A stretch of 64,000 bases of DNA from the NCBI GenBank assembly GCA_963833985.1, contig CAWIAD010000001.1, forward strand, positions 2,944,001 through 3,008,000, in the 5' to 3' direction. The notes under the pieces were generated by a model. That model ran no database searches, had not been told where the DNA came from, and saw nothing but the letters and a program-made list of their open reading frames with translations. Position 1 is the first letter of the stretch; every line of letters begins with the position of its first letter. Both the position numbers and the translations under genes were made by a program. This stretch comes from an uncultured Planctomycetaceae bacterium (GTDB taxonomy: Bacteria; Planctomycetota; Planctomycetia; Isosphaerales; Isosphaeraceae). Positions 1 through 64,000 of the stretch are shown in pieces.

Positions 1-145
1 GGACCGGGGTTGGTTCGGGATGCGCGGGGTAGGGCGAAGCTGGTTCCTGCGGTCGGGGGATGGTGGGGAGCTCGGACGGCGGAACCGAGGAGGGCTCTGG
101 CCTTCCGGGCACCGGGATCGAGTCCGGCACGGGATCGTCGGGCAT
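1..145 (-). CDS. Partial small Pro-rich hypothetical protein (runs off the window start)
   Basis: ATG at 145 preceded by AAGGAG RBS on the minus strand; translates MPDDPVPDSIPVPGRPEPSSVPPSELP... Confidence 0.45.
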   Translation of the reverse strand, partial: MPDDPVPDSIPVPGRPEPSSVPPSELPTIPRPQEPASPYPAHPEPTPV

Positions 146-246
146 GATCTGACTCCTTGAAGAAGGGGACCACGGCCCGATCGCCCCGATAGGAACAACG
201 TCCACGGGGGGCGAAGGAGCCGTAAGCTTCCTGGAAACGCGGCGGA

Positions 247-480
247 TCAATCCCTGGCCGCCTCGTCCATCTTGTCCTTGGCAGCGTCACCAGCGCGCTC
301 TGCCGCGTTACCGGCCTGATGGAGCTTCTCCTTCGTCCAATCCTTGGCCTGTTCCGCCTTCTCGCCGATCTTGTGTCCGGCCTCCTTGGACTTCTCAGCC
401 ACCGCGTTCCCGGCATCCCGGGCCTTGTCGGCCGCATCTTGTCCGGCGTCTTCGGACTTGTTTTTCCAGCTTTCAGCCAT
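247..480 (-). CDS. Small hydrophilic CsbD/LEA-like general stress protein
   Basis: MAESWKNKSEDAGQDAADKARDAGNAVAEKSKEAGHKIGEKAEQAKDW...; A/K/E/D-rich helical repeats typical of LEA/CsbD-like proteins. Confidence 0.7.
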   Translation of the reverse strand: MAESWKNKSEDAGQDAADKARDAGNAVAEKSKEAGHKIGEKAEQAKDWTKEKLHQAGNAAERAGDAAKDKMDEAARD

Positions 481-608
481 CGTTTGTGCCTGCTTCCCTG
501 GGTGAGGTCTCTTCGTGAACAAAGCCCATATCGTCACCCTGATGGAAAGGCAATTCGCATGCCGCGGTACGACCCCGCGAAAGAGCAGGGAAGCCGGGTG
601 GCCGCAGG

Positions 609-1607
609 TCACTGGGCGATTGCGAGGTGGTGGCTCTGCTTCGATGAAACGGACGACGCGGCGACGGTCCTGTTCGTGCCCCTGGCCCTGGCGAGGGTGA
701 GCGCGTGGTCGGCCGCGTCCAGCAAGGAGTAGACGTTCCCGGCGCAGGCAGGGAATTCCGCCACGCCGACGGAGATGGTGGTGTCGGGAAGTTCCGGCAT
801 GAGTTCCGGATTCGCGGCGACGGCACGCGCGATTTCACGAGCGACGTTCCAGGCATGATGCAGGAAGGTACGCGGCAGGACCACGATGATCCGATCATCG
901 TCCAGCCGGGCGACGATGTCGCTCTCGCGAAGCATTGCCGCGATGTGCTGCCCCACGCTGCGCACCAGTCGGTCGGCATAATCTCGACCGAGCAGTTCGT
1001 GAACGCCGTTGAGCCGGTCAATCGCCAAACAGAGCAGGGAGAGCGGCTCATCGTGGCGCCGCGCAAGGCCCAGCGCGAACGGCAGCACCGCATGCAGGAA
1101 AGTGGCATCGTGGAAGAGGCGTCCGGCCGGGGGGTGTTCCTGCTTCAAGGAGACCGGATCCGGGCTTTCCTCGGGCTCGCTCCGGCCGTTCTCCGCCGGT
1201 GCGGCCAGCCCACTGGTTTTGATCGGCCGAGACACGAGGTGGCGGGCATTGCAGTCAAAAGGGGGCAGGGCGGAGGCGGCCATGGTACAGAGCGTTCTGA
1301 GCCGTTCCAGGGTTGCCGGCGTGTAGCTCGCGCCCTGGCCCGAGGCAGGCTTGACCAGAAGGCGTCCCCGGACGACCGAGCCGGCCTGGACGGGTATCTC
1401 CAGGATCCCTTCACCGGGTTCCATGAGTGGCGGCAAGGGACCGCGAATCCACTGGACTGAACGGGCCGATGTGAGACGGCGCGTCGCGGCCAGGAACGAT
1501 TTCTCGATCTCGTCGGGATCGTTGCACACGGCCAGTAACTCGCCCAGTTCGTGGACGATCTGCTCTTCCGCGGGGATCTCCGTCCGCGCCCGGCACCGGG
1601 CCCGCAT
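609..1607 (-). CDS. GGDEF-domain protein with degenerate active site
   Basis: EPLSLLCLAIDRLNGVHELLGRDYAD..., RESDIVARLDDDRIIVVLP, TISVGVAEF, LLDAADHALTLARARGTNR match the GGDEF fold; GGDEF is replaced by DDDRI. Confidence 0.85.
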   Translation of the reverse strand: MRARCRARTEIPAEEQIVHELGELLAVCNDPDEIEKSFLAATRRLTSARSVQWIRGPLPPLMEPGEGILEIPVQAGSVVRGRLLVKPASGQGASYTPATLERLRTLCTMAASALPPFDCNARHLVSRPIKTSGLAAPAENGRSEPEESPDPVSLKQEHPPAGRLFHDATFLHAVLPFALGLARRHDEPLSLLCLAIDRLNGVHELLGRDYADRLVRSVGQHIAAMLRESDIVARLDDDRIIVVLPRTFLHHAWNVAREIARAVAANPELMPELPDTTISVGVAEFPACAGNVYSLLDAADHALTLARARGTNRTVAASSVSSKQSHHLAIAQ

Positions 1608-2319
1608 CCAGGCCCAGCGCCTTGCCTTTTGCGCCAGACCGCAAGCGATCCGGGTTGCGAGCGATCAGAAGAGACCTGCACCGGAGGCGCGGGCGGGTCG
1701 TTCTGGAAAGCAGAGGGGGCTGCGACTGCCGGATCCCTTCTCCAGTCACGCTTGAACATGATGCCGTCGCCCGTTCAATAAAGAGGAAAGCGCGCAAGGA
1801 AGCCGCACCGTCACCCGACGACAGTGGGATTGCCGTGGTTCAGGTGGTCGACGCTGCCAACCTTGCGCGATGAAGGAATAACAAGGCGTACTCACCTGCC
1901 CGGCGACTGCGCCGGAGGGGCGGGGATCGACGCGCTGGGAAACTTGATTGGACCGGACAGCAATTCCCGGACCGCAAGCTCCAGGAAGCTTTCACGCTTG
2001 CGATGACCCAGGGATCTGTCCCGGTCTCTCCTGCCGACTGGCAGGCCGCGTCAGCCGCTCCAATGCAACCGTAGGCCACAATTCGGGCCGCGCAAAAACG
2101 ACCTTGCCAGGAATCGAAAGAACCGGCAGGATACGCAACCGCCCGCAAAACCGCGCTCCCCGCATTTCTTTGGCTCACGAGCGCGAGCGAACTGGCAGGC
2201 CGCTTCAGGCGGACCGGCATCGGGACACTTCAGTCCAGATTCCGGGATGAGACGAGAAAATCATGTCTGCGGATCACGAGCGGCGGTGCCGTGATCCGGG
2301 CAGGATGAGGCCTGGGTCC

Positions 2320-2934
2320 ATGCGAAAGACGCGGATCGCGGCTGCGGCGGTTTCCTGGCTGGCGGTTGCCGCAGCGATCGTCGGCCAGGCGGGATGTTCC
2401 TCGGACGGACGACCTCACACGCTCGGCGTGGGCCGGATCTTCTCTCCCCGGCCGGTCGCCGAGAACCCCCTGGTCGTCCCATCGGCGGACTTCGAGACGG
2501 TCTGGAACAAGACGGTCGCGGTCGTCGATCAGTACTTCGACATCGCGTCGGAGAACCGGCTGTCGCGCACGATCGTCACACAGCCGAGGATCGGGGCCAC
2601 CCTGCTGGAACCCTGGAGCGGAGACTCGGTCTCGGTCACCGACCGGCTGGAGTCCACGCTGCAAACCATGCGGAGGTTTGCGACCATCAAGATCGATCCC
2701 GCGCCGTCCGGCGGATACCTCGTGAAGGTCGAGGTTCGCAAGGAGCTGGAAGATATGGTGAAGCCTGACCGCCAGGCTGCCGGTCGCGCCGTGTTTTACA
2801 ACGAGTTTCCGGTCAACCGCGCTCGAGAGATTGTTGGTCCCGTCCCCGCGCCAGTGGGGTGGATTCCACGGGGACGAGACCCGAACCTGGAGCAGGCCAT
2901 CCTGGCCGGGGTTCGTAATGCACTGTTTCTGTGA
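2320..2934 (+). CDS. Conserved planctomycete lipoprotein, function unknown
   Basis: Signal peptide with lipobox-like QAGC; coherent coding-like composition. Confidence 0.7.
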   Translation: MRKTRIAAAAVSWLAVAAAIVGQAGCSSDGRPHTLGVGRIFSPRPVAENPLVVPSADFETVWNKTVAVVDQYFDIASENRLSRTIVTQPRIGATLLEPWSGDSVSVTDRLESTLQTMRRFATIKIDPAPSGGYLVKVEVRKELEDMVKPDRQAAGRAVFYNEFPVNRAREIVGPVPAPVGWIPRGRDPNLEQAILAGVRNALFL

Positions 2935-3208
2935 GAGCGATCAGGGGATTGTCAAGGAAGCGCCGCGGTCTCCAATGGAGGGCACGCATTCGCGCGCGGT
3001 CTCGCTCGTCTCACGGAGCACACGACCTGGACCCGGCACACCTCGCTGACCAGTCACGACGAGTGATGACTCGAAGTGCGGGCCTGGCAGCGAGCGAGTC
3101 CTCGGCGGGAAACGATCGATCCGGCGCAATCCCATCAGCTTCACGGGCTTCCTGGCAATGCTCGACGCTCGGTAGCTGTGCTGGCCGGTGGCGTGGGAAG
3201 CCCTCCGG

Positions 3209-3940
3209 TCAGTTGGCGTTGAAGGTCCAGTAGGCCCCTGCGGCCGCAATGCCGATCCAGGTGATGGTCGGGTCGAGCAGGGCGGCACGATGAGCCGGTG
3301 AGCCCATCCACATGGCTCCGGGGAAGCCGGCTCCCATGGCGGAGTTCTGGCGCCGTGCTGGCCCCATGACGAAGTGGCCCAGGCCATACGCCATCTGCGA
3401 GTTGTTGTTCATCGCCGCCCAGTTGGACAGATTCTGGTCGTGGCTCACCGGTCCCAATCCATAAGAAGCCCGGGTGGAATTGAGCCAGGAAACAAACCCG
3501 TAGGGGTCGCCGTATGCCACGGCGGGGGCCGCTTCCGGCTGTGTCGCGGGTGCCTCGGCGGCCGGTGCGGTATAGGCCGTCGGCACCACCTGCGCTCCCG
3601 CTGCCGTGGTCTGCGTCTGCTGCGGCTGCTGGTAGTATTGCGGTGCCTGGGTATATTGAGGCACCTGGTAATACTGCTGTGTTGCCGCTTGCTGATAATA
3701 CTGGGGGGTATAGGTATACTGGTAATAGCCAGGAGAGTAGCCGGTCTGGTAATACTGCGTAGCGGGCTGCACGTAGTAATACACAGGCTGGCTTGTCGCC
3801 TGCTGGTAGTAAACGGTCTGCTGGGCAATGGTTTGCGACGAGACAGCAGCGATCGCCGCCAGTCCCAGCAACAGCCGAGCAACGGTGCTCGTCAGAGGTC
3901 TTCGATTCCGTTTCAATGAAGTGACTCCTCTAGAATCCAT
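3209..3940 (-). CDS. Secreted CAP/SCP-domain protein with Gln/Tyr-rich low-complexity N-terminus
   Basis: Signal peptide, Q/Y/T/P-rich tract, then WLNSTRASYGLGPV...WMGSPAHRAALLDPTITWIGIA (CAP motif). Confidence 0.8.
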   Translation of the reverse strand: MDSRGVTSLKRNRRPLTSTVARLLLGLAAIAAVSSQTIAQQTVYYQQATSQPVYYYVQPATQYYQTGYSPGYYQYTYTPQYYQQAATQQYYQVPQYTQAPQYYQQPQQTQTTAAGAQVVPTAYTAPAAEAPATQPEAAPAVAYGDPYGFVSWLNSTRASYGLGPVSHDQNLSNWAAMNNNSQMAYGLGHFVMGPARRQNSAMGAGFPGAMWMGSPAHRAALLDPTITWIGIAAAGAYWTFNAN

Positions 3941-4426
3941 GGGTCGATGCCGCACCTCACGACACCCGCACACGCCAGAGAGATCCCCGAATCCGGGATA
4001 AGCGTTTTCGAGGTTCCCAAAGGCACCCAGGCGGAATGCCAACATGGGATCTTCTTCCACAGAATGCAACACTTTTCGCGGATGTTGATAAAAAACAACA
4101 CGGCCGTTACTGCACTTGCATTCACATAAATAGCTATGTAGTCATGCGAGCGTTCAGGTTTGAGAGATCTGGTGCACGGCGCCGGGCGTGCCGTCGCAAG
4201 TGGATATCATGTCTAGAAAAGCGACGGAGGGGCGCGCACAGGCCTCGAGCCCGCAATAGGTGCAGGTAGGTGCACGGCTGGCCTGATTCACCCACCTTTC
4301 CGCGGGGTTTCGCGCATACATCCGGCAAACATATAACTTCCTGAATACGAAGAATTGCCTCCCGGTTGCGTGGCTGACACGCTTTTCGGCTGCACTTCTT
4401 CGGTTCCGGTTCAGGACGATCGCCTT

Positions 4427-5236
4427 TCAGGGCCTTTGCAGCGCGTACACCAGCACGTCCACGCCCGCCGCGTAATGAGCGATCGGCTGGGAGCAGGGAC
4501 GTTCGATTCCAGAGGCGGCGAGCAGGTTCTCATCAAGGGTGAGAACCCTTGCCGTTTGCAGCGGATAGGGGGAGTGATAGACCTGACCCCGGTAGAGCTG
4601 ATTTCCAAAGCACGTGTAGAGCAGGTAGCGTTCGGCAAGGAAGTGCTCGATTGTTCCCAGGACTGCCGGCGCGACCGGTCCGGTCACCTCAGCGCGAATG
4701 AGATACGACGCGGGAACCGGTCCCGGCCAGCGGCGGACTCCGGCGTAGAGCACGGGCCCGGGTTCTAGCAACGCACCGGGCCGCTCCCGCTCCAGGAACA
4801 TGTCCGCACGGTGGTAGGGCAGGTGGAAGAGCCTTCGGGCAAGGCGGACCGCGACCGAGTTCGCCGCGTCCAGACTGAAGAACCAGACTCCAGGGTTGCC
4901 ACCCCGATCAAGGACGTAGGTCCTCACATTGGTTTCATGGAAGCTGGAGAGCCCCGCGAGCGCCGGGGCAACCGTGGGTCGGACCCCGGTCATGGAGAAC
5001 GGAACCAGCCCCACGTAAGCCTTGCCTTCGAAGAGATCGAGCTCCAGTTGCGGGGGAAGCAGCGGACGGATCTGCTCAGGCGCCAGCGTCCAGTGCAAGA
5101 AGAGCAATTCCTTCCAGGTCTGACGCATCACGGAGCGGCGGTCCGGCCGGCGTGTGGGGCCAGTGCGATCGACGACTCCCGGTCCGTCGCCGGCGCTCGC
5201 CGAACACGGCTCTGGTGACCCTTCCATCTCGTTCAT
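4427..5236 (-). CDS. YqjF/DUF2071 family protein
   Basis: MRQTWKELLFLHW, GLVPFSM, FHETNVRTYV, GVWFFSLDAAN, FLAERY motifs. Confidence 0.9.
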   Translation of the reverse strand: MNEMEGSPEPCSASAGDGPGVVDRTGPTRRPDRRSVMRQTWKELLFLHWTLAPEQIRPLLPPQLELDLFEGKAYVGLVPFSMTGVRPTVAPALAGLSSFHETNVRTYVLDRGGNPGVWFFSLDAANSVAVRLARRLFHLPYHRADMFLERERPGALLEPGPVLYAGVRRWPGPVPASYLIRAEVTGPVAPAVLGTIEHFLAERYLLYTCFGNQLYRGQVYHSPYPLQTARVLTLDENLLAASGIERPCSQPIAHYAAGVDVLVYALQRP

Positions 5237-5301
5237 GCTGCGGTCTTCCGGCGTCAGGAAAGATCGGGCTCGATCGTCCTCGATGCGGCCGTTCGTGCTC
5301 T

Positions 5302-6276
5302 TCAAAGCTGGTCGGAGGAGATGATCTCTTCCCCCCGCGTCGTGCTCAAGGCGCGCCACGTCTGGATACTGATCGTGTTCTTCACGAACCGGACACTGCC
5401 GTCCGCCATGCTCGCGTTGACCCCGCCCGGGTGCCTGCTGCGGACGGCGTAGTTGTCGGGCAGCGCGGTGGTGCTCCCCGCGCAGGGAGGGTTCGGTGAA
5501 GTATCGACGCAGTAGTAAGCACTGAAGAGCACGTCCGGGAACGAACTGTTCGGTGCCAGGAAGGCCTCGAAGGCTGCGGCGTCGCCCCACCAGGAAAACC
5601 CACGAAGGTCGCGTCCCTGACCCACCACCACCTCGGATGCCAGCAAGGTCGTGCTCAACCCGTCTCTCACGGAGGCAAACCCGACCGTCTGTTTCCCTGG
5701 CTGCATGCTATCAGTCAGCGGTGAGCCAACGTCCACAAACGGCGCCCCGGCAAACCGAACGTCCTGGAAGTTGATCTGAAGCTGGATGGAGTTGCCAAAG
5801 TTTACTGCGTAATTCTGAGACGTGCACGCATAAGTGAGTCCGTTCATCGCCGCGGTGATCGGCGTGTTCGGTTGGTCGCTGGGACAATAATAAGTGCTCA
5901 CAAAAGTCGAGGTGACGGTCCGGTTCGCGACGCCGAAGTACCGCAGGTCGACGTCGTAGCCGGCAGGCAGGCCGGGCGCGTTCGATCCCATTGAATTCCA
6001 GGCGCTGAACAGCGGTTGCTGCTCCAGTTGCGGCAAGACGGCGACGAGCCAGGTTCCCCAGCAGCAGCCCTTCTTGCCCGGCGGCAGGACGTTCAGCGAG
6101 TCATGATACGCGTGCATGGCCAGGCTGATCTGCCTCAGGCTGTTCGTGCACTGAGCACGACGCGCGGTCTCACGTGCGGACTGCACAGCCGGCAGCAGCA
6201 GCGCGATGAGAACCGCCATCAGGCCGATGACGACCAGCAGCTCGATCAGGGTGAAGCCGCGACGATCACGATGCAT
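5302..6276 (-). CDS. DUF1559 prepilin-type N-terminal cleavage/methylation protein
   Basis: GFTLIELLVVIG...LLLPAVQSARETARRAQCTNSLRQ and C-terminal SRHPGGVNASMADGSVRF. Confidence 0.95.
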   Translation of the reverse strand: MHRDRRGFTLIELLVVIGLMAVLIALLLPAVQSARETARRAQCTNSLRQISLAMHAYHDSLNVLPPGKKGCCWGTWLVAVLPQLEQQPLFSAWNSMGSNAPGLPAGYDVDLRYFGVANRTVTSTFVSTYYCPSDQPNTPITAAMNGLTYACTSQNYAVNFGNSIQLQINFQDVRFAGAPFVDVGSPLTDSMQPGKQTVGFASVRDGLSTTLLASEVVVGQGRDLRGFSWWGDAAAFEAFLAPNSSFPDVLFSAYYCVDTSPNPPCAGSTTALPDNYAVRSRHPGGVNASMADGSVRFVKNTISIQTWRALSTTRGEEIISSDQL

Positions 6277-6354
6277 GGCGAGAAACCCCAGCGGTCAATC
6301 AGCGGTCCATCGGCGAATCAGGATGAAGCGGCCCGAGCACGCACCGGCTGCCCT

Positions 6355-6783
6355 TCATGGCTCGGGCTCAAGATCGTAAGCGCTCGGCCTGTTCCGGCCA
6401 GAGACGACCTGGGCCGTCAACTCGGAGTGTGAATTGTATTTGGAGGGGATCAGCTCGACCATGGGTCGCGGCTTCCGCTCGGAGGCACCCTTGGGTGCGG
6501 GTGCCTGCACACCGGAGCTGGCGTAAATGCGTACCCTGTACAAGCCCGGGACAGGGCCATCGTCCCGCGCAATGACGAACTCACCATGGCGGATCTTCGC
6601 GCCGACAGCCGTTCCCGCCCGTTCCGAGATCGGCTCGAACAGGATCGAGCCGCTCGTCAGCGGACGGCCGTCCAGCCGGACCGTGCCGCTGAGTGCTTGC
6701 CTGTCCACGCCATCGCCTTGTGAACACCCTGGCCCGGCAACCGCCAGCAGGCCCGGAACCGTCAGCACCGCACAGGCAACCAT
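6355..6783 (-). CDS. Planctomycete carboxypeptidase-regulatory-like lipoprotein (DUF1559 partner)
   Basis: PGC lipobox, SGTVRLDGRPL..GSILFEP, GPVPGLYRVRI, IPSKYN motifs; adjacent to DUF1559 gene. Confidence 0.85.
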   Translation of the reverse strand: MVACAVLTVPGLLAVAGPGCSQGDGVDRQALSGTVRLDGRPLTSGSILFEPISERAGTAVGAKIRHGEFVIARDDGPVPGLYRVRIYASSGVQAPAPKGASERKPRPMVELIPSKYNSHSELTAQVVSGRNRPSAYDLEPEP

Positions 6784-6952
6784 GAATTTCACTTCGATCT
6801 TCTCGGAATGGAAACGCTTCCTCTGGAACGGCCGATGCCCGCTTTGTCCGTCAAAGATTAACTCGAAAAAAGGTGAACCCGCCGCGACGCCAGGGTGCAA
6901 TACAATGCAGATCGGCACCCGCAAATGACGCGGCTTCGAGGGGACCGTTCGA

Positions 6953-7837
6953 ATGCATGCAAGAGTCGGGCCGGATGCAGAACGACTTCGCAGCTTTGCG
7001 GACCGGAGCGATGCGAACGAGTTCCGGACCTTGATGGCACGCCATGGACCGATGGTCCAGCGCGTCTGCCATGCGGTTCTGCGTGACCCGCATGACGCCG
7101 ATGACGCCTTTCAGCTGACCTTCATGGTGCTCTTTCAGAAGGCTGAGACGATCACCGGAGAAGAGTCGCTGGAGCGATGGCTCTGCGGCGTTGCCTACAA
7201 GACCGCGGCCCGCATTCGCCATCGCAATGCCCGCCGGCGTGCGCACGAGTGCGGTGCGTCGGCAGACCCCGCTGATCAGCCGGCTGACCGGCTTGGTAAG
7301 CAGGAAGTTTTCCTGCTGGTGCGGGAAGAGCTGGATCAACTTCCCGAAAAGTACCGGGCGCCACTGATCCTCTGTTACTTCGAGGGACTCACGCACGAGG
7401 AGTCGGCAAGGCACCTGGGCTGGGCGCCGGGCACGGTCAAGGTGCGGCTCGTCCGGGGCCGCAAGTTGCTGCGCGAACGCCTTGACCGCCGCAAGGTATC
7501 GCTGGGAGCCGGTTTACTCTGGTTCTGGAAACATCACGGGGAGACGCAGCCAGCCGACGTCCTGCTCGATTCCGTGATGGCGGACACGCAACAAGCATCG
7601 GCCGGCGAAGCCGTCCACCGGGAGGACCAGACCTCGGGCTACTTCAGCGGGCGCCGATTCTCCGGACGCGCCGCTGGCTCGATCGTATCGCTCGTCTGGG
7701 CCTTGATGCTGGCTCTGGGAGTGGCCTGGAGCATCTCCTGGGGCGTCGCCGTGGCACGGACCACACCGCCCCATTCCGACCCCATGGAGGATTTGCCCGC
7801 CAACCTCAGGAATGTCCTCGCGGTGGATTGCCGTTAG
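6953..7837 (+). CDS. ECF sigma-70 factor with C-terminal membrane extension
   Basis: [53 protein letters not shown]; hydrophobic C-terminal helix. Confidence 0.9.
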
Positions 7838-8061
7838 CCTTCGGCCGGCGATATCCGCCCTTTCTCGCAGCCAGCAAAGCCGTTGCGCATCTTCACAAAG
7901 CGGCCGTTCGTTCGCGGCCGTCTCTGTTCGTGCTCGCGCACGCCGGGTGCATTCCCGGCCGGCCGGAGGAGTTCCATGACACTGTCCTCCAGGCCTTCTT
8001 TCCGCGGACGCTTGTGACGCTCGAGCCTTTTTCCGATGACTCAACTCAAGGAGCATGGCTG

Positions 8062-9006
8062 ATGCAGGGATACCAGGTTCCGGATCGCGACAGAATTCAC
8101 GGGTGCGATGGGGTATTGAAAGCCTCCCCTGGCGATCATCCGTCGTCCCGCCCGCGGCGACGCTTCTTGACTCGCATGCTCGGACTGGGCGCGGGTGCCT
8201 GCGGCGCCGCGGTGGCAGGCCTCCCTCGCATCGCCAGGGCCGGTGGCGTGAACGACGCGGAAATCCTCGATTTCGCGCTCAACCTGGAGTACCTCGAGGC
8301 CGAGTACTACACCTTCGCGGTGACCGGCATGAGCATCGAGGCCGCGGGCATTGGCACCGGAGGAGCGGGCACTCCGGGCCCGGTCACCATCAAGGCCAAT
8401 CCCAGGGTCCCGTTCACGATTCCCGCCGTGGAGCAGTACGCCGCGGAGATCGCCCAGGACGAGCAAGAGCATGTGACGGACATACGCTCGACCCTCGCTG
8501 CGCTGGGAATCGAGCCGGTGGCGCGGCCGGCCATCGACCTGCTGAACAGCTTCAATCTCCTGGCGCAGGCGGCCGGGCTGGGAACGAGCTTCGATCCGTT
8601 CGCGAGCGACCTGCATTTTCTGCTCGGCGCCTACATCTTCGAAGATGTGGGGGTCTCCGCGTACCACGGTGCCGCGGGATTGATCGCCAACAAGAACATC
8701 CTCGGCGCCGCCGCGGGCATCCTGGGTATCGAGGCCTATCATGCCGGCCTGGTGCGCACGCTGCTTTACCAGATGGGTCAAGGAATGACGACCCAGGCGA
8801 TCTCCGGCGTACGCCTGTCGCTCGGCGGCGCCACCGACTATGGAGTGGCGTCGGGCCCCAACGGCACCTCGAGCATCGTGCTCAGCGACACCAGTTCGAT
8901 CGCCATCAGCCGGTCCACGCGCCAGGTTCTCAATATCGTCTACGGCGGCGTCAACGCGGCCAGCGGCCTCTTCTTCCCCAAGGGCCTGAACGGGGCGATT
9001 TCCTGA
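8062..9006 (+). CDS. Ferritin-like (PCC13-62/Ferritin_2-type) protein with Tat signal
   Basis: RRRFL twin-arginine leader; [54 protein letters not shown] 8 nt upstream of ATG. Confidence 0.9.
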
Positions 9007-9125
9007 GTGCGGGCTGGAGCCGCCGGGACTGCGGTCTCGGCGGTACTTCCGTCATTCCGGCAAACAAGGAACCAAGAGTCGAACACCTGTCCGATCGACC
9101 ACGATCGAATTTCCAGGAGATCCGC

Positions 9126-9995
9126 ATGAAAAGGGCTTACGCGCTCCTCGCCGCCATCACGCTTGTCGGGTTTCACGCTCCGGCCACAACCTGGGCGGGT
9201 ACCGTCGACGGCGTGACCTTCTTCGACAACCAGCTTGTCTCCATCGACACGACGACCGGAGTCGGAACGCTGATCGGCCCGCTGAGCACCGCGGTCTCGC
9301 CGTTCGGGCTGGCGAACGTCAACGGCAGACTGTACACCTTCGACTCGAATGCCGGCGTCATCACCCAGCTCAGCGCCAGCACAGGCACCACTGAGGCGAC
9401 GTTCTCCATCGGGATCGGCCCGGTCCTCGGCCAGGGAGGCCTGGCGTTCCAGAGCAGCACCGTGGGCTTCCTGACCTCCGCGCTCGACCCGACGACCTAC
9501 AACCCCGTGAACGACCTGTACCGGTTCGATATCGCCACCGGAAGCTCGCAGCTCATCGCACACACGGCCGACACGCTCGAGGCTCTGGCCTTCGGACCGA
9601 ACGACCGTCTCTATGGCCTGGGCAAGCTTGATGGCAACCTCTACGTGATCGATCCCAGTTCGGGGGCGATGACACTGGTTGGCAACGTGGGTGTCAGCGT
9701 CGGCAGCCCGAGCGGAGGTTTGACGTTCGGACCCGATGGCACGCTGTACGCGACTCTCGACGACAAACTCTACACGCTGAGCACGTTGACCGGGACAGCG
9801 ACACCCGCCGGTTCGGCCGATCCCTCCACCTACACGGGATTCAATACGATTTCCGGGCTGGCGTTCGTGACCTCGACCGTCCCCGAGCCATCCAGCATCA
9901 TCTCGCTGACGCTCGGCGCCGCGGGGGTACTCGGCCTGAGCCTGTGGCAGCGCCGGCGTCGAGAACGAATCCAGACCGTCTCGGCCGCGGGATGA
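9126..9995 (+). CDS. PEP-CTERM sorting-domain beta-propeller-like surface protein
   Basis: Signal peptide, repeated GLAF/GLTFGPDG-LY blades, C-terminal VPEPSS + TM + RRRR; CAGGAG RBS. Confidence 0.9.
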   Translation: MKRAYALLAAITLVGFHAPATTWAGTVDGVTFFDNQLVSIDTTTGVGTLIGPLSTAVSPFGLANVNGRLYTFDSNAGVITQLSASTGTTEATFSIGIGPVLGQGGLAFQSSTVGFLTSALDPTTYNPVNDLYRFDIATGSSQLIAHTADTLEALAFGPNDRLYGLGKLDGNLYVIDPSSGAMTLVGNVGVSVGSPSGGLTFGPDGTLYATLDDKLYTLSTLTGTATPAGSADPSTYTGFNTISGLAFVTSTVPEPSSIISLTLGAAGVLGLSLWQRRRRERIQTVSAAG

Positions 9996-10115
9996 GTGTT
10001 CGCGCCGGGTCGGATCACCTGGGGCGCTGATCCGTCGAATTCCCATCCGGTACGATGCGCAGCAGTTGCTCTCCGATCCGGACGGCATCGCCGCCGTTCC
10101 TGAAGGTTGTATTTC

Positions 10116-13100
10116 TCAGCCTTTCCACGCCGCTCTCGGCGGTGATCCAGACAGGGGATCAAGCTCAATTCTCTTGGGTCTGTGCGCAAACCAGGGATAG
10201 ATGGCCGGCAAGACCAGTGAGGTGAGCATGGTTGAGGTGAACAGTCCGCCGATGACCACGGTGGCCAGCGGCCGCTGGATCTCGGCCCCGGGAGTTGTGG
10301 CCACGGCCATGGGAATGAAGCCCAGGCCGGCGACCAGGGCCGTCATGAGAATCGGCCGCAGCCGCACGATGGCAGCCTCCCGCGCCGCTTCGTGCGGCTC
10401 GACGCCCTCTTGCCGCAGGTGTTCCACCGCGCTCACCCAGACCAGACCGTTCAGCACGGCCACGCCGAAGAGGGCAATGAACCCGACCGCGGCCGAGATC
10501 GAGAAGGGCAGGTCGCGCAGGATCAGCGCGAACACGCCGCCGGTGGCGGCCATGGGGACGGCCAGGTAGATCAGCGCGGCCAGACGCATGGAATGGAACG
10601 TGCTGTAGAGCAGCAGGAAGATCATCAGCATGGCCACGGGAACGACGATGGCAAGGCGCTGAGAGGCCGTCTGAAGATGCTCGAACTGGCCGCCCCAGCG
10701 GAACATGTAGCCCGGGGGCCGCTTCACCTGGGCGTCGATGGCCTTCTGGGCTTCCGCCACGTAACCGGCAATGTCGCGGCCACGCACGTTGACTCCCACG
10801 TAAACCCGGCGCTGGACGTTCTCGCGTTCGACCTCGCTCGGCCCCTCCTCCAGCGCGATGTCGGCCAGCTCGGAGAGGGCGATCGGCCGCCCTTTGGGGT
10901 CGATGATCGGGATCGAGCCGATCTTTTCGGCGTCGTTGCGCCAGCTTTCGGGAAGCCGGACCTGCATCCGGAACCGCCGCTGGCCCTCGAAGACCGTCCC
11001 CACCGTCGTTCCGCCGAGCGCGGAGACGACATCCAGCACGTCCGACGCCTTGATGCCGTAGTAGGCCAGGTTCTCGCGGCGGACGTCGATGCGCAGCATC
11101 GGCAGCCGCCCGGTGGAGGGCACCTTGATGTCGTGCCCCCCGTGAATGGGTTCCAGCACGCGCTGGACCTCCGTGGCCAGTTGCCGCAGGACGTCCAGGT
11201 CGGGACCATAGATGAGGATGGCGACGTCGCTCTTGACGCCTGCCACCAGCTCGTTGACCCGCATCTCGATCGGCTGGCTGAAGCCGAACTTGACCCCGGG
11301 GACGTGCTCGGAGAGAAGGTCTTCCATCTCCTTGATGAGTCCGTCGCGCGTGAGGCCCGGGCGCCAGTCCTCCTGGGGTTTGAGCATGGTCCAGACATCC
11401 GTCTGGTGGACGCCCATGACGTCGTTGGCGATCTCGGGCCGGCCGGTCTTGCAGTAGACCATGCGGACCTCGGGAATGGTGCGCAGCAGCGTCTCGATCT
11501 GGGTCGACGCGGAGACGGCGCCCTCCAGCGCAGCGGAGGGAATGCGTACCGCCTCGATGAGGAGATCGCCCTCGTTGAGCCGGGGCATGAATTCAGCGCC
11601 CATGTTCCAGGCGACCGGTATGCTCGCGAGCACAAGGCCGATGGCGAGAGCGAGGGCCAGATGCGGATGCCCGATGAACGTATCGAGCACCGGAATGTAG
11701 ACGCGTTTGCAGAAGCGAATGAGCCAGAGCTCCTTCTCCTCGGCCTTGTCTTTCAGTCCCAGAGAGGCCATCACGGGCATGAAGGAGAGCGACAGGACGA
11801 GCGACCCGGCGAGGGCGAAGATGACCGTCAGGGCCATCGGCCGGAACAGCTTGCCTTCGGTTCCCACGAGCGCCAGGATCGGCAGATAAACGATGGCGAT
11901 GATCAGCTCGCCGAACATCGTCGGCTTCCGGACCTCGATGGCCGCGTCGCGCACGATCTCCAGCTTGGAGCGGCTGCCGCCCTCATGGGCGAGCCTGCGG
12001 ACGCAGTTCTCGATCATGATCACGCTGGAATCGACGATCAGGCCAAAGTCGATGGCTCCCAGGCTCATGAGGCTGGCCGAAAGCCCCGTGGCCAGCATGA
12101 TGTTGGCCGCGAAGAGCATGGAGAGCGGGATGGCGAGCGCGACGATCAGGCCGCCCCGGAGGTTGCCGAGCATGGCCAGCAGCACCAGCACCACCAATGC
12201 TCCTCCGGCCACCAGGTTGTGCAGCACGGTGCTAAGCGTCTGATTGATCAGATGCGTGCGGTCGTAGAGCGGCTCGATGGTCACACCCGGCGGCAAGCTC
12301 TTCTGGATCTCGGCGATCTCGGCCTTCACATCGGTGACCACCCTCCGGCCGTTCTGGCCGATGAGCATCATCACCAGCCCGGTGACGATCTCGCCCTGGC
12401 CGTCGCGGGTGGCCAGGCCGGCCCGGATCATCGGTGCGGGATGGACCCTGGCGACTCTGCCGATCGTCACCGGCACGCCTTCACGCTCGTCAATGACGAT
12501 GGCCGCGATGTCCTCGATCGAGCGGGCCTGGCTGACGCCGCGAATGTAGCGGGCCTCGCCCTCGTGGATCAGGTACCCGCCGCCCACGTTGGCATTGTTG
12601 TTCCGCAGGGCATTGAAGATATCGGTCATCGACAGGTGAAGGGTCCCCAGCTTGTCGGGATCGACCTCCACCTGATAGGTCTTCAGCTCCCCGCCATGGG
12701 CGTTGATCTCGGTCACTCCGGGAACCTTGCGAAGCTGGTAGGCGACGTACCAGTCGAGCAAGGTGCGCAGCTCCATCGGAGTGACGCCGGAACCCGGGGC
12801 CGCCTTCACCTGGAACTGGTAGACCTCGCCAAGCGCCGTGGCGATGGGACCGAGCATGGGCGTTCCGTACCCGGGCGGGATGGCCTCCGCCGCACGTGGC
12901 AGCCGCTCGCCAACCAGTTGCCTGGCCCTGTAAATGTCGGTTCCCTCCTGGAACACCACCGTCACCACCGAGATGCCGAACTTGGAGATCGAGCGGATCT
13001 GCTCCACGTTGGGCAGGCCGCTCATCGCTCCCTCGACCGGGAAGGAGAGCAGCGACTCGACTTCTCCAGGAGAGAGCGCGGGCGCCTCGGTGATGACCTG

Positions 13101-13241
13101 GACCTGCACGTTGGTCAGGTCCGGCACCGCGTCGATCGGCAGGTTGATGGCCGAGTAGATTCCCAGTCCGGCGACGAAGAACGTCCCCATCAGCACCAGG
13201 AACCGGTTGTTCAGCGACGATTCGATGATGGCGTTGAGCAT
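10116..13241 (-). CDS. CusA/CzcA family heavy-metal efflux RND permease
   Basis: 1041 aa; LPIDAVPDLTNVQVQV, SLGAIDFGLIVD, RLRPILMTAL, QRPLATVVIGG. Confidence 0.95.
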   Translation of the reverse strand: MLNAIIESSLNNRFLVLMGTFFVAGLGIYSAINLPIDAVPDLTNVQVQVITEAPALSPGEVESLLSFPVEGAMSGLPNVEQIRSISKFGISVVTVVFQEGTDIYRARQLVGERLPRAAEAIPPGYGTPMLGPIATALGEVYQFQVKAAPGSGVTPMELRTLLDWYVAYQLRKVPGVTEINAHGGELKTYQVEVDPDKLGTLHLSMTDIFNALRNNNANVGGGYLIHEGEARYIRGVSQARSIEDIAAIVIDEREGVPVTIGRVARVHPAPMIRAGLATRDGQGEIVTGLVMMLIGQNGRRVVTDVKAEIAEIQKSLPPGVTIEPLYDRTHLINQTLSTVLHNLVAGGALVVLVLLAMLGNLRGGLIVALAIPLSMLFAANIMLATGLSASLMSLGAIDFGLIVDSSVIMIENCVRRLAHEGGSRSKLEIVRDAAIEVRKPTMFGELIIAIVYLPILALVGTEGKLFRPMALTVIFALAGSLVLSLSFMPVMASLGLKDKAEEKELWLIRFCKRVYIPVLDTFIGHPHLALALAIGLVLASIPVAWNMGAEFMPRLNEGDLLIEAVRIPSAALEGAVSASTQIETLLRTIPEVRMVYCKTGRPEIANDVMGVHQTDVWTMLKPQEDWRPGLTRDGLIKEMEDLLSEHVPGVKFGFSQPIEMRVNELVAGVKSDVAILIYGPDLDVLRQLATEVQRVLEPIHGGHDIKVPSTGRLPMLRIDVRRENLAYYGIKASDVLDVVSALGGTTVGTVFEGQRRFRMQVRLPESWRNDAEKIGSIPIIDPKGRPIALSELADIALEEGPSEVERENVQRRVYVGVNVRGRDIAGYVAEAQKAIDAQVKRPPGYMFRWGGQFEHLQTASQRLAIVVPVAMLMIFLLLYSTFHSMRLAALIYLAVPMAATGGVFALILRDLPFSISAAVGFIALFGVAVLNGLVWVSAVEHLRQEGVEPHEAAREAAIVRLRPILMTALVAGLGFIPMAVATTPGAEIQRPLATVVIGGLFTSTMLTSLVLPAIYPWFAHRPKRIELDPLSGSPPRAAWKG

Positions 13242-13311
13242 GGTTCAGTCCCCGGGTTGCCGGTCATCTGGGTTCCGTGACTCGTGGCTGTGGGTGTTTC
13301 GCCCGACACCC

Positions 13312-14885
13312 TTACTCCTCCTCCGCCGTGTTCTGAAGCACCAGCTCCGACTTGAGCAAGAAGCGCCGCCGGCCACGACGGTATCGCCTTCCTTGAGCCC
13401 GGACTTGACGACGACGCGGTCGCCCGCGTCACGCCCGGTCTGCACCGGCAGGAAGGTGTAGGCATGTCGATCAGGTGCCAGGCTCTCGACGCCGCCGGGG
13501 ATGAAGACCCCGGTTTTGCCCTCGATCTCAACGACCGAGGCATGCGGAACGGTGAGCGCGTGCTCGGTGGTCGGGCTGTCCAGGAGAATGCGCACGAACA
13601 GGCCCGGAAGCAACAGCCCGTCCTTGTTATCAGTCTCGGCCAGGATCGGGACGGTCCGGGTCTGCGGGTCGACCAGCGCACCCACCGAGAGCAACCGGGC
13701 GGCGAACAACCGCTTGCCGTACCCGGTGGGTGAGAGCTGGATCTTGCCCCCCTTGATGCGCGGGACGCTGGCCACGTCCGATTCGGGAATATTCGCGGTC
13801 ACCCAGAGTGTGTTCAGGTCCGCGACCGTGAAGAGCACGTCGCTGAGCTCGGCCCGCTGGCTGGGGACCGCCGCTTTCTGGATGATCGTGCCGTCGAAGG
13901 GCGCGTGGAGCTCGTAAAGGGTCACATCCTCCTGAATGGCCAGCGAATCGGCACGCTCGGGGTGGTCGAGGTGCTCGCGGATATCCTCTGGCACGCCCAG
14001 GATGTGCAGCCGCTTGGCGGCGTCGATCACGTCGGACTCGGACTTGCGCACCTGCTGGTCGGCCAGCCTCTTGCCCTGGGCGGCGTCGAACTTCGCCTGC
14101 TCGATCGTGGCGTACAGCTTGGCCTGAAGCCCCTGCCGCGTGTGCAGGGCCAGCACGGCCGGGTGTTCGCCGATGACTTCCTGCCTCCGCAGGCCGGCGG
14201 TCTTCTCTTCCTCGTGCGCGGCGATGTCGAAGTCGGCGTAGGCTTGCAGCAATGAGCCCCGGTACATACCCAGCGGTTTGTCTGCGAACTCCTTCTCGAT
14301 GGCGGCGGGGTCGGTCCCTTTGCGGATCTCGGGGACGAGCAAGGCCACGGTGGCAGCGATCTCCGACTTCCAATCGGCCTCGATCCGGGCCGTGTTCAGC
14401 TCGCGCTGCCTGGCCCGAAGATTGAGCCGCCCCGTGCCGACATCGGGGCTGTCCAGGGTGGCCAGCAGATCGCCGCGCTTCACTTTCTTGCCGAGCTGTA
14501 CGTGAACCTCGCGGATCACGCCCGAGGCACGCGGTCGGATCGCGATCTGGCGATCGGCGTTGACCTCGATCCGACCCGGGACCGCAAGCTCGACTGGGAG
14601 ATCGTCGTAGTGCGCGTGTTCGGTGGTGACCTTCGCGACATCCAGCTTCGCCGTGCCGAGCACCACGGTTGTCGCCGTGTTGATCGCACCGGCTGCGGGG
14701 GAAGACTTATCCTTGACGGTGGCTGCGGACGATGACTTCGAATCTGCCGACGCGGTCTTCCATCCGGCAAGGTCCCAGGCCAGGTGAACTGCCAGGATCG
14801 CCAGACAGAAGCCCATGCCCAGCCACGGTAGAGCGAACTTGATCGCGGTGCCCCGGGCCGACATTCGAGAGAATGCGATTGCCAT
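13312..14885 (-). CDS. RND efflux periplasmic adaptor (CzcB/CusB-like), 1-nt frameshift near C-terminus
   Basis: IRPRASGVIREVHVQLGKKVKRGD, APFDGTII, VDPQTRTV; restoring one base near 13363 gives the canonical end GAFLLKSELVLQNTAEEE* (TAA 13312-13314). Confidence 0.9.
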
Positions 14886-15141
14886 CGCGGAAGATCTCCA
14901 ACCAGACGGGTGGTGTGTTGTCGGCGCGTTTTCGCCATATTCTGTATCAAGAGACGGCAAGCTGCCGACGGTCGTCAGAGCAGCCAGGCAGAAGCCGGCC
15001 GCTGGGGGGGGGCCGACTTCGTGGCGCGAGAGCGCGGTGGGACTCAAGAGGGCCGGGTCGTGCCTACGGCCTGATGCCGGTTTGCTGCCGGTTTCCCGCA
15101 GCCGGAGTTTGTCCGGGAGGAAAACCCGCTTTCAGGCAAGC

Positions 15142-15751
15142 TCAGCAGTTGCACCGTTGCGACAGTGCAACGAGCCCGGCGCAGGGATTCCCGGCTGGAA
15201 CCAGCTCATGATGCCAGGCGACCGCGTCCGGCGGCCCGAAGAAACCGCTGAAGGCCGCCTGACTGGCCAGATGGGGACCGGGGAGGTGTCTCTCAACGTC
15301 TTTGAGGATGCGGCTGCGGTGATCGGGCACCAGCGCTGAAAACGGGGTCCAGTCCGGAGCGAGATAGTCCAGGTGATAGGCATGAAGCTGGTGATGCGGC
15401 GTCGAGCGGGAATCCTCGCCGGCCTGATTCGCGTCTTGCACGGCCCGCGCCACGCTCGGCAGGATCCAGTGCCAGTGCACGACGGCGACGTCAGCATTCT
15501 CTCGCGTTGGGATGCCAGCGCAGCAGGTGGTCGTGGTGCGGGCAAACCTCGCCCGCTGCATGATGGTGGCGGATATTGTGAAAATCAGCCTGTGGCAATG
15601 GAACGTGAATCAGCCCCGGAATCAGGCACATGATTCCGAGACATCGCAAGCCAGCCTGGATGGACGATCGGGCGATCACGGCAATGCCCTGCTTGCGGCG
15701 ACGAGAGAGACGGAACTGGATTATTATGGAGGTGGGAAGGTACAAGGTCAA
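15142..15751 (-). CDS. His-rich hypothetical protein upstream of the efflux operon, split by a frameshift near 15500 (start uncertain)
   Basis: Frame 1 PLPQADFHNIRHHHAAGEVCPHHDHLLRWHP joins frame 2 ADVAVVHWHWILP...HHQLHAYHLD...QRCNC. Confidence 0.6.
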
Positions 15752-15844
15752 GGCAAGGCGCTCAGCGGCTGGTCAGCCAGTTCCCCGGGGGCCGTTGACG
15801 ACTGCCCATGAACCTGCTCTCTCCTATCACGCTGGAGTCCGTAC

Positions 15845-16582
15845 GTGGTCTCGTGGAACCCTGACTCGTGCGCTGCGTCGCTGCACAGCCTGCTGGTGAC
15901 CGATTTTGACGGCACCATGACGCAGCACGACTTTTACAAGCTCGCCGCACGTTCGCTCTTGCCGCCGGCGATGCCCGATTACTGGGCCGAGTACCGCTCC
16001 GGACGCCGCACCCACTTCCAGGCGCTCCAGGCAATCTTCGCCTCGATCCGCAAAGACAGAGCCGCGGTGCTGGCCGTCGTGGCCGAGATGAACCTCGATC
16101 CTGATCTGCCCCGCGCAGTCCAGGGGCTCCGCGACTCGGGCTGGGACGTGGTGGTGACGTCGGCGGGCTGCGACTGGTACATCCGGATCCTGCTGGAACG
16201 GGCGGGCGTCACGCTGCCGGTGTGGTCGAACCCTGGCCAGTTCGAGGAAGGACGCGGGCTGCTCATGGAACTGCCCCGGGAGAGCCCGTACCTCTCGCCG
16301 TCGCTCGGCGTGGACAAGGCCGCCATCGTGCGCGATGCCATTTCCCAGGGCCGGCGCGTGGCGTTCGCCGGGGATGGATTCCCCGACGCCGACGCCGCCC
16401 GGCTCGTCCAGCCGGACCTGCGGTTCGCGCGCGGCGACCTCGCCGACGTTCTCAGCCGCGAGGGGCAGGCTTTCCACACCTTCCACCGCTGGTCGGGGAT
16501 TGCCGAGGTCCTGTGCGGTCCCCTCGGAGTGGCCGCAAGCCCCGCCCGCAGCACGCCAGCCGATACGGAGCCGCGGCCATGA
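15845..16582 (+). CDS. MtnX-like HAD-IB phosphatase
   Basis: LVTDFDGTMT motif I, VVTSAG motif II, GVDK, FAGDGFPD motif IV, FARGDL. Confidence 0.9.
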   Translation: MVSWNPDSCAASLHSLLVTDFDGTMTQHDFYKLAARSLLPPAMPDYWAEYRSGRRTHFQALQAIFASIRKDRAAVLAVVAEMNLDPDLPRAVQGLRDSGWDVVVTSAGCDWYIRILLERAGVTLPVWSNPGQFEEGRGLLMELPRESPYLSPSLGVDKAAIVRDAISQGRRVAFAGDGFPDADAARLVQPDLRFARGDLADVLSREGQAFHTFHRWSGIAEVLCGPLGVAASPARSTPADTEPRP

Positions 16583-17631
16583 ACATGATCACCCAGGTTG
16601 CCATTCCCTCGCTGGTGCGCATGAAGCCCGGGGCTCTGGACCGCCTGGGGCTGTATCTTCAGCGCTCGGGGCATACGGCCGTCCTGCTGCTGATCAGCCA
16701 GGGGCTGGTCCCCGATTATGTGGCAAGGGTGACGCGCAGCCTCAAGGACCACGGCATCGACTGCCTGGGTGCCAGCGACGTCACCGACGCCAGTTTCGAG
16801 AGCGCCGTGACTCTCTTCACCCGGCCGACAGGCCGGCCCAGGGCCGTCGTCGGGCTCGGGGGCGGCAAGGCGCTCGATGTGGCCAAGTACCTCGCCTTCC
16901 TGGCACGGCTGCCTTACTACGCCGTACCCACATCGCTGTCCAACGACGGGTTCTCGAGCCCCCAGTCGAGCCTGACGGTGGCGGGCCGCCGGCGCTCGCT
17001 GGCGGCGGCCTTGCCCTATGCCGTGGTGGTGGACCTGGACGTCTGCCAGGCCGCGCCCCGCCCGCTCTGGCTCTCGGGCATCGGCGACCTGGTCTCCAAG
17101 CTCACGGCAATCTTCGACTGGAAGCTGGCGTTTCATCGCTGCGGAGAATCGGTCAACGACTTCGCGGCGCTCTTATCCGACGCCACGGTCTATCAGTTCC
17201 TGGCCCAGCCATCCTTCGACGCCGACGGCGCCCGGCTACTGGCCACGGCGCTCATGCTCAACGGCATTGCCATGGAGATCTGCGGTTCGTCGCGTCCGGC
17301 CAGCGGCAGCGAGCACCTGATCTCGCACGCCCTCGATGCGATCTCGAAGCGGCCCAGGCTGCACGGGCTGCAAGTCGGTGTCGCCACGTACCTGGTGAGC
17401 CGTTTGCAGCAGAACCAGAGCGACCGGATTGCTGACCTGTTCGACCGGGTGGGGTTCTGGAACGAGATCCATCACGATCCGTTCTCGCGGCAGGAATGGC
17501 GCGAGGCCATCCGGCTGGCACCCTCCATCAAGGAAGGCTTCTTCACGATCCTTTCGACCAGCGGCGCACTCGAGCAGGCAGAGCGGTTGCTGGTTGACGA
17601 CCCGCGGCTGTCGGCCTGCTTCACCGGCTGA
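16579..17631 (+). CDS. Glycerol-1-phosphate dehydrogenase-like (EgsA/AraM-type) metal-dependent dehydrogenase
   Basis: GLGGGKALDVAKY, VPTSLSNDGFSSP, SSRPASGSEHLISHALD, LHGLQVG; ATGA overlap with upstream phosphatase. Confidence 0.85.
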   Translation: MNMITQVAIPSLVRMKPGALDRLGLYLQRSGHTAVLLLISQGLVPDYVARVTRSLKDHGIDCLGASDVTDASFESAVTLFTRPTGRPRAVVGLGGGKALDVAKYLAFLARLPYYAVPTSLSNDGFSSPQSSLTVAGRRRSLAAALPYAVVVDLDVCQAAPRPLWLSGIGDLVSKLTAIFDWKLAFHRCGESVNDFAALLSDATVYQFLAQPSFDADGARLLATALMLNGIAMEICGSSRPASGSEHLISHALDAISKRPRLHGLQVGVATYLVSRLQQNQSDRIADLFDRVGFWNEIHHDPFSRQEWREAIRLAPSIKEGFFTILSTSGALEQAERLLVDDPRLSACFTG

Positions 17632-17692
17632 ACTGCCTTGATTCCGGCCAGACCCCACATTTCGCGTAACAAACCGGTCCCGGCGGCTACCA

Positions 17693-18222
17693 ATGGAGAT
17701 GTCCGAGCTTTCCGCGTCGGGATGGCGAATGGATCAGCAAACGGTTTTTCTGGAGCTCTTGCAAGCCAACTATGGCCGCTGGCGCGGCATCGCCCGCGCG
17801 TATGCGGGACATGACTTCGAGGACCTGCTCCAGGAAATCGTGCTCCAGGTCTGGCGCTCGCTGGCGACTTTTCGAGAGCAGTCGACACAGGCCACCTGGT
17901 CGTATCGCATCGCCTTGAACACCGCGATGAGCTGGCGCCGGTCGGAGCAAACGCGTCGCCGCAAGCTGCCCGTCCAGCAAGATTTCAGCCCCGCGCTGGT
18001 TCCTTCCCGTAGTGCGGAACCCTCAGGCTCCGACGAGCTCCAGCGGTTCCTGGCCGAGCTCCATTCCGCGGACAAGGCGATCCTGCTCCTGTTCCTGGAC
18101 GACGTCGGATACGAGCAGATGGCGCTGATCCTGGGAGCCACGCCGGGAGCACTTCGGCGCGAGTTCACCGCATCAAGAATCGGCTCGCGGAAATGTATCA
18201 AAGGCAAATCCATGAGTCTTGA
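17693..18222 (+). CDS. ECF sigma-70 factor (frameshift near 18158)
   Basis: EDLLQEIVLQVWRSL, TWSYRIALNTA, DKAILLLFLDDVGYEQMA; the alternative frame supplies RVHRIKNRLAEMYQ..* (region 4.2). Confidence 0.85.
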
Positions 18223-18824
18223 AGACTTTCAAAACCAATGGAGAAAAGAAATGGACTGCGCCATTCCCCGTCACGAGCTCGATCGAGCTCTTGAGGATCG
18301 TCCAGCACCGCTGTGCGACGCTCGAAAAGCAGGTGCACAGTCGCGACCTGCGCGAGGTGCTTGCCGCCTTGCTGGTCGTGGGCATTTTCGCGCCCTTGTG
18401 GCCGGTTTACCGCTCGTCGCGCGTGGCCATGCTGGGCGTGACGCTGATCGTCCTGGGAGCAGCGCTCATCGTCTATGTCCTCTTGGCGGCAAGAAGCGCC
18501 GCTCCCCTGTCGCTTCAGACCTCGGTACTGGAGTTTTCTCGCAATCGGCTGGTCTGGATTGATCGGCAAATCCACATGCTTCGAACCGTCATCTGGTGGT
18601 ATGTCACGCCGATCTGCGCCGGCGTCCTGCTGCTGACCTGGGGCGTCACAAAGGGAGACGGGGCGGTCTTCGGCGTCCAGGCCGTTGCGACGCTGTGCGT
18701 CGGGGCGGTGATTGTGTACCTCAATCACTGGACCGTCCGCAACAACCTGCGGCCCATCCGGGACGACCTGATCCGCCTGATCGAGTCACTGGAGCCCGGC
18801 GCCGCGAACGACCCGACGAACTGA
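18212..18824 (+). CDS. Multi-TM putative anti-sigma factor (frameshift near 18285)
   Basis: MSLEDFQNQW start overlapping the sigma stop; four hydrophobic helices, WWYVTP motif. Confidence 0.75.
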
Positions 18825-19058
18825 CCGGGTGCGATCGCGACCCGGCGCAGCACGGAGCGACCGTCCGGTCCGGGTGATCGAAGGGCTGTGGCGATGGTTG
18901 CCGGACCGCACAAGGGGAAATGAGCGCGCAACAAAAACAAGTTGCGTCCGCATTTCCGTCCTCGTTTGAATACCATCCAGGGTCCCGACGAAAGAATGAC
19001 AAAGTCCAGCTTCCCAGCACCTGTCGCACGCGAAAAAAGTTCAGCAGCGATTTTGTCG

Positions 19059-19137
19059 CCCCAATTCAGCTTGGCATTCGGCCTCACGAAGCGCCTCCCC
19101 AATTCAGCTTGAAACGGAGCCTCGCCAAGAATAATAT
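19059..19137 (+). promoter_or_regulatory. Candidate sigma-70 promoter of gmrSD with a 15-bp direct repeat
   Basis: CCCCAATTCAGCTTG at 19059-19073 and 19097-19111; TTGAAA (19109)-17 nt-TAATAT (19132). Confidence 0.4.
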
Positions 19138-19211
19138 GTTGATGCCCTTTCTTTCTCGTGGTTCTCCTAGTGAGTTAGACCCCGCCCCCCTGGTTTAGAT
19201 AAGGTTTGGGC

Positions 19212-21242
19212 ATGCAAGCTCAGGAAGCCCGGCTTCGAAAGCTTATTGAGGGCACGACGCAGTACGTCGTGCCCCTTTTTCAAAGGCCTTACAGCTGGTC
19301 GGAAAAGCAGTGGAAAACCTTGTGGGATGATGTCACCGAGCAAGCCGCCCATGACGACGCGCGGCCTCATTTCTTAGGCTCGATCGTCACCGCGCCCGCG
19401 AAGTCGGTGCCGGAGGGTGTGGGGAAATATCTGCTGATCGACGGCCAGCAGCGTCTGACTACGATGCAGGTCCTGCTGGCGGGCTTGCGCGACACAGCCG
19501 GAGCGAATGGTCACGACAGGCTCTGCGAAAAGGTTAACGGCAAGTTCCTCCTCAACACTTACGAGGAAGAGGATGAACAGTTGAAAGTGCTCCCCACGCA
19601 GGATGATCGGGCGGCGTTTCGATCTATCATCCGGGGGGAGAAACCGCCTGCGTCACGACTCGCCGATGCCTATCGCTTCTTTCAAGGCAAGCTCGCCCCA
19701 TTCAAGAATGACTCTGAGCGGCTGGAACGCCTGCTCACGGCAATCACCGATCGGCTGTCTCTCGTCAGCATCACATGCGACGAGCACGACAACCCACACC
19801 TCATTTTCGAGAGCCTGAACGCCAAGGGCGAGAAGCTGACACCCGCCGACCTGATTCGGAACTTCCTGCTAATGCGGGTGCACGTGAACGACCAGAACCG
19901 GGTCTTTGCACAGCACTGGCTGCCGATCCAGCAGGCGCTTGGCGACAATCTGACTGAGTTCGTGCGACACTACTTGATGAAGGGAGGGAAGATTCTCACA
20001 GCAGCTGATGTCTATTTTGAACTCAAAGATCGATTGATCAATGCCAATGCGGCAGCGGCGGAGGCGTTCCTTACTGATCTGCATCGGCATGGGATGCTGT
20101 ACGCGCGGTTCGTCGACCCAACGCGTGAGCCCGACCCCGTGATAGCCGCCTCGCTTTCGCGTTTGCAACGATTGGAATCGACAGTGGCTTACCCATTGCT
20201 GCTCAGGGTTTTCGACGCGATGGATCAGGGCAAATTAACGCGTGTCCAGGTAGCCCAAACGCTCGATGTGCTCGAATCGTTCCTCATTCGGCGATCGGTC
20301 TGTGGCCTGCCGAGCAATCAATTGCGTCGGATGTTACCGCCGGTGTTCGATGCGGCAGGCGGGGCTTGCGATGGGTTTGTCGATCAACTGCGTTCGGAAC
20401 TCGGCGGAAATCGGTGCCCAGATGACGCGGCCTTCACTACGGCTCTGACAGTTCAGCCTCTATACGCAACCGCCAAGAAGAACGCGCGGCTTCGTGTGAT
20501 CCTTGAGCGGATGGAGGAGTCGTACGAGCACAAAGAGCCTGCGAACCTATCGTGCGCGCAGATCGAGCACATCATGCCGCAGACACTGACCCCGGAATGG
20601 GAGCACAAACTTGGCCCGCAGGCGCGCGACCACTGGGCTCGGCTGTTGCACACGCTCGGCAACCTCACCCTGACCGGCTACAACGCGGACATGAGTAACC
20701 GGCCGTATGTGGAGAAGCGTAAAGCGTTCACCAGCAGCCACTTCGAGCTCAACCGCTACTTTGCCAACGCCGAGACGTGGACGGCTGACGCGATTGAAGC
20801 ACGCGGGCGGGCACTGAGCGAGCTCGCGACGAAGATCTGGCACGACTTAGTGAGGCCTGACACGCCTCAACCAGGAGGATTACCATTCGAGCCAAAACCG
20901 GTCGCTGTGAGGTTTCGGAATCAGGAGGAACCGGTCACGAGTTGGAAGCAGGGCGCACTGAAGTTGATCGAGTGGTTCGAGGTCGCCTGGCCCGGACTGC
21001 TGGTAGAACTGGAACGTAAGCAGGTGATTACGAGCGTATTGTCGGTAGACGCAAGTCGATTTGTCCGATCACGTGGCCAGATCGGCGGGGTGTATGTGCA
21101 GATGCACGGATCGGCCAAAACGCTACGGACCTATGTGAAGTGGATTGCGCAGGAGGCAGGGATCGGGGAATTCGAGTACGAGTTTGTGCTGGGCGGCTTC
21201 AAAGGGCAGGGCGATTGCGCCATAATGGGTAATTTGGCATGA
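19212..21242 (+). CDS. GmrSD-family (DUF262 + DUF1524) modification-dependent restriction endonuclease; extreme C-terminus replaced by IS sequence
   Basis: VPLFQRPYSW, IDGQQRLTT, IFESLNAKG, QIEHIMPQ, LGNLTLTGYN motifs. Confidence 0.92.
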   Translation: MQAQEARLRKLIEGTTQYVVPLFQRPYSWSEKQWKTLWDDVTEQAAHDDARPHFLGSIVTAPAKSVPEGVGKYLLIDGQQRLTTMQVLLAGLRDTAGANGHDRLCEKVNGKFLLNTYEEEDEQLKVLPTQDDRAAFRSIIRGEKPPASRLADAYRFFQGKLAPFKNDSERLERLLTAITDRLSLVSITCDEHDNPHLIFESLNAKGEKLTPADLIRNFLLMRVHVNDQNRVFAQHWLPIQQALGDNLTEFVRHYLMKGGKILTAADVYFELKDRLINANAAAAEAFLTDLHRHGMLYARFVDPTREPDPVIAASLSRLQRLESTVAYPLLLRVFDAMDQGKLTRVQVAQTLDVLESFLIRRSVCGLPSNQLRRMLPPVFDAAGGACDGFVDQLRSELGGNRCPDDAAFTTALTVQPLYATAKKNARLRVILERMEESYEHKEPANLSCAQIEHIMPQTLTPEWEHKLGPQARDHWARLLHTLGNLTLTGYNADMSNRPYVEKRKAFTSSHFELNRYFANAETWTADAIEARGRALSELATKIWHDLVRPDTPQPGGLPFEPKPVAVRFRNQEEPVTSWKQGALKLIEWFEVAWPGLLVELERKQVITSVLSVDASRFVRSRGQIGGVYVQMHGSAKTLRTYVKWIAQEAGIGEFEYEFVLGGFKGQGDCAIMGNLA

Positions 21243-22466
21243 TTGGGCGGACGCGATTTCGCCGCTTGTTGCGAATCAGCAAGGGTCGAGGAGATCGCGC
21301 GAGCCCGGAATTCATGACATGTCGAAATCCAAGTCTGTTCGGATCGCGGACCATTTCGCGGAACTGACCGATCCGCGGCGTCGTGCGGTGACCTACCCGT
21401 TGATCAATGTGGTAGTCATTGCCGTGTGTGCTGTGATCTGTGGCGCGGATGATTTCGTCGCCATCGCCAAGTTCGGCAAGACGAAGCATGAGTGGCTGGC
21501 GCGGTTTCTCGATCTGAAGACCGGCATACCGTCGCACGATCGTTTCAATGCGATCTTCGCCGCCCTCAAACCGGCGGAGTTCGAGAAGTGTTTGCTGAGC
21601 TGGATCACGGCTCTGCATGAAGTCACCGGCGGGCAGGTGATCGCCATCGACGGCAAGACGCTTCGCCGCAGCTTCGATACGGCCAGCAGCAAGACGGCCA
21701 TTCACATGGTGAGTGCCTGGGCGACCGCCAATCATATTAGCTTGGGGCAGGTCGTCGTCGACGCCAAGAGCAACGAGATCACGGCCATCCCGAAACTGCT
21801 GGAAATGCTCGAATTGGCCGGCGCGATGGTCACCATCGACGCGATGGGTTGTCAAACCGAGATCGCGCGGCGAATCGTCGACGCAGGCGCGGATTACTGC
21901 CTGGCCGTGAAGGATAACCAACCCACTTTGCATCAGGGGATCATCGACTACTTCGCGAGGCACGTGGAGGACGACTTCGCGGGCGTCCGGATGCGTCACC
22001 ATACGACTGATGAAAAAGGGCACGGGCGAGTGGAGACTCGTCACTACATGATCTGCCCTGTTCCCGACGATTTGCCAGACCGTTTGCGTTGGCCCGGCCT
22101 GAAGGCGATTGGAGTTGCCATCAACATAACACAGCGCGACGGCGAGACGGTCGGCGAAAACCGCTATTACATCCTGAGCAAATTCGTCGCGGCCAGCCGT
22201 TTCGCCGATGCCGTACGGTCGCACTGGGGTATCGAAAACCAACTGCACTGGCAACTCGATGTCACCTTTCAGGAAGACCAATGCCGCATCCGCCAAGGTC
22301 ACGCGGATGCGAACTTCAGCATCCTCCGCAGGGCCGCACTGAGCCTGTTGAAGAACGAGACCACACTGAAAGTCGGCATCAAGAACAAACGCCTCACCGC
22401 CGGCTGGGACGAAGCCTATCTCGAAAAAGTGCTGATCGGCTCATGACTTAAGGTGCAATCGCCCTG
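21207..22466 (+). mobile_element. ISAs1-family insertion sequence
   Basis: IRs CAGGGCGATTGCGCCATAA / TTAAGGTGCAATCGCCCTG; 10-bp target duplication CTTCAAAGGG at 21197-21206 and 22467-22476. Confidence 0.95.
21319..22446 (+). CDS. ISAs1-family transposase
   Basis: LTDPRR, GIPSHD, IAIDGKTLR, KSNEITAIP, IDAMGCQ, RSHWGIENQLHW. Confidence 0.97.
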   Translation: MSKSKSVRIADHFAELTDPRRRAVTYPLINVVVIAVCAVICGADDFVAIAKFGKTKHEWLARFLDLKTGIPSHDRFNAIFAALKPAEFEKCLLSWITALHEVTGGQVIAIDGKTLRRSFDTASSKTAIHMVSAWATANHISLGQVVVDAKSNEITAIPKLLEMLELAGAMVTIDAMGCQTEIARRIVDAGADYCLAVKDNQPTLHQGIIDYFARHVEDDFAGVRMRHHTTDEKGHGRVETRHYMICPVPDDLPDRLRWPGLKAIGVAINITQRDGETVGENRYYILSKFVAASRFADAVRSHWGIENQLHWQLDVTFQEDQCRIRQGHADANFSILRRAALSLLKNETTLKVGIKNKRLTAGWDEAYLEKVLIGS

Positions 22467-22485
22467 CTTCAAAGGGGAGACGCCC

Positions 22486-23965
22486 GAATGCCGCGAAGTT
22501 AATTTTAACTAATTGTGCCATTTGATCTTGCGCCATGGGTGAGGCTCCGGGCATCCTGTGGGAAGTACCAGGACCCACAGTTGCTGGAGGGAGCCCCACC
22601 CATGCCGCCTCGCATCATCCCTATTCTCGATCGACTGCGCCAAGATATCGCCGCGGGATTGTCCCGGGAGACGATCGAAGAAGCCTGCCGCCAGGCGAAA
22701 CACCGCTGGCGGAATCGCGTTCTCGACCCCGCGACGACCATTTATCTGTTCCTTCTCCAGGTCCTTCATGGCAACACGGCTTGTCGCCACGTGGTGCACT
22801 TCGGCGCTTGGACCTTCACCGACAGCGCCTACTGCCTGGCGCGAAAGCGGCTTCCGCTGGCCGTCTTCGACTGGCTCGTGGAGCGGACCGCTGCCGCCGT
22901 GCGGACTGCTTCGGATGGCGCGCGGTGGCTCGGGCACCGAATCTGGGTCGTCGACAGCTCCAGCTTCTCCATGCCGGACCAACCAGAACTGCAACGTCAC
23001 TTCGGCCAACCCAGCGGTCAACGCAAGGGCTGTGGCTTCCCGGTGGCGAAATGGCTGGCCCTCTTCGACGTCACCACCGGCATGCTTCTGCGTTCGAGGA
23101 CGGCCCCTTTGCGGACCCACGAGATGTCCCAGGTTGGCCCGATCTCCGACGGCCTGGAGCCGGGAGACATCGTGCTCGGTGACCGCGGATTTTGCTCGTA
23201 TGCTCATCTGGCGATATTACTGCAACGCGGTCTGCATGCGGTTTTCCGCGTGCACCAGCAGCAGATCGTCGATTTCACGCCGGGTCGTCCGATGGCCAGG
23301 AGGAAGGGTCCGTACCCCAGGCCGCAGGGTCTGCCGAGTTCGCGGTGGGTGTTGGCGCAGGGAACCGCAGATCAGATTGTCACATGGTTTAAATCGAAAT
23401 CCCATCCGAAGTGGATGTCGGCGGATGAGTTCGAGGTGCTGCCCTCCGAGATCACCGTGCGCGAGCTGAGGTACCGGGTCGAGACACCCGGGTATCGGGT
23501 GCGCGAAATCACGCTGGTCACGACTCTGTTAGACGCATCGACCTACCCGGCGACAGAGCTGGCCGAACTCTACTACAAGAGGTGGAGAGTCGAACTCAAT
23601 TTTCGTCATATAAAGATTAGCATGAAGATGGATGTTCTGCGTTGCGAGACAGTCGAAGGGGTTCTCAAAGAGCTGGCGATTTTCAGCCTGGCGTATAACC
23701 TGGTAAGATCGGTCATGCTGGAGTCGGCACGCATGCGCGGCGTTGATCCGGATCGGATCGGCTTGATCGACGCGGTGCGCTGGCTGATCGGGTCCGAAGG
23801 GGGTTCTGAGCCCGCGCGGATCGTCATCAACCCATTGCGCCGTGGACGCGTCGAGCCCCGAGTCGTAAAGCGACGACCAAAACAATACATGCGGATGACT
23901 AGGCCCAGATCCGAACTCCGCAAACAGTTGCCAATGAAGCACTTCTGACTAACTTTGTGGCATTC
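22486..23965 (+). mobile_element. IS4-family insertion sequence
   Basis: IRs GAATGCCGCGAAGTTA / TAACTTTGTGGCATTC; flanking duplication GGGAGACGCCC at 22475-22485 and 23966-23976 (9 bp if the terminal C/G belong to the IS). Confidence 0.93.
22602..23948 (+). CDS. IS4-family transposase
   Basis: VVDSSSFSMPD, LGDRGFCSY, LYYKRWRVELNFRHIK (YREK-like), EPRVVKRRPK. Confidence 0.95.
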   Translation: MPPRIIPILDRLRQDIAAGLSRETIEEACRQAKHRWRNRVLDPATTIYLFLLQVLHGNTACRHVVHFGAWTFTDSAYCLARKRLPLAVFDWLVERTAAAVRTASDGARWLGHRIWVVDSSSFSMPDQPELQRHFGQPSGQRKGCGFPVAKWLALFDVTTGMLLRSRTAPLRTHEMSQVGPISDGLEPGDIVLGDRGFCSYAHLAILLQRGLHAVFRVHQQQIVDFTPGRPMARRKGPYPRPQGLPSSRWVLAQGTADQIVTWFKSKSHPKWMSADEFEVLPSEITVRELRYRVETPGYRVREITLVTTLLDASTYPATELAELYYKRWRVELNFRHIKISMKMDVLRCETVEGVLKELAIFSLAYNLVRSVMLESARMRGVDPDRIGLIDAVRWLIGSEGGSEPARIVINPLRRGRVEPRVVKRRPKQYMRMTRPRSELRKQLPMKHF

Positions 23966-24066
23966 GGGAGACGCCCATATCAGGAAGCAGGACAGGCAAT
24001 TTGGATGAACGTCGAATTCCGGAATAACTGAACTGCAGCCAAAAAAGAAAAGAAGAGGACATTCAA

Positions 24067-26310
24067 CCTACTTTCCGCACATCTCCCTTTGATTTCCCCG
24101 AATTCGACCTGAGGCCATCTTCTCAGACGCGGCCCCAGGGTCGGTAAACATCTACAAGTCGATCGGCACGGGGACCTTGTTCGGTTCAGATGGTTCGCCA
24201 ACCGGACCGTTCCTGAACTCGAGCCATTCTTCGCCTTGTCTTATGACTTGGCAATGTCCAGCCGTGCGCCGCGATTCTCGCCGCGACGACTTGTGACACG
24301 GGCTATGAGCGTAAGTTGAGCGGCTCACAACTTACGTCAAGGCAAATTGTCATAAGTGAATCACAAGATTTTTTGTCCTTGACGTCCCGATCTCCTCCGC
24401 CATCATTGCGGCAAGCCCTGCGGCGGTCGGCCTGCTCCCCTCACGGCCCTGGAAGGCCCGGCGGCGGACACCGGCCAACTCGCTGCAAACCCTCCGGAGA
24501 TGATCCGCATGAACGAACCTCAACGACCGCGCCAACCCGGCGAGACGGCCCGCTCGAAGGGACGCACGCGCACGCTCAACACGCGGCGGATTGCCGCCGT
24601 GCCCATCCTGGAACACTTCCTGAGTCGGCTCCGCCTTCGCGAGTTTCTCTGCGACCACCTGCCCCATGAGGACGGCCGCACTCGGGTCCCCACGGCCACG
24701 GCCTTGCTCGTCCTGCTGCGCAACCTGCTGATCTCGCGTGAGCCACTCTATGGTGTCGGTGAGTGGGTGGCCCGCCATGAGCCGAAACTGTTCGGGTTGT
24801 CCGATGTCCAAGTCGCCGCAATGAACGACGATCGAGTTGGCCGGGCCCTCGACCGTCTCTTCGACGCCAATCTCTCGGGGTTGGCCCTGAAGGTCGCGGC
24901 CCATGCCGTACGCGAATTCGACGTCAGCCTCGACCAGTTACACAACGACTCGACCACCATCACTTTCCACGGTGACTACGAGTCGGCGGAGGCGGAGCGA
25001 ACCCTGCGGGGACAATTGCGGTTGGCGGTGACCTGGGGTCATAACAAAGACCACCGCCCCGACCTCAAGCAGCTACTCTACATCCTCACCGTGACCGGCG
25101 ACGGTGCCGTCCCGGTGCACTTTCGCGTCGAGAGCGGCAACGCCACCGACGACCGCTCTCACCAGGAGACCTGGGAGTTGCTCTGTCAACTGACCGGACG
25201 CCGAGACTTTCTCTACATCGCCGACTGCAAGCTGGCCACCACCGAGAACATGGCCTATCTGCATCAGCGCGGCGGTCGGTTCCTCAGCGTGCTGCCGCGA
25301 ACTCGCAGTGAGGACGGTGCCTTCCGCGGCGCCGTACTCCGGGGAGAGATCCAGTGGCGATGGACCCACGACAAGTACGACGACAAGGGACAGTTGACCG
25401 ACCGCTTCTCGATCTGCAAACCTGCGAGCCAGACCACCGAGGGTTACCGGCTGATCTGGTATCACAGCACACGCAAGGCCGAGTTGGATGCGGAGGTACG
25501 GCTGACCCGGCTGGAGAAGGCGTTGAAACGACTGGACGAACTGCGTGCCAAGCTCGCCTCGTCCCGAACCCGGTACCGCAGTCGAGCCAAGGTCGCCGAG
25601 GCGGTCGAGGAGCTGCTCCGGGACTGTGAGGTCACCGAGTGGATCTCGGTCGAGATCGAGGAGCAGGTCACCGAAAAGTTCCGCCAGGAGCGACGCGGCC
25701 GGCCTGGACAGGACACGCGGTACGTCCGAGAGGAGAAGCTCCGTTACTCGTTGAAGCATCGGATTGAGTTGGAGCGACTGGATGAGGAGGCCCGCTGTGA
25801 TGGCATTTTCCCGCTGGTGAGCAACGAATCGAAGATGACGGAGCAGGATCTGCTCTTGGCCTACAAACAGCAACCGGCCATCGAACGACGGTTCGAGCAC
25901 CTGAAGACTGACTTCGTGGTAGCGCCTATGTACCTGAAGGAGGTAAGTCGGATTCAGGCCTTGCTCTGCGTGTACTTCTTCGTGTTGCTGGTCGAGGCGC
26001 TGTTGGAGCGAGAACTCCGCCGCGCGATGGAACGAGCGGGAATCGAGAGTCTGCCACTGTATTCCGAAGGTCGGGCCTGCCGACGCCCGACGGCTCGAAA
26101 AGTGATCGACCTGTACGAGGACGTTCAAGAGCATTCCCTGAAGGCTGGGAAACGCCCTCTTGAGGTGTTCAGCACAGAGTTAACTCGGCTCCAGAAGAGG
26201 ATCCTGCGCCTGCTGGGGATACCCAAAGCCTACGAGATTTGAACCTGACAGGCCGAAAGACGGCACACGGAAATTAGGAGATAGTCAAGGCGAGATGTGC
26301 GGAAAGTAGG
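24067..26310 (+). mobile_element. IS1634-family insertion sequence
   Basis: Perfect 19-bp IRs CCTACTTTCCGCACATCTC / GAGATGTGCGGAAAGTAGG; 6-bp duplication ATTCAA at 24061-24066 and 26311-26316. Confidence 0.95.
24500..26242 (+). CDS. IS1634-family transposase
   Basis: NDDRVGRALD, LHNDSTTI, GHNKDHRPDLKQ, IADCKL, YKQQPAIERRFEHLK. Confidence 0.95.
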   Translation: MIRMNEPQRPRQPGETARSKGRTRTLNTRRIAAVPILEHFLSRLRLREFLCDHLPHEDGRTRVPTATALLVLLRNLLISREPLYGVGEWVARHEPKLFGLSDVQVAAMNDDRVGRALDRLFDANLSGLALKVAAHAVREFDVSLDQLHNDSTTITFHGDYESAEAERTLRGQLRLAVTWGHNKDHRPDLKQLLYILTVTGDGAVPVHFRVESGNATDDRSHQETWELLCQLTGRRDFLYIADCKLATTENMAYLHQRGGRFLSVLPRTRSEDGAFRGAVLRGEIQWRWTHDKYDDKGQLTDRFSICKPASQTTEGYRLIWYHSTRKAELDAEVRLTRLEKALKRLDELRAKLASSRTRYRSRAKVAEAVEELLRDCEVTEWISVEIEEQVTEKFRQERRGRPGQDTRYVREEKLRYSLKHRIELERLDEEARCDGIFPLVSNESKMTEQDLLLAYKQQPAIERRFEHLKTDFVVAPMYLKEVSRIQALLCVYFFVLLVEALLERELRRAMERAGIESLPLYSEGRACRRPTARKVIDLYEDVQEHSLKAGKRPLEVFSTELTRLQKRILRLLGIPKAYEI

Positions 26311-26331
26311 ATTCAACGAAGTCTTCACTAG

Positions 26332-27841
26332 TTCTACTGTATCCTGGGGTTGACGAACTGTAAGGTTTTTTCTGATATTCGCTTCCGTCAAGGATGTTAC
26401 AAGGAAGCGAGGGCGTCATGGATCGACGATACGAAGCACGGTTGGCTGACATGCTGGCACAATCGCAGGTGTCGCCTGACTTGATCGATGGTCTGCTGGA
26501 ACGGTTGGACGTCTTCATCGAGCCGTTCGCTGCGACCCTGAGCGAACCTGAACAACATCGACATGCAACCGAGTACGTTACCGGTCTGCTGTCGAAGCTT
26601 GAGCACAAGACCGGCGAGGGAATCGCTTATCTCCACGATCAAGAACGACAAGGAATCCAAAAGTTCATCGGGCACGTGCCATGGGATCATCAACCCCTGC
26701 TCACGATCCTGGCGCAGCAGGTCGGCGAGCAACTGGGCGAGAAGGATGGGGTGATTATCTTCGACCCTTCGGGCTTCCCCAAGAAAGGGACTATGTCGGT
26801 GGGCGTCGCGCGGCAGTGGTGCGGCCGGCTGGGGAAGGTTGAGAACTGTCAGGTTGGCGTCTACATGGCTTATGCGTCTAGAAAAGAGCATACGATTACC
26901 AATGTAAGGCTTTACTTGCCCAAGGAATGGGCCAAGGATCGCGACCGCCGGAACAAGGCTGGCGTTCCCAAGTCCATCAAGTTCCAGACGCGCCATCAAT
27001 TGGCCCTGGCGATGCTGGATGAGCAAGGTGGGTTGCTGCCACACGCGTGGGTGGCGGGGGACGATGAAATGGGCCGTCCCGCGAGTTTTCGCCAGGCGTT
27101 GAGGGAGCGGGGGGAGCAGTATCTGTTGGCGGTTCCGTCGAACACGACGATCCGCGATCTGGAGGCACCGCCACCGGAATATGGGGGGCGGGGTCAACCC
27201 CCCAAGGCTCCTTTCATGCGTGTGGATCATTGGCGTGCGGCCCTGCCGGAATCGGCGTGGACGAGGCTCGACGTCCGTGATGGCGAGAAGGGACCTTTGG
27301 TGGTCGACGCGATCAAGCGGCGCGTCCAATCTCGAGGACCGGGCAATCGTGCAGGTTTCGAGGAGGTCCTCTTCATCACGCGTGAGCAACAGGCCGATGG
27401 AACTGTTAAACATGATTATTATTTATCAAATAGTAAAGCCGAAACTCCGTTGATCGAATTTGGCCGGGTGGCCAAACTGGCGCATCGGATCGAGGAGTGC
27501 CTGGAGCGGGGCAAAGGGGAGGCGGGCCTGGCCGATTACCAGGTGCGGAACTGGATCGCCTGGCATCACCATCAAACCTTGTCGCTCGTGGCCGCGTGGT
27601 TCCTGAATCAGGAGACGCGGCGGGGAAAAAATACAGACACCGGCATTGACGTCACCGCGGTTGCGGCAACTGATCGCAGGGATCATCGAGGAACGTCTCA
27701 ACGTCAACAGCCCCGAGAAGCTCTCCCGGTGCACCACACGTTGGTTGGAACGCAACGAGCTCGCCCGATTCTTCCAGCATTACTCACGCAAACTCTTACC
27801 CCCTTTGAAGAACCAACTACGAACGTAGAGATACAGTAGAA
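26332..27841 (+). mobile_element. IS701-family insertion sequence
   Basis: IRs TTCTACTGTATC / GATACAGTAGAA; CTAG duplicated at 26328-26331 and 27842-27845. Confidence 0.93.
26418..27839 (+). CDS. IS701-family transposase
   Basis: FDPSGFPKKGTMSVGVARQWCGRLGKVENCQVGV, RLYLPKEW, KGEAGLADYQVRNW. Confidence 0.95.
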   Translation: MDRRYEARLADMLAQSQVSPDLIDGLLERLDVFIEPFAATLSEPEQHRHATEYVTGLLSKLEHKTGEGIAYLHDQERQGIQKFIGHVPWDHQPLLTILAQQVGEQLGEKDGVIIFDPSGFPKKGTMSVGVARQWCGRLGKVENCQVGVYMAYASRKEHTITNVRLYLPKEWAKDRDRRNKAGVPKSIKFQTRHQLALAMLDEQGGLLPHAWVAGDDEMGRPASFRQALRERGEQYLLAVPSNTTIRDLEAPPPEYGGRGQPPKAPFMRVDHWRAALPESAWTRLDVRDGEKGPLVVDAIKRRVQSRGPGNRAGFEEVLFITREQQADGTVKHDYYLSNSKAETPLIEFGRVAKLAHRIEECLERGKGEAGLADYQVRNWIAWHHHQTLSLVAAWFLNQETRRGKNTDTGIDVTAVAATDRRDHRGTSQRQQPREALPVHHTLVGTQRARPILPALLTQTLTPFEEPTTNVEIQ

Positions 27842-27878
27842 CTAGAGCAAGCCGAGCCTCTGCGGCACGACGCAGGAT

Positions 27879-28136
27879 GTGACCGTCACCACCAAGCTGG
27901 ACCCCGGAGTCGATCTTTCCAACTTCCAGCTTCAGAGCATCGGCTGGGGCATTGAACTGCTGCGCGTGCCGGCGGAGCACTCCAGCTATCCCAGTCTCCT
28001 CGGACACGTGCAGCCAAACACTGGCAAGACCATCCTGGTGGACTTGTCGGCCGCGCTCGTCGTCGAGACACGCACGCTGACCTGGACCATCAGAAGATCG
28101 ACCGATCCGGCGCTCGTCCGAGCAAAGGCCCGATGA
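27879..28136 (+). pseudogene. Remnant of a large secreted/surface protein domain (RHS/CARDB-associated type)
   Basis: VTTKLDPGVDLSNFQLQSIGWG...ILVDLSAALVVETRTLTWT..S.DP resembles from memory a beta-sandwich segment of large planctomycete surface proteins; isolated fragment. Confidence 0.35.
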
Positions 28137-28187
28137 GACCGAAGACCAGAAACAGGTGTCCGGCGGCTCCCGACGTGTGCTTATGAT

Positions 28188-31100
28188 TCACATGACTTGC
28201 CGGTGCACCAGCTCCTGGAATGGGCCGGGCTCGGCCAGAAGCTGATGATAGTCTCCGGACTGGACGATCTGTCCCGCCTTGACGACGTAAATGCGATCGG
28301 CATCGACGACCGTGGTGAGTCGATGCGCGATCACGAGGCGCGTGATGCCCCGCAGTTCCCGGGTAATGCTCTGGGTGACAATGGCCTGAGTCACGTTGTC
28401 CAGGGCGCTGGTGGCTTCGTCAAACATGAGGATCCTGGGGCGGCGGACGATCGCCCGCGCGATCAGGAGGCGCTGTCGCTGCCCGCCCGAGAGGTTGCCT
28501 CCCCCTTCCCCGACGAGCGTGTGCATGCCCATCGGAAAAGCCTGGATGTCCTCGTCCAGGCCGGCCAGCTTCGCCGCCTTCCAGGCATCTTCCATCGTCA
28601 GGTCAGAGGCGAATCCGACAATGTTGTTGAAGATGTCTCCCGGCAAGAGCTGGGCGTTCTGGAGCACCACGCCAATCTGCCGGCGGACCTCGCGCAGGTC
28701 CAGGGTCGTGAGCTCGCGGCCGTCGTAGGTGACCGTGCCGGCGATGGGAGCCTCGAAGCCGAGCAAGAGCCGGAGGATCGTCGACTTCCCCGAGCCCGAG
28801 GCGCCGACGATGGCCACGAACTCGCCCGGGCGCGCCTGGAGGCTCACATCGCTGAGCACCTTCGATCCCTCGTCCTGGCCCGGGTACCGGAACGAGACGC
28901 CGCTCAGTGCCAGCGCACCGCCAAGTTGCACCGGCTCCAGCACGCCGGCGGGAAACTCCGGCTGGCCTTCCAGGATCGGCTTGATGCGTTCATAGAGCGG
29001 AGGCAGATCGAGCAGGCCCATCACCGTGTACGCGGCCGCCAGCAGCGCAGTGATCATGCTCGCAAGCGCGATGGTGAAGGCGAGAAAACCGCCCGTGCTG
29101 AGCCGGTCGCTGCCCAGGTGGATGGCACCGAAGTAGACCACCATCGCAATCAGCAGCGGGAAGACGGCCAGGAACATGTGCAGCAATCGAGCATACCGGC
29201 GCGACCGGATGACCAGTGCAAGCTGGCTGGCGTAGCGGGTCGCCCAGCGTCCGAAAGCGCGGTTCTCGGCGCCGGCAGTCCGCAGCTTGGAAATGCCTCC
29301 GACGATCTCCAGCAAGAAGCTGGTGAGTGACCCTTCCAGCTTGCGGATCATCGCTTCCTGGCGAAGCTGCCCCGCCAGGATGACGGCGGTCACCGCGAGC
29401 ATGACGACCAGCAGCAGCATGCAGACGAGTGCCAGCCGCCAGCTATACCAGAAGAGCAGCCCCAGGTTGAAGACCGAGAGCAAGCTGGTGACCAGGGTGG
29501 AGACCACCGCGCCGGAGATCTTCTTGAAGATGAGGCTCAGCCCCATGGCCCGGAGCGCCAGGTCGCCGGAGGAGAACGTGCCGAAGAACCGCGTGGGCAG
29601 GCGGAGCAGCCGGTCCCAGACCGCGGGCACCACGGCGGGAACGATCTTCCCCTCGATGCGCAACAGCGCCAGGCCGCCGACCACCTGGAGGATGGTCGTC
29701 ACGACCGCTATCCCCACGAGGAACAGGCACAGCGCCAGCAGGGTTGTCCGCCCGCTCTCCGGCAGGTCCACCTCGGGAATGACCTGGTCGATGAGGATGC
29801 CGGAGCCGATGGGTACCGCCAGCCCGAAAACGCCGCCGATGAGCGCCAGCAGGAAGAGCAGCCGCAGTTCGCCCCGCACCCGCGGCAGGCTGAAACGAAG
29901 CAGGTCCAGGAGGGTGAGCCGATGATCGGGAAGCGTGGGGTAGAGCATCCAGGCCCGCCGCGCCACGCGACCGGCGAGGGTTCCGGTCACGGGCAGGCGG
30001 CGCTCGGCCGTGGGGTCCACAAGCTCGTGGCGGGACGATGCGAACCACCGTGCCTTCCTGACCGGAAGGATGGCCACGGGCCTTCGGTCGTCGTCGTTGA
30101 ACTGGCCGAGCAATGGCTCACTGAGTGGACGGGTCGCCCAGTCCGCCGGCAGGTTCACCTGCCGGAGGTGGAACCCCGACGACCGGGCGATCTCTGCCAG
30201 CGTCTCGCCGGCCGCCTCTCCCTTCTCGTCCTGGCTGCGCCTGGGCTGGCGGACCTCGATGCCCTTGGCCTGGCCGACAGCCCGGCAGGCGGCGAGCAAT
30301 TCGTCTCCGGCCGTACGAGTGAAGGGAACGGTCGTCTCGTTGGCCACGGCGGCGAGCCTGGCCGAGAAGCCGCTCACGAGCGAGCGCTCGCCGGCGACGG
30401 CTCGTTTCAGCTCTTCCCAGCGGCGCCTGGCTTCACGATCCTCCGAGCGGCCGATCTCGTCGAGCACGACCCGATGAAAGTCCTTCAAACCGGCCCACGG
30501 GTCTCCCGACCGCACCATGGTCAGCGTGTCGGTCGCCGTGACCCGGCAGGACACGCCGGCCGTCAGCCAGAGATACTCGCAGAGAGGGAAGCGTGGCTCC
30601 AGCTCGTTCACGGGAAGCGTGGCTCCATCCAGGAACCGCGACGATCCCTCGAGATGGCGGATCCAGCCGACGCCTTCGCGAATCGCATAACGCGCACCTT
30701 CGGCCAGCTCCATGGGCGTGGACAGGGCCAGGTCCTGACGTGGCTGGGCCGGCGCCACCAGGCTCAGCGCTCTGCCCACCCTGAGAATCCAGTCGTCGAT
30801 CAGCAGTGCCACCTGCACGGCGAGCTTCTCCTCGAAGCCCAGACGGATGAGGTCGCCGCGCGCAAACCGCAGTAATTGAGCCGTACCCACGCCGACAGCC
30901 ATCAGGCCGCCGCCGAGGTGCCCGCGAACGCCGCTGATGGCAAAGATCGAGCCGCCTTCCTCGACCCGGCAGAGGTGGCGACGGCGGCCCTGGATGCCGT
31001 CCGGGCCAGGAAGCGTGAAGAAGACATCCACCTGGCCGCGGGTGATCCACCAGACTGATTCGGGGTCGTCCAGCGGCAAGGGACGGTTCGCCGCGGTCTC

Positions 31101-33563
31101 CTCGCCCTCGCTGAACGGTGTGAGCTCCTCGATGAGGAAACGGGGCAGCTCCAGGTCGTCCGGGCCGGCAACCCGTGCGTGGCCGTCCTGCGGCCCGGTG
31201 AACCCAAGGCCGTCCCCGCCCGATCCCAAAGGTTCGAGCACGCGCGCGCCGGAGACGCCCGCGGCATGGTCGTGTGCGACGGAGACCCGGTTGCGGCCGC
31301 GAAACCTGGACTGAAATCGCTCCAGGGGCAGCCGTGGCGGGCGCTGCGCGGTCGTCTCCTGGCTGGCCAGGAGCCGGGCGTACTCCCCGCTGGGGTCAGA
31401 CATGAGCTGGTCATGCGTGCCACGCTGCACCGCACGCCCCGCCGAGAGGACGATGATCTCATCACAGTCGCGGATGGTTGACAGCCGGTGCGCGATGATC
31501 AGGCACGAGCAGCCCCGCCTCCGCAGATGGTCGTCGACGATGGCCTCGGTTCGTGAATCCAGTGCGCTGGTGGCCTCGTCCAGGACCAGCAGACTGGGGT
31601 CGCGCACCAGAGCCCGCGCGATTTCCAGGCGCTGCCTCTGCCCGCCCGAAAAATTCCGGGCGCCCTCGGCCACCACGGCGTCGTAGCCGCCACGGCGCAG
31701 CAGCAGGTCGCGATGGATTGCCGCTCCCAGGCCCGCCTGGATCAGGCGCTGGCTGCTCGTTCGTTCGTCCCACAACGTCAGGTTGTCCCGAACGGACCCT
31801 TCGAACATCGCCACGCGCTCATCGACCATTGCCACGGAGCTGACGAACAGCTCGCGGGGGATCTGGTCGATCGGCCGGCCGTCGTGCAGGATCTGCCCGC
31901 TCCAGGGCTGATAGAGCCCGACGACCAGCCGCGCGATCGTGGTCTTGCCGCTTCCCGAGCTGCCCACCAGCGCGATCCGCTGACCCGGCCGCACGATCAG
32001 CGAGAACTCCTTGATGAGCGGCTCCTCCACGGTCCGGTTGTACCCGAAGGTCACGTCGCGCAGCTCGAGCAGCCCGGTGAGCCGGGGTGGAACGGGGTGC
32101 TTCCCGGTTCTGGCCTGCGTGTCCATCCCCGGGGGCCAGGCCGCACGCGCCTCGAAGACCGGGTCGATGCGGTGGTTCCTGACGTCATCGATCCGGTCTA
32201 GGTCGGCCCGCAGCTCCTGCATCTGCGAGCCCAGCCGCGCCAGGTCGCGAAAAGGCTGGTTGAAACTGGCCAGCAGCGACTGGAACGCCACGAGCGCCCC
32301 GATCGACAGCGAGCCGATGGCGACCTGGCGCCCGCCCAGGCCAAGAATGACAATCGTGGTGAGCGTCGCCAGGAAGGGGGGCAGGGCGAAGAGCAGGGCG
32401 TCGTACGCGCCCAGGCGCTGCTCGCCGCTGACGACCCGCGCCTGGTCGCCGGTCCAGCGAGTCATCAGGTCCGCTTCGGATCCGCTGGCCTTCACCGATT
32501 CGATGATCTGGATGGCCCACATCACGCCGCCCCAGAGCCGGCCCCGGATCTGCTCGATGGCCCGGTTCTGGTCGATCCTCCACCGCGAGAGCCAGCGTAG
32601 GGCGGCCAGGTTCAAGCTGCTGATGGCCACGCCCACGGAGGTCAAGAGCGGATCGTAGGGGAACATGGCCGCCACGAAGAAGACCAGGGTCAGCAAGCTG
32701 ACCGCGGTCGTGGCGAGCTCGCCGGAGACCAGCCGTGCCACTCGCTCCGTGCTCACAATGCGGCTGACGATGTCGCCGGCGAAGCGATACTGGAAGAAGC
32801 TGATCGGCAGCCGGAGCACGTGCTGGAGAAACCGGACCGACTCGACGAGGGCCAGCCGCACCTCCAGCCTCATCAGGAAAAGCTGCTGGAGACTCACGGC
32901 CGCCAGTTGCACGAGTGCGGTCCCCGCCACGGCGAAGAGGAGCGGCTTGAGCCAGTCCAGACGGCCCTGGACCAGGATCTCGTCGAGGAACAGCCGCTGA
33001 AATGCGGCCGACACCAGCGTGGGCACCAGCAGCGCCAGGCCGGCCAGGACCACGAACGCCAGGGCGGACTTCGACGCCGCCAGCCGCCGGGCCAGTCCCA
33101 TCGCCGCGCCGGGCCGCCGGCCCTGGCGGACGAACTGCGGACCCGGCGTGAAGGTGAAGGCGATCCCACTGTAGAATCTGGCGAATTCTTCCGGGCTGAC
33201 CGTGCGCCGGCCGCACGCCGGGTCATTCAGGTAGACGATGCCGCGGCCGAAGCCCTCCACGACCAGGAAGTGGTTCCATTGCCAGAGCACCATGAAGGGC
33301 GGCTGCCGCGTTCCCAGCCCCTCGGCCGGCTTGCGGAATGCCTTGGTCTCCAGGCCATAGCGCCTGGCCGCTTCCTTGATGTAATACGCGTTGCTGCCGT
33401 CGCGGGAGACGCCGCAATCGTTCCGCAAGACATCCAGGGGCACATACCGGCCATGGTATTCCAGTATGATCCCGAGCGCAGCCGCACCGCACTCGACGGC
33501 CTCCATCTGGAGAACCGTCGGAGTCCGGACCGGCCGGAATTTCCGCTCGCCGCGGATGGACAT
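28188..33563 (-). CDS. Fused NHLP/NHLM bacteriocin-type ABC exporter: C39 peptidase-TMD-NBD joined to a second cNMP-like-TMD-NBD
   Basis: VRTPTVLQMEAVECGAAAL (C39 Cys), WNHFLVVEG, LNDPA; NBD1 GSSGSGKT/FSGGQRQR/LVLDEATSALD; LPLDDPESVW; NBD2 GASGSGKS/LSGGQRQR/MFDEATSALDN; uninterrupted ORF. Confidence 0.92.
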   Translation of the reverse strand: MSIRGERKFRPVRTPTVLQMEAVECGAAALGIILEYHGRYVPLDVLRNDCGVSRDGSNAYYIKEAARRYGLETKAFRKPAEGLGTRQPPFMVLWQWNHFLVVEGFGRGIVYLNDPACGRRTVSPEEFARFYSGIAFTFTPGPQFVRQGRRPGAAMGLARRLAASKSALAFVVLAGLALLVPTLVSAAFQRLFLDEILVQGRLDWLKPLLFAVAGTALVQLAAVSLQQLFLMRLEVRLALVESVRFLQHVLRLPISFFQYRFAGDIVSRIVSTERVARLVSGELATTAVSLLTLVFFVAAMFPYDPLLTSVGVAISSLNLAALRWLSRWRIDQNRAIEQIRGRLWGGVMWAIQIIESVKASGSEADLMTRWTGDQARVVSGEQRLGAYDALLFALPPFLATLTTIVILGLGGRQVAIGSLSIGALVAFQSLLASFNQPFRDLARLGSQMQELRADLDRIDDVRNHRIDPVFEARAAWPPGMDTQARTGKHPVPPRLTGLLELRDVTFGYNRTVEEPLIKEFSLIVRPGQRIALVGSSGSGKTTIARLVVGLYQPWSGQILHDGRPIDQIPRELFVSSVAMVDERVAMFEGSVRDNLTLWDERTSSQRLIQAGLGAAIHRDLLLRRGGYDAVVAEGARNFSGGQRQRLEIARALVRDPSLLVLDEATSALDSRTEAIVDDHLRRRGCSCLIIAHRLSTIRDCDEIIVLSAGRAVQRGTHDQLMSDPSGEYARLLASQETTAQRPPRLPLERFQSRFRGRNRVSVAHDHAAGVSGARVLEPLGSGGDGLGFTGPQDGHARVAGPDDLELPRFLIEELTPFSEGEETAANRPLPLDDPESVWWITRGQVDVFFTLPGPDGIQGRRRHLCRVEEGGSIFAISGVRGHLGGGLMAVGVGTAQLLRFARGDLIRLGFEEKLAVQVALLIDDWILRVGRALSLVAPAQPRQDLALSTPMELAEGARYAIREGVGWIRHLEGSSRFLDGATLPVNELEPRFPLCEYLWLTAGVSCRVTATDTLTMVRSGDPWAGLKDFHRVVLDEIGRSEDREARRRWEELKRAVAGERSLVSGFSARLAAVANETTVPFTRTAGDELLAACRAVGQAKGIEVRQPRRSQDEKGEAAGETLAEIARSSGFHLRQVNLPADWATRPLSEPLLGQFNDDDRRPVAILPVRKARWFASSRHELVDPTAERRLPVTGTLAGRVARRAWMLYPTLPDHRLTLLDLLRFSLPRVRGELRLLFLLALIGGVFGLAVPIGSGILIDQVIPEVDLPESGRTTLLALCLFLVGIAVVTTILQVVGGLALLRIEGKIVPAVVPAVWDRLLRLPTRFFGTFSSGDLALRAMGLSLIFKKISGAVVSTLVTSLLSVFNLGLLFWYSWRLALVCMLLLVVMLAVTAVILAGQLRQEAMIRKLEGSLTSFLLEIVGGISKLRTAGAENRAFGRWATRYASQLALVIRSRRYARLLHMFLAVFPLLIAMVVYFGAIHLGSDRLSTGGFLAFTIALASMITALLAAAYTVMGLLDLPPLYERIKPILEGQPEFPAGVLEPVQLGGALALSGVSFRYPGQDEGSKVLSDVSLQARPGEFVAIVGASGSGKSTILRLLLGFEAPIAGTVTYDGRELTTLDLREVRRQIGVVLQNAQLLPGDIFNNIVGFASDLTMEDAWKAAKLAGLDEDIQAFPMGMHTLVGEGGGNLSGGQRQRLLIARAIVRRPRILMFDEATSALDNVTQAIVTQSITRELRGITRLVIAHRLTTVVDADRIYVVKAGQIVQSGDYHQLLAEPGPFQELVHRQVM

Positions 33564-33773
33564 GACTGGGACCTCGGCCCGCGAGATTCTCTTCCGCAGA
33601 CTCACCAGAATGTCACGAGTATCATCATAATCCAGTGATTGTGCGGCAAGGTGCGTGCATCTTTCCGGCCCTGACGGTTTGTGGCGATTGTGAGGACGCG
33701 GGCGAGCTGCCCGGAATTCTTGACATCCCGGCGACGTGTGCTCTCGCCGGCTGCCGGTTCCGGGAGCTTCACT

Positions 33774-34937
33774 TCACTTGAGCCGAGTCTCGGCGTCGCT
33801 CTTGACGGCCTGGTTGAGCCGGATGGGCGAGTCCCAGGGGATGACGCGAATGCCGTTGGGCAGGTTGACGCGCGGAATGGACGCGACATCGTCACCGATG
33901 AGAGGGGGAATCACCCTGCGGCCGTCGCTCCAGAATCCCAGGTGAGTGAATCGATCCGGGTCGCGGATGACTTCATCGAAGGTCAGGCCCGCGAAAGCCG
34001 TGGAGATGGCGACGTCGGCGACCCGCCAGAAGCCGGCACGGTCCAGCGCGTTGACCTCGCTCAAGCTCATCTGGATGGTGCGGAAGAGGCCCTCCCCCGT
34101 GTCCAGCCGGCGGTTGGCCCCGGTGGGCGCCGTGTGCTCGGCAAGCAGTGGCGGAAACCCGTGACGGTCCGAACGGAACAGCAGGAACCGCTTCCGAGAC
34201 CTGGGAATCGCATCGGCCTGCGCGAAGATCTGCCGGCCTCGCAGATCGCCCACCAGCAGATCGTCCTCGCCCACGACCACCAGCAGCAAGGTGTTCTGGG
34301 GAATCCGGTCGAGGCTCGGCTCGCGGCTCGGGAACACCTCGCCCGGCATGAACGCCGCCACGAGCCTGGGCCGGGGAAGCCCCGCGTGCGGATCGGCGGC
34401 GACCGCGGCGATCTGGGCGGCCAGGTTTCCCCCGGCGGAGTGGCCGATCAAGACCACCCGCTCCAGGTCCGCGTGCACGTGCTTGTCGCTGGACTCCAGG
34501 ACGTTGAGCGCATCACGCGTCGCGGCGATGGCGTTGGGCAGGAAGTCACGGGGCAGGGTCTCCACGTCTTTCTGGTAACGCGGAAAGACGACGGTCCGGC
34601 CGGAACGCACCAGGTGGTCGATCCAGGCACCATAAAATGCCGGGTTCACGGCGAACCAGCCGTGCAGGAAGACGACCACGGGCGCACGGTCCGGCTTCGG
34701 TTGTGACGGCTCGAAGAGCCAGTACGACCGTGGTCCCGTGCCGAACTCGTACCTCAAGACCGTCCGATGCGGATACTCTGGCACGACCCCCGCGCCAGCT
34801 TCCTGTGCCGCCGGCCGCTTGGGTTCATCCCCGGCAGCCTGCGCCGGACCAGCGTGCAGCACCAGGCTCGCGAGCAGTACGTTGCTCAGGAATCCGGTCA
34901 GCCATCGACCTTGTGCCGTCCGTGGCGCGCCTGACAT
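33774..34937 (-). CDS. Secreted alpha/beta hydrolase
   Basis: Signal peptide, PVVVFLHGW, GHSAGGNL nucleophile elbow. Confidence 0.85.
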   Translation of the reverse strand: MSGAPRTAQGRWLTGFLSNVLLASLVLHAGPAQAAGDEPKRPAAQEAGAGVVPEYPHRTVLRYEFGTGPRSYWLFEPSQPKPDRAPVVVFLHGWFAVNPAFYGAWIDHLVRSGRTVVFPRYQKDVETLPRDFLPNAIAATRDALNVLESSDKHVHADLERVVLIGHSAGGNLAAQIAAVAADPHAGLPRPRLVAAFMPGEVFPSREPSLDRIPQNTLLLVVVGEDDLLVGDLRGRQIFAQADAIPRSRKRFLLFRSDRHGFPPLLAEHTAPTGANRRLDTGEGLFRTIQMSLSEVNALDRAGFWRVADVAISTAFAGLTFDEVIRDPDRFTHLGFWSDGRRVIPPLIGDDVASIPRVNLPNGIRVIPWDSPIRLNQAVKSDAETRLK

Positions 34938-35184
34938 GTCGCGAAGCCCCTTTGCCGGTCGGGGAATGACCCTCAACGGGGGAGGAATAGGGCATCTGAC
35001 CAGGCGTGTCAAGGCCAGGTGCAAGGAACGACCCCGTGCACCCCGTGCACCGTGCCGTGTTTACCCCGTTCCGACCGCTCCTGTGCCTCGAGCAGCCGCG
35101 ATACGAAAGTCGTGCATGCCAGGCTCCTCGCCGCTCGCGGGGCACGGTGCGCGTCTGGCCAACCGGCACGGGCGATGCAAGCCC

Positions 35185-35213
35185 TTGACAGCCCGAGGCT
35201 AGAGCCAGAGACT
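35185..35213 (+). promoter_or_regulatory. Possible sigma-70 promoter
   Basis: TTGACA-17 nt-GAGACT about 40 nt upstream of the ATG at 35252. Confidence 0.3.
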
Positions 35214-35251
35214 GTGAGCTGGATACCTGAGTCTTCTGGAGCGAACGACCG

Positions 35252-35728
35252 ATGGCATCCGGTGAACCAGCCATGGCACCTGCACCGTTCACTCCTGCGC
35301 CGCCGCCCGCGCCGGTGTCCTTCACCACGCGTCCCCCGGGTGCTCCCGAAGCAACTCCTCAGTACGAGTTCAGCTTCTCGGAGAACGCCATCATTGGCAA
35401 CCTCGGGTCAAAGATGAGCTTCGTCGGGCTCTTCATGGTAGGCGTCGGGCTCTTCTTCTTCGTGTCCGTCATCATCCGCTGGGTGCGAACCCATTACCTG
35501 GAAGTGGGTTTGCTCTTCTTGACGCTGGTCTTCATCGTGGTCGGCATCTGGACTCATCGCGCCGGCCGCGAGTTCCGCAGCGTGTCCGACACTCATGGCA
35601 AGGACATCTCCCATCTCATGGGAGCGCTCGAAAACCTGCTCAAGCTCTATACCCTGCTTTATCTGCTCTTCTTCATCAGCCTGGTCTTCGCGGTCATTCA
35701 GCTTGGCGCGCACGGGCTTTACGGTTAA
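35252..35728 (+). CDS. Small membrane protein, unknown function
   Basis: Pro-rich N-terminus, QYEFSFSEN, three hydrophobic helices. Confidence 0.8.
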   Translation: MASGEPAMAPAPFTPAPPPAPVSFTTRPPGAPEATPQYEFSFSENAIIGNLGSKMSFVGLFMVGVGLFFFVSVIIRWVRTHYLEVGLLFLTLVFIVVGIWTHRAGREFRSVSDTHGKDISHLMGALENLLKLYTLLYLLFFISLVFAVIQLGAHGLYG

Positions 35729-35764
35729 GCCACGTGCGGCCTGCACCAGCGTCTGGGTGCACGC

Positions 35765-36388
35765 TCAGACCCAGGGCTCCAGCTCGATCGGCGCGCCCGT
35801 CTCCACGAGATGGAATCGCACCTCCATGCCGTCCAGGTCGGCCACGGCGAAGGTGCGCGACGAGTCGACGACCGGCATCGAGACGACCGAGCCAGGGTTG
35901 ATCACCAGCCGTCCGCCCGGACCGCGATACCACATCGGCTGGTGCGTATGCCCCACAACCAGAAAATCGCATTCCAGGTCGCGGAGGTATCGATCGAGCC
36001 GTGCCGGAGGGTGATTGCGGCGGTTGACAAACTCCATGTCGCTCATGGGTGAACCATGAACCACCACGCCAATCCGGTTTCCGGCCTCGATCACCAGGTC
36101 CGCCGGCAAGTCCTGAAGGAATTGCAGGGTCTCGTGACCGGGCGTGCCGCCTCCAAATTCGTCCACGCCTCCCGGGCCGCGGCCGATCGCCCAGCGGTCG
36201 TGGTTGCCGCGAACCGAAGCGATCTGCCGTTCCTTGAGGAAGGCGACCACCCGGTCCGGAAACGGGCCGTAGCCGACCAGGTCGCCGGCACAGACAATCC
36301 GGTCAACCTGCATCGCCACCAGGTGTGCCCAGGCGAGCTCGAGCGCAACGGGGTCGCCATGGACGTCGGAGATCAGGCCCAGTTTCAT
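35765..36388 (-). CDS. Metallophosphoesterase (YfcE/calcineurin-like)
   Basis: ISDVHG, GDLVGYG, RGNHD, HGSP, GHTH, NPGSV. Confidence 0.95.
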   Translation of the reverse strand: MKLGLISDVHGDPVALELAWAHLVAMQVDRIVCAGDLVGYGPFPDRVVAFLKERQIASVRGNHDRWAIGRGPGGVDEFGGGTPGHETLQFLQDLPADLVIEAGNRIGVVVHGSPMSDMEFVNRRNHPPARLDRYLRDLECDFLVVGHTHQPMWYRGPGGRLVINPGSVVSMPVVDSSRTFAVADLDGMEVRFHLVETGAPIELEPWV

Positions 36389-37281
36389 GGCCCGGCCCCG
36401 GTTCTGAGGGCCGCGCTGGCGGCCAGATCGGCGGACCTCTGCGCGGCCGCCTCGACCGCGTTCATCAAGGCGCCTCGGACCCCAGCCCGCTCCAGCGCAT
36501 GCAGCCCCGCGATGGTCGTTCCGCCTGGGCTGGTGACCTGGTCCTTGAGAACACCGGGGTGAAGGCCCGTCTCCAGCACCATCCGCGCGCTTCCCAGAAC
36601 GGTCTGGGCGGCAAGCTGCACGGCGGTGTCGCGCGGCAGGCCCATCCGAACGCCGCCGTCCGCCAGGGCTTCGATGATCAGGTACACGAACGCCGGCCCG
36701 CTGCCGGAGAGCCCCGTGACCGCGTCGAGCAGCTTTTCCGGGACCTGAACCGCACAGCCAACCGAGCCCAGGAACGCCTGCACCAGCAGCTCATCCGCTA
36801 CGTGCACATCGGGCCCGAGCGCATACGCCGACGCCCCCGCGCCCAGCAGGGCGGGCGTGTTCGGCATCACCCGCACGATCCTCCGGTCAGCGCCCAGACC
36901 GTCCAGCAGCGTGGCGATCGACACTCCCGCGGCAATGGAGATGACCAGGTGCCCGGGTCCGACGTGGGGACGAAGCTCCGCCAGCACCTGCGGCATCGAC
37001 TGCGGCTTGACCGCAAGCACCAGCACATCGCTTCCGTCCGCCACCATGGTGTTCGACGCGTGGGTTCGTATCCCCGCATCGCGCCCGAGCGCGGCGCGTG
37101 CCGGCTCCAGCGGATCGCTGGCCAGGATGTTCTCCGAGCCTGCCATTCCCGAGCGCATCATGCCCTGGATCAGCGCGGTTGCCATCTTCCCCGCGCCGAT
37201 GAATCCCCACCGCCCCGGTGCTGACCGGGCCGCGAGCGGCAAACCACCCTCTTCCATCGCCCCTGAGCTCGTCATCTTCAT
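36385..37281 (-). CDS. proC: Pyrroline-5-carboxylate reductase
   Basis: GFIGAGKMA, LAVKPQ, RVMPNTP, TGLSGSGPAF, VTSPGGTTIAGL. Confidence 0.97.
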   Translation of the reverse strand: MKMTSSGAMEEGGLPLAARSAPGRWGFIGAGKMATALIQGMMRSGMAGSENILASDPLEPARAALGRDAGIRTHASNTMVADGSDVLVLAVKPQSMPQVLAELRPHVGPGHLVISIAAGVSIATLLDGLGADRRIVRVMPNTPALLGAGASAYALGPDVHVADELLVQAFLGSVGCAVQVPEKLLDAVTGLSGSGPAFVYLIIEALADGGVRMGLPRDTAVQLAAQTVLGSARMVLETGLHPGVLKDQVTSPGGTTIAGLHALERAGVRGALMNAVEAAAQRSADLAASAALRTGAGP

Positions 37282-37429
37282 TGACCCTGTCGCTCGCCGG
37301 TCGAACGGTCCCGGCACTCCCCCGGGCCGCTCCGGATCAGCAGCAAGCGTGGCAGCTTTTCACCGAGCTTTCAAGCCGCAACCGCGGAGAGCCGGCGATC
37401 GGCCCGAGTATGGTGCCGGACCTGGGCCG

Positions 37430-38753
37430 TCAAGCGGGCTGTTCCATGGGTTCGAGCACCGACCGGTTCGGGTCGACCAGCAGCCAGCAAAAGGCTCCCG
37501 CCAGGAACAGCGCTCCGGCAAGGTACAGGGGCAGGGCCCAGTCCGCCGGCCGGCGCTCGTCCACCAGCAGGAAGGGCAAGATGGTCGGGCTCAGGAACGC
37601 ACCGATCTGACCGGCGGTGTTCATGGCGCCCGTCACCAGACCGGCATGCTCGCCAGCGATATCCAGGCACGTGCCCCACGCCGCGCCCAGCAGGAAGCTG
37701 TCCGCCGCGCCGGCCAGCGAGAGCAGCAGAGCCGACAGCAAAGGGTCGTCCACCGCCGCGCCGCCGATCATCGCACCACCCGCCAGCAAGAGCGAGACAA
37801 AGCCGATCCCGCACCGGCCGGCGCAGACCCCACGCCCGGACCGCGCGATCGGTGGCCAGCCCTCCCGCCAGGTCGGCCCCAGCGCTGAGGATCAAGGGCA
37901 AGCCGGCCAGCAGCCCGAGCTGGGTGGACGTGAAGCCCCGGGCCTTCACCAGATACGTCGGCAGCCAGGTGATGAAGAAGTAAAAGCCGTACGCCTGGGT
38001 GAAGTACATGAGGCAAAGCAGAATGATATTCTTGTGCGTGACGACGTGCCAGAACATCCCGCGGCCAGGGCCGTGCCGGACCTCGACCCCGCGCCCGGCC
38101 TCGATGTACCGCAGTTCGTCCGCAGAAACCTCGGGATGGCTCGAGGGTTCGTCGCGAAACCAGTGGAACCAGGCGACCGCCCAGATGAAGCCGGTCGCCC
38201 CGAAGACCACGAACACCATCCGCCACGACATCACCCCGAGCATGGCGGTCACCAGCAAGGGCGTGAGCCCTCCGCCCAGGTGCGCACCCGCGAAGAAGAT
38301 TCCCTGAGCCGTGCCGCGTTCGGTGCGCGGGAACCAGCGCGAGAAGGTTTTCGATACGTTGGGGAACGCGCCGGCCTCGCCCATGCCGAAGAGGAACCGC
38401 ACTGCCAGCAGAGACGCGTAGTTGAACGCCCCCGCCGTGGCGATCGTGAAGCATGACCACCAGGTCACGATCCGCGTCAGCAGCAGCCGGGGGCCGATGC
38501 GGTCTCCCCAGGAGCCGCTGGGCATCTCGAAGACCGCATAGGCCAGGATGAACGCCCCGAACACGAAGCCCATCTGCTGATTGCTGAGACGCAGATCGTC
38601 CATCATCACCTGCGCCGTCTGAGCAATGCACACGCGGTCCAGGTAGGTGACTCCCCCCAGGGCCACCGTGAACGCGAGCACCTGGTAGCGCACCCGCGAA
38701 GTGTTGGGAACGTCGGGCGAACGCTCGGAATTCGCGGTGGGTGGGTGGATCAT
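37430..38753 (-). CDS. MFS transporter (ACS/sugar-acid type), frameshift near 37825
   Basis: TYLDRVCI, EMPSGSWGDRIGPR, RFLFGMGEAGAFPN, WFPRTERG; C-terminal helices continue in ORF 37430..37789 (GAMNTAGQIGAF). Confidence 0.9.
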
Positions 38754-38917
38754 GGGCAGACCGCCGGCACGCAGGCCCAGGCACGAGTTTCGGGTCGTTC
38801 ATTAGAACCCGGTTTGCCGCGGCTGTCGACGCTCCAGCCCATGACCAGGGCATTGACCCGACCGGGCACCGGGGTGAAGATCGGTCCATTCCCTTGTCTT
38901 TCCAGGAGCCGCGATCG

Positions 38918-40166
38918 ATGACTCCCGCTCAATCCCCATCGAGCTCACCCACCCGCCGGCGCGTGCTAGCGGCCGCCCTCGGCGGTCTTTCCGCGGCCGC
39001 CCTGGAACCGCCGTCATCCAGAGCGCAAGGGCAAGAAAAGGCCCCCGTGGCCCCGCGCGATCCGATCCGTATCACGCGCCTGGAAACCATCCTGGTCAAG
39101 CCGCGCTGGCTCTTCCTCAAGGTGCACACGAACGCGGGAATCGTCGGGCTGGGCGAGCCCATCGTCGAGGGGCGTGCGCTCACCGTCGCCACGGCGGTCA
39201 AGGAGATCGAACCATACCTGGTTGGCAAGGACCCGCGACAGGTGGTGCATCACTGGCAGGCCATTTACCGGCATGCCTTCTATCGTGGCGGGCCAATCCT
39301 CACAAGCGCCCTGAGCGGCATCGACATGGCGCTCTGGGACATCAAGGGCAAGGCGCTGGGCGTTCCGGTGTACGAGCTGCTGGGCGGTCCCACCCGGAAG
39401 CGTGTGCGGGTCTATGCCCATGCCGGCAGCCCGGAGCGCGTGAAGCGAGCCGTCGTCCAGGGCTTCACCGCACTGAAAACCCAGCCCGCGCTGCGCAGGC
39501 CCGCGCGGTATGTCGAGACGATGAGCCAGGTGCAGCACGCCACGGAATCGTTCGCGGCCCTGCGCGAGGCCGCCGGCGACGAGGTCGACATCGCCATCGA
39601 CTTCCACGGAGCGGTCAGCCCTGCCACCGCGAAGCTGCTCATCAAGGCACTCGAACCTTTCCAGCCGATGTTCATCGAGGAGCCATGCCAGGCGCAGAAC
39701 CACGACATCATGGCCGAGATCGCTCGCGGCACGCACCTGCCCATCGCCACGGGCGAGCGCGTCTTCACCAAGTGGGGCTTTCGTGAGGTGCTGGAGAAGC
39801 GCGCCGCCACGATCCTCCAGCCTGACCTCTGCCACGCCGGCGGCATCACCGAGGTGCGTCTCATCGCGGGCATGGCCGAAGCGTATTACGCCGCGATTGC
39901 CCCGCACAACCCGCTGGGCCCGATCTCCCTGGCCGCCGGCGTGCAGATTGCGGCATCCATTCCCAACTTCCTCTGCCAGGAGCAGGTGACCCTGGGCGAA
40001 GGCTACCTCAAGCAGCCCTTCACCCTGCGCAGGGTTCATTGACGTCCCCACCGCTCCCGGCCTGGGCATCGAGCTCGACGAGAACGCCCTGGCAAGCAAG
40101 ATCGGCCACGACTGGAAGAACCCGGAAGCGTACGACACCGAAGACGGCAGCGTGATGGACTGGTAG
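38918..40166 (+). CDS. dgoD: Galactonate dehydratase (mandelate racemase/enolase superfamily), frameshift near 40030
   Basis: PRWLFLKVHT, GEPIVEGRA, FYRGGPILTSALSGID, DFHG, EEP, ATGER, APHNPLGP; C-terminal PGLGIELDE...DGSVMDW* in the next frame. Confidence 0.9.
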
Positions 40167-40213
40167 GGTCAGGGCGAGGTCCGTCACGGATCGGTCCCTG
40201 CGCGGCCCGGTCG

Positions 40214-41326
40214 TCACCGCGCAGGGGAACTGGCTGTGCCTGAGCGCACGCGGTACGTCGGATCGACGATCAGCCTGCTGCCGGCGATGTCGTCCCAGGC
40301 GTAGAGCTTGAAGTTCTGCCGGCCGCCGGGATTCTTGCCGTCCTGGACGACGAACAACCCGCGCGGGAAGCGGGGCGAAGTGGGCACGTTGACGACGTCG
40401 ATGCCGTCCGTCTCGCCGACATCGGAAATGCCGTTGCCGGCGACCGGGTCGATCGTGAGCACGTACGCGTTGCGGCCCGACCGCTCGTAGACGAAGAACT
40501 TGCCGGCCCCCTGGCTGGAGGCGATCAGGTAGCCCCGGCCGCCGGAACCGTAATAGACCGTCAGACCTTCGATGTCGGCCGCCAGGCCATGATCGCCCAC
40601 GCGTGCCACCAGCGTGCGGCCGTCGCCCGAGTCCGGCTCTGCGCCGTAGCGCCAGATGCCGACGTCCTCCTCGCCAATGTAAAGGCTGCCCGTTTCCTGG
40701 TCGGCGACGCACCCCTCGCACTGCGAGCCCACCGAAAAAGTGCGGACCTTCGTCGCCGAGATGCGGCCTTCGCTCTGGCCTTCAACCTGGTACTGCTCGA
40801 TTGCACCTTCCTTGTCGGTGACTACAACATAAGAGCGTTTCGTCTTCGGGCTCGTGTAGACGCACGACCCATACGGCTCGCCGCCGCCGAAGACGGCGAA
40901 CGTCGGGCCCTTGCCCAGCTCGGCCAGGGAACGCGCTGCCGGGTCGATCGTCCAGATCTTCATCCCGTATCCCGAAGCTTCGCGCGCCCCTGCAACGGCG
41001 AGATCAACGAGCCGGCCGCCCAGGAAGAAGCCGTAGAGGACATCGACATTATTCGGGCGCGAACCCGGGGAAACCGTCTGCCGCAAGCGGCCTTCCAGGT
41101 CGTAGACGAGCAGCCCGCCCTTCTTGTCGGTGCCCAGCAGCAAGCTCGACGCGGGGTCGCCGGGATGGACCCAGATTGCCGGATCGTCGGCCGCATCGCC
41201 CTGGTGGGCGACCTGTTCGGTCTGCACCCGAGGCGCCGGTGCGGACACGACATCGTCGCCGCCCCGCGCCGCGGTCTGGAGCAGGACGATCGTGATGCCG
41301 ATGGCGAACACGGATCGAAGAGCCAT
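40214..41326 (-). CDS. Beta-propeller phytase
   Basis: DAADDPAIWVHP, GTDKKGGL, NNVDV, QCEGCVAD, DIEGL, ETDGIDV, FPRGLFVVQDG, QNFK. Confidence 0.93.
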   Translation of the reverse strand: MALRSVFAIGITIVLLQTAARGGDDVVSAPAPRVQTEQVAHQGDAADDPAIWVHPGDPASSLLLGTDKKGGLLVYDLEGRLRQTVSPGSRPNNVDVLYGFFLGGRLVDLAVAGAREASGYGMKIWTIDPAARSLAELGKGPTFAVFGGGEPYGSCVYTSPKTKRSYVVVTDKEGAIEQYQVEGQSEGRISATKVRTFSVGSQCEGCVADQETGSLYIGEEDVGIWRYGAEPDSGDGRTLVARVGDHGLAADIEGLTVYYGSGGRGYLIASSQGAGKFFVYERSGRNAYVLTIDPVAGNGISDVGETDGIDVVNVPTSPRFPRGLFVVQDGKNPGGRQNFKLYAWDDIAGSRLIVDPTYRVRSGTASSPAR

Positions 41327-41679
41327 GGGCTACCCCCTGTTCGAGAGTCGTGGAGGACCGTCGCTGACGCTCATCCCGGCACCGTCTTTTAGCCGGCACC
41401 CCGAAAGCACCGCACCCGGGCCGGCCGTGTGGCAGGCTTGCCAGCAAGAGCCATCGCGAAACCGCACCGTAGCGGCGCTCGCAACTCTAGTAAAACGCGG
41501 TTCACGCGGTGAAATGTGAAAGGTGGATGAATCTCTCTGGCACAGCCAGCATCCACTGAGTTGAGCTGGGCTAAAGCAAAGACCGAACGTCTCGTCACAT
41601 TCGGCCGTCCGATGTCGATAAGGGTCTTGGCATTGCAGGCACAGGGGCAATCCTTGAACGCTCTCGAGCGTCTTCGGCT

Positions 41680-42108
41680 CTCCTTCAGTGCTCGGGTGCT
41701 TGAGCAGTCCGGCGTCCACGAGAAGCCCTCGCTCCTCGACGCGGGCGGTTCGTTGACGCGCAGCAGCCGAACCGTGGTGCGCCCCTTCGCCGTGAGGGGC
41801 TCGATGCGAGACAGCAACGAGGGGGACATGGTCGGTCCAGCGATCCTGGAGCGGGTGGAAGAGCGGCTCGACGGCCCCCGTTTGCTCATCAATTGACGCC
41901 AGATCACTTCCCTTCCGTGAATTACACAGCACGCACGCCAGGGCCAGGTTATCCTCCGTGGTCGCTACGCCGTGCTTCTCGGCGATGACGTGGTCGATGG
42001 TGTGCATGACCCACGTCACTGACTCGGGAACAAGCAGTACTCGCAACGGTCACCCGCCGGTTCGCGAACGAGCCGACGCAGGGCAGCGGAGACGTGGGAC
42101 TCACTCAT
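41680..42108 (-). pseudogene. HNH endonuclease toxin-like gene, multiply frameshifted
   Basis: MSESHVSAALRRLVRE..GDRCEYC / HTIDHVIAEKHG..TTEDNLALACVLCNSRKGSD / PLTAKGRTTVRLL spread over three frames; 3' end approximate. Confidence 0.8.
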
Positions 42109-42114
42109 GCCCGC

Positions 42115-42462
42115 TCACGTTCCGCCTGGCGCTGGACGGCCGCGCTTGGCCATGCGGACCAGGTGCTCAAGATACTGATAGCGCTCCCACTCCGTCTGCT
42201 CAGCGGTCGAGAGGCTCCCGTAACGGTTCTTGGCGAGCAGCAATTCGATCCGGTCCTGGAGGCCTGGGGATGGTCTCAAGGAAAGGACCTCCTCCGGCGA
42301 AGGCAGGCGGGCCAGTGTCTCGACGACGTCCGCCATGCCGGCGTAATCGGGCGCGGCCGAAAGCCACTCCCTGAGCCCGAGCTCGAGGATCTCCGGCAAC
42401 CGATCCTCCACGGCCCGGAGTCGAGTCGCCAGATCGTCCGGAACCGTAAGGGTCATATCCAT
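42115..42462 (-). CDS. Antitoxin-like partner of the HNH gene
   Basis: MDMTLTVPDDLA, LPSPEEVLSLRPSPGLQDRIELLLAKN...LEHLVRMAK; directly upstream of the HNH gene. Confidence 0.8.
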   Translation of the reverse strand: MDMTLTVPDDLATRLRAVEDRLPEILELGLREWLSAAPDYAGMADVVETLARLPSPEEVLSLRPSPGLQDRIELLLAKNRYGSLSTAEQTEWERYQYLEHLVRMAKRGRPAPGGT

Positions 42463-43299
42463 GATCGCTCTCCACGAGGGGATGGCCTGCTCCGAGAATT
42501 CTACTCGCTTGCTAATCCCCGGGGAAGGCGGGTCGCGGAGCGACGCGCCTTGCTAGACCAGCGCCTCGCGAGTTCTGCCCGGAGCGGGTGGCAAACCAGT
42601 CTTAAAGATATGCTGAACGCCCAGGCCTGCTCTCCAGAGATTCGAAGCCGAATGGGTCATGTAGGAACGCAGACTCTTGAAGCTCATGCCGCCGGCATGC
42701 CCGAAGATTTGTGCGAGCGCTGGGCCGATCAAGCGACCTGGGATGAAACGAGTGGGCGCTGCCGGACGTTTCCGACGGGAAAGGGGCCGGGCTCGTCGAC
42801 GGAATCGACGAGCCGAACTGCTGACCGGGAGCATCGGTCACCTCTCCCAGGTTGACGAACCACGCTGTCCCGAGCCATCGGGCTTGTTGCTCGCGGGAAG
42901 AGCGGCGATCACAGTAAGCACCATCGCATTGTGCCGAAATCGCTGGCGGGGGCGGCGCGGTAACGGTATGTCAGACAGGGGCCGTCAGTGGCAGGCAACG
43001 CCGACCTGGCTGATCCCCCGCACCGCCAGCGGCCTGAGATCCGATCGAGCGATCCTGAGATTCCCGGCCTTTACAACGTAAACTTACCATGACGGTGCAG
43101 TGTGCAGGCTCCTTGACAATTCGGTTGTTTGCCAGAACAACGGCGCCGCCGAGGCCCGGCGGTGCGCGGAGGTTCAGCCCTGGCCCAATCCCTCCGCGGC
43201 GTTCTGCCTGAGGGCGGAGTGAAAATAAGAACTTTGAGCGAAGCCAATGAAAAGCGGCATTAACTCGTTATCTCCAAATTGTTAAGGTCCGATGGCTTT

Positions 43300-43556
43300 G
43301 ATCGCGGGAGGGCGAAATCGAACCCAATTTGGCCGGGCAGCGAAGTGGTTGTCCGCTCGATGGAGGCGAGACAGCGGCGAGCGATGGCCGGAGCCACACC
43401 GGACTCCGGCACAGCAAGCGCCGGGTGCCCGGGGGAAAACGAAACACACGTGCGTGCATGTTCGACCGGGACTGACCGGGCCCGGCCTTCGCCGTAGGTT
43501 AACCGCGATGTCCGGGTTGCCCGGTCGGTCGAGTATCAGCCGCGGGATCGGCTTCT
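43300..43556. repeat. ~255-bp dispersed repeat, copy 1
   Basis: Aligns by eye with 44742-44895 (left part) and 46619-46727 (right part, about 9 differences in about 108 nt). Confidence 0.85.
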
Positions 43557-43921
43557 TGTGTCCTTCTGCCGGTACATATGTCCTTCTGCCGGTGCCTGCC
43601 GGGAGACGCGCGGGGAAGAATACAGACTCCTGGCGACATCTCCCCAGCTGAGGCAATGATCGCAGCCACGATCGAGGTGCGCCTCGATGTCAACCATCCG
43701 TCGGTGCAGCGGCGCCGCGGCACTCGTTGGTCAGGACGCAACAAGTCTGCTCGCTTCGTTTATGATCGTCTTCTCACATCTTGCCGCGGCTGAAGAAGGA
43801 GTTCGGGTTGTAAGGGAAAAAGTCGAAGTAGAACGGGGGGACTCCTCTGGTTCTTCCTTCCTCCTCATAGAGCGGCAGGGTGAAACCCACGTATTGATCG
43901 CCGGTTCTTCGATCATCTGCC

Positions 43922-44305
43922 TCAGACCGACCAGTCCTCCAGCGCAAGCCCAGGAATTCGCGCGAAATCGCGGCGATTCCGGGTGAGCAAGGTGAGCTGG
44001 TTTGCCAGGGCAATCGCGCCAATCTTCAGGTCTTGCGTGGCGATACGAGGTAACGGTGTTGCTGGAAGAAGGACTCCGCCGCATTGTCGTAGAGGGGGAT
44101 GGGAAGGTGGGCAAAGAGCTGGATCGTCTCGGCGAGCATCGCATAGCGGCGAATGCGAGTGGTCATCGCTGGGGGAAAGCTGGGAGGGGGAGGATGAGGT
44201 TACGCCGACCGAGCCAGGAGGCTGCGACAGGAGGCGGTTCCCGAGAGCCGGCAGACCGTGCTGGAACAACGTCAGGTGATCGGAATCGAAGAGGAACCGG
44301 AGCAT
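43922..44305 (-). pseudogene. PIN/VapC toxin, internally frameshifted or deleted
   Basis: FLFDSDHL N-terminus and QDLKIGAIALANQLTLLTRNRRDFARIPGL..EDWS C-terminus; the central PIN segment (YAMLAETIQLFAHLPIPLYDNAA) is in another frame and the VEE motif is absent. Confidence 0.8.
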
Positions 44306-44328
44306 CCGCTCTCGTCCGGAGAGTCGCT

Positions 44329-44643
44329 TTACTGGCGGTCTATCTCGGTTCGAAACCGGCGAACTTCATCCACATAGTCGGCGAAATTGGGGTCTTCCCT
44401 GGCGTGACCGAACCATTTCATCAGGTGCGGTTTCGTCGGCATCTCGACCGCTCGAAGCTGGCCCGAATCGATGCACTCCTGAAGGATCGTCCGCAATTGC
44501 TCCACGGCCGCTTCGCGGCTCGTTGCGGTCGCACGATGGTCGGAAAGCCCCACGAGCTGGGCCGAGAAGAAGCCCTGTGGTTCGGGCCGAACCAGGATCA
44601 GACAAGAGCTTGGGGAGAGAACCATCGGGCTTTCCAGATTCAT
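44329..44643 (-). CDS. HicB-like antitoxin upstream of the PIN gene
   Basis: ILVRPEPQGFFSAQLVGL...ATSREAAVEQL; C-terminal WFGHAREDPNF. Confidence 0.75.
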   Translation of the reverse strand: MNLESPMVLSPSSCLILVRPEPQGFFSAQLVGLSDHRATATSREAAVEQLRTILQECIDSGQLRAVEMPTKPHLMKWFGHAREDPNFADYVDEVRRFRTEIDRQ

Positions 44644-44741
44644 CTCAATTACTCCTCAGACTCCGTGATCACACCACATCGAGGCGATCGCTGTCTCCCA
44701 GGCATGGGATCTCCTCCACGGGAGTAAGGAACGGAACATTC

Positions 44742-46727
44742 GATCGCGGGCCAGCGAAATCGAACCCAAACTGACCGGCAGGCGGGTAGGCGTCTTCCCG
44801 TGACGAGGCGAGACACCGGCGACCATGGCCGGGGCCGCGCTGCACTCCGGCACAACGAGCGACGGGTAATCGGGAGAGAATGAAACAGACGTGGGGGTGT
44901 AAGACACGGTTCGTTTTTCTGAGGTCCTACGCCGCTTTCCCAGTTTCCCTGGCTTGATAGTTGCGGAAGGGGCTGCTGGGCCTCTCTTCGAGGTACCGAC
45001 CAGGCGTCCGTCTCGGAGATGAACGACTTTCGAAGCGAAGCATCGTCTCGGACCGGCTTGCTCCAGAATTTCGCAGACCCTTGACTCGCCGGTTGAAGAC
45101 TTCACGCTCGACTCCACGTGACTGCTCGTCCAAGGCAATCACCCGCGTCGATAAGCAGGGTAGTCCATACACTCTCGATATGCTCCAGGTAGCCGAGTTC
45201 TTGGGCGATGATCTTGCGCGGGTCATCGTCGGCCAGCCGTTCGAGCTCGTCTCCGGATAAGGACGCCTGGGCATCTCGCAGGGTACGGAGTTCCTCAATC
45301 ACCTGGCCCACGCGTCCCTTAAGAAGGCATCACGCTCATGTCTGGAACAACTCTCAACGGCCGGCGGTTTCGATCGCGGGAGCCTTGGCGCCGCGAACAG
45401 GTGACCCAGGGCGTGGAGAAAATCAACGATGGCCAGAAAGGTCGGAAAATGCCGTTGCTGCAATTTCCAGATCCAGGCCGAGCCGTCCCCCAGGAACGCC
45501 CGATGAGCCGCTTTCATGAGATTGCGTCGCCACGCCTCCGCGGCCACCATCGGCCCGAATTGCTCGCTGGAGCAGGTGCTCGCCACGTAAGTCCGCACCA
45601 CCAGTCGGGCCTTACCCTTGGCTCGGACCGATCCCCGGCGGACGGCAGAGATGCTTCGTCGATGTTCTCCGCCGGGGCCTCCTGTAGGCCCATCGAGCTC
45701 GACCCGCTGATCCCACCGGCGAGCTTCCGACGGCTCCCGTCTCGGTAGCACGCCGGCACCACGGGCTCCGGGTCACTCCGAGACGAGAATGGCCATGGTG
45801 GCCAGAATCGCGATCTTGTCCTCACGCCAGGACGCATCATGGGCACCGGGCCCTTCCCCCTGGCCGCGAATCTGCAGCCGGCCGCCGTCAACCTCGACCA
45901 CTGCCAGAGCCGGCCGTGTCTCGACTCGCGGCTCGAGCTTATGGGCTTGAAGTTCGCTCACATGCTGATCTCTCTCGGCCTGCAATTGTTGGCCGACCTC
46001 CTGGGCGATGCGGCCGATCTGCCGACTGCCGATGGTCACCTCGGCCAATTCCGCCATCGCCTCGGCCGCCTCCCGGAAGGAGGGCTCCCGGGCACCGCAA
46101 CGGACGATCTTGCGCAGCACCGAAGGGCTGTAGTCATGTGGCGTGAGGCGCAAGGCCGGACGCTGAGGGAAAAAAATCCCGGCGACATGCCGGGCAGTGG
46201 CACTTCGGTTCGGCGTAGGTGACCTTGCCTCCCCAGAATTCAATGGTTCGATCGTTGCGTTGCACCGGACAGAGCCGCTTGCAGTTGGGACAAGGCTGCT
46301 CGGCCCCCAAGAGGGAGGCTTTCTGCTTCAGGAGTTCCTCGATGGTTCCCTTGGCCACGGCACAGGCCGCGGTCATGGCCATTTGTTCCATGTCGTCGGC
46401 ATCGAGGTCCAGGTCAGGCCCAACTTCTTCGTGGACCCGTCGCGCCACAGTTTTCCCCCACCCTTTGGCCATCTGCTCGACCCCGGTGCGATCCATCGAT
46501 GGTGACTTACGGAAAGGCATAGCAGGTCCCTCCTTGGACTTCCGGTGACGGACAATTTGGGAAACTTGACTTGACATGCTACCACCGGCCTCGGGCGGCG
46601 CGAAGCGTTTAAACACAGCGTGGGTGCATATTCGACCGGGGTTGACCGGGCCTGGCCTTCGCCGTAAGTTAACCCGCGATGTCCGGGTTGCCCGGTCGGT
46701 CGAGTATCGGCCGCGGAATCGGCTTCT
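44742..46727. repeat. ~255-bp dispersed repeat, copy 2, interrupted by the ISKra4-like element
   Basis: 44742-44895 plus 46619-46727 rejoin into a full copy at duplicated CGTGGG. Confidence 0.8.
44896..46618 (-). mobile_element. ISKra4-family IS, degenerate transposase
   Basis: CPNCKR..CHCPACRRDFFP followed by a GATTTTTTTCCC slippery site; VEVDGGRLQ, WREDK, FLGDGSAWIW, IVDFLHA, TSSHVESSVK in several frames; CGTGGG duplicated at 44890-44895 and 46619-46624; IRs imperfect. Confidence 0.85.
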
Positions 46728-46792
46728 CGAAGACATATCAAACTCGGTCCAGCGAAACGATCCGCCCACCCCAGGGAAGGGGGCGACTGGCC

Positions 46793-47677
46793 ATGCGGCG
46801 CGGGACCTTGATCCTCGTCAAGTGCCTGTCCTTCTGCCTGCTCGCCGCCAGCACCGGGTGCAACTGGGCCACCACGCGCCGGGGACGCAGCGAGAACCCG
46901 CCGACCGCCGAGCGGGCAGCAGCCGGGCAGCAGATCAGCGAACGGGCCCAGGCCGCCATCGACCGCGGCGAGCTGGAACCGGCCCGGATGGAACTGATGC
47001 AGCTCGTGGCTCTGATTCCGGGCTCGGCCGAGGCCCATCAGCGCCTGGGCAAGGTATTGCAGGTCCAGGGGCGGCTCGATGAGGCGGAGGCGTGCTTCCG
47101 CAAGGCGCTCCAGCTTGATCCCGACTACGTCGGAGCACTCATCGGGCTGGGCACAATCGAAGCCGCCCAGGGGAACGCGGCCTCAGCCCTGAAACGCTTC
47201 CAGACCGCCATCGAGATCGAGCCGAATGACGCCGAGGCCCACTTCGCCTGTGCCCAGCAGTTCGAATCCATGGGCCGCACCGACGAGGCCCTGGCCGCCT
47301 ATTTCCGGACGATCGAGTTCAACCCGCTGCACCCTGAAGTCAGCCAGCGCATCGGTGCCATCGAGCTGGCTCGCAACCAGCCGGACCAGGCGCTTGCCCG
47401 GCTCGACCAGGCCGTGGACCTGGCTCCGGAGAGCGGCGAGGTGCGCTTGCTGCGCGGCAGGGCGCACCTGATGCTGCGGCATCCCGCCCAGGCCGTTGCC
47501 GACTTGCGGTTCGCGGCCGCGGCGCTGCCGGATCGAGCCGACGTCTATTACGTCCTTGCTCTGGCGCTCGATGCCGCGCACCAGCCGGCCGATGCCTTGA
47601 AAGCCGCTGAGCAGGCCCTCCAGCTCTCGCCAGACTATGCCGGAGCCCGCGACCTGTCACGGCGTCTAAGGCGTTGA
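46793..47677 (+). CDS. Tetratricopeptide-repeat lipoprotein
   Basis: STGC lipobox; repeated AEAHQRLG..EAEACFRKALQLDPD TPR units. Confidence 0.9.
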   Translation: MRRGTLILVKCLSFCLLAASTGCNWATTRRGRSENPPTAERAAAGQQISERAQAAIDRGELEPARMELMQLVALIPGSAEAHQRLGKVLQVQGRLDEAEACFRKALQLDPDYVGALIGLGTIEAAQGNAASALKRFQTAIEIEPNDAEAHFACAQQFESMGRTDEALAAYFRTIEFNPLHPEVSQRIGAIELARNQPDQALARLDQAVDLAPESGEVRLLRGRAHLMLRHPAQAVADLRFAAAALPDRADVYYVLALALDAAHQPADALKAAEQALQLSPDYAGARDLSRRLRR

Positions 47678-47695
47678 GCGTCCATAGCGTAAGCA

Positions 47696-48568
47696 TCAGC
47701 CCCGGTCTTCCTCCGCAACCACGTTGTTGCGCAGGGTGCCCAGATGATCGATCTCGACCTCCACGACGTCGCCCGGCTTCAGCCAGACGGGCGGCTGGCG
47801 CGCCATGCCCACGCCGGGCGGCGTGCCGGTGAAGATCAGGTCGCCGGGCTCCAGGGTGACGATCTGCGAGAGATAGGCGATCAGCTCGTCCACACCGAAG
47901 ATGAGCTGGCTTGTGCTCGAGTCCTGCATGGTCTGGCCGTTGAGCCGCAGGCGTATGCCGAGCTTGTGCGGGTCGGGCACCTCATCAGGCGTGACAAGCT
48001 CCGGGCCGGTGGGAGCGAAGGTGTCGAAGGTCTTGCCGGCCATCCACTGCTTGGCTGGCTTGTGGAGCTGCCAGTCACGGGCCGAGACGTCGTGGCCGAC
48101 CGTGTATCCGCCCACGTGTTCCCAGGCCGATTCCCGGGTGATGTGCTTGCCGCCCCGACCGATGACGACGACCAGCTCGGCCTCGTAATCAACCTGCTGG
48201 CTCACGCGAGGCAGCACGATAGCCTGGAGATGCCCGATAAGCGTGCTGGGATACTTGCTGAAGAGCACCGGCTCCGGCGGCGCCGGGACGCCACTCTCGG
48301 CCGCGTGATCGCGATAGTTCAGCCCGATACAGACGATCTTCCGCGGATCGGGGATCGGCGCCAGCAGGCGGGCAGCAGCAGGGTCGTACGTCACCCCGCC
48401 GGCGCTCAGGGCCGACCATGCCTGGCGCTGGGCGTCCGGCGGCAAGCCCACGAGCTCTCTCAGAGTGCTCGGCCCGCCCGGGCTCGCTTCCTTCAGGTCG
48501 ACGTAACGGCCCGCTTTCACACCACAGGCTCTTGGACCGTGCTCGGTGGCAACCGTGACCCAGCGCAC
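47696..48568 (-). CDS. Fumarylacetoacetate hydrolase family protein
   Basis: KIVCIGLNYRDHA, DYEAEL, HDVSARDWQ, GKTFDTF, LEPGDLIFTGTPPGVG. Confidence 0.95.
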   Translation of the reverse strand: MRWVTVATEHGPRACGVKAGRYVDLKEASPGGPSTLRELVGLPPDAQRQAWSALSAGGVTYDPAAARLLAPIPDPRKIVCIGLNYRDHAAESGVPAPPEPVLFSKYPSTLIGHLQAIVLPRVSQQVDYEAELVVVIGRGGKHITRESAWEHVGGYTVGHDVSARDWQLHKPAKQWMAGKTFDTFAPTGPELVTPDEVPDPHKLGIRLRLNGQTMQDSSTSQLIFGVDELIAYLSQIVTLEPGDLIFTGTPPGVGMARQPPVWLKPGDVVEVEIDHLGTLRNNVVAEEDRG

Positions 48569-48849
48569 GAGGAATCTCCTTGTTCAGCAACTTGCATCTT
48601 CGCCGGGCGACTGTGCCGGACGGGGCTCATTGCAATGCTCTGGCTTTATGCTACCCCACGCTGCGCTCCGGGTCGATCACCTGCATCGTGTTAAACCGCC
48701 CGGGCAATGGGATGGCATGCTTTTGCCTGCCGAGTGCAACAAGGAACCCAGGGATCGCCTTCCCTACCACGACGGGCAGTGCGCCGGAACGCAAGAATCG
48801 CACGTGCCGGACGACGAACCGCAGTACTTTTCTGTGGACGTTCGCCGGT

Positions 48850-51800
48850 TCATTCGCCCTCTGCATCTGCGTCCTCGTCCGGGACGCTCGGGTCCGCGGC
48901 TGCGCCCGCCAGGCTCATCAGGTCGGCGTGGCACTCGCTCAGCAGCACGGGAGGAATCTCTCCCAGCGGCAGCTTGCGGCTCCGGGATCCAGGGGCCTTG
49001 CCAGTTGCGGCGGACTGGAAAGACAGGGACAGGCGGGTGGCGTTCTCCTTCTCGTCGAAGTCGGCGACGCGGATCTCGGCATGCAGATTCGCGGCAGGGA
49101 AATGCCTCAGGAAATGATCGCCGCCGTCCTCGACGCGGAATGCGACCGGGTCGTAGCCCAGGCCCCGGGCGCGACGGCTGAGCGGTACGAATGGCTGCGG
49201 CTGGGCCAGCGCGACGGGCCACTCTCTGGCCGACCGCGCGTCTTTGGGCAGCCGGAACGGAGCATGGCCGAACTGCGTGAGCAGGGGCTCGATCTCGAAG
49301 TCCGCCAGGTGAACGGCCCAGCGCGCGGCCGTCCTGTACGGGAGGTTCAGCCGGTGCGCTATCGTGACGCTGGCGGACGCGGCAGGCTCGACCAGGTTGT
49401 CATCCAGATCGGTCAGCGTACCGTCCTCCAGGGGGCGGAATGTCGATACCGTTCCCGCTTCATCCTTCCAGGTCCAGACCACGCGAGTGCAGAGCCGGCC
49501 GGCCACCGGATGGCCCAGGAGCGTCCGCTTCCAGTCGGCGAACGTCCAGGAGCGCTGGAGGCACATCGCTTCGTGCAGCCGCTCGACAACTCGCTTGCGA
49601 ATCGCCTTGACTCCTTCTTCACCGCACTGAGCCGGGTCTTCGCGGCCGCGGCCAGCTCGGGATTGTCGTTCTTGCCAGGCGCGGGGAGCTTCTCGATCGT
49701 GGTTCCCGACACGTCCCCGAGCACCAGCTCGGCATCGTCATCCAGCCGCGCGAAGAACTGCCGCGGGCCGAAATCGAGCATGAGCTTCCCCTCGGCGTCG
49801 AACCCGGCGTCGGGAAGTGATTGGTCGGCCAGGTCCGCCACGGTCATGTGCTTGCGCTCGGCCAGCTTGCGCACCTGGTCCTCCGCCTCCTGGCGAATGG
49901 TGGCGGTCCGAAAACGCTTCGCCACGTCCAGCAGGAAGGCCACAGCCTCGGCATGATCGATCCAGGCAAGCACCTGGACGAGTGCCCGGCACTGCGCGGC
50001 CCGGTAGCCGTACCACTGGTTGATGTACGAGCGAATCCGATCGACCACGCCGGCCGGCCCGCAGGCCGCAGCCAGCGCCAGGAACCCCTTGTCCTCGGGC
50101 CGTGTGGACATCGGCCAGTTGCGCTCGAACTCGACGGCCTGTGCCAGCTCGGGCCGCTTCTGGACAATTTCATCGATGCTCGCCGCACCGGTCCAGGTCA
50201 TGAACTGAAGCAACCGGCGTGTCAGTTCTTCCTGCGTCGGCGGCCGCAAGTCCTCGGCCAGCCAGGCCTCGAACACGCTCTCGCCGAGGCGCCGGGCGTC
50301 CTGCTCGTGAATCAGCTTCACCTGCTCGCGCAGGATGACCGTCGGCTCAGCCGACCTCGTTTTCCAGGCCGAGACCGCCAGCCACTGCACCACGTCGGGC
50401 GTGATCGGCGTGCCGTCACTGCCCCAGCGCACCGCGGGGAGGCGATCGAACGGGAACCACGAGCACTTGGCTGGAATGCCCTTCTTCAGGCCGGCGACAG
50501 CCTCCGCCTGGAGCGCCGCGCGGCCGCGCGGGTCGGCCTGCGCGGTCGAGGCAGCCGCCTGCGCCTCGCCAAGACTCTCCAGGGCGCTGGCCAGGGCGGC
50601 CTTCACTTCCGCTGTTTTCTCGACCTCGAGAGCCGCGCAGAGCGCCAGGATGGCACCCTCAGGCCGCGACCGCTTCAGCCAGCCAATCGCAGCGCTGCGC
50701 ATCTGCGCCTTGCCTCCCTTCAGGGCATCGAACAACCTCTTCCGCCAGTCCGGCAGCTTCTCCAGGCACTTGCACGCGAGATCGCGCTCCCCCTCCACGG
50801 CACCCAGCGCCAGGTCCCAGAGCCGGGGAACAAACCGGGCGGGAGGTTCCGGGAACGCCGTGAGGATCGCCAGGATCGTTTGCCTTCGCTGCGCCGGAGG
50901 CATCATCCCTGTGCCCCAGTGACGCGCGGCACGGGCCGGGGCCTCCAGGTGCCGTGCCAGCCAGTCCTGGCGGTCCGCGAAGTAAGACCAGGTGGACTCG
51001 TCATCCCAATCGAAGCGCCGGTACGAGGCGGGCATGAGCCGGGCGCCGGCGATGGTCTCAGGATCGAGCGCCGCTGCCTGGAACGCATCAGCCAGATCGC
51101 GCAGGCTGAGGCGCGGCTGATGCGAGTCGCGATACGCGGCCATCAGCCTCTCGAACGTCTGACGTGGTACGGAGTAGTCCAGATGACCCGCCAGCGCGGC
51201 ATGCGGGCTCGGCTGGAGCAGGCCCGCAAGCCGCAACAGCCGGACGGCGTGCAGCGGTGTCAGCTCGGGGCGGGCGAGCAGTAGCCTGAGGCCCTCCAGG
51301 TCCTGCTTCGCCGCTTTCTCCAGGACCCGGGGCGGATCCACGCTCCAGGGCTGGGGATCGGTGAGCAGGGCAAAAGCCTGCTGGATCTCATCACCGGTGA
51401 GGTGCCCGCCCCATGCGGCCAGCGCCGAACGGAAGCCCTCATCCAGGGCAACGTGCGCCAGCACGTCACCGCGAGTCTCCGTCCGTGGCGCTCCTGCGGA
51501 CTGCTGGCCAGCCTGGAGCATCAGCTCATCCAGGACCTTGCGGACGGAGGGGGTCTTCTCGGAGCCGGCACGCTCGCGCAGAAAGGCCTGTCCCTCGGCC
51601 AGCTCGAGCCGGCCGATCAGCCGCAGGGCATGCGCCCGCTCTTCCGGCTTGCCCGTCTCGGCGATCGCCCGGAGGGCGGGGAACGCGGCCGCGCCGGCCT
51701 GCCCCACCAGCAGGCTCGCGCCTTCGCGCACGCCTTTCGCCGACCCGGCCGCCAGCCCCGCGAGTTCATGCAGAAACGGGGCAACGGGAATCGCCAGCTT

Positions 51801-52526
51801 CTGAAACGTCTCGATTGCCAGGGAACGCACCAGGGCGGAGCTGTCGCACAGCGCGTTTCGGACCAGCCCGTGCCGCCTGGCAAGGCGCTCGCCGTAGCCG
51901 CCGAGACCGCCCAGCAGCGACATCGCGTTCATGGACACGCTATCATAAGATCTTGCAGGAAACGCGTGCTTGTAGAGCATCTCTGGGTCATGACCGTCGG
52001 CCTCGAGCAATCGCTCGACTGTTTCCGCCGGGAGCCTGTTCTTGTGGATCGGGAAGATGGCTCCCTTGTACTCCGTCCGGGCGCCCAGTCGAATGAGCAG
52101 CTCCAGCCAGGGGGGCGGCGAGAGCGGTTGCAAGGAAGCGATCATCTGGTGCACGACCGCGCCCTTTCCAGCAATGTGCACGAGGATCTTGCCCGGTCCG
52201 AGGGTCGCCGAGAAGACCTTCGCGAACCGCAGAAGGACCGGCGCGGGTAGCTCCGAAGCGCTATCCAGAAGCACATCCCAGGCCGGTACCGGCGTCTGCC
52301 GGCTGGATGGCGGCAGGCCGCCGTAAGAGAGGTCGATCCCCAGCAGAAGGGCCGCGTTCGGGGCACTTCCCAGCAACACCAGGGCGGCCTCATCCGTGCC
52401 GTCGACCACGAAACTCAACAGCCGATCCGGCAGTGCCAGGTCAATGGCTTCCACCGGCCGAAATCCTTCCGCCAGGGCTGCCATGTGGGAACTGGGAAGC
52501 GCGCACGAGTGTTCGAGAATTGCCAA
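48850..52526 (-). CDS. Large HEAT-repeat protein with C-terminal DUF4132 domain (frameshift near 49590, probably others)
   Basis: LADQSLPDAGFDAEG..LDFGPRQF, KLPAPGKNDNPELA, RLHEAMCLQRSW..DW...HPVAGRLCTRVVW; TTG start with AGAAAGG upstream (alternative ATG 52484). Confidence 0.85.
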
Positions 52527-52617
52527 GGTGAGCCAGCCTTTCTGCCCGGGGGTCCCCGGCGATCCAGATTCGGTTCGGATCGGCGCCCGCCAGTAGCCTA
52601 GCACGCGGCGTCCAGGC

Positions 52618-55600
52618 TCACGGCTGCGTGCGCTTCCGGAGCTGGTCGCCCATGCTCCTGACCCACTCCTCCGGCGGCAGGCCGTAAGGCCGGAACTTCT
52701 TCGAGCCGGTTCTGCTCCTCGCTGGCGAAGAGCGCGCGGTTCGGGCCAAGCTTGCTGGCCGCCGGTGAATCGAGCAATCCGCCCGAGTCCGTCGGGCTCA
52801 TCTGGAAGAGCACCCGCATGGCGAACTCGCGGAGCTGCTGGTGCGTGGCATAGCGGTTCAGGTTGTTCACGGTGTCGCACCAGGCCAGCAGGTGAACGCC
52901 GAAGCCCGGGCCCTCCCGCAGGATGATGTCGAGGTGGTCGGGCGGAGTCAGCTCGTCTTCCTTGCGGCCGAAGCCAAAGTCGTCCTCGCGCCGGCGCAGG
53001 TCGCGGAACCGCGACAGGTCGTGGATGAGCAGGAAGATCTCGGGCCCGTCGCCGGAGTCTGGCTGCTGGCGGAGGGCCACCTCGCCGGCCACCGCCGCAA
53101 GGAATGGCGCCGCGTCACGCCAGCCGCCCACCTTGACCTCGTGCGGCAGGGCCGACGCGATGCGCGCCAGCGCCCCCGCCTGCTCGTCGTCCTCGGGAGT
53201 GCCGTCGAGCACGAAGAACCGCGCCCCGTAGCGCGTGCCATCGCTCCGTGCCGGAGGGAACTGTGCCGCCAGGCTGAGCAAGGCCGCGGCCGTCACCCCC
53301 ACCGCGGCCTCGCCGTTCTGGCCGACGATCAGCAGGTGGCTGCCCCCCTGGCGGCGAAACAGGGCCGAGGTCGGCTCCTTGATGGCCACCGGGTCGCCGA
53401 CCCATGCCAGTGCCGACTTCGGCGTCTCCGGCCAGGCCGGTAGATCGAGCTGCTGGCCGAGCAGGGGATTGGCGCCAGGTCGGCGGCGGCGTCCCCCTCG
53501 AAGACGATCGGCGTGCGTGCCAGCGCGGGGGACGTTCGCGGCCCAGGGCGCTGAGCTGCCGGAGATACTCTTCCTTGCGCTCGTCGGAAAGCCAGACAAC
53601 CTGGAAAAAGTGGTTCCCCTCCGGCGCTCCGTTGGCATCGTTGTAGATGGCCTCGCCCGGCCGCGAGAGCCACTTCGCCGCCAGGTTGTTCTCGGCCAGG
53701 ATGAGCAGCGAATCCACCTCGCTGCATTGCAGGGCGATGCGCACGGCCATCTGCCCAAGCGTGCTGCGGGCGAGCGTGAACGCTCCGCCCAGCGACTGCG
53801 ATCCCAGGTGTACGTGCACGCCGAAGGCCCGGCCCTGGCGCACCAGGCGGTCGAGCAAGAGCGCGGCCTCCTGCGCGAGCTTGTCCTCCTCGACGAAGAA
53901 CTCCTGGAACTCGTCCACGATGAGCAAGATCCGGGGCAGGGGAGTCGTCCCGGCGCATTACGGTAGCCGCTCACGTCCTGCACGCCGGCGTCGCGGAACC
54001 GGTCGGCCCGCATCTTCATTTCCAGGTCCAGCCGCTGGAGCACGCTGATGCCGAATTCGCGCTCGCTCTCGATGGCCACCACGCTGGCGTGCGGCAACCC
54101 GAACGTGGCGTAGATCTTGAACTCCACGCCCTTCTTGAAGTCGATGAGGTAGAGGTCGATCTCGTCGGGGCTGTAATAGAGCGCCAGGTTCGTGATCAGG
54201 GCGTGCATGAGCGTGGACTTGCCCGAGCCCGTGCGGCCGGCAATAAGCACGTGCTGCGAGGTTCCCTGGCCGAGCGTCAGGTTCTGCCGCTTGGTCGCCC
54301 CCGCCTTCCCCAGGGCGATGTCGATGCCCGAGCGGCTGTCCTGCGTCCACCACGCCTCGCGTGGCGGTGCGATGAAGTCGAACGGCACCTCCACCCGTTT
54401 GGCCGCACGCGCCGCGGCCCCCACCTTCTGGATCTGCCGGGTGGCGAACTCGGACGGCGGGGGCGGGTCGAGCGCCAGCGGAAACGGGATAAGGTCGGGA
54501 TCGTCCCAGGCGAGATCGCCCTCTTTCCAGTCCAGGTGGGCACAGTGCGGCCGCAGGTCGTTCAGCCCGAAGCCCGGCGGCATGGTCCGGGACGTATCAA
54601 CGGCGGCCAGCACAAGCACGCCGCACGGCACGCCCCCCGCGGCGATGGAAGCCAGCCGCCCGGCGGCCTTCTCGTCAAACTTGACGGGAAAATCCGCGAT
54701 CACCAGCACGCGATAGGGCTCGGCCACTTCCTCCGCCACGGCGTTGTAGGCCTCGATGGTGGGATACTCGTTCCGCAGGTACTTCTGCGTGACGGTCTCC
54801 ATGTGGGCTTCCAGCTCGGCCAGCCGCTCATCGATCTGCCGCGGGTCGGTCCAGACCTGACCGTTCACGAGCGCGGGGTCGAAGTCGGCCAGGTGCATGA
54901 ACGCGCCGAAGTTGCGGCCGATTCCGATGGGATCGACGATCGTGAACCGCACCATTCCCGGCGGCAGGCTGGTGAGGATGCGGAACATCGACGCTTGAAG
55001 CACGGCCACGGCCGCGGCCCGGCCCTCCGGCGGCGTCTCGATGAGCAGGTTTGCCGCGCCGGGGAACGCGCGCATCACCGCCAGATCGAACCGCCGGCGA
55101 ATTCCCTCCATGAGCCGCGGATCGCTCGAGACTCCACCGGGCAGGCTCGCCAGGTCGACAGCCGCCTCTCCCAGCCGCAGCACCGGCGGCAGAGAACGGG
55201 GCAGGGGCCGGTCGGCCCACGACGGATCGTCCCATGGCGGGCCGACCGCGTCCACGGCCTGGCGCACGGCCGCCAGCTCGGCCGTCACCCGCTCCATCCC
55301 CTCGCGCCAGCGGCCGGCCATGGCGGCCCACTTCTTCTCGTAGCGGGACTTCACCTGCTCCTTCAGGCTCTGGTAGTTCTCGTCCAGCTTCACCAGGCCG
55401 CGCTCGGTCTGGACCTTGAGCTCGGCCATCCGCTGGCGGTTCGCGTCGACGGCCTCGCTCATCGCCGTGGCCTGGGTGGTCTGGACGTCCACCATCCGCT
55501 GGGCGTAAACCTCATTGATGTGGCGGATCTGCTCGTCGCGCCGGGCCTCACCCTGCTCGATGGTCCGGACGTGCTGCTCCTTGGCCCGCGCCTGCTCCTC

Positions 55601-56604
55601 CTCATGCCTGGCGGCCAGCCGCTTGCGCTCCTCGGCGTGGCGGGCGTCGGCCTGCGCGGCCGTAGTCCAGCAGGGCCGTGACGTCCGCCAGCGATTGCAT
55701 GAGCGGGTCGTAAAGCCGCTGGAGCTGCTTTTTCGAGATCTGCACCAGCCAGGTGCGCAACAGCCCGCCCAGGGCCAGGCCGGTGACGGCCAGACCGGCG
55801 ATGCCGGCGGCGGGCAGCTCCAGCAGGATGGCGACGACCACGCACAGAAGCAGCGGGACCACGAAAGTCCAGGCCTCACGCGCACCCTTCATCATCTTCG
55901 GGATGACCAGCTTTTCCAGCAGGTTGACCGCCGGCTCCATCCGTCCCAGCCGGTTGAAGGCCTCGTCCACCGGCGGCTGGAACTTGTCGTACGATTCGCG
56001 CCGGGGCGGGCGGGTCGGGCTTGAGCTGGAACTTGACGTACTCGGCGGCAAGCCGCGCCAGCCGCTCGCGGAACCCGTCGCTCGCCTGGACGGCCGAGCT
56101 GATCGGCTGCAATTCCTTGGTGTGCTCGCCGGCCGCCTTCCGCTTGCCGGCCTCGAGCTGGCTGGCAGCGACACCGCGTGCGCGCTGGTAGTCACTCTTG
56201 GCCGTCTCGCGCAAAGCATCGAACTCGGCGGCGATGCGCCGGCTGGACGAGGCGAAATCTGCCTTGGTCCTGGCCTCTCCGGTCATCGCGGCGTTCACGA
56301 TCGACCGCCTGCGCTGCTCGTCGTCGGCCCGGGCCTCGCGGTCGAGCGCCTGGTACTTGTCAACGAATCCCTGCCGCGACTTCGCGTATTCGGTCTCCAC
56401 CCTGGCGTCGTTGGACGCCCGCGTTTCCTCGACGTCCTTCTCGGCCGCGGCGCGCTCGGCCGTCAGCCGCAAGAGCTCGCGCAGGGCCGCGCTCTGGCGG
56501 CCGGGCAGGTCGTGGGAGGCAGCAGCAACCTTTCCGTCCAGAGGACTGGAAGGGGCCGGCGGCTCCGTGCCGGCAATGGTGCGCAGGGCGCTCGATGTGC
56601 TCAC
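52618..56604 (-). CDS. Membrane-anchored FtsK/SpoIIIE-family ATPase (EssC/EccC-like), ~1330 aa when about 6 frameshifts are repaired
   Basis: Coiled coil, 2 TM helices, coiled coil, degenerate ATPase-like domain, active domain HVLIAGRTGSGKS / YLIDFKKGVEF / LIVDEFQEFF / RQGRAFGVHVHLGSQ, third degenerate domain (HLLIVGQ, ILREGPGFGVHL); repaired end KFRPYGLP...KRTQP* at 52618. Confidence 0.88.
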
Positions 56605-56840
56605 AGGCTCTCACTCCGGTCGGAACAATCGCGGCGCACCTGGTCGAGTACCTCGGCCACCTTCTGCATGCCCGTGACCGCGGCGTCGATGGCCGGATCC
56701 AGCGGCGCCAGGTAGCGGTCCTCGAACCTGTGGCGCACCGCGTCGCCCCAGGTCGCCTCGGTGATCAGCCACTGGTCCTTGAGCGAGCGCAGCGTCTGCT
56801 TCAGCCGATTCGCGCCCATCAGAACTTTCGCGTTTGGCAT
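56601..56840 (-). CDS. 79-aa WXG100-like helical hairpin protein
   Basis: Two predicted amphipathic helices around central TWGD (LKDQWLITEATWGDAVRHRFEDRYL); stop overlaps the FtsK GTG (GTGA); GAGGT RBS. Confidence 0.7.
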   Translation of the reverse strand: MPNAKVLMGANRLKQTLRSLKDQWLITEATWGDAVRHRFEDRYLAPLDPAIDAAVTGMQKVAEVLDQVRRDCSDRSESL

Positions 56841-56846
56841 GCGGAC

Positions 56847-57497
56847 TCACCTCTCGTCGGGTTCACGCATCGGTTCGTCTTGCGGCTGCGGCGCAGACTC
56901 GGCCGGCTCTTCCTCGATGGCCTTGACCGCGATCTCCTGGAAGGCGGCAGGCGCGGCCGTCACCGCGGCTTGCGGCGCGGCCTGGTCCAGGCTCGCCGGT
57001 GCGGCCATAGCCGGCGGCGCCAGTTGCAGGTAGGCCTCCAGCGCGTCGATGATGCGGGTGAGAAGGTTGAGCGCGCGTGGCATGTCGGAGGCGGCCAGCT
57101 CCTTGATCCTCTGGATGCTGCCGTGATACTCAAGTGCAGCCTGGTGGAACAGCGGCTGCCACTTGCGCACCAGCAGGAGCCGCTTCTCGGCGTCCTGCAA
57201 CCCGGCCTCGGCGCGGCGGAGGATCTCCATCGGCTCGCTCAGCGAGGGCGAATAGTCCGGCTTCTTCTGGAGCTTGCGGCGAAAGACCTCGGCCCGCGCC
57301 GCCGCCACTTCCTCGCGCCGCCGCTTGATCTGCTCTTGCCAGTAATAGGGCCGGTCCTGCTGGAGCCACTGTCCGGTGCGTCGCACCTCGAACTCGACCG
57401 CCCCCAGTGCCGCCAGCGTATCGTCGGCATAGAGCGCCAGCGCCGTGCGGAAGTCCTTGAGCGCATCGATCGAATGGACTTCAGCCTGAGAGCTCAT
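56847..57497 (-). CDS. All-helical WXG100/LXG-like protein, first gene of the FtsK operon
   Basis: MSSQAEVHSIDALKDFRTAL...; coiled-coil pattern with conserved-looking Trp residues; C-terminal LEAYL then Ala/Pro/Glu tail; 6 nt from next gene. Confidence 0.65.
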   Translation of the reverse strand: MSSQAEVHSIDALKDFRTALALYADDTLAALGAVEFEVRRTGQWLQQDRPYYWQEQIKRRREEVAAARAEVFRRKLQKKPDYSPSLSEPMEILRRAEAGLQDAEKRLLLVRKWQPLFHQAALEYHGSIQRIKELAASDMPRALNLLTRIIDALEAYLQLAPPAMAAPASLDQAAPQAAVTAAPAAFQEIAVKAIEEEPAESAPQPQDEPMREPDER

Positions 57498-57692
57498 GGA
57501 AGTGAAGGCCCTTGGCACGCCGGCCGTTCCGGAACGGCTTGCACCACGCCGAATTGCACCACAGCGCGAGCCTAGCAGACGGGACGGAAGCTGTAAAGGA
57601 CCGCGGACGTATCAAGCTGTTCCAGGACCGCTCCGCCAGGACTTGAAGCACCTTGGGCGAGCCGAGGTCTTCCTCCGGAAACGGCGCGTTTC

Positions 57693-57947
57693 TCAATTGG
57701 AAGCGGCTTCAAAACTCACTTGATGGTGACCCTGTCCGGTGGCCCGGTAACCGGCGCAGGCGATCGCCATCTTCGCGGTTTGGAGGGCAGCGTTGTAGGC
57801 CGTTGCAAAAGCGCGGTCCGCCGAAAGCCCGGCAAGACTTGCATCGCGAAGGTCCCGCGCGATCACGGTCCGAAGGTCATCCAGCTCCGACTTGCTTGTG
57901 GCGTGCGGCCGGACCCGGTTGGAATTGAGTAACTGCCTCCAGGTCAT
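57693..57947 (-). pseudogene. HEPN-like toxin partner of the MNT gene, apparently C-terminally truncated
   Basis: RDLRDA...FATAYNAALQ...GYRATGQGHHQVSFE then stop at 84 aa; the expected downstream R-rich catalytic segment is absent. Confidence 0.65.
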
Positions 57948-58521
57948 GCTGATCCCCAACCACAAAGAGCTTCTCGCGGCTGCTCACGGTGATAAGAAAA
58001 TGATGCCTTTCGGAGATCTTCTTTGCGACCTCTTCCGGAGTGTAAATGGACGGGTTCACCGGGCGGAGAAGCTTTTCCTCCGCGGTTTTCAGCGCAAGGG
58101 CAAGCTCGGCAAGTCCCAGGCGGCCGATGACCATCAAGTCCACGTCGCTGCCAGGACCTTCCTCCTGCCGCGCAATAGAACCATGAACGAAGGCGACGTC
58201 GATGCGCTCGCGAAGTGGTTGCAGGCACCCGGCCAGGACATCTCTCAGCCCCGCCGTCTTGAGGAAAAGCCCGTGAAGTTCTGGAAAGATCGGACTCGAG
58301 GTCTCTGCCGCGTAATAGCCCCGGTTTCCATCTGCACGCCTACGCAGGATCCCTCCCGCGACAAGCGCAGCGAGCTCTCGCTGAAGGCTCGACGGCCGTA
58401 CCTCAAGACGCCGGGCGAGATCCGAGAGATACCATTCCCTGGAAGCATCCCCGTACAGCACAGCCAGGATGCGCTGGCGTGTTCTGGGCATCAGGGCGTC
58501 GAGCGGTTTTGTTTCACGCAT
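57877..58521 (-). CDS. wHTH + minimal nucleotidyltransferase (MNT) antitoxin
   Basis: N-terminal wHTH (YLSDLARRL..SLQRELAAL), AFVHGSIAR...SDVDLMVIG. Confidence 0.9.
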   Translation of the reverse strand: MRETKPLDALMPRTRQRILAVLYGDASREWYLSDLARRLEVRPSSLQRELAALVAGGILRRRADGNRGYYAAETSSPIFPELHGLFLKTAGLRDVLAGCLQPLRERIDVAFVHGSIARQEEGPGSDVDLMVIGRLGLAELALALKTAEEKLLRPVNPSIYTPEEVAKKISERHHFLITVSSREKLFVVGDQHDLEAVTQFQPGPAARHKQVGAG

Positions 58522-58602
58522 TCTGCGTTACTCTACACGCGATTTGCGTAAGGTTCAACTGCGCTTCCGAGTTTCTGCCACGAAGGTAGAGACTGGAGTG
58601 GC

Positions 58603-58781
58603 CCGGTGGAACAGCGGCTGCCACATACGCACAAGGACAGGCCGCTTCCCGGCGTCCTGCTAGCCGACCTGGGCGCGGCGGAGGATTTCCATCGGCTCAC
58701 TCCTGGACAGTGAGTACCGGGCTATATCTGGAGCTTGCGCGGAAGACCTCCGCCCGAGCCGCCGCCACCCTCGCGCCGCCG
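58603..58781 (-). pseudogene. Degenerate duplicate of an internal part (57141-57323) of the WXG100/LXG-like gene
   Basis: e.g. GGTGGAACAGCGGCTGCCAC, GGCGCGGCGGAGGAT(C/T)TCCATCGGCTC, CTGGAGCTTGCG, GCCGCCGCCAC shared collinearly, with indels. Confidence 0.8.
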
Positions 58782-58806
58782 TTCCTCGTGCGGGCATTCC
58801 CGCTGG

Positions 58807-59307
58807 TTATTCGTCACCCGAGGGGCCGTACATGCCGGGGACCGGGATGTCGTTCAAGCGCAGGTAGACGCACAGGATGGCCCGGTGGTGAACGATGTGG
58901 TTGAGGACGAACGACCTCACGATGGTGGACCTGGGCATGCTGAAGATCGGATTGCCGGCCCGTAACAAGGTCCACGTGCACCCCATCTCCTCGTCCGTGG
59001 CCGCCACGAGCGCTGCCCGCGCGGCCGCGACGTTGTGGTCAAAACTCTCAAGGATCTCCGCCCGGCTGCCCAGGTTCGGCAACCGGAACGGCTCGCCACC
59101 GACCGGGGCGGTGTCCAGCGATGTCGAGTTCAACGCGTGCACGAGCCAATCCGGCAGGTTCGCCAGGTGATTGGCGTTCCACCCGATCGTGTGCGACTTC
59201 GGATGCGGCTGCCAGTCCAGCTTATCATCCGGGATGCGCTCGAGAACCTTGCGCGTGCTGGCCATTTCCTGGTCGAACTCGGGCAGAAGCATTTCGGCAT
59301 AGGTCAT
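58807..59307 (-). CDS. DinB/YfiT family protein
   Basis: LPEFDQEMASTRKVLERIP, WQPHPKS, HIVHHRAILCVYLR...VPGMYGPS. Confidence 0.92.
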   Translation of the reverse strand: MTYAEMLLPEFDQEMASTRKVLERIPDDKLDWQPHPKSHTIGWNANHLANLPDWLVHALNSTSLDTAPVGGEPFRLPNLGSRAEILESFDHNVAAARAALVAATDEEMGCTWTLLRAGNPIFSMPRSTIVRSFVLNHIVHHRAILCVYLRLNDIPVPGMYGPSGDE

Positions 59308-59520
59308 GAGAAACCCCCCTGAAATCCTGGGACCTGGCCCGAAGGCCGTTGACTGCGCCCATGGCATTGGAACCAGGTATCGACAGATTGTCAACTTCTG
59401 TACACTACTTTTCGGGCGACGCACTTTTTGCCCCGGTGCGCGATGCTTGAGCGCGGTGGTGGGTCTCGCTACCTTGGCCCTTTGCCTGTGGAGCATGATG
59501 CGGTGGATCAGAATGCGCGA

Positions 59521-61330
59521 ATGAACGCAGTAGAGAAGACGAAGGCGGAGGATGATCTCCGCACCGAGTACGAGCGCCGGCGGGACGACCGGGAAATGGC
59601 TCACAAGCGTGCCAGCCGGCGGGAGCATCAGGTGGCCGACGCCCGGCTGGCTGTGTTTTCCGTGGGACTTGTGCTGGCGTTCTTCATTTACTGGATGCAC
59701 TGGCCGGATGCCCTCTGGCTGAGCGTTCCGCTGGTCCTGTTCATCGGGCTGGTGCTGGTGCACGAACCGCTGCGAAGGCAGGTCCGGCGCGGATCGAGCG
59801 GCCTCCTTTTACGCACGCGGGCTGGCCAGGCTCGACGATCGCTGGGCCGGGACCGGGGTGGGCGGCGACTCGTTCCTGGACCTGAACCATCCCTACGCCG
59901 CCGACCTGGACCTGTTCGGTCGCGGCTCACTATTCGAGCGGCTGTGCACGGCCCGCACTCGAGCCGGGGAAGAGACGCTGGCCGCCTGGCTGCTGGCACC
60001 CGCGGCGCCGGAATCGATCGCGGAGCGGCACGAGGCGATCACCGAGCTGCGGCCCAGGCTGAATCTCCGCGAGGACCTGGAGCTGTACGGCTCGGACGTC
60101 AGGTCGGCCATCGATCCGGAAGCGCTCGCCGGGTGGGGGAACGCCCCGCGCGTCTTTCACGGCAGGGCCTTACCGATCGCGGCCGCGGCGCTGGCACTTT
60201 TCGGCACGGCCGCGGTGCTGGGCTGGTTCTTCCTCGACCTGCCGTTGCGCTGGCTGCTCGCCGGGCTGGCGCTGGAGACCGCATTCGCCATGGCGCTGCG
60301 GTCCCGGGTCGATCATGTGCTTGCCGCCGTGAGCGAACGTTCGGCCGACCTCGTACTGCTGAGCGACCTGCTCGATCGCATCGAGCGAGAGCCGTGCGGT
60401 CGGCCGTTGCTGGAGCGGGTGCGTCACTCGCTTCAAACGGGAGGCCGACCGGCCTCGGGGCAGATTCGCCGCCTGGCCCGGCTGGTCCACCTGCTTGAGA
60501 CGCGTAGGAACCAGTTCTTCTTGCCGATCGCGGCACTGCTGCTCTGGAGAACGCAGCTCGCCATGGTGATCGACGCATGGCGCGGGACCGCGGGACCGTG
60601 CATCGCCACCTGGCTGAAGGCCGTGGGTGAGTTCGAGGCGATCTCGGCGCTGGCGGCCTACGCGGCGGAGAACCCGGCCGACGTGTTCCCGGAGGTCGTG
60701 CCCGGCCCGGCTCGATTCGAGGCCGAGGCGCTCGGGCATCCGCTGCTGGCGGTGTCACAATGCGTACGCAACGACCTGAGCCTGGGAACCCAGGTGCACG
60801 CGGCAGTGGTGAGCGGGTCGAACATGTCGGGCAAGAGCACGTTGCTCAGATCGGTGGGCGTGGCGGCCGTGATGGCACTGGCGGGCGCACCGGTGCGGGC
60901 GGCCAGGCTGTCGCTCTCGCCGCTGTCCGTCGGGGCGACGCTGCGGATTCAGGATTCACTCCAGGCCGGCAAGTCGCGGTTCTATGCCGAGATCACGCGC
61001 GTGCGTCAGGTTGTGGACCTGGCGGCCGGTCCGCTGCCGCTCCTGTTCCTCTTCGATGAGCTCTTCCACGGCACGAACTCGGACGATCGCCGCCGGGGTG
61101 CCGAGGCGGTGCTGCGCGGCCTTCTGGACCGCGGAGCGATCGGCCTGATCACGACGCACGACCTGGCGCTGGCGAAGATTGCCGAGGGGATCGGTCCACA
61201 GGCCGTGAACGTGCACTTCGCCGACCATTTCGAGAACGGCCAGATGCACTTCGACTACACGATGCGGCCCGGCGTGGTGGAGCATTCCAACGCCATTGCG
61301 CTCATGCGGGCCGTGGGGTTGAATGTGTAA
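59521..61330 (+). CDS. Membrane-anchored MutS domain V ATPase (MutS-related), frameshift near 59800
   Basis: N-terminal TM helices, HPYAADLDLFG, SGSNMSGKSTLLR, SRFYAEI, FDELFHGTNS, TTHDL. Confidence 0.9.
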
Positions 61331-61448
61331 GCGACAGGCAAGAGCGTACTTGACGGGCACCCGGGACGTTGCTTCGAGACCGGACGGCCTGGCGATTCTC
61401 GAGGGACCCGTGTCCATACGTGTCATTCCTTGATTCAAATAACCCCAG

Positions 61449-61645
61449 TGGCACGATCGGAATCGTGCCCCACGTGGGGAGGGAAAGAATGGCACGATCG
61501 GAATCGTGCCCCACGTGGGGAGGGAAAGAATGGCACGATCGGAATCGTGCCCCACGTGGGAAGGGAAAGAATGGCACGATCGGAATCGTGCCCCACGTGG
61601 GGAGGGAAAGAATGGCACGATCGGAATCGTGCCCCACGTGGGGAG
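61449..61645. repeat. Tandem array of 4.8 x 41-bp REP-like palindromic units
   Basis: Unit TGGCACGATCGGAATCGTGCCCCACGTGGGGAGGGAAAGAA starting 61449, 61490, 61531, 61572, 61613; one G>A variant in unit 3; between convergent genes. Confidence 0.95.
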
Positions 61646-61664
61646 CGGCCGGGCGTGCGATTGC

Positions 61665-63002
61665 CTATCCGTCCAGCCGGGGCAAGCGGCCGGTGCTGTC
61701 ACCGAGGCGGTCGACCGGGGCACCCATGCGGTCAAGCAGTGAGAGGTAGAGGTTGTTCAGGGGCTGGGGCGAGTACTTGACGTGGCGGCCGGGCTTGAGG
61801 CTGCCTGCGCCACGGCCGGCCAGCAGGACTGGCAGGTCGTCGTGGTTGTGGCGGTCGCCGTCGCTGATGCCACTGCCGTAGACGATCATCGTGCTGTCCA
61901 GCAGCGAGTGCTCGCCCTCGCGGACGGCTTTCAGCTTGCCCAGCAGGTAGGCGAACTGCTCGATGTGGAAGCGGTTGATCTTCTTGAGCTTGGCGTGCTT
62001 CTTCGGGTCGCCGCCGTGGTGCGAGAGGTCGTGATGGCCGTCCGGGACGCCCAGGAACGGATAGGGGCGTGTCGAGCCTTCGTTGGCATACATGAAGGTA
62101 CAGATGCGCGTGGAGTCGGTCTGGAAGGCCAGGGCGATGATATCGAACATGAGCCGGATATGCTCGGCGTACTCGCGGGGGATACCGGCGGGCCGGGCCA
62201 GCCCCGGGGGCAGGTCCGGGGCTGAATCCGCACGAGCGATCCGCTGTTCGATCTCGCGGATCGAGGTCAGGTAGTCGTCGAGCTTGCGGCGGTCGTTCAT
62301 GCCCAGCCGCCCGCGCAGTTGCTGGGCGTCGCCGATGGCGAAGTCCAGGATGCTCCGCCGGTAGAGGTCGCGCTTCTGCTGCTCGGCGCGGCTGCCGGTG
62401 GCGGTCCGGCCGGCGAAGAGCCGGTCGAAGACAAGGCGCGGGTTGATCTCCTTGGCCACCGGGGTTTCGGGCGAACGCCAGGAGATGTTCGACGAGTAGG
62501 CACAGCTATAGCCCGAGTCGCAGTTGCCCGACTGACCGCCCCGCTCCACGCCCAGCTCCAGCGACGGCAGCCGCGTGTGGCCGCCGATCTTCTGCGCGGC
62601 GACCTGGTCGGCCGAGATGCCCACGTGAATGTTGGCGCCGTCGGTCTTCAGCGGGTGCACGCCGGTGAGGAAGCAACAGAGCGACCGGGCGTGGTCGCCG
62701 GGTCCGTCGCCCAGGGCCTCGGCGTTGTGCTGCTCCAGGCCGGTGAGCACCAGCAGGTCGTCGCGGTAGGGGGCAAGCGGCTCCAGCAGATGCGGCAGCG
62801 TGAAGCCGGCACCCTCCTGCCCGGGCCGCCAGTCCGGCATGTGCACGCCGTTGGGCACGTACAGGAACGCCATGCGTTTCGGTCCGGGCGCGACGGGGCT
62901 GGCGGCCGGGGCCATCGCCTCCAGCCAGGGAAGCGCGATCGCGGTTCCCAGTCCGCGCAGTACCGTGCGTCGAGAGAGCAGCTTGCCGTGTTGTGGGCTC
63001 AT
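61665..63002 (-). CDS. DUF1552 (HXXSHH) domain protein
   Basis: LSRRTVLRGLG..LPWLEAM, YVPNG, GHHDLSHH, YGSGISDGDRHNHDDLP. Confidence 0.95.
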   Translation of the reverse strand: MSPQHGKLLSRRTVLRGLGTAIALPWLEAMAPAASPVAPGPKRMAFLYVPNGVHMPDWRPGQEGAGFTLPHLLEPLAPYRDDLLVLTGLEQHNAEALGDGPGDHARSLCCFLTGVHPLKTDGANIHVGISADQVAAQKIGGHTRLPSLELGVERGGQSGNCDSGYSCAYSSNISWRSPETPVAKEINPRLVFDRLFAGRTATGSRAEQQKRDLYRRSILDFAIGDAQQLRGRLGMNDRRKLDDYLTSIREIEQRIARADSAPDLPPGLARPAGIPREYAEHIRLMFDIIALAFQTDSTRICTFMYANEGSTRPYPFLGVPDGHHDLSHHGGDPKKHAKLKKINRFHIEQFAYLLGKLKAVREGEHSLLDSTMIVYGSGISDGDRHNHDDLPVLLAGRGAGSLKPGRHVKYSPQPLNNLYLSLLDRMGAPVDRLGDSTGRLPRLDG

Positions 63003-63076
63003 TCCTTGGGTTCCTGGACCGCGGAGGGAGGAAGGGAAACGCCGTTCTCATCAGCTCTCGTGAAGCAGTCGCCGGA

Positions 63077-64000
63077 TCACCCCCGGCGCTTCAGGAACGC
63101 ATCACTCTTGACGATCTCGAGCACCAGCCGGCTGAACCGGTAGTCGCTGGCGGCGACCGCATCGGCGATCTTCTGCACCGTGCACTGATCGAAATCCTCC
63201 AGTCCCCGGCCCAGCGCGTAGACCAGCAGCTTCTCGGTGAGGCAGCGGGTGAACTCGCGCTTGTGGGCCTTGAGGATCGTCTTCAGCTCGGCCGGACCCT
63301 GAAAGGCCTCGCCCGAGGGGAGCTTGCCGGAGGCATCGATCGGGTGGGCGGCTTCCTTGTCGCGCCAGGCGCCGATGGCGTCGAAGTTTTCCAGGCCGAA
63401 GCCGGGCGGGTCGAGCCGGCTGTGGCAGCCGGCGCAGCTCGGGTTCGAGCGGTGCTGCTCCATGCGCTGGCGGAGCGTGCCTGAAAGAGCCTTCCTGTCC
63501 TCGGAGAGCTGCGGCACGTTCGGCGGCGGGGGTGGCGGCGGCGTGCCCAGCACTTGCTCCAGGATCCAGCGCCCGCGCTTCACGGGCGAGGTGCGCGTGG
63601 GGTTCGAGGTCACCGTGAGGATGCTGGCCTGGGTGATCAGTCCGCCGCGCTGGTGGCTTTTCAACTTCACCCGTCGGAACTGGTCTCCGGCCACGCCCGG
63701 CACGCCGTAGTGCCGCGCCAGCCGCTCGTTCAGGTAGGTGAAATCGCAATCGAGGAAGTCCAGGATGCTGCGGTCTTCGCGCATCACCGAGGCGAAGAAC
63801 AGTTCCGACTCCCTTTGCATGGCCTGGCGAAGCGGCTCGTCGAAGGCGGGGAACTGTTCGCGGTCGGGTTCACGGCGGCCAGGTTGCGGAGCTGGAGCCA
63901 CTGGCCGGCGAAGTTTTCCACGAGTGCCTGCGCCCTCGGGTCGTGCAGCATATGCCGGACCTGGCGGGTGAGGTTCTCCTCGGTGTGCAGCTTGCCGGCC
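63077..64000 (-). CDS. DUF1592/DUF1588/DUF1585 protein (partial; frameshift near 63880)
   Basis: ENFAGQWLQLRNL, YLNERLARHYG, RGGLITQASIL..TSPVKRG, CAGCH heme motif, YALGRGL. Confidence 0.93.
   Translation of the reverse strand, partial: GRQAAHRGEPHPPGPAYAARPEGAGTRGKLRRPVAPAPQPGRREPDREQFPAFDEPLRQAMQRESELFFASVMREDRSILDFLDCDFTYLNERLARHYGVPGVAGDQFRRVKLKSHQRGGLITQASILTVTSNPTRTSPVKRGRWILEQVLGTPPPPPPPNVPQLSEDRKALSGTLRQRMEQHRSNPSCAGCHSRLDPPGFGLENFDAIGAWRDKEAAHPIDASGKLPSGEAFQGPAELKTILKAHKREFTRCLTEKLLVYALGRGLEDFDQCTVQKIADAVAASDYRFSRLVLEIVKSDAFLKRRG

Follow-up and report, generated by a model that had tools for sequence, protein, structure and literature searches.

A putative toxin-free type VII-like unit of planctomycetes comprising a helical carrier homolog, a WXG100-like protein and an EccC/EssC-like ATPase

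Introduction

Systems pairing a solo WXG protein with a YueA/EssC-like ATPase, known as the HP0062/YueA-like class, have been predicted since 2012. Planctomycetes were named among the carriers of this WXG and ATPase class, described as 'mobile versions of T7SS', in a table note of Zhang 2012 (PMC3482391, Table 1 note 6); that note itself makes no mention of the genes A and B described below or of transmembrane (TM) helices. The systems of Bell 2024 contain, according to the part of the paper used here (PMC11090510), an ATPase with three ATPase domains, of which the central one is active, and a long N-terminal coiled coil, together with two WXG100-type proteins, one lacking WxG, and a coiled-coil protein. 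In H. pylori, HP0062 and HP0066 are called a 'minimal set' in the cited portions of PMC3397514 and PMC4978471. The study of T7SSc-j variants by Garrett et al. 2024 deals, in its cited part (PMC11217815), with Bacillota and Actinomycetota only. The literature apparently holds no experimental test of the HP0062/YueA-like class in planctomycetes. The underlying question is whether type VII-like export operates in cells of the Gram-negative type, and which parts make up the minimal machine.

Here, a locus within a 64,000-nt stretch of an uncultured Planctomycetaceae genome (the window) was analyzed. Its A-B-ATPase unit almost certainly belongs to the HP0062/YueA-like class, of which it represents a toxin-free form, and the ATPase architecture and WXG partner correspond to those of the class in the cited note of Zhang 2012 (PMC3482391). 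The original prediction of a minimal T7-like unit was borne out by an EccC/EssC-like ATPase, a WXG100-like protein B and a predicted A:B heterodimer, whereas its view of the system as the best candidate for a novel one is not supported, the class being already present in the cited parts of comparative-genomics papers (Zhang 2012, PMC3482391; Bell 2024, PMC11090510). The predictions offered are an A:B heterodimer, one active ATPase domain, a WXG100 protein common to two motors and a periplasmic end point.

Results

Gene organization of the conserved unit

Four co-oriented open reading frames on the minus strand, encoding A, B, the ATPase and a HEAT/DUF4132 protein, were confirmed with the sizes, spacing and positions first assigned to them (Table 1). 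Gene A, which starts with ATG, is separated from gene B by 6 nt, and the TGA of gene B is overlapped by the GTG of the ATPase gene (56604-56602). The ATPase stop codon (52620-52618) is followed, 91 nt beyond, by the likely TTG start of the DUF4132 gene. In 64 of 71 related loci for which 3 kb or more of upstream sequence was available, A and B were located directly 5' of the ATPase gene, and the arrangement is therefore not a chance one; the order was A-B-ATPase in 16 loci and C-A-B-ATPase in 48, gene C encoding a further small hairpin protein. Apart from these small hairpin genes (C, A, B), no recurrent neighbour was conserved among 98 loci. The conserved unit consists of three genes only, A, B and the ATPase, and the fourth gene comes from a different system.

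Table 1 Features of the locus in window coordinates
Feature	Position	Strand	Evidence
Gene A, 216 aa, long helical hairpin and tail	56847..57497	-	AlphaFold pLDDT 87.7
Gene B, 79 aa, WXG100-like hairpin, predicted partner of A	56601..56840	-	Pfam, PDB profile, complex model
EccC/EssC-like ATPase, about 1329 codons, 6 frameshifts as assembled	52618..56604	-	Comparison with ortholog L001, Pfam, NCBIfam, PDB profile, model
Two hydrophobic helices with short loop (ATPase)	55745..55871	-	Read from translation
Walker A GRTGSGKS, middle ATPase domain, only canonical P-loop	54215..54238	-	GxxGxGK[ST] exactly once in 51/51
Walker B ILLIVDEFQE, middle ATPase domain	53901..53930	-	DEFQE invariant in 51/51
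HEAT/DUF4132 gene, about 1225 codons, 1 frameshift	48850..52526	-	Pfam PF13646, PF13569
Degenerate partial gene A copy, 193 nt	58589..58781	-	160/193 bases identical, indels and stop

As originally noted, EccB/D/MycP and EsaA/EssA/EssB were not visible: none of these families was matched by the cassette proteins or the scanned window neighbours. No toxin or immunity gene was present at the window locus, no variable toxin/immunity cluster recurred beside the 98 planctomycete loci, and no conserved channel, periplasmic or outer-membrane partner was linked. In a PADLOC anti-phage search, only the ATPase domain was matched (SspH, mad8, HerA), with zero matches for A and B. Promoter and terminator scans gave signals at the level of shuffled sequence.

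Gene A resembles the carrier half of nuclease fusions

The AlphaFold model of gene A comprised a hairpin of ~150 residues (helices 10-76 and 87-159; turn at 77-86 without Trp) and an Ala/Pro/acidic C-terminal tail. WXG100 was absent from the families listed for 57 members of the gene A family, and the gene A profile matched neither the B nor the C profile. The supposition of a WXG100-like pair thus holds for B and fails for A. Structure searches returned generic coiled coils only, with no Foldseek match at E<=0.001 and a top VIA-align Z of 10.5 shared by many tied coiled coils, within which ESCRT-III/PspA chains appeared at Z about 9.

With HHalign, gene A matched proteobacterial nuclease-fusion N-termini (prob 88.9, E 2.4e-6), while the reversed and unrelated coiled-coil controls gave prob 0.3 and 0.2. 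The matched region is the N-terminus of a 436-aa protein that occupies the same gene slot; in 58 of 58 cases, a D..ExK nuclease-type motif was present toward the other end of that protein, in its C-terminal part. Residues 1-159 also matched the N-terminus of a 314-aa Rhodococcus protein (prob 69.8), and no match to the Helicobacter toxin N-terminus was obtained, 192 of 200 shuffles scoring equally high. Judged by these alignments, gene A is a toxin-free homolog of the putative carrier half of effector (nuclease) fusions in other phyla. Of 3,259 gene A representatives, the best 150 included eight with an Imm33-like domain fused to A and none with a toxin, the latter search being weak evidence. 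As a lead only, the ESM Atlas placed gene A in an Imm33-like cluster (0.83), all its clusters being from Planctomycetota/Verrucomicrobiota. Two longer homologs were rejected as fusions, both being read-through artefacts, and the long 'A slot' proteins L204 and L233 from metagenomes were rejected as unrelated genes.

Gene B is WXG100-like and predicted to pair with A

Gene B carries the motif W31-G32-D33, of which W31-x-D33 is invariant. WXG100 was the commonest Pfam match of its family, reaching E<=0.05 in 21 of 63 members with a best value of 2.7e-5; the window protein itself matched PF06013 at E 0.037, below the curated cut-off, with 79 aa against about 100 aa and W-x-D where the family has W-x-G. 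Its best non-repeat PDB match was S. aureus EsxA (2vs0, E 0.004), TALE and MHC matches in the PDB profile searches having been rejected as repeat or chance matches. Gene B aligned with gene C at the W-x-D turn (E 0.0007) and did not match the proteobacterial B-slot proteins (prob 0.5). The ESM Atlas again gave a lead only, a WXG100 cluster (0.84) from Planctomycetota/Verrucomicrobiota.

The two proteins were modelled as a four-helix heterodimer with a complex score of 0.78, against 0.00 for the best of three controls; at least 94% of contacts were common to the runs, and the partner pLDDT was at least 84. The score mark, which 116 of 157 solved pairs attain but also 2 of 215 mismatched ones, is only roughly applicable here (own alignments), and likeness to solved WXG100 bundles may account for the pass. 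On this modelling, A and B probably form the heterodimer that had been expected. B is predicted to pack antiparallel on the base of the A hairpin, leaving the A tip (~residues 57-98) free, an arrangement that recalls PE-PPE and LXG-partner pairs. The C-terminal export signal motif YxxxD/E was not seen at the end of either protein.

The ATPase is EccC/EssC-like and forms a separate clade

The ATPase consists of a coiled coil, two TM helices, a long coiled coil and three FtsK/RecA-type domains. The long N-terminal coiled coil takes up ~200 residues before the TM pair and was helical in its modelled part; the model further contained a stalk helix of ~190 residues and three alpha/beta domains. Basic residues flank the TM pair on both outer sides, and both protein ends are predicted to be cytoplasmic. 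Of 51 family members, 48 had a hydrophobic segment here, as called by a crude scan of hydropathy only, which overlooked the TM helices of a Streptomyces EccC. According to the sequence motifs, the middle domain alone carries Walker motifs and is the one predicted active-site domain.

Similarity searches consistently favoured EccC over FtsK, upholding the proposal of a membrane-anchored, multi-domain EccC/EssC-like ATPase. NCBIfam scores were 110 bits for EccCa, 87 for EssC and 24 for FtsK, the first two far under the equivalog cut-offs (EccC 110 vs 509; EssC 87 vs 778). The PDB profile search gave EccC 4nh0 at 1.7e-34, TcpA at 2e-8 and FtsK at 6e-7, and EccC was also the best Foldseek match (5.7e-28, FtsK 6e-11). 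In Pfam scans, the protein matched FtsK_SpoIIIE, and no FtsK gamma domain was hit. A careful tree was built from 25 of 78 rows, with the second and third ATPase domains omitted and the intact ortholog L001 replacing the window protein. The family, including Helicobacter and proteobacterial members, formed one clade (99/97) apart from EccC/EssC D1 (98/95) and FtsK/TcpA (90/87). The expected separation from FtsK/TcpA was thus recovered, but a closer tie to EccC than to FtsK was not, the tree showing a three-way split with long branches.

The window carries a second, class II copy

The A-B-ATPase of the window is a second copy, belonging to an Isosphaeraceae-specific paralog clade without gene C (class II). 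Profile searches of the host genome detected two A genes and two B genes only. Gene C, a canonical 90-aa WXG100 protein above the Pfam cut-off, occurred once at the second locus of the genome; the window locus lacked it, as did 15 further class II loci. The seven genomes in which A was present as two full copies had one C each. Its nearest structure was H. pylori HP0062 (E 1e-10), a homodimer with WRD (PDB 3fx7, 2gts) in the cited entries. A second Pfam WXG100 match in the host genome was rejected as the tail of a MotA/ExbB-type protein, and no relatives of gene C were confirmed in viral contigs.

The ATPase, B and C were found in an identical set of 16 of 151 phylum genomes, 15 of which had A. 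In the single-contig genome G148, A, B, C and the ATPase gene each occurred once, 0.47-1.2 Mb apart. Because ATPase, B and C co-occur in the same genomes even when scattered, the system looks domesticated, not mobile. The genes also broadly followed host lineages in a 78-row tree run in quick mode only, and this tracking and the persistence when scattered differ from the 'mobile' designation in the cited part of Zhang 2012 (PMC3482391). Some ATPase relatives were plasmid-borne.

Relative to the intact 1330-aa ortholog L001, the window ATPase was in seven pieces, with frame changes near 55996, 55660, 53952, 53530, 53465 and 52700, that near 53952 separating Walker A from Walker B. These six frameshifts in 4 kb compare with five in ~21 kb of other genes of the genome (Poisson p about 0.0005). 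However, no in-frame stop was found over 1,271 aligned codons, differences fell mostly at third codon positions (188/113/477), and five of nine other class II ATPase genes checked were also broken, mostly at different places. From the sequence, the frameshifts are probably assembly errors, and a dead copy, the outcome that would have undone the original prediction, is unlikely. The frameshift density and the broken partial gene A copy, which is located upstream of the unit and of an inserted nucleotidyltransferase gene, count against an intact copy.

Discussion

Like T7SSa (EccC) and T7SSb (EssC), the window unit combines a two-TM, multi-domain FtsK-type ATPase with WXG100-type hairpins; unlike them, it lacks EccB/D/E/MycP, EsaA/EssA/EssB and any ubiquitin-like or FHA part, contains three instead of four nucleotide-binding folds, and resides in a diderm host. 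Compared with the systems in the cited part of Bell 2024 (PMC11090510), carrier A is bare rather than fused to a D-ExK nuclease, no small DNA-mimic-like gene follows it, the ATPase has two TM helices where theirs has none, TerY-P/McrBC genes are unlinked, and a canonical WXG100 is absent from the locus. The Helicobacter plasmid ATPase falls in the same clade as the planctomycete family, but its locus encodes a WHH nuclease, a SUKH immunity gene and an 823-aa ATPase, whereas the window has no nuclease, SUKH or C.

We favour, with a probability of roughly 0.55, the reading that A-B-ATPase is a domesticated, toxin-free type VII-like export unit. The two TM helices would let the ATPase oligomerise in the inner membrane, with the cytoplasmic coiled-coil stalk holding the motor. 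The ATPase would bind the A:B bundle and move it across the inner membrane with protein C, the EsxA-like 90-aa WXG100 supplied in trans from the second locus; such inner-membrane export of A:B has slightly better than even odds. Cargo may be an unlinked protein or else the A tail itself, which in some relatives is an Imm33-like domain. The end point would likely be the periplasm because the operon has nothing spanning the periplasm or outer membrane. More tentatively, and at clearly less than even odds, planctomycetes may have domesticated a mobile toxin-export cassette, losing the nuclease and immunity gene (with an Imm33-like carrier remnant in some lineages), setting the motor on two TM helices and a long stalk, and keeping it vertically as an envelope machine. 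Isosphaeraceae would then have duplicated carrier, partner and motor, the two motors sharing one EsxA-like protein. If true, a type VII-like machine would here be working in an envelope of the Gram-negative type with no accessory membrane protein at all.

A less probable but serious alternative is that nothing is exported, and that a membrane-tethered cytoplasmic motor assembles or disassembles helical bundles for inner-membrane shaping or for stress or immune signalling. The cytoplasmic ends and stalk helix predicted for the ATPase, the lack of a linked toxin, immunity or channel gene, the co-retention of scattered genes and the ESCRT-III/PspA chains among the many tied fold matches of A are consistent with it, as is the statement in the cited part of Bell 2024 (PMC11090510) that relatives without TM helices probably use another mechanism. 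Yet characterised T7SS share the ATPase and WXG100 core, A homologs with a nuclease domain and a small downstream gene have an exported-toxin layout, and the distribution is patchy.

The export reading also has to be weighed against interbacterial toxin delivery, in which effectors encoded elsewhere would ride on A:B or on diverged carriers. In plasmid relatives from Helicobacter and Caballeronia, the same slot holds a WHH nuclease with SUKH or a nuclease-motif protein with a small gene, and the Imm33-like fusions point the same way. Nevertheless, with only two A and two B genes in the host genome, no recurrent variable toxin/immunity cluster and no linked outer-membrane component, this possibility is improbable, and the contact antagonism originally envisaged is unsupported at a locus without a toxin or immunity gene.

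The four-gene operon first proposed would make the DUF4132 protein a part or cargo of the system, perhaps replacing the lost WXG100 in the genus. Such a role is suggested by the short distance from the ATPase stop, which is 91 nt in the window and 9-61 nt, on the same strand and in tandem arrays, in genomes G002, G004 and G013. However, DUF4132 homologs followed the ATPase in only 4 of 98 loci, all four being among the 15 class II loci with 4 kb or more of downstream sequence and none of them in class I, and in G010 the gene was 4.9 kb off. All four arrays lead into an AAA_5/DUF5682/VWA_CoxE/SWIM (MoxR-vWA) cluster, and the window gene (next ATG 52484; frame change near 49590) is orthologous to the gene heading the tandem arrays of four same-genus genomes. 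In the host genome, the MoxR-vWA cluster and an adjoining second DUF4132 gene are 2.5 Mb from the window, and the A and B families were unmatched to the DUF4132 protein in profile searches. The DUF4132 gene is a neighbour belonging with the MoxR-vWA cluster, outside the conserved unit, and its membership is very unlikely. The cluster with its DUF4132 genes is presumably that named yehLMPQ/molR in E. coli.

A role of the ATPase in DNA translocation or conjugative coupling, with incidental small genes, as the FtsK_SpoIIIE match and plasmid-borne relatives might suggest, is the least credible explanation in view of its much weaker FtsK/TcpA scores, separate clade, three domains, missing gamma domain and strict co-occurrence with WXG100 genes, and of the separate FtsK-type gene in the genome. 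That separate host gene is itself a weak match to FtsK. In the P. limnophila transposon supplements, the one FtsK named is the canonical protein.

Conserved gene order and co-retention

The genome to which the window belongs measures 10.2 Mb in two contigs, with the window on contig 1, and its closest named relatives are Isosphaeraceae. As originally noted, there are four co-oriented genes, encoding two small helical proteins (A and B), an EccC/EssC-like ATPase with two predicted TM helices and a HEAT/DUF4132 protein. Gene order was counted over 98 ATPase loci, 71 of which had at least 3 kb upstream. Within these 71, the ATPase was preceded by C-A-B in 48 (C being a canonical WXG100 gene), by A-B in 16, by B alone in one and by none of them in six. 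Fifteen of the 16 A-B loci belonged to class II, the window's closer relatives, whose rows formed one clade in the trees (eight rows, support 100; three rows in a 25-row tree, 100/99). The second locus of the window's genome, on contig 2, was of class I with C, and the genome contained no further A, B or C.

Features of the window locus and its surroundings
Feature	Position	Strand	Description
Gene A	57497-56847	minus	216 aa
Gene B	56840-56601	minus	79 aa, W31-G32-D33; 6 nt after A
ATPase gene		minus	GTG start overlapping the stop of B
HEAT/DUF4132 gene		minus	begins 91 nt past the ATPase stop
DinB-family gene, partial A copy, HTH-nucleotidyltransferase gene with small downstream ORF	57696-59283		between MutS and A; same-genus relatives have no insert there
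MutS-family gene	59428-61330		also frame-changed near 59770 relative to intact orthologs
Tandem repeat	61302-61637		between MutS and the next gene; repeated peptide in several frames
Fragmented ORFs	45299-46769		resemble insertion-sequence transposase; two pieces scanned, no Pfam match

Among 31 related genomes, C was single-copy in 23 and missing from eight: four of these are same-genus genomes that are incomplete (65-89%), and in the other four A is absent too. Seven genomes carried two full A copies, with one C in each. Phylum-wide, the ATPase, B and C were present in the same 16 of 151 genomes and A in 15 of these, with one weak partial match to A in another genome; since kin are not independent, these are given as raw counts. 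Joint retention, together with scattered single copies, indicates from gene content that the ATPase, A, B and C function together as a unit, linked or not. In G148, a single-contig genome, the four genes were far apart with one copy each, and in G026 they occupied three separate sites; in both, they were scattered over the chromosome (C1), each retained once.

A, B and the ATPase are a genuine conserved unit of three genes, in a described class whose function is predicted. Zhang 2012 (PMC3482391) lists planctomycetes among the carriers of solo WXG domains, together with a YueA-like ATPase of three domains of which the middle one alone is active. The novelty originally proposed does not extend to the class (Zhang 2012; Bell 2024); for the planctomycete form, a search with most subscription journals outside its reach found no paper testing or describing it. 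The accessible parts of Garrett 2024 (PMC11217815) did not mention planctomycetes, and those of PMC3113570 and PMC12283558 offered nothing further on this system. New here are the toxin-free carrier A, the modelled A:B pair, the finding that the genes are retained together even where scattered, and a paralogous locus without its own WXG100.

A, B and C as small helical proteins

C (90 aa) scored above the Pfam WXG100 cut-off, and its nearest structure was H. pylori HP0062; HP0062/HP0066 are treated in PMC4978471 and PMC3397514, as far as accessible. A and B had been proposed as a WXG100-like pair, which is supported for B only. The B family had an invariant W-x-D and weak but consistent WXG100 matches (21 of 63 members), and the top non-repeat PDB match of B was EsxA; A was a hairpin of twice B's length, for which no WXG100 match was found. 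ESMFold2 modelled the expected heterodimer as an antiparallel bundle, with B against the base of A (complex score 0.78; best control 0.00). Runs shared at least 94% of contacts, with partner pLDDT of at least 84; of 157 solved pairs 116 attained the score mark, against 2 of 215 mismatched ones. The model favours an A:B complex, a prediction that may owe something to WXG100 bundles already solved.

Predicted function of the ATPase and its partners

The ATPase began with ~200 residues of coiled coil. Next, in 48 of 51 family members, came a pair of hydrophobic helices separated by a short loop. A ~190-residue helix and three alpha/beta domains followed, as seen in a model covering residues 151-1330 of the ortholog (pLDDT 81); Walker A and B were confined to the middle domain (51/51). 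At L045 (857-6103), a Ser/Thr kinase domain was fused ahead of an ATPase of the same family, and C, A and B were all absent upstream. The most likely reading, at about 0.55, is that the membrane-anchored motor would bind the bundle of A and B, receive C in trans and move the bundle across the inner membrane; we infer export, ATPase oligomerisation and sharing of C. An intracellular motor is unlikely, though the foremost rival. Bell 2024 (PMC11090510), citing Anantharaman 2012, describes the same operon; there the coiled coil is part of a nuclease and the ATPase has no TM helices.

Helicobacter and Caballeronia plasmids had the order C, a long helical protein bearing a C-terminal domain, a small gene, a 76-77-aa gene and the ATPase; in the Helicobacter plasmid the long protein was a WHH nuclease, accompanied by a SUKH immunity gene. 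A matched a profile of 62 such carrier N-termini, mostly one close family and including two rows later proved unrelated (prob 88.9, E 2.4e-6; reversed control 0.3, coiled-coil 0.2), and shared with them a turn motif and an ALxxYL end. It also matched a Rhodococcus protein over all residues 1-159 (prob 69.8), and gave no match to the Helicobacter long protein. B matched the Deinococcus and Rhodococcus B-slot proteins (0/200 shuffles) and none of the proteobacterial ones. The C-terminus of planctomycete A proteins was a low-complexity tail. Among the best 150 representatives, eight (P0269, P0325, P0344, P0359, P0363, P0373, P0387 and P0390, all above cut-off) had an Imm33-like domain (PF24719) there instead, which may represent immunity that is exported or a remnant of a lost toxin. 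This carrier-Imm33-like form was also that of an Atlas cluster of 433 members. No toxin fusion to planctomycete A was found among the best 150 representatives, and A is, on sequence grounds, an empty carrier; delivery of a toxin encoded elsewhere is improbable. On the Rhodococcus plasmid (L137:7715-13145), the ATPase, nearest to planctomycete ones in the tree among non-planctomycete rows, had behind it an A-like carrier that ends in a further domain, then a B-like gene and a WXG100 gene, adjoined by ter genes. That C-terminal domain of the carrier, without a Pfam match, bears what we take to be a ParB-like motif.

The DUF4132 gene, originally assigned to the operon, had homologs downstream of the ATPase at only 4 of 98 loci, all in the same genus, and is a genus-level neighbour. 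Co-transcription with the ATPase is possible given the tight spacing (9-61 nt in three genomes); a true role in the system is very improbable. The four loci were tandem arrays facing an AAA_5, DUF5682, VWA_CoxE and SWIM cluster. In the window's genome this array was split, the cluster and a second DUF4132 gene lying 2.5 Mb away. The loci with MoxR-type AAA_5, DUF5682, VWA_CoxE and SWIM genes opposite tandem divergent HEAT/DUF4132 paralogs are L136 (G000:C1:494000-504400) and L149-L152.

In sequence profiles and Foldseek, EccC ranked above EssC and both well above FtsK and TcpA, in line with the predicted EccC/EssC resemblance; scores fell under EccC/EssC cut-offs, and the 25-row tree placed the family nearer neither to EccC/EssC nor to FtsK. 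It formed its own clade (99/97), including plasmid members of Rhodococcus, Caballeronia, Helicobacter and Deinococcus. DNA transport is scarcely credible.

Frameshifts in the window copy

Alignment to L001, an ortholog with an unbroken frame of 1330 aa, split the ATPase into seven pieces at six changes of frame; in the DUF4132 gene there was one such change. The ATPase frameshifts are probably artefacts, judging from the absence of in-frame stops across 1,271 aligned codons, codon differences dominated by the third position (188/113/477 at positions 1/2/3) and, among nine other class II ATPase genes checked, five broken mostly at other places (four intact). Against this, six breaks fell in 4 kb of ATPase versus five in ~21 kb of other genes of the genome (p ~0.0005), and a degenerate partial A copy (83% identical) lay 1.1 kb upstream of A. 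In the insert carrying that copy, the HTH-nucleotidyltransferase gene and small downstream ORF look like a toxin-antitoxin pair, a pairing we infer.
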